Positions 1 to 9,907 of a DNA stretch of 9,907 nucleotides are shown here, one piece after another. Source of the stretch: Octopus sinensis (taxonomy: Eukaryota); the NCBI RefSeq assembly GCF_006345805.1, contig NW_021827772.1, positions 1 to 9,907 on the forward strand. The letters are read 5' to 3'. Each line of letters opens with the position of its first letter. The stretch's first letter is position 1. A model generated the notes under the pieces. It was given only the letters and a program-made list of their open reading frames with translations. It had not been told where the DNA came from and ran no database searches. The position numbers were made by a program, and so were the translations under genes.

Positions 1-587
1 TAACTCAAATCCTGGAGAGGTAAGACACAACCACCATATAGCAAAAAACAAAAGTAAAATCTAGCCCAGTCACGTGATACATGGAAAACAATACCCCGGT
101 TAAATAGATGTAATTAAATTAATTAAATAAAATGTAAAAAATTAACCCTAGACACCAACAATTATGACTAACACACCTAGTAAATAATTAAGAAATTAAT
201 GAAAATTATACTATCGATTCAAGTTCTCACAATTAATAATATAAATTAAAAATAAATAAATGAATTTACTTACTGATAAACATATGAATGAAAAATAAGT
301 ATACATACACCTATAACGGTTTCTTTGTTTCAAACATCCTAACACGCATACACACACATAAAATCAACGAACACTGCCATTTTAGTCTGTTGATGAACGT
401 TCAATGTATTAGGATGTAAAAAGAAATGTGTCAATTTTGCTCCGAAGAAATATCTACCTTCGTTATTTCAAATGTAATTTTTAATAGTAATTTGAATGAA
501 GATAGATATGAAAACAATTGTAGGCTTATATAAATGACAAAATGTAAATAAATTGATAATATTCTGTTTAAAATCTCCATTTTCTTT

Positions 588-721
588 ATGATATATATAT
601 ATAGACATACATATACATATATGTATGTATATGTATGTATATATGTATATATGTATATACATACACACATGCATATATACATATATATATACACATATAT
701 ATGTATGTATGTATGCATATA
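588..721. repeat. Compound (TA)n/(CATA)n/(TATG)n microsatellite
   Basis: Directly visible alternating TA/CA/TG runs; explains ORFs 431..718, 468..755 and 625..834. Confidence 0.95.
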
Positions 722-879
722 AATATGCTAGCAAAAACTGTTCGATGAACGGCAACGGGAAACTCAGAGTAACAGGTTTTGTTGAATGTTCTGCTGCTTT
801 AAATAAAGCATATTACTCTACCACTGGTATTTGAGTACTCTTTTTTCCTCCTTGTTTCACATTTATGTGTTTACTCCGG
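722..879 (+). mobile_element. Short microsatellite-flanked element carrying a hammerhead-like motif; candidate Penelope-like terminal-repeat remnant
   Basis: Complex-sequence island between two TA-rich tracts; hammerhead-like motif at 733-780 followed by AATAAA at 802-807 and a T-rich 3' part. Penelope assignment is inferred from architecture only. Confidence 0.5.
733..780 (+). ncRNA. Minimal type I hammerhead ribozyme-like motif (variant core)
   Basis: Stem I CTGT(738-741)/ACAG(772-775), extendable by AAAA/TTTT; core TCGATGA(742-748) versus canonical CUGANGA; stem II (A)CG-GCAA-CG(G) at 749-758 with a GNRA tetraloop; GAAA(759-762); quasi-palindromic stem III ACTC-A-GAGT(762-770); cleavage triplet GTA(769-771). 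All parts are in the correct order and register. Confidence 0.7.
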
Positions 880-892
880 TATATATATATAC

Positions 893-944
893 GGTGCATC
901 AGCATGGCCGCAGCTCTGAGCTGAAACTAGAAAAAAAAAAAAAA
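893..944 (+). mobile_element. Severely 5'-truncated retroposon 3' tail with poly(A), inserted in (TA)n
   Basis: GGTGCATCAGCATGGCCGCAG...TGAAAC plus an A-run closely matches the family B tail at 6327-6361; TA tracts on both sides (880-891, 945-960). Confidence 0.75.
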
Positions 945-1059
945 TATATATATATATATACAGTGATACAGTGATTTCGATTACTGAGATTCCCGTTTGT
1001 ATGTCCATGTAACTACTTAATTTGGATATACTAATTCAGACAGGATTAGATTGGGTTGT

Positions 1060-1125
1060 GACTTTGGTGCAATGGTTAGCACAGCGAGAGGGTTCACAGC
1101 AACCTTAGCGTTCAAATCCTGCAAA
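1060..1125 (+). mobile_element. Degenerate tRNA-derived SINE head (Pol III A/B boxes)
   Basis: A-box-like TGGTGCAATGG(1065-1075) followed by TTAGC, and B-box-like GTTCAAATCC(1110-1119) at tRNA-like spacing; no intact cloverleaf seen. Confidence 0.45.
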
Positions 1126-1199
1126 GTAAGCCAAACATTTTTGTCTCCTTTTTTCTATATTAAGTACATATTCATATATACATATCTATGCGTATATGC

Positions 1200-1223
1200 A
1201 TGTGTGTGTGTGTGTGTGTGTGT
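1200..1223. repeat. (TG)n microsatellite
   Basis: Visible perfect TG run. Confidence 0.95.
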
Positions 1224-1571
1224 CCTGTCTGTCTCTATGTATGTATACTTTCTCACTGGTAATTTCTACCCCGTATATAGCACAATTGTAATTCTCTTTA
1301 TCCCAAAGAAATTGAACTCATATAGGATATAATTTAGGTACTCAGCTATGAGTCCCCTGCATCTTATTGCAGGAACAGTTGTAAGCTAATGAAGTTCATA
1401 GCAAAACCATCGTTTTTCCTGTTATATACATAGATATATACGTATGGAAGGTGCGATAAGGATTTTATAGACTCCCGAGAATTTCTGAACACGCAGGCGA
1501 AACTTCAGGGTAGCGGGATCCTGACTTGTCCAAGATAAAAAATAATAACCGCTACTATGGTATTGCGTGCT

Positions 1572-1791
1572 AGCAGAATCGTTAGCACGTCGGGCGAAAT
1601 GCTTAGCGGTATTTCGGCTGCCGTTACGTTGTGAGTTCAAATTCCGCCGAGGTCGACTTTGCCTTTCATCCTTTCGGGGTCGATAAATTAAGTACCAGTT
1701 AAGCACTGGGGTCGATATAATCGACTTAATACCTATATCTGTCCATGTTTGTCTCCTCTATGTTTAGCCCCTTGTGGGTAATAAAGAAATA
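1572..1791 (+). mobile_element. Family A tRNA-derived SINE (tail type C) with 13-bp TSD
   Basis: Head AGCAGAATCGTTAGCACG, B box GAGTTCAAATTCC, body GCCTTTCATCCTTTCGGGGTCGATAAATTAAGTACCAG; near-identical to 3236-3438; flanked by GGTATTGCGTGCT at 1559-1571 and 1792-1804. Confidence 0.92.
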
Positions 1792-2059
1792 GGTATTGCG
1801 TGCTCTTTATTCCGTCAGTCAACACTGAATGTATCTATGTATCCTCACACACACACACACACCACACACACATATGTACGTTTATGAATGTCTTGCAAGA
1901 TTCCTGATGTGAAATCGTTTGTTGAAGCAGCTATTTCTGTATTTCGGGATGGTCATTTTTTTTTGCCAAATAAGCACAATCACTATATATTTGTTCTTCA
2001 CTTGTCTACTTTTGTCACACATCTGTGACCTCTTCAGCGACACGTTTTGTTGCATAGGT

Positions 2060-2132
2060 TTATATATATATATATATATATATATACGTGTATAGATACG
2101 CATACACACACACACACATATATATATATATA
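2060..2132. repeat. (TA)n/(CA)n compound microsatellite
   Basis: Visible runs. Confidence 0.9.
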
Positions 2133-2495
2133 GCGTCTTGTTGGTATTCATTACTAACACTCACCGACAGACAGAAATACAATGACGATCAGACAAAAAA
2201 AAAAAACACTGACAAACAGACAGACGGGTGAAAGAAGAGACGGTGTGGGAACAAAAGGTGAGAGGACCCAATGTCATAGAATATTCACAGGATGAAAAAG
2301 GAACCTGTGTCTATGAAACCGTGGGAACTTTATGGCATCCGGTGGCTGCGAGGGAGAATCGGGTATAATTCATTGATTAATTTAAATCTATGTTGATGAG
2401 GGTATCTGCACCTGAGAGTTTTCACTTACTGTTTGTGGGGTGCATTAATATCGAAGTGTTATCAGTCTATCTGTCTAATCTTTCTCCTTTTTTTC

Positions 2496-2501
2496 TATCT
2501 A

Positions 2502-2558
<57 letters not shown>

Positions 2559-2695
2559 GTCTGTCTTTCTGTTTATCTGCCTATCTGTCTGTCTATATAT
2601 ATATATGTATATGTATATATATAATATAATTATTAATATATATATATATATATATACATATACTTGCGTCTGTGTAATTATCTACCTAACACTCC

Positions 2696-2770
<75 letters not shown>
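2496..2770. repeat. Two (TATC)n tetranucleotide arrays (~2496-2558, ~2697-2770) separated by a (TA)-rich tract
   Basis: Visible perfect TATC runs; explains the 'IYLS' ORFs. Confidence 0.95.
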
Positions 2771-3019
2771 CCCCACACTCTCTCCATTAATGCAGAACAG
2801 TACTGAACAATATTAAAACAGGCTGAGGATAGAAAACTTCTTACATTTTAAAAGCCATTGGAGAGGCACTTATAAATTATGAAGGTCATAATAGTATTTC
2901 CATGCTGTTAATGCATTATGGTGTTTTTCGTTTTGCTATTATCTGGGTTCAGCTCGAATGGTGAATCTAAGAAATTTTGTCGTACCCTGTAGTAATAATA
3001 AAAGATCCTAATAATGACC

Positions 3020-3210
3020 CCTTTCAGTTATTGACCTCAAATGTTGGGGGAGAAGGCAAGGCGATAACATCAACCCCCGTGCTCAACTACTCCTCATTTC
3101 ATCGAGGTAGAAAGGCAAAGTCAATCACAGTAAGATTTAAGGTCAGAACGTATTAAGTGGGAAGAAATACCGCAAAGCACTTTGTCCGGCTTGCTAACGA
3201 TTCTCTGCCT
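3020..3210 (-). mobile_element. Degenerate family A SINE
   Basis: Reverse-complement matches: AAAGGCAAAGTCAA, TCAGAACGTA, GAAATACCGCAAAGCACTTTGTCCGGCTTGCTAACGATTCT. Confidence 0.75.
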
Positions 3211-3235
3211 TAATAGCAACAATAATAATAGTAGA

Positions 3236-3604
3236 GCGGTGAGCTGATAGAATCGTTAGCACGCCGGACGAAATGCGTTCTGAGTTCAAATTCCGCCGAG
3301 TTTGACTTTGCCTTTCATCCTTTCGGGGTCGATAAATTAAGTACCAGTTACGCACTGGGGTTGATGTAATCGACTTAATCCGTTTGTCTGTCCTTGTTTG
3401 TCCCCTCTATGTTTAGCCCCTTGTGGGTAGTAAACAATAGGTATTTTGTCTGTCTTTACGTTCTGAGTTCAAATTCCGCCGAGGTCGACTTTTCCTTTCG
3501 GGGTCGATAAACTAAGTACCAGTTACGTACTGGAATCGATCTAATCGACTGGTTCCTTCTCAGATATTTCGGGCCTTGTGCCTAGAGTAGAAAAGCATAA
3601 TAAT
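3236..3604 (+). mobile_element. Dimeric family A SINE (monomer 1 ~3236-3438 tail C; headless monomer 2 ~3439-3595 tail A)
   Basis: Two tandem copies of GTTCTGAGTTCAAATTCCGCCGAG...GGGGTCGATAAA.TAAGTACCAGTTACG.ACTGG; begins GCGGTGAGCTG, ends GCCTTGTGCCTAGAGTAGAAAAG plus (ATA)n. Confidence 0.92.
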
Positions 3605-3616
3605 ACTTTCAAATAA

Positions 3617-3813
3617 GGCGGTGAGATTTCAGAATTAGCAGCATTTCGTCCGTCCTTACGTTCTGAGTTCAAATGTCACTAATGATCACTTTGCCTTTCA
3701 TCCTTTCGAGGTCGATAAAATAAGTCCCAGGCGAGTACTATGGTCAATGGAATTGATTTACCCCAACCCCGTAAATTGCTGACCTTCTGTCAAAATTTGA
3801 AATCAATAATAAT
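3617..3813 (+). mobile_element. Family A SINE, diverged, tail type B
   Basis: GGCGGTGAG head, GTTCTGAGTTCAAAT B box, CTTTGCCTTTCATCCTTTCGAGGTCGATAAAATAAGT body, tail AAATTGCTGACCTTCTGTCAAAATTTGAAATC plus (AAT)n. Confidence 0.85.
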
Positions 3814-3835
3814 TTCAAGTACAGTTATAAGTATA

Positions 3836-3898
3836 GGACGAAATGCTACTAAGCGTTTATTGCTCGATGTGCCGACAATTTTGACAGTTCACTGCCTT
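3836..3898 (-). mobile_element. Degenerate family A head fragment
   Basis: GGACGAAATGCTACTAAGC...CAGTTCACTGCCTT resembles the reverse complement of the family A 5' end. Confidence 0.55.
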
Positions 3899-3905
3899 AT
3901 TGCTA

Positions 3906-4100
3906 ATCGTTTCAAATTTTGTCACAAGGCCAGCAATTTTTTGAGGTGTGGGGTAAGGGGTTAGTCGGTTATATTGAGCTCAGTTCTCCACTGGTACTTA
4001 TTCTATCGACCCCACAAAGGATAAACGGCAACGTCAACTGAATTTTCAAGTACGAACTTAATGCTGCAAAACGTTTTGCCCGGTGTGCTAACGACTTCTT
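3906..4100 (-). mobile_element. Family A SINE, diverged, tail type B
   Basis: GTTTCAAATTTTGTCACAAGGCCAGCAATTT (rc tail B), ACTGGTACTTATTCTATCGACCCC, TTTGCCCGGTGTGCTAACGA (rc head). Confidence 0.82.
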
Positions 4101-4118
4101 GATAACAATAATTATAAG

Positions 4119-4280
4119 CCTTTCTACTCTTGACATAAAGCCTGAAATTCGGAGGAGTGAGTAGTCGACTACATCGACTCCAGTGCGTAACTGGTACAAA
4201 TTTTATCGATTCCGAAAGGATGAAAGACAAAGTCGACCTCGGCGGAATTTGAACTCAGACCGTACTGACGGACGAAATAC
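4119..4280 (-). mobile_element. Headless family A monomer, tail type A
   Basis: rc match to 3439-3595, including AAAGTCGACCTCGGCGGAATTTGAACTCAGA; stops at GAAATAC. Confidence 0.88.
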
Positions 4281-4285
4281 ATTTA

Positions 4286-4501
4286 TTTTCTACTCTAGGC
4301 ACAAGGCCCGAAATTTTGGGAGAGGGGTCAGTCGATTTGATCGACCCCAGTACGCAACTGATATTTAATTAATCGACGCCGAATGGATGAAATGCAAAGT
4401 CGACCTCGGCGGAATTTGAACTCAGAACGTAACGGCAGATGAAATACTGCTAAGGCTAAGTATTTCGTCCGGCGTGCAAACCATTCTACTAGCACGTCGC
4501 C
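4286..4501 (-). mobile_element. Full-length family A SINE, tail type A
   Basis: TTTTCTACTCTAGGCACAAGGCCCGAAAT (rc tail A) through TATTTCGTCCGGCGTGCAAACCATTCT...CGCC (rc head). Confidence 0.9.
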
Positions 4502-4589
4502 AATTCTGTCTTTTAAACACGACGAGGTTTCAAAGAGACTTGGCTGCAATTTCTAGTAGAGCCAGTGACCACATAGGTATATCTTGTCT

Positions 4590-4730
4590 GTTGTTAATGT
4601 AAATATTGATAGCATTATTGCGATTGTTATCGTTATTTTTGTTAGTTGTGGTTGTCGTCGATGTAGTTATTGCGTTTGTGGTTGTTGTTATTGCGGTTGT
4701 TATGTTTGTTGTTGTTGTTGTTGTTTTAGT
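4590..4730. repeat. Degenerate (GTT)n low-complexity tract
   Basis: Visible GTT/ATT triplet runs. Confidence 0.85.
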
Positions 4731-5024
4731 AATTGACTGAAAGAAAATTTTTGTTTTTACTTTATATATTTATTATTATTCTTTTTTTTTTCTGGATGAC
4801 TTAATTTTTCTTTCTTCTTTCTTTTTTTCTCACTAATTTTCAAATTAAGGGTCGGCGTAAAAATAATTAAAAACGGTGTTTAATAGGGAACACGAAATAA
4901 ATAGGGATCTTCCTCCCATTTCCTCCTACATGGTAGCTGGCATAGGAGGGGCAAGTCAACTTTTAAAGGATCGGCGTAATGGAGGCAGGAGGGGGTGAGA
5001 TGGTAGGGGGGGAGTAACAATGAT

Positions 5025-5410
5025 GCTAGTGGTGGGTGGGGGTGGCGCTGGCGGTGGTAGTGATGGTTGTAGTAGAGGTAATCTTAGAGATTATGGTGGT
5101 GGTTGTGTTGGTGACGGTGGCAACGGTTATGGTGGTGGTGGTAGTGGAGGTGGCGGACACGGCGGTGGTACTCGTAGTGTTGGTTGCGGTGACTGTGGAG
5201 GAGGCAGTTGCGCTAATTCTGGTGGCGGAGATACTGGGTGTTGTGGCGGTTGTAGTTGTAGCGGTTGTGGTGATGGTAGAGTGGTAGTGGTGGTGTGGTG
5301 GTGGTGGTGGTGGTGGTGCTGCTGCTGCTGCCGCTGATGACAGAGGTAGTGATTTGGTGGTGGCAGTTGTGGGACTATGTATGGTTGCGGCGGTGGCGGC
5401 GGCAGTGGTG
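5025..5410. repeat. Degenerate (GGT)n/(GGC)n trinucleotide low-complexity tract
   Basis: Visible; gives the poly-G/V/W ORFs. Confidence 0.9.
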
Positions 5411-5504
5411 TTATTGCCTTAATTGTTTGGGATTTTTATTAGATCAAGAGGTTTGGTTGACATATGTTTTGGCAGTGGTTGCGGTGAGAGGAGTGAAGGA
5501 TGCA

Positions 5505-5518
5505 ATAGCAGTAGCAGT

Positions 5519-5589
<71 letters not shown>
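5505..5589. repeat. (AGC)n-(AGT)n compound trinucleotide microsatellite
   Basis: Visible perfect runs; gives poly-S/L/V ORFs. Confidence 0.95.
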
Positions 5590-5788
5590 AAGTAAAGTGT
5601 ACCACGAGACAGTGATCAGCATTGTTGTTGTTGTTATTAACATTGGTGCCATGTTGTGGTTTAACCTTAAGTGGGGCTCTTACCGAGAAGACTTATAGAG
5701 CAAAGGTATTCCAAATCTGACCATCACGTCTTTCGTGTGCAAGAATAGTACGCTTGAGATTTCATAATGAGTTTGTGTGTTTATACCT

Positions 5789-5790
<2 letters not shown>

Positions 5791-5819
<29 letters not shown>
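5791..5819. repeat. (GT)n microsatellite
   Basis: Visible perfect run. Confidence 0.95.
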
Positions 5820-5992
5820 ATTTTGAGGTAGTCTTAGCTGTTGACTCTAACAGGTCGATCAACGACCTCCAGGTGTTTGGATGCTGGTTGTGTTTGGTAG
5901 AGTCGGTAATTAGTGAGAACATGGTGCTTGTTACCAAGCAATGCTCATTCGCGAGTGATGGTTGGCTCTTTAACTAGTGGTGCGTTGTGGAA

Positions 5993-6033
5993 GGTATCTA
6001 GTCGGCTGCGTAGATTCTGAGTTCAAGTCCGCC
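5993..6033 (+). mobile_element. Small degenerate family A fragment (B-box region)
   Basis: GGTATCTAGTCGGCTGCGTAGATTCTGAGTTCAAGTCCGCC resembles GGTATTTCGGCTGCCGTTACGTTCTGAGTTCAAATTCCGCC. Confidence 0.5.
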
Positions 6034-6099
6034 TTGTTACTGTAAACTGGTGATAATTCTGTCAGGTGGACCGACAGGTAGATAATATGAGCAATTTGA

Positions 6100-6388
6100 G
6101 AGAGCTTGCTTTTCAACCACATTGGTTCCAGGCTCAGTCCCACTGCGTGGAACCTTCAGCAAGTGTCTTCTACTATGTGTTTGTCCACCATCACCGCTTG
6201 ATAACCAGTGTTGTTGTGTTTACGTCCCCATAACTTAGCAGTTCAGCAAAAGAGAATGATAGAATAAGTACTAGACTTTAAAAATAAGCCATGGGTCGAT
6301 TTGTTCGACTAAAACCCCTCAAAGCAGTGCTCCAGCATGGCCGCAGTCAAATGACCGAAACAAATAAAAGAATAAAAGAATAAAGAAT
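6100..6388 (+). mobile_element. Family B tRNA-derived, CORE-like SINE (5' end eroded)
   Basis: B-box-like GGCTCAGTCCC(6131-6141); ACCTTCAGCAAGTGTCTT(6152-6169) resembles the CORE-domain start ACCTTGGGCAAGT; tail GTGCTCCAGCATGGCCGCAGTCAAATGACCGAAAC then (AATAAAAG)n; second copy on the minus strand at 9075-9256. Confidence 0.85.
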
Positions 6389-6529
6389 GAACTAAATAGA
6401 ACAGGAGGTGACACATGAGATGGAGAGTCGCTGAAGAGGTCATAGATTGTGTGACGAAAGATTTCCCGACAAACTGACATTAAAATATAAAAATCGATAT
6501 ATACAGTTTCTTTGACCCGATCGGTTATC

Positions 6530-6920
6530 GATTACCACCACAATGTCACCACCACCCCAACCAACGCGTCACAATCACCACCAATAATATCCTTCTCTAC
6601 TCTAGGCACAAGGCTCGAAATTTTGGGGAGGGGGCCAGTCGATTAAATTGACCCCAGTACGCAACTGGTACTTAATTTATCGACCCCGAAAGGATGAACG
6701 GCAAAGTCGATCACCACCAACAATATCACCATCATCAACACTCCACCACTAACAACAATGTCACGCCACCGTTACCGCCATACACCCCACTGACAACATC
6801 ACACCTTCATTACCACCACTACTGCCGACGTCACCACCACCACCATCACCATCACCACAATATTCCCAACACTGTCACCGTCACGCCATTAACACCACTG
6901 TTAGGTCACCTCCACCGCCA
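6530..6920. repeat. Degenerate (CAC)n/(CAT)n tract interrupted by a SINE
   Basis: Visible CAC-rich triplets; gives poly-His ORF 6694..6954. Confidence 0.85.
6592..6709 (-). mobile_element. 5'-truncated family A SINE (tail A) with 18-bp TSD
   Basis: rc body and tail A; flanked by ATCACCACCAATAATATC(6574-6591) and ATCACCACCAACAATATC(6710-6727), one mismatch. Confidence 0.9.
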
Positions 6921-6948
6921 CGTTTCATTACCTCTGCTTGAGTGCGGT

Positions 6949-6983
6949 GGTTAAGGTAACAAGGGTTAAGGTAACAAGGGTTA
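6949..6983. repeat. 15-bp tandem duplication GGTTAAGGTAACAAG x2.3
   Basis: Units at 6949-6963 and 6964-6978, partial unit 6979-6983. Confidence 0.9.
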
Positions 6984-6989
6984 CGTGCC

Positions 6990-6992
<3 letters not shown>

Positions 6993-7024
<32 letters not shown>

Positions 7025-7566
7025 CGTGAGTGCGTTTCAGTGTGTGTGTACGTGCGTTTCAGTGTGTGTGTGTCAGTGTATGAATGTGTGTGTGTCTGTA
7101 TGTGTTTCTCTGTGTATGTGTGTGTGTGTGTATGTGTGTGAGAGAGGGAGAGAAAGACTTGTCTCTCAGAGAGAGAGAGTATTGTGTGAATACGTGAATG
7201 TGTGCGTGAGCGTGTATGTGATCGTGTGTGTGTGTGCGTGTGTGTGTGTGTGTGCGAGTGCTAGTGTGTGTATGTGTACATGTAGGAGACAGACAGACAG
7301 ACAGATAGACAGACAGAGAGTATGTGTATATGTGAGTGTGCGTGCGAGTGTGTGTGAGTACGTGAATGTGCGCGTGAGTATATGTATGAGCATATACGTG
7401 ACCATGTATGTGTATGTGTATGTGTGTGTGTATGTGTGTGCATGTGTGTGTATGTGTGTGTATGTGTGTGTATGTATGTGTATGTGTGTGTATGTGCATG
7501 TATGTGTGTGTATGTGTATGCGTGTGTGTGTGTATATGTGTGTGTATGTGTGTGTGTGTGTGTGTG
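6993..7566. repeat. Long compound (TG)n/(TGTA)n/(AG)n/(ACAG)n microsatellite region
   Basis: About 570 bp of visible TG-dominated repeats; explains the 193-aa and 180-aa CV/HT ORFs. Confidence 0.95.
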
Positions 7567-7569
7567 AAT

Positions 7570-7777
7570 ATTAGTTTCAAATTTTGGCACAAGGCCATCA
7601 ACTTATATGAAGCGGATAAGTCGATTCCATTGACCCCCAGTACTCTACTGGTATTTAGTTTATCGACCCCGAATGGATGAAAGGCAAAGTCAACCTCGAC
7701 GGAATTTGATCTCAGAACGTAAAGACAGACTAAACGCCGCTAAGCATTATGTCCGACATACTAACGATTCTGCCGCC
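7570..7777 (-). mobile_element. Family A SINE, tail type B
   Basis: GTTTCAAATTTTGGCACAAGGCC (rc tail B), TTTATCGACCCCGAATGGATGAAAGGCAAAGTCAACCTCG, CTAACGATTCTGCC (rc head). Confidence 0.88.
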
Positions 7778-7849
7778 ACGCAGAATGAGACATGTATGTG
7801 TGTGGGGGGTGGGGGTGAATAAGTAACGTGAATAGTTACGGCGATGTGC

Positions 7850-7985
7850 ATTCTGATTTCGAACCCTGCTGAGGTCAACTTTGTCTTTTACCCCTCCAGG
7901 GCCGATAGAATAAAGTAACAGTGAAGCACTAGGAGCCATATCAGCAGTTATTTCTCTCACACTAAATGTCTGGCCCAACTTAGGT
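7850..7985 (+). mobile_element. Highly degenerate family A SINE
   Basis: TTCTGATTTCGAACCCTGCTGAGGTCAACTTTGTCTTTTACCCCTCCAGGGCCGATAGAATAAAGTAACAGTGAAGCACTAGG aligns by eye with the family A body. Confidence 0.7.
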
Positions 7986-8139
7986 GTGATGGCCATGGTC
8001 GAATTCATGGAAGGATTCGGTGTAGTGTCTACGGTAATAGAGGTTGTGTGTGTGTGTGTGTTTGTCTATTTGCGCGTATGCGTGAATAGTGATGGTGACG
8101 CTGGAGGTAACCAGTAAGAAAAGTGGGCGGGGCGTATGT

Positions 8140-8575
8140 TGTGGTAATGGTGGTAGTAGTGATGTTAGCAGTGGTAGGCGGACTGTTCTATGTATGCGAT
8201 TACGGTTGCTGTGGGGGGGGGTAATAGGTGTGTGCGCGTGTGTGTGTGTGTGTGCTCGTGTGTAAGGTTAGTAGTGATGGTAGAGATAGTAACCGCGACA
8301 ATGGGTCTTCAGTGAAAAGTGTTATGCACACGGTGAGGGCGGCGGCGGTGGCGGAGTACAGCAGTGGGGGGGGGCGGTACCGGGGTGCGGCGGCGGGTGG
8401 CGGTAGTGATGCCGGTTGTGGTGGTGGTGGTGGTGGTGTTGGTATTGGTGGTTGTGATGGTGGTAGTGGTGGTGGTTGCAATGAGGAAAATGCTATGTAT
8501 ACGTGGCGGTTGTGGTGATGGTGGCGGCTGTGGTAACAGCTGTGACATGTTGGATAGAAATGGTGGTGGTGGGGG
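8140..8575. repeat. Degenerate (GGT)n/(GGC)n/(TG)n low-complexity tract
   Basis: Visible; gives poly-P/G/T/V ORFs in several frames. Confidence 0.85.
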
Positions 8576-8719
8576 TATGAGATCCTTATACGACACAAAA
8601 AGACCTCAAAAGTGAAAGTAGGAATTAGCAAGAAATGAACAATTTAGGTTTTCCGCGTAACTACATCTACTGAAATATTTAGTTTCATATAGCTAAGCGC
8701 TGATAACAAACACATGCCT

Positions 8720-8772
8720 ATACATGCATACATACATACATACATACATACATACATACATACATACATACA

Positions 8773-8803
<31 letters not shown>

Positions 8804-8825
8804 GCATGTGTATGTGTGTGTGTAT

Positions 8826-8871
<46 letters not shown>
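8720..8871. repeat. (CATA)n-(TG)n-(CA)n-(TA)n compound microsatellite
   Basis: Visible perfect runs. Confidence 0.95.
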
Positions 8872-8873
<2 letters not shown>

Positions 8874-9067
8874 TATGTGACCTCGTGAGTACCGCTAGCG
8901 ATTTTTTTCTCTCTGTCTTCCCTTCTCGGGATCTTTCCTATGCCTGTGTTTCCGACGAAGAGCTCCGCTCGAAACGTTCTTTCCTGAGCGTCCAATAATA
9001 TTTTATTTGTTCCACGTCCTCGCGTTGCTGTGTTTTTTTCTTTTTGTGTTTTCTTGTTTGGATTAAC
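8872..9067 (+). mobile_element. Short (TA)n-flanked element carrying a hammerhead-like core; candidate Penelope-like terminal-repeat remnant
   Basis: Complex island between (TA)n tracts; hammerhead-like core 8952-8979, AATAAT at 8994-8999, T-rich 3' part; same layout as 722-879. Confidence 0.55.
8952..8979 (+). ncRNA. Minimal hammerhead ribozyme-like core (probably degenerate copy)
   Basis: CCGACGA(8952-8958)-A-stem II GAGC/TCC/GCTC(8960-8970)-GAAAC(8971-8975)-GTTC; palindromic AACGTT as stem III. No clear downstream stem I partner in this copy. Confidence 0.6.
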
Positions 9068-9074
9068 TATATAT

Positions 9075-9256
9075 CATTTTACTTGTTTCAGTCATTAGGC
9101 AGCGACCATGCTGGGGTACCGAGTTGAAGGGCTCCGATTCGTGTTTATTCTATTAATTATTTTTGCCGAACCGCTAGGTTGAGAGGACGTAAGCATACTA
9201 AAGTCGGTTTTCAAGAAGCGATGAGGGCCAAGCACAGGCACAAAGACACACGTACA
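9075..9256 (-). mobile_element. Degenerate 3' half of family B SINE
   Basis: TTTTACTTGTTTCAGTCATT...CCATGCTGGGGTACC (rc tail), TTATTCTAT...TTTTGCCGAACCGCTAGGTT...GGACGTAA match the reverse complement of 6175-6370. Confidence 0.82.
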
Positions 9257-9334
9257 AATTATCAACGCCCACCCCCGCAACGCACGTCGATATATGCGTC
9301 TACCGTATTAAATACCAAACGATGAAAATGAGTG

Positions 9335-9337
<3 letters not shown>

Positions 9338-9430
<93 letters not shown>

Positions 9431-9458
9431 CTATATATATATATATACATATATATAT
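9338..9458. repeat. Long (TA)n microsatellite
   Basis: About 120 bp nearly perfect TA run. Confidence 0.97.
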
Positions 9459-9459
9459 C

Positions 9460-9768
9460 ACACCGTATCAGCGTGACCGACCAGGCTATCAGATGTTGCT
9501 ATACATCGCTGGTCACAATGCGCTTCGCATTGTTTTAGCCTTCAAATGACGCGACCCCGCTGGCTAAGTGAGCAGGCCAACAGAAGAAAAAGTGAAAGAA
9601 AGTGGTGTCGAAAGAGTACAGCAGGGATAGCCACCACCCCTTGCCGGTGCCTCGTGGAGCTTTAGGTGTTTTCGCAATAAACACTCACAACGCCCGGTAA
9701 GAGAATCGAAACCGTGATCCTACAACCGCGAGTCCGCTGCCCTAACCACTGGACCATTGCGCCTCCAC
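9460..9768 (-). mobile_element. Family C tRNA-derived SINE, apparently full length
   Basis: Minus strand begins GGAGGCGCAATGGTCCAGTGGTTAGGGCAGCGGACTCGCGG; A box at 9746-9756, B-box-like GGTTTCGATTC at 9703-9713; ~230 bp non-tRNA body with 3' hairpins; bounded by (TA)n and (CA)n tracts. Confidence 0.8.
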
Positions 9769-9812
9769 ACACACACACACACACACACCATACATAATAT
9801 ACATACATACAT

Positions 9813-9856
<44 letters not shown>

Positions 9857-9871
9857 ATATATATATATATA
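9767..9871. repeat. (CA)n/(CATA)n/(TA)n compound microsatellite
   Basis: Visible runs. Confidence 0.92.
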
Positions 9872-9907
9872 CTACACACTGCTAGTTGATTTAAATATAT
9901 TTGCTTG

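What the first reader, a model, noticed from the sequence alone, without database searches (positions are those of the whole stretch)
733..780. Complete minimal type I hammerhead-ribozyme fold with a variant core between microsatellites
Seen: stem I CTGT/ACAG (plus AAAA/TTTT), core TCGATGA, very short stem II CG-GCAA-CG with a GNRA loop and an A.G closing pair, GAAA, stem III ACTC-A-GAGT, and a GUA triplet exactly one step before the 3' strand of stem I. Known: minimal type I hammerheads with palindromic stem III occur in Penelope-like element terminal repeats and in retrozymes, and often cleave as dimers. Inference: this is a self-cleaving RNA motif of a non-autonomous retroelement. The 1-nt stem III loop suggests dimeric folding. 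The core differs from CUGANGA at positions 3 and 4, so this copy may be weakened or may represent a family-wide variant.
Basis: partly seen in the sequence, partly recalled or inferred. Interest (0 to 1): 0.8.

Follow-up and report, generated by a model that had tools for sequence, protein, structure and literature searches.

The report
Penelope retroelement hammerhead, altered-core lineage
The motif is a hammerhead-ribozyme sequence in a 150-base leftover end of a Penelope-like jumping gene; this copy is likely dead, but one of its two core changes (U4C) is shared by about 2,600 sister copies and recurs in two other families of this genome, so these elements likely spread with a weakened ribozyme.

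Summary
Observation confirmed letter for letter (a descriptor hits 2 of 1000 shuffles). Window 728-878 is the 5'-truncated end of an autonomous Hydra-clade Penelope-like element (RT plus GIY-YIG, RWK and DKT motifs, (TA)n target), not a dedicated non-autonomous element. Full copies carry the motif in both terminal repeats, 3.3-3.4 kb apart (10 copies). Hammerheads in this clade are already published (PMC8557442, File S2); one coral example has the same stem I, stem III arms and GUA site. The two core changes differ in status: U4C is lineage-wide (2,566 matches against 3,125 canonical), C3U is sporadic (63) and is predicted to misfold this copy. New here: U4C in amplified lineages of three families, likely gained in one and reverted in another; a two-pair GNRA stem II without the usual 10.1-11.1 pair; and, from a second motif at window 8952, a large A6U lineage. 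None of 82 published rows I read has C4. Cleavage is untested, and insertion ends give no sign of it. The scan noted similar Penelope hammerheads in other genomes, not this core.

The parts
591..725 (.). AT-rich microsatellite on the 5' side; insertion target
   Evidence: 591-726, period 4; sister copies also lie in (TA)n
726..727 (+). two bases that do not match the element's upstream sequence and fit the start of an inverted (fold-back) arm, as in many sister insertions; inferred
   Evidence: longer copies have other letters here; inverted-pair copies have these
728..878 (+). 5'-truncated terminal repeat (pLTR) plus tail of a Hydra-clade Penelope-like element, C4/G758 lineage
   Evidence: (96-98% to top copies); 3 differences from the class's column majority in 738-878 (742, 788, 849)
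729..741 (+). stem I, 5' strand (738-741 proximal; 729-736 extension)
742..748 (+). core positions 3-9; 742 = sporadic C3U, 743 = lineage-wide U4C, 746 = N7 (U or C by subfamily)
749..758 (+). stem II: A749.N758 at 10.1/11.1 (N = A, G or U by subfamily, C in a few), two C-G/G-C pairs, GNRA loop 752-755
759..771 (+). G12-A13-A14, palindromic stem III 762-770 with one central base, predicted cut after A771
   Evidence: homoduplex -7.4 kcal/mol
772..784 (+). stem I, 3' strand (772-775; mismatch 776; extension 777-784)
785..808 (+). rest of the repeat; 808 is the 'short' 3' end used by 57 of 101 sampled arms
809..878 (+). 70-nt tail; 'long' 3' end (44 of 101 arms); in tandem copies it runs on into the 5' UTR about 70 nt before the start codon
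879..891 (.). (TA)n on the 3' side
8948..8978 (+). second, unrelated minimal hammerhead motif (core starts 8952, again C4); the 3' strand of stem I is missing in this copy; lies in a repeat of about 8875-9074 ending in (TA)n

Best explanation
Window 728-878 is a 5'-truncated end of a Hydra-clade Penelope-like retroelement inserted in a TA repeat, and 733-780 is the hammerhead motif of its terminal repeat, which in intact elements would likely cut slowly and only as a dimer, while this copy is likely inactive. Shown: full elements read repeat(hammerhead, tail)-5'UTR-ORF(RT, GIY-YIG)-3'UTR-repeat(hammerhead), so one transcript can hold two motifs 3.3-3.4 kb apart. Predicted: the 9-nt palindrome of stem III cannot close on itself and pairs with the second motif, giving two active sites; cutting after N17 would free the element RNA from a longer transcript (model of Cervera and de la Pena; inferred). 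Genomic copies run through the cut site and end 37 or 107 nt beyond it, so the copied template held an uncut or rejoined site (inferred), which is what a slow ribozyme allows. The lineage of this copy amplified with U4C, a change reported as tolerated but slower; the youngest lineage of the same family has canonical U4. After insertion this copy likely gained C3U, which turns the C3-G8 pair into U.G and is predicted to draw the core into a wrong helix.
For: ORFs upstream of the motif in longer copies; RWK, DKT, YRDD, GIY-YIG-type and CxxC/CxH motifs as defined for Hydra. Both repeats carry the motif in 10 full copies, spacing 3,345-3,432. Published Hydra-2_aMil has the same stem I, the same stem III arms, a GNRA loop and GUA; 5 of 26 Hydra rows have these stem III arms. 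A second family in this genome (44% protein identity) has the motif at the same place with identical stem III and a different stem I, 3 of the 4 proximal pairs changed on both sides. Between family-1 subfamilies, 738-878 differs at 6 columns: position 4, N7, the N of GNRA, 11.1, the 1x1 mismatch and one downstream base; none breaks a stem or other core position. Cofolding two canonical natural copies gives the dimeric hammerhead as the minimum-energy structure; the window copy gives a mispaired core. Counts: canonical 3,125, C4 2,566, U3C4 63, of 5,966 with any letters there; controls 0. U4C in a viroid is cited as tolerated (PMC9608096) or as much slower in vitro yet sufficient in vivo (PMC3088659).
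Against: No cleavage, RNA-end or expression data. Insertion 5' ends do not mark the cut: 3 of 101 arms are compatible with a start at +1, none clearly enriched, against 40 of 101 at -50..-31; one search is confounded by TA microhomology. Family 1 lacks a standard 10.1-11.1 pair in most copies; none of 26 published Hydra rows has A opposite a purine there. The cofold of a C4 copy (L063) forms the stem III duplex but not the clean core, and the family-2 cofold uses a shifted register. Conservation of the motif over its flanks is modest: 3 substitutions in 38 columns against 9 in 52 and 3 in 49 just upstream, and 1 in 23 downstream, so the whole terminus is conserved. One published family (Saccoglossus 1) has U3 with G8, so C3U alone need not be fatal. 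Rfam finds nothing.
Confidence: 0.75

Rival explanations
1. The hammerhead-derived fold is kept by these elements as a structural module (RNA dimerisation through the stem III palindrome, or a binding/stop site for the element's RT), and catalysis is largely lost; core changes such as U4C, A6U and the open 10.1-11.1 position are then relaxed selection.
For: Lineages with U4C (three families) and A6U (52 of the first 100 of 32,126 matches) reached thousands of copies; insertions run through the cut site; 5' ends cluster at the base of extended stem I; stem III is identical in two families only 44% alike; metazoan minimal hammerheads cleave poorly in vitro (PMC4209133).
Against: In family 1 no large lineage has A or G at position 4 (212 of 5,966 matches fall outside the three Y classes), and G5, G8, A9, G12-A14, A15.1, U16.1 and H17 stay fixed in all families seen while N7 and N17 vary, the pattern catalysis imposes; the youngest family-1 lineage has canonical U4 (29 of 30). 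Some patterns fixed these letters by design, so part of this is circular.
Confidence: 0.17
2. One reading: an active self-cleaving motif of a non-autonomous (retrozyme-like) element, with the UC core as a functional family variant.
For: Most copies are short and lack an ORF; 63 copies share the UC core; one old pair lies in direct repeat 856 nt apart (L120).
Against: Short copies are nested truncations of an ORF-bearing element with scattered 5' ends; the 63 UC copies are spread over all C4 subfamilies (different N7, loop and 11.1 letters), as expected of independent post-insertion changes; no compensating A8.
Confidence: 0.05
3. Chance resemblance inside an ordinary repeat.
For: No Rfam hit; folding z 0.12.
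Against: 2 of 1000 shuffles; position in both terminal repeats; near-identical architecture in published Hydra-clade rows and in a second family with compensated stems.
Confidence: 0.02

Closest known systems
Hammerheads of Hydra-clade Penelope-like elements (Craig et al. 2021, PMC8557442; passages, File S1 Hydra sheet and File S2 read), notably Hydra-2_aMil, Penelope-3_HM, Hydra-1_Obim
   Same: RT-GIY-YIG element with RWK and DKT motifs, (TA)n target, motif about 100 nt from the 3' end; 4-nt palindromic stem III arms with one central base; Hydra-2_aMil has the same proximal stem I, GNRA loop II and GUA site; a non-standard 10.1-11.1 position is common there (U.U in 14 of 26 rows).
   Different: All 26 rows have U4; here C4 lineages hold 2,566 matches. 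Stem II has only two standard pairs, with A opposite A/G/U/C at 10.1-11.1. Family 1 has CxF instead of CxC in the linker. Tail is 70 nt against 30-40 nt quoted for PLEs. It is not Hydra-1_Obim (its motif and protein differ).
Minimal hammerheads of metazoan PLE terminal repeats (Cervera and de la Pena 2014, PMC4209133; parts 1-2 of 4 of the text and parts 1-2 of 3 of the supplement read)
   Same: Type I topology, in both terminal repeats about 3 kb apart, thousands of solo truncated copies, inverted neighbours, stem III usable only as a dimer.
   Different: Their consensus has a long stem II closed by G10.1-C11.1 and a 1-2 bp stem III; none of 56 rows in Fig. S3 has C4 (cores CUGA or UUGA).
U4C (CCGA) hammerhead variants of viroid-like RNAs (Ambros and Flores 1998, not held; seen only as cited in PMC9608096 and PMC3088659)
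   Same: Same single core change, reported compatible with function.
   Different: There a minority variant of an RNA replicon; here fixed in amplified retroelement lineages in a nuclear genome.
Retrozymes / non-autonomous hammerhead retroelements (search listings only)
   Same: Type I hammerhead, dimer mode, high copy number.
   Different: No dedicated non-coding tandem unit was found; the parent encodes its own RT and endonuclease.

Membership tests
Hammerhead ribozyme, type I | Three-stem junction with open stem I | tested here: met
   stem III only as intermolecular duplex
Hammerhead ribozyme, type I | Core C3 U4 G5 A6 N7 G8 A9 / G12 A13 A14 / A15.1-U16.1 / H17 in the window copy | tested here: not met
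   U3 and C4; the rest present
Hammerhead ribozyme, type I | Same core at family level | tested here: met
   3,125 canonical matches; canonical in the intact-ORF copies; C4 in 2,566
Hammerhead ribozyme, type I | Standard pair (usually G-C) at 10.1-11.1 | tested here: not met
   A749 opposite G (111), A (74), T (33), C (1) of 219 held copies, a sample biased by the searches
Hammerhead ribozyme, type I | Stem covariation among homologues | tested here: met
   family 1 versus family 2 stem I, 3 of 4 pairs changed on both sides; published Hydra rows. Within family 1 the stems do not vary, so no covariation there
Hammerhead ribozyme, type I | Site-specific self-cleavage after N17 | not testable with these tools
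   needs an assay; insertion ends inconclusive
Rfam hammerhead families | Covariance-model score | tested here: not met
   no hammerhead hit at E<=10
Penelope-like element (EN+) | Single ORF with RT and C-terminal GIY-YIG endonuclease | tested here: met
   open frames of 717-728 aa; motifs read; Pfam gave no hit; best homologue carries PF01541
Penelope-like element (EN+) | Partial tandem pLTRs, inverted 5' copy, tail at one end | tested here: met
Hydra clade of PLEs | RWK motif and DKT in place of DKG | tested here: met
   both families; definition
Hydra clade of PLEs | CxCX5C linker; CxxC and CxH near the end | tested here: inconclusive
   family 2 meets all; family 1 has the second Cys replaced, CxxC and CxH present
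Hydra clade of PLEs | (TA)n target | tested here: met
Hydra clade of PLEs | Placement in an RT tree with named PLE clades | not tested
   my tree had only unnamed homologues as outgroups
Retrozyme (non-autonomous) | Non-coding unit repeated head to tail, no ORF in the family | tested here: not met
   family has intact ORFs; short copies are truncations

The most novel reading that the evidence does not exclude
Octopus-type Penelope elements tune their ribozyme down: the U-turn base flips between U and C in amplifying master lineages (gained in family 2, reverted in family 1, both states in family 3) and a further lineage of well over ten thousand copies fixed A6U, while every other catalytic letter is kept. 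Slow or no cutting would then be what retrotransposition needs, because the copied template must keep an intact hammerhead junction; and since two unrelated families share an identical stem III palindrome, their RNAs could pair with and cut each other in trans. This genome would be a natural, copy-number-scored mutational scan of what the PLE hammerhead is for.
Probability: 0.25. Interest if true: 0.65.

Novelty: new variant of a known kind. Interest (0 to 1): 0.38.

Why it matters
The role of hammerheads in endonuclease-bearing Penelope elements is stated to be unclear (PMC8557442). Here natural lineages with canonical, U4C and A6U cores each made thousands of copies and can be roughly ordered in time, which gives a ready panel of natural sequences to test whether cleavage rate matters for amplification. 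It also shows that CUGANGA-only descriptors miss about half of the motifs in these families. The single copy in the window is, by itself, an ordinary decayed fragment.

Tried and rejected
Rfam scans of the window and of 722-880: no hammerhead; the miRNA hits are microsatellite artefacts below gathering scores. Monomer folding is no better than shuffles. Pfam and PDB sequence searches of the ORF gave nothing useful. My first clade guess, Neptune, was dropped after reading the Hydra definition; an early notebook entry still says Neptune-like. Test for insertions starting at the cut site: 5 of 101 arms mapped to -3..+4, of which 2 (L164) are artefacts of the palindrome and 3 are compatible; the genome-wide junction pattern gave 4-5 of about 34 distinct places in the listed first 100 rows directly at the site, confounded by TA microhomology: inconclusive. 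Automatic subfamily clustering failed because alignments ran into inverted arms; replaced by classes on column 758. Protein tree left the base of family 1 unresolved and the DNA tree is midpoint-rooted only, so polarity rests on divergence. Sequencing runs: no RNA holder listed; contigs of four runs from four organism labels show both U4 and C4 in family 1, but the same tool did not list position 4 for family 2 or N7 for family 1, so its variant lists are incomplete; contigs cannot show RNA ends. Literature searches for CCGANGA, CCGA with uridine turn, C3U with G8A, and Penelope-like with CCGA returned nothing; hammerhead with octopus returned no paper on this. Lunse et al. 2017 and Ambros and Flores 1998 are not held, so Lunse's variant set may already include these motifs.

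Full report
Observation. A relaxed type I descriptor finds only this site in the window and a hit in 2 of 1000 dinucleotide shuffles. Stem I extends eight more pairs past a 1x1 mismatch. Rfam has no matching hammerhead model hit and the fold energy is unremarkable.

What it sits in. Window 722-880 matches dispersed copies at 96-98% over about 155 nt (40 of 621 candidates scored), flanked by (TA)n and often preceded by a short inverted arm. Walking upstream reached ORFs with RT and GIY-YIG-type domains. A protein search of the genome listed 61 matches, many with open frames of 717-728 aa. The proteins have RWK, DKT, YRDD/YKDD and terminal CxxC and CxH motifs, the features given for the Hydra clade, which also targets (TA)n (PMC8557442, passages). 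The clade call rests on motifs, not on a tree with named elements. Ten full copies carry the motif in both terminal repeats, 3,345-3,432 nt apart, with the 5' repeat starting anywhere from -44 to -730 relative to the predicted cut. Arms end either at window 808 (57 of 101) or after a 70-nt tail at 878 (44 of 101); in tandem copies the tail leads into the 5' UTR.

The core. Exact patterns over the genome give 5,966 matches with any letters at positions 3-4, 3,125 canonical, 2,566 with C4 and 63 with U3 C4; reversed controls are 0; the spacer allowed was 8-22 and 8-12 in the others, and arms of one inverted insertion count twice. The 63 are spread over all C4 subfamilies, so C3U is recurrent decay. 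The window copy differs from its class's column majority at three places in 738-878, one being C3U. Between subfamily classes only six columns differ: position 4, N7, the N of the GNRA loop, 11.1, the stem I mismatch and one downstream base. The loop variants that recur (GCAA, GGAA, GAAA, GGGA) are all GNRA.

Order in time. Tail substitutions per site from class majority: U4/A758 0.006 (30 copies), C4/G758 0.024 (16), C4/T758 0.032 (14) (pattern-selected sample, and the T class mixes subfamilies). All family-1 loci from the protein search that have a readable motif have U4 (42 of 45 aligned; 3 without a readable motif, one of the 42 also C3U), while the three C4 ORF copies, found earlier by a DNA walk, form one branch about 8% away (six loci of the other family were not aligned). 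So the C4 lineage is older and the active one canonical; reversion is inferred, since the trees do not root it.

A second family. Six loci belong to a family 44% identical in protein. It has a motif at the same place with identical stem III, a different six-pair stem I, a long stem II and a GUU site. The pattern gives 4,122 matches (control 7); of the first 100 listed, 78 have C4, 21 U4 (one of them a family-1 copy) and 1 U3C4 (counted by eye). All six ORF-bearing loci have C4, and C4 copies are more alike (0.073, 24 copies) than U4 copies (0.122, 8). CpG decay could turn C4 into U4 in old copies, but 15 of the 20 U4 rows keep another CpG in stem II (by eye). Here U4C looks recently gained.

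A third group. Window 8952 starts a classical minimal hammerhead, again with C4, whose 3' stem I strand is lost in this copy. Its pattern has 32,126 matches (control 0); of the first 100, 52 have U at position 6, 26 C4, 21 canonical, 1 C6 (by eye). In the U6 lineage N7 takes all four letters and N17 is A or U in the rows seen. In 2 of 30 loci (L264, L286, both U6) a GIY-YIG frame lies upstream on the same strand.

Mechanism. Shown: position, tandem arrangement, palindrome. Predicted: stem III forms a homoduplex of -7.4 kcal/mol, and two canonical copies cofold into the dimeric hammerhead as minimum-energy structure; the window copy instead pairs its U741-C743 with the GAA strand; a C4 copy forms the duplex with a partly mispaired core. 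Inferred from PMC4209133 (parts 1-2 of 4 read): dimers cut slowly and release the element RNA, perhaps for circularisation. Copies read through the cut site, and 5' ends pile up at -50..-31 (40 of 101) rather than at +1 (3 compatible), so DNA gives no sign of cutting; the pile-up may come from fold-back at a short palindrome at 728-731 or from RT stalling at stem I.

Comparison. File S2 of PMC8557442 lists 26 Hydra-clade rows, all with U4; Hydra-2_aMil shares stem I, stem III arms, a GNRA loop and GUA with this motif, and an octopus Hydra element with a hammerhead is already listed. Fig. S3 of PMC4209133 lists 56 rows, none with C4, one with U3 and G8. PMC3088659 (section 8 and passages) states that C3-G8 pair, that two-pair stems II are common and that U4C lowers activity in vitro yet permits viroid infectivity; PMC9608096 (passage) says it did not affect cleavage. 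My searches found no paper with CCGA cores in PLEs, but Lunse et al. 2017 was seen by title only, and figures and unread supplement parts may bear on this.

Verdict. A real member of a described kind; the window copy is a likely dead fragment. The lineage-level core changes are a new variant and make a long-standing question, whether PLE hammerheads must cut, testable with natural sequences. Interest 0.38.

Noticed in passing
window 8875-9074 (motif core at 8952): Second hammerhead-bearing repeat end with C4 core and a deleted stem I strand; group has 32,126 pattern matches, about half of the first 100 with A6U; GIY-YIG frame upstream in L264 and L286.
   Followed up: partly
L194, L195, L197, L201, L202, L210, L212-L241: Second Hydra-type family, 4,122 matches, identical stem III palindrome, C4 in its young intact-ORF lineage.
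   Followed up: partly
family 1, positions -50..-31 from the predicted cut (window 721-740): 5' ends of 40 of 101 arms cluster just upstream of the motif, often as a perfect fold-back into an inverted arm.
   Followed up: partly
L120:1864-3549: Two identical old-subfamily motifs in direct repeat 856 nt apart without an ORF; could be a deleted, non-autonomous unit.
   Followed up: no
L003:1340-1400: A family-1 inverted insertion lies next to a family-2 end across one TA tract.
   Followed up: no
window 1564-1790, 3250-3760, 4145-4455, 6585-6700, 7600-7780: At least eight copies, both strands, of a SINE-like repeat; resemblance to cephalopod tRNA-derived SINEs is recalled, not tested.
   Followed up: no
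L061:5881-6442: A separate GIY-YIG frame of the kind linked to the A6U motif lies beside a family-1 element.
   Followed up: no
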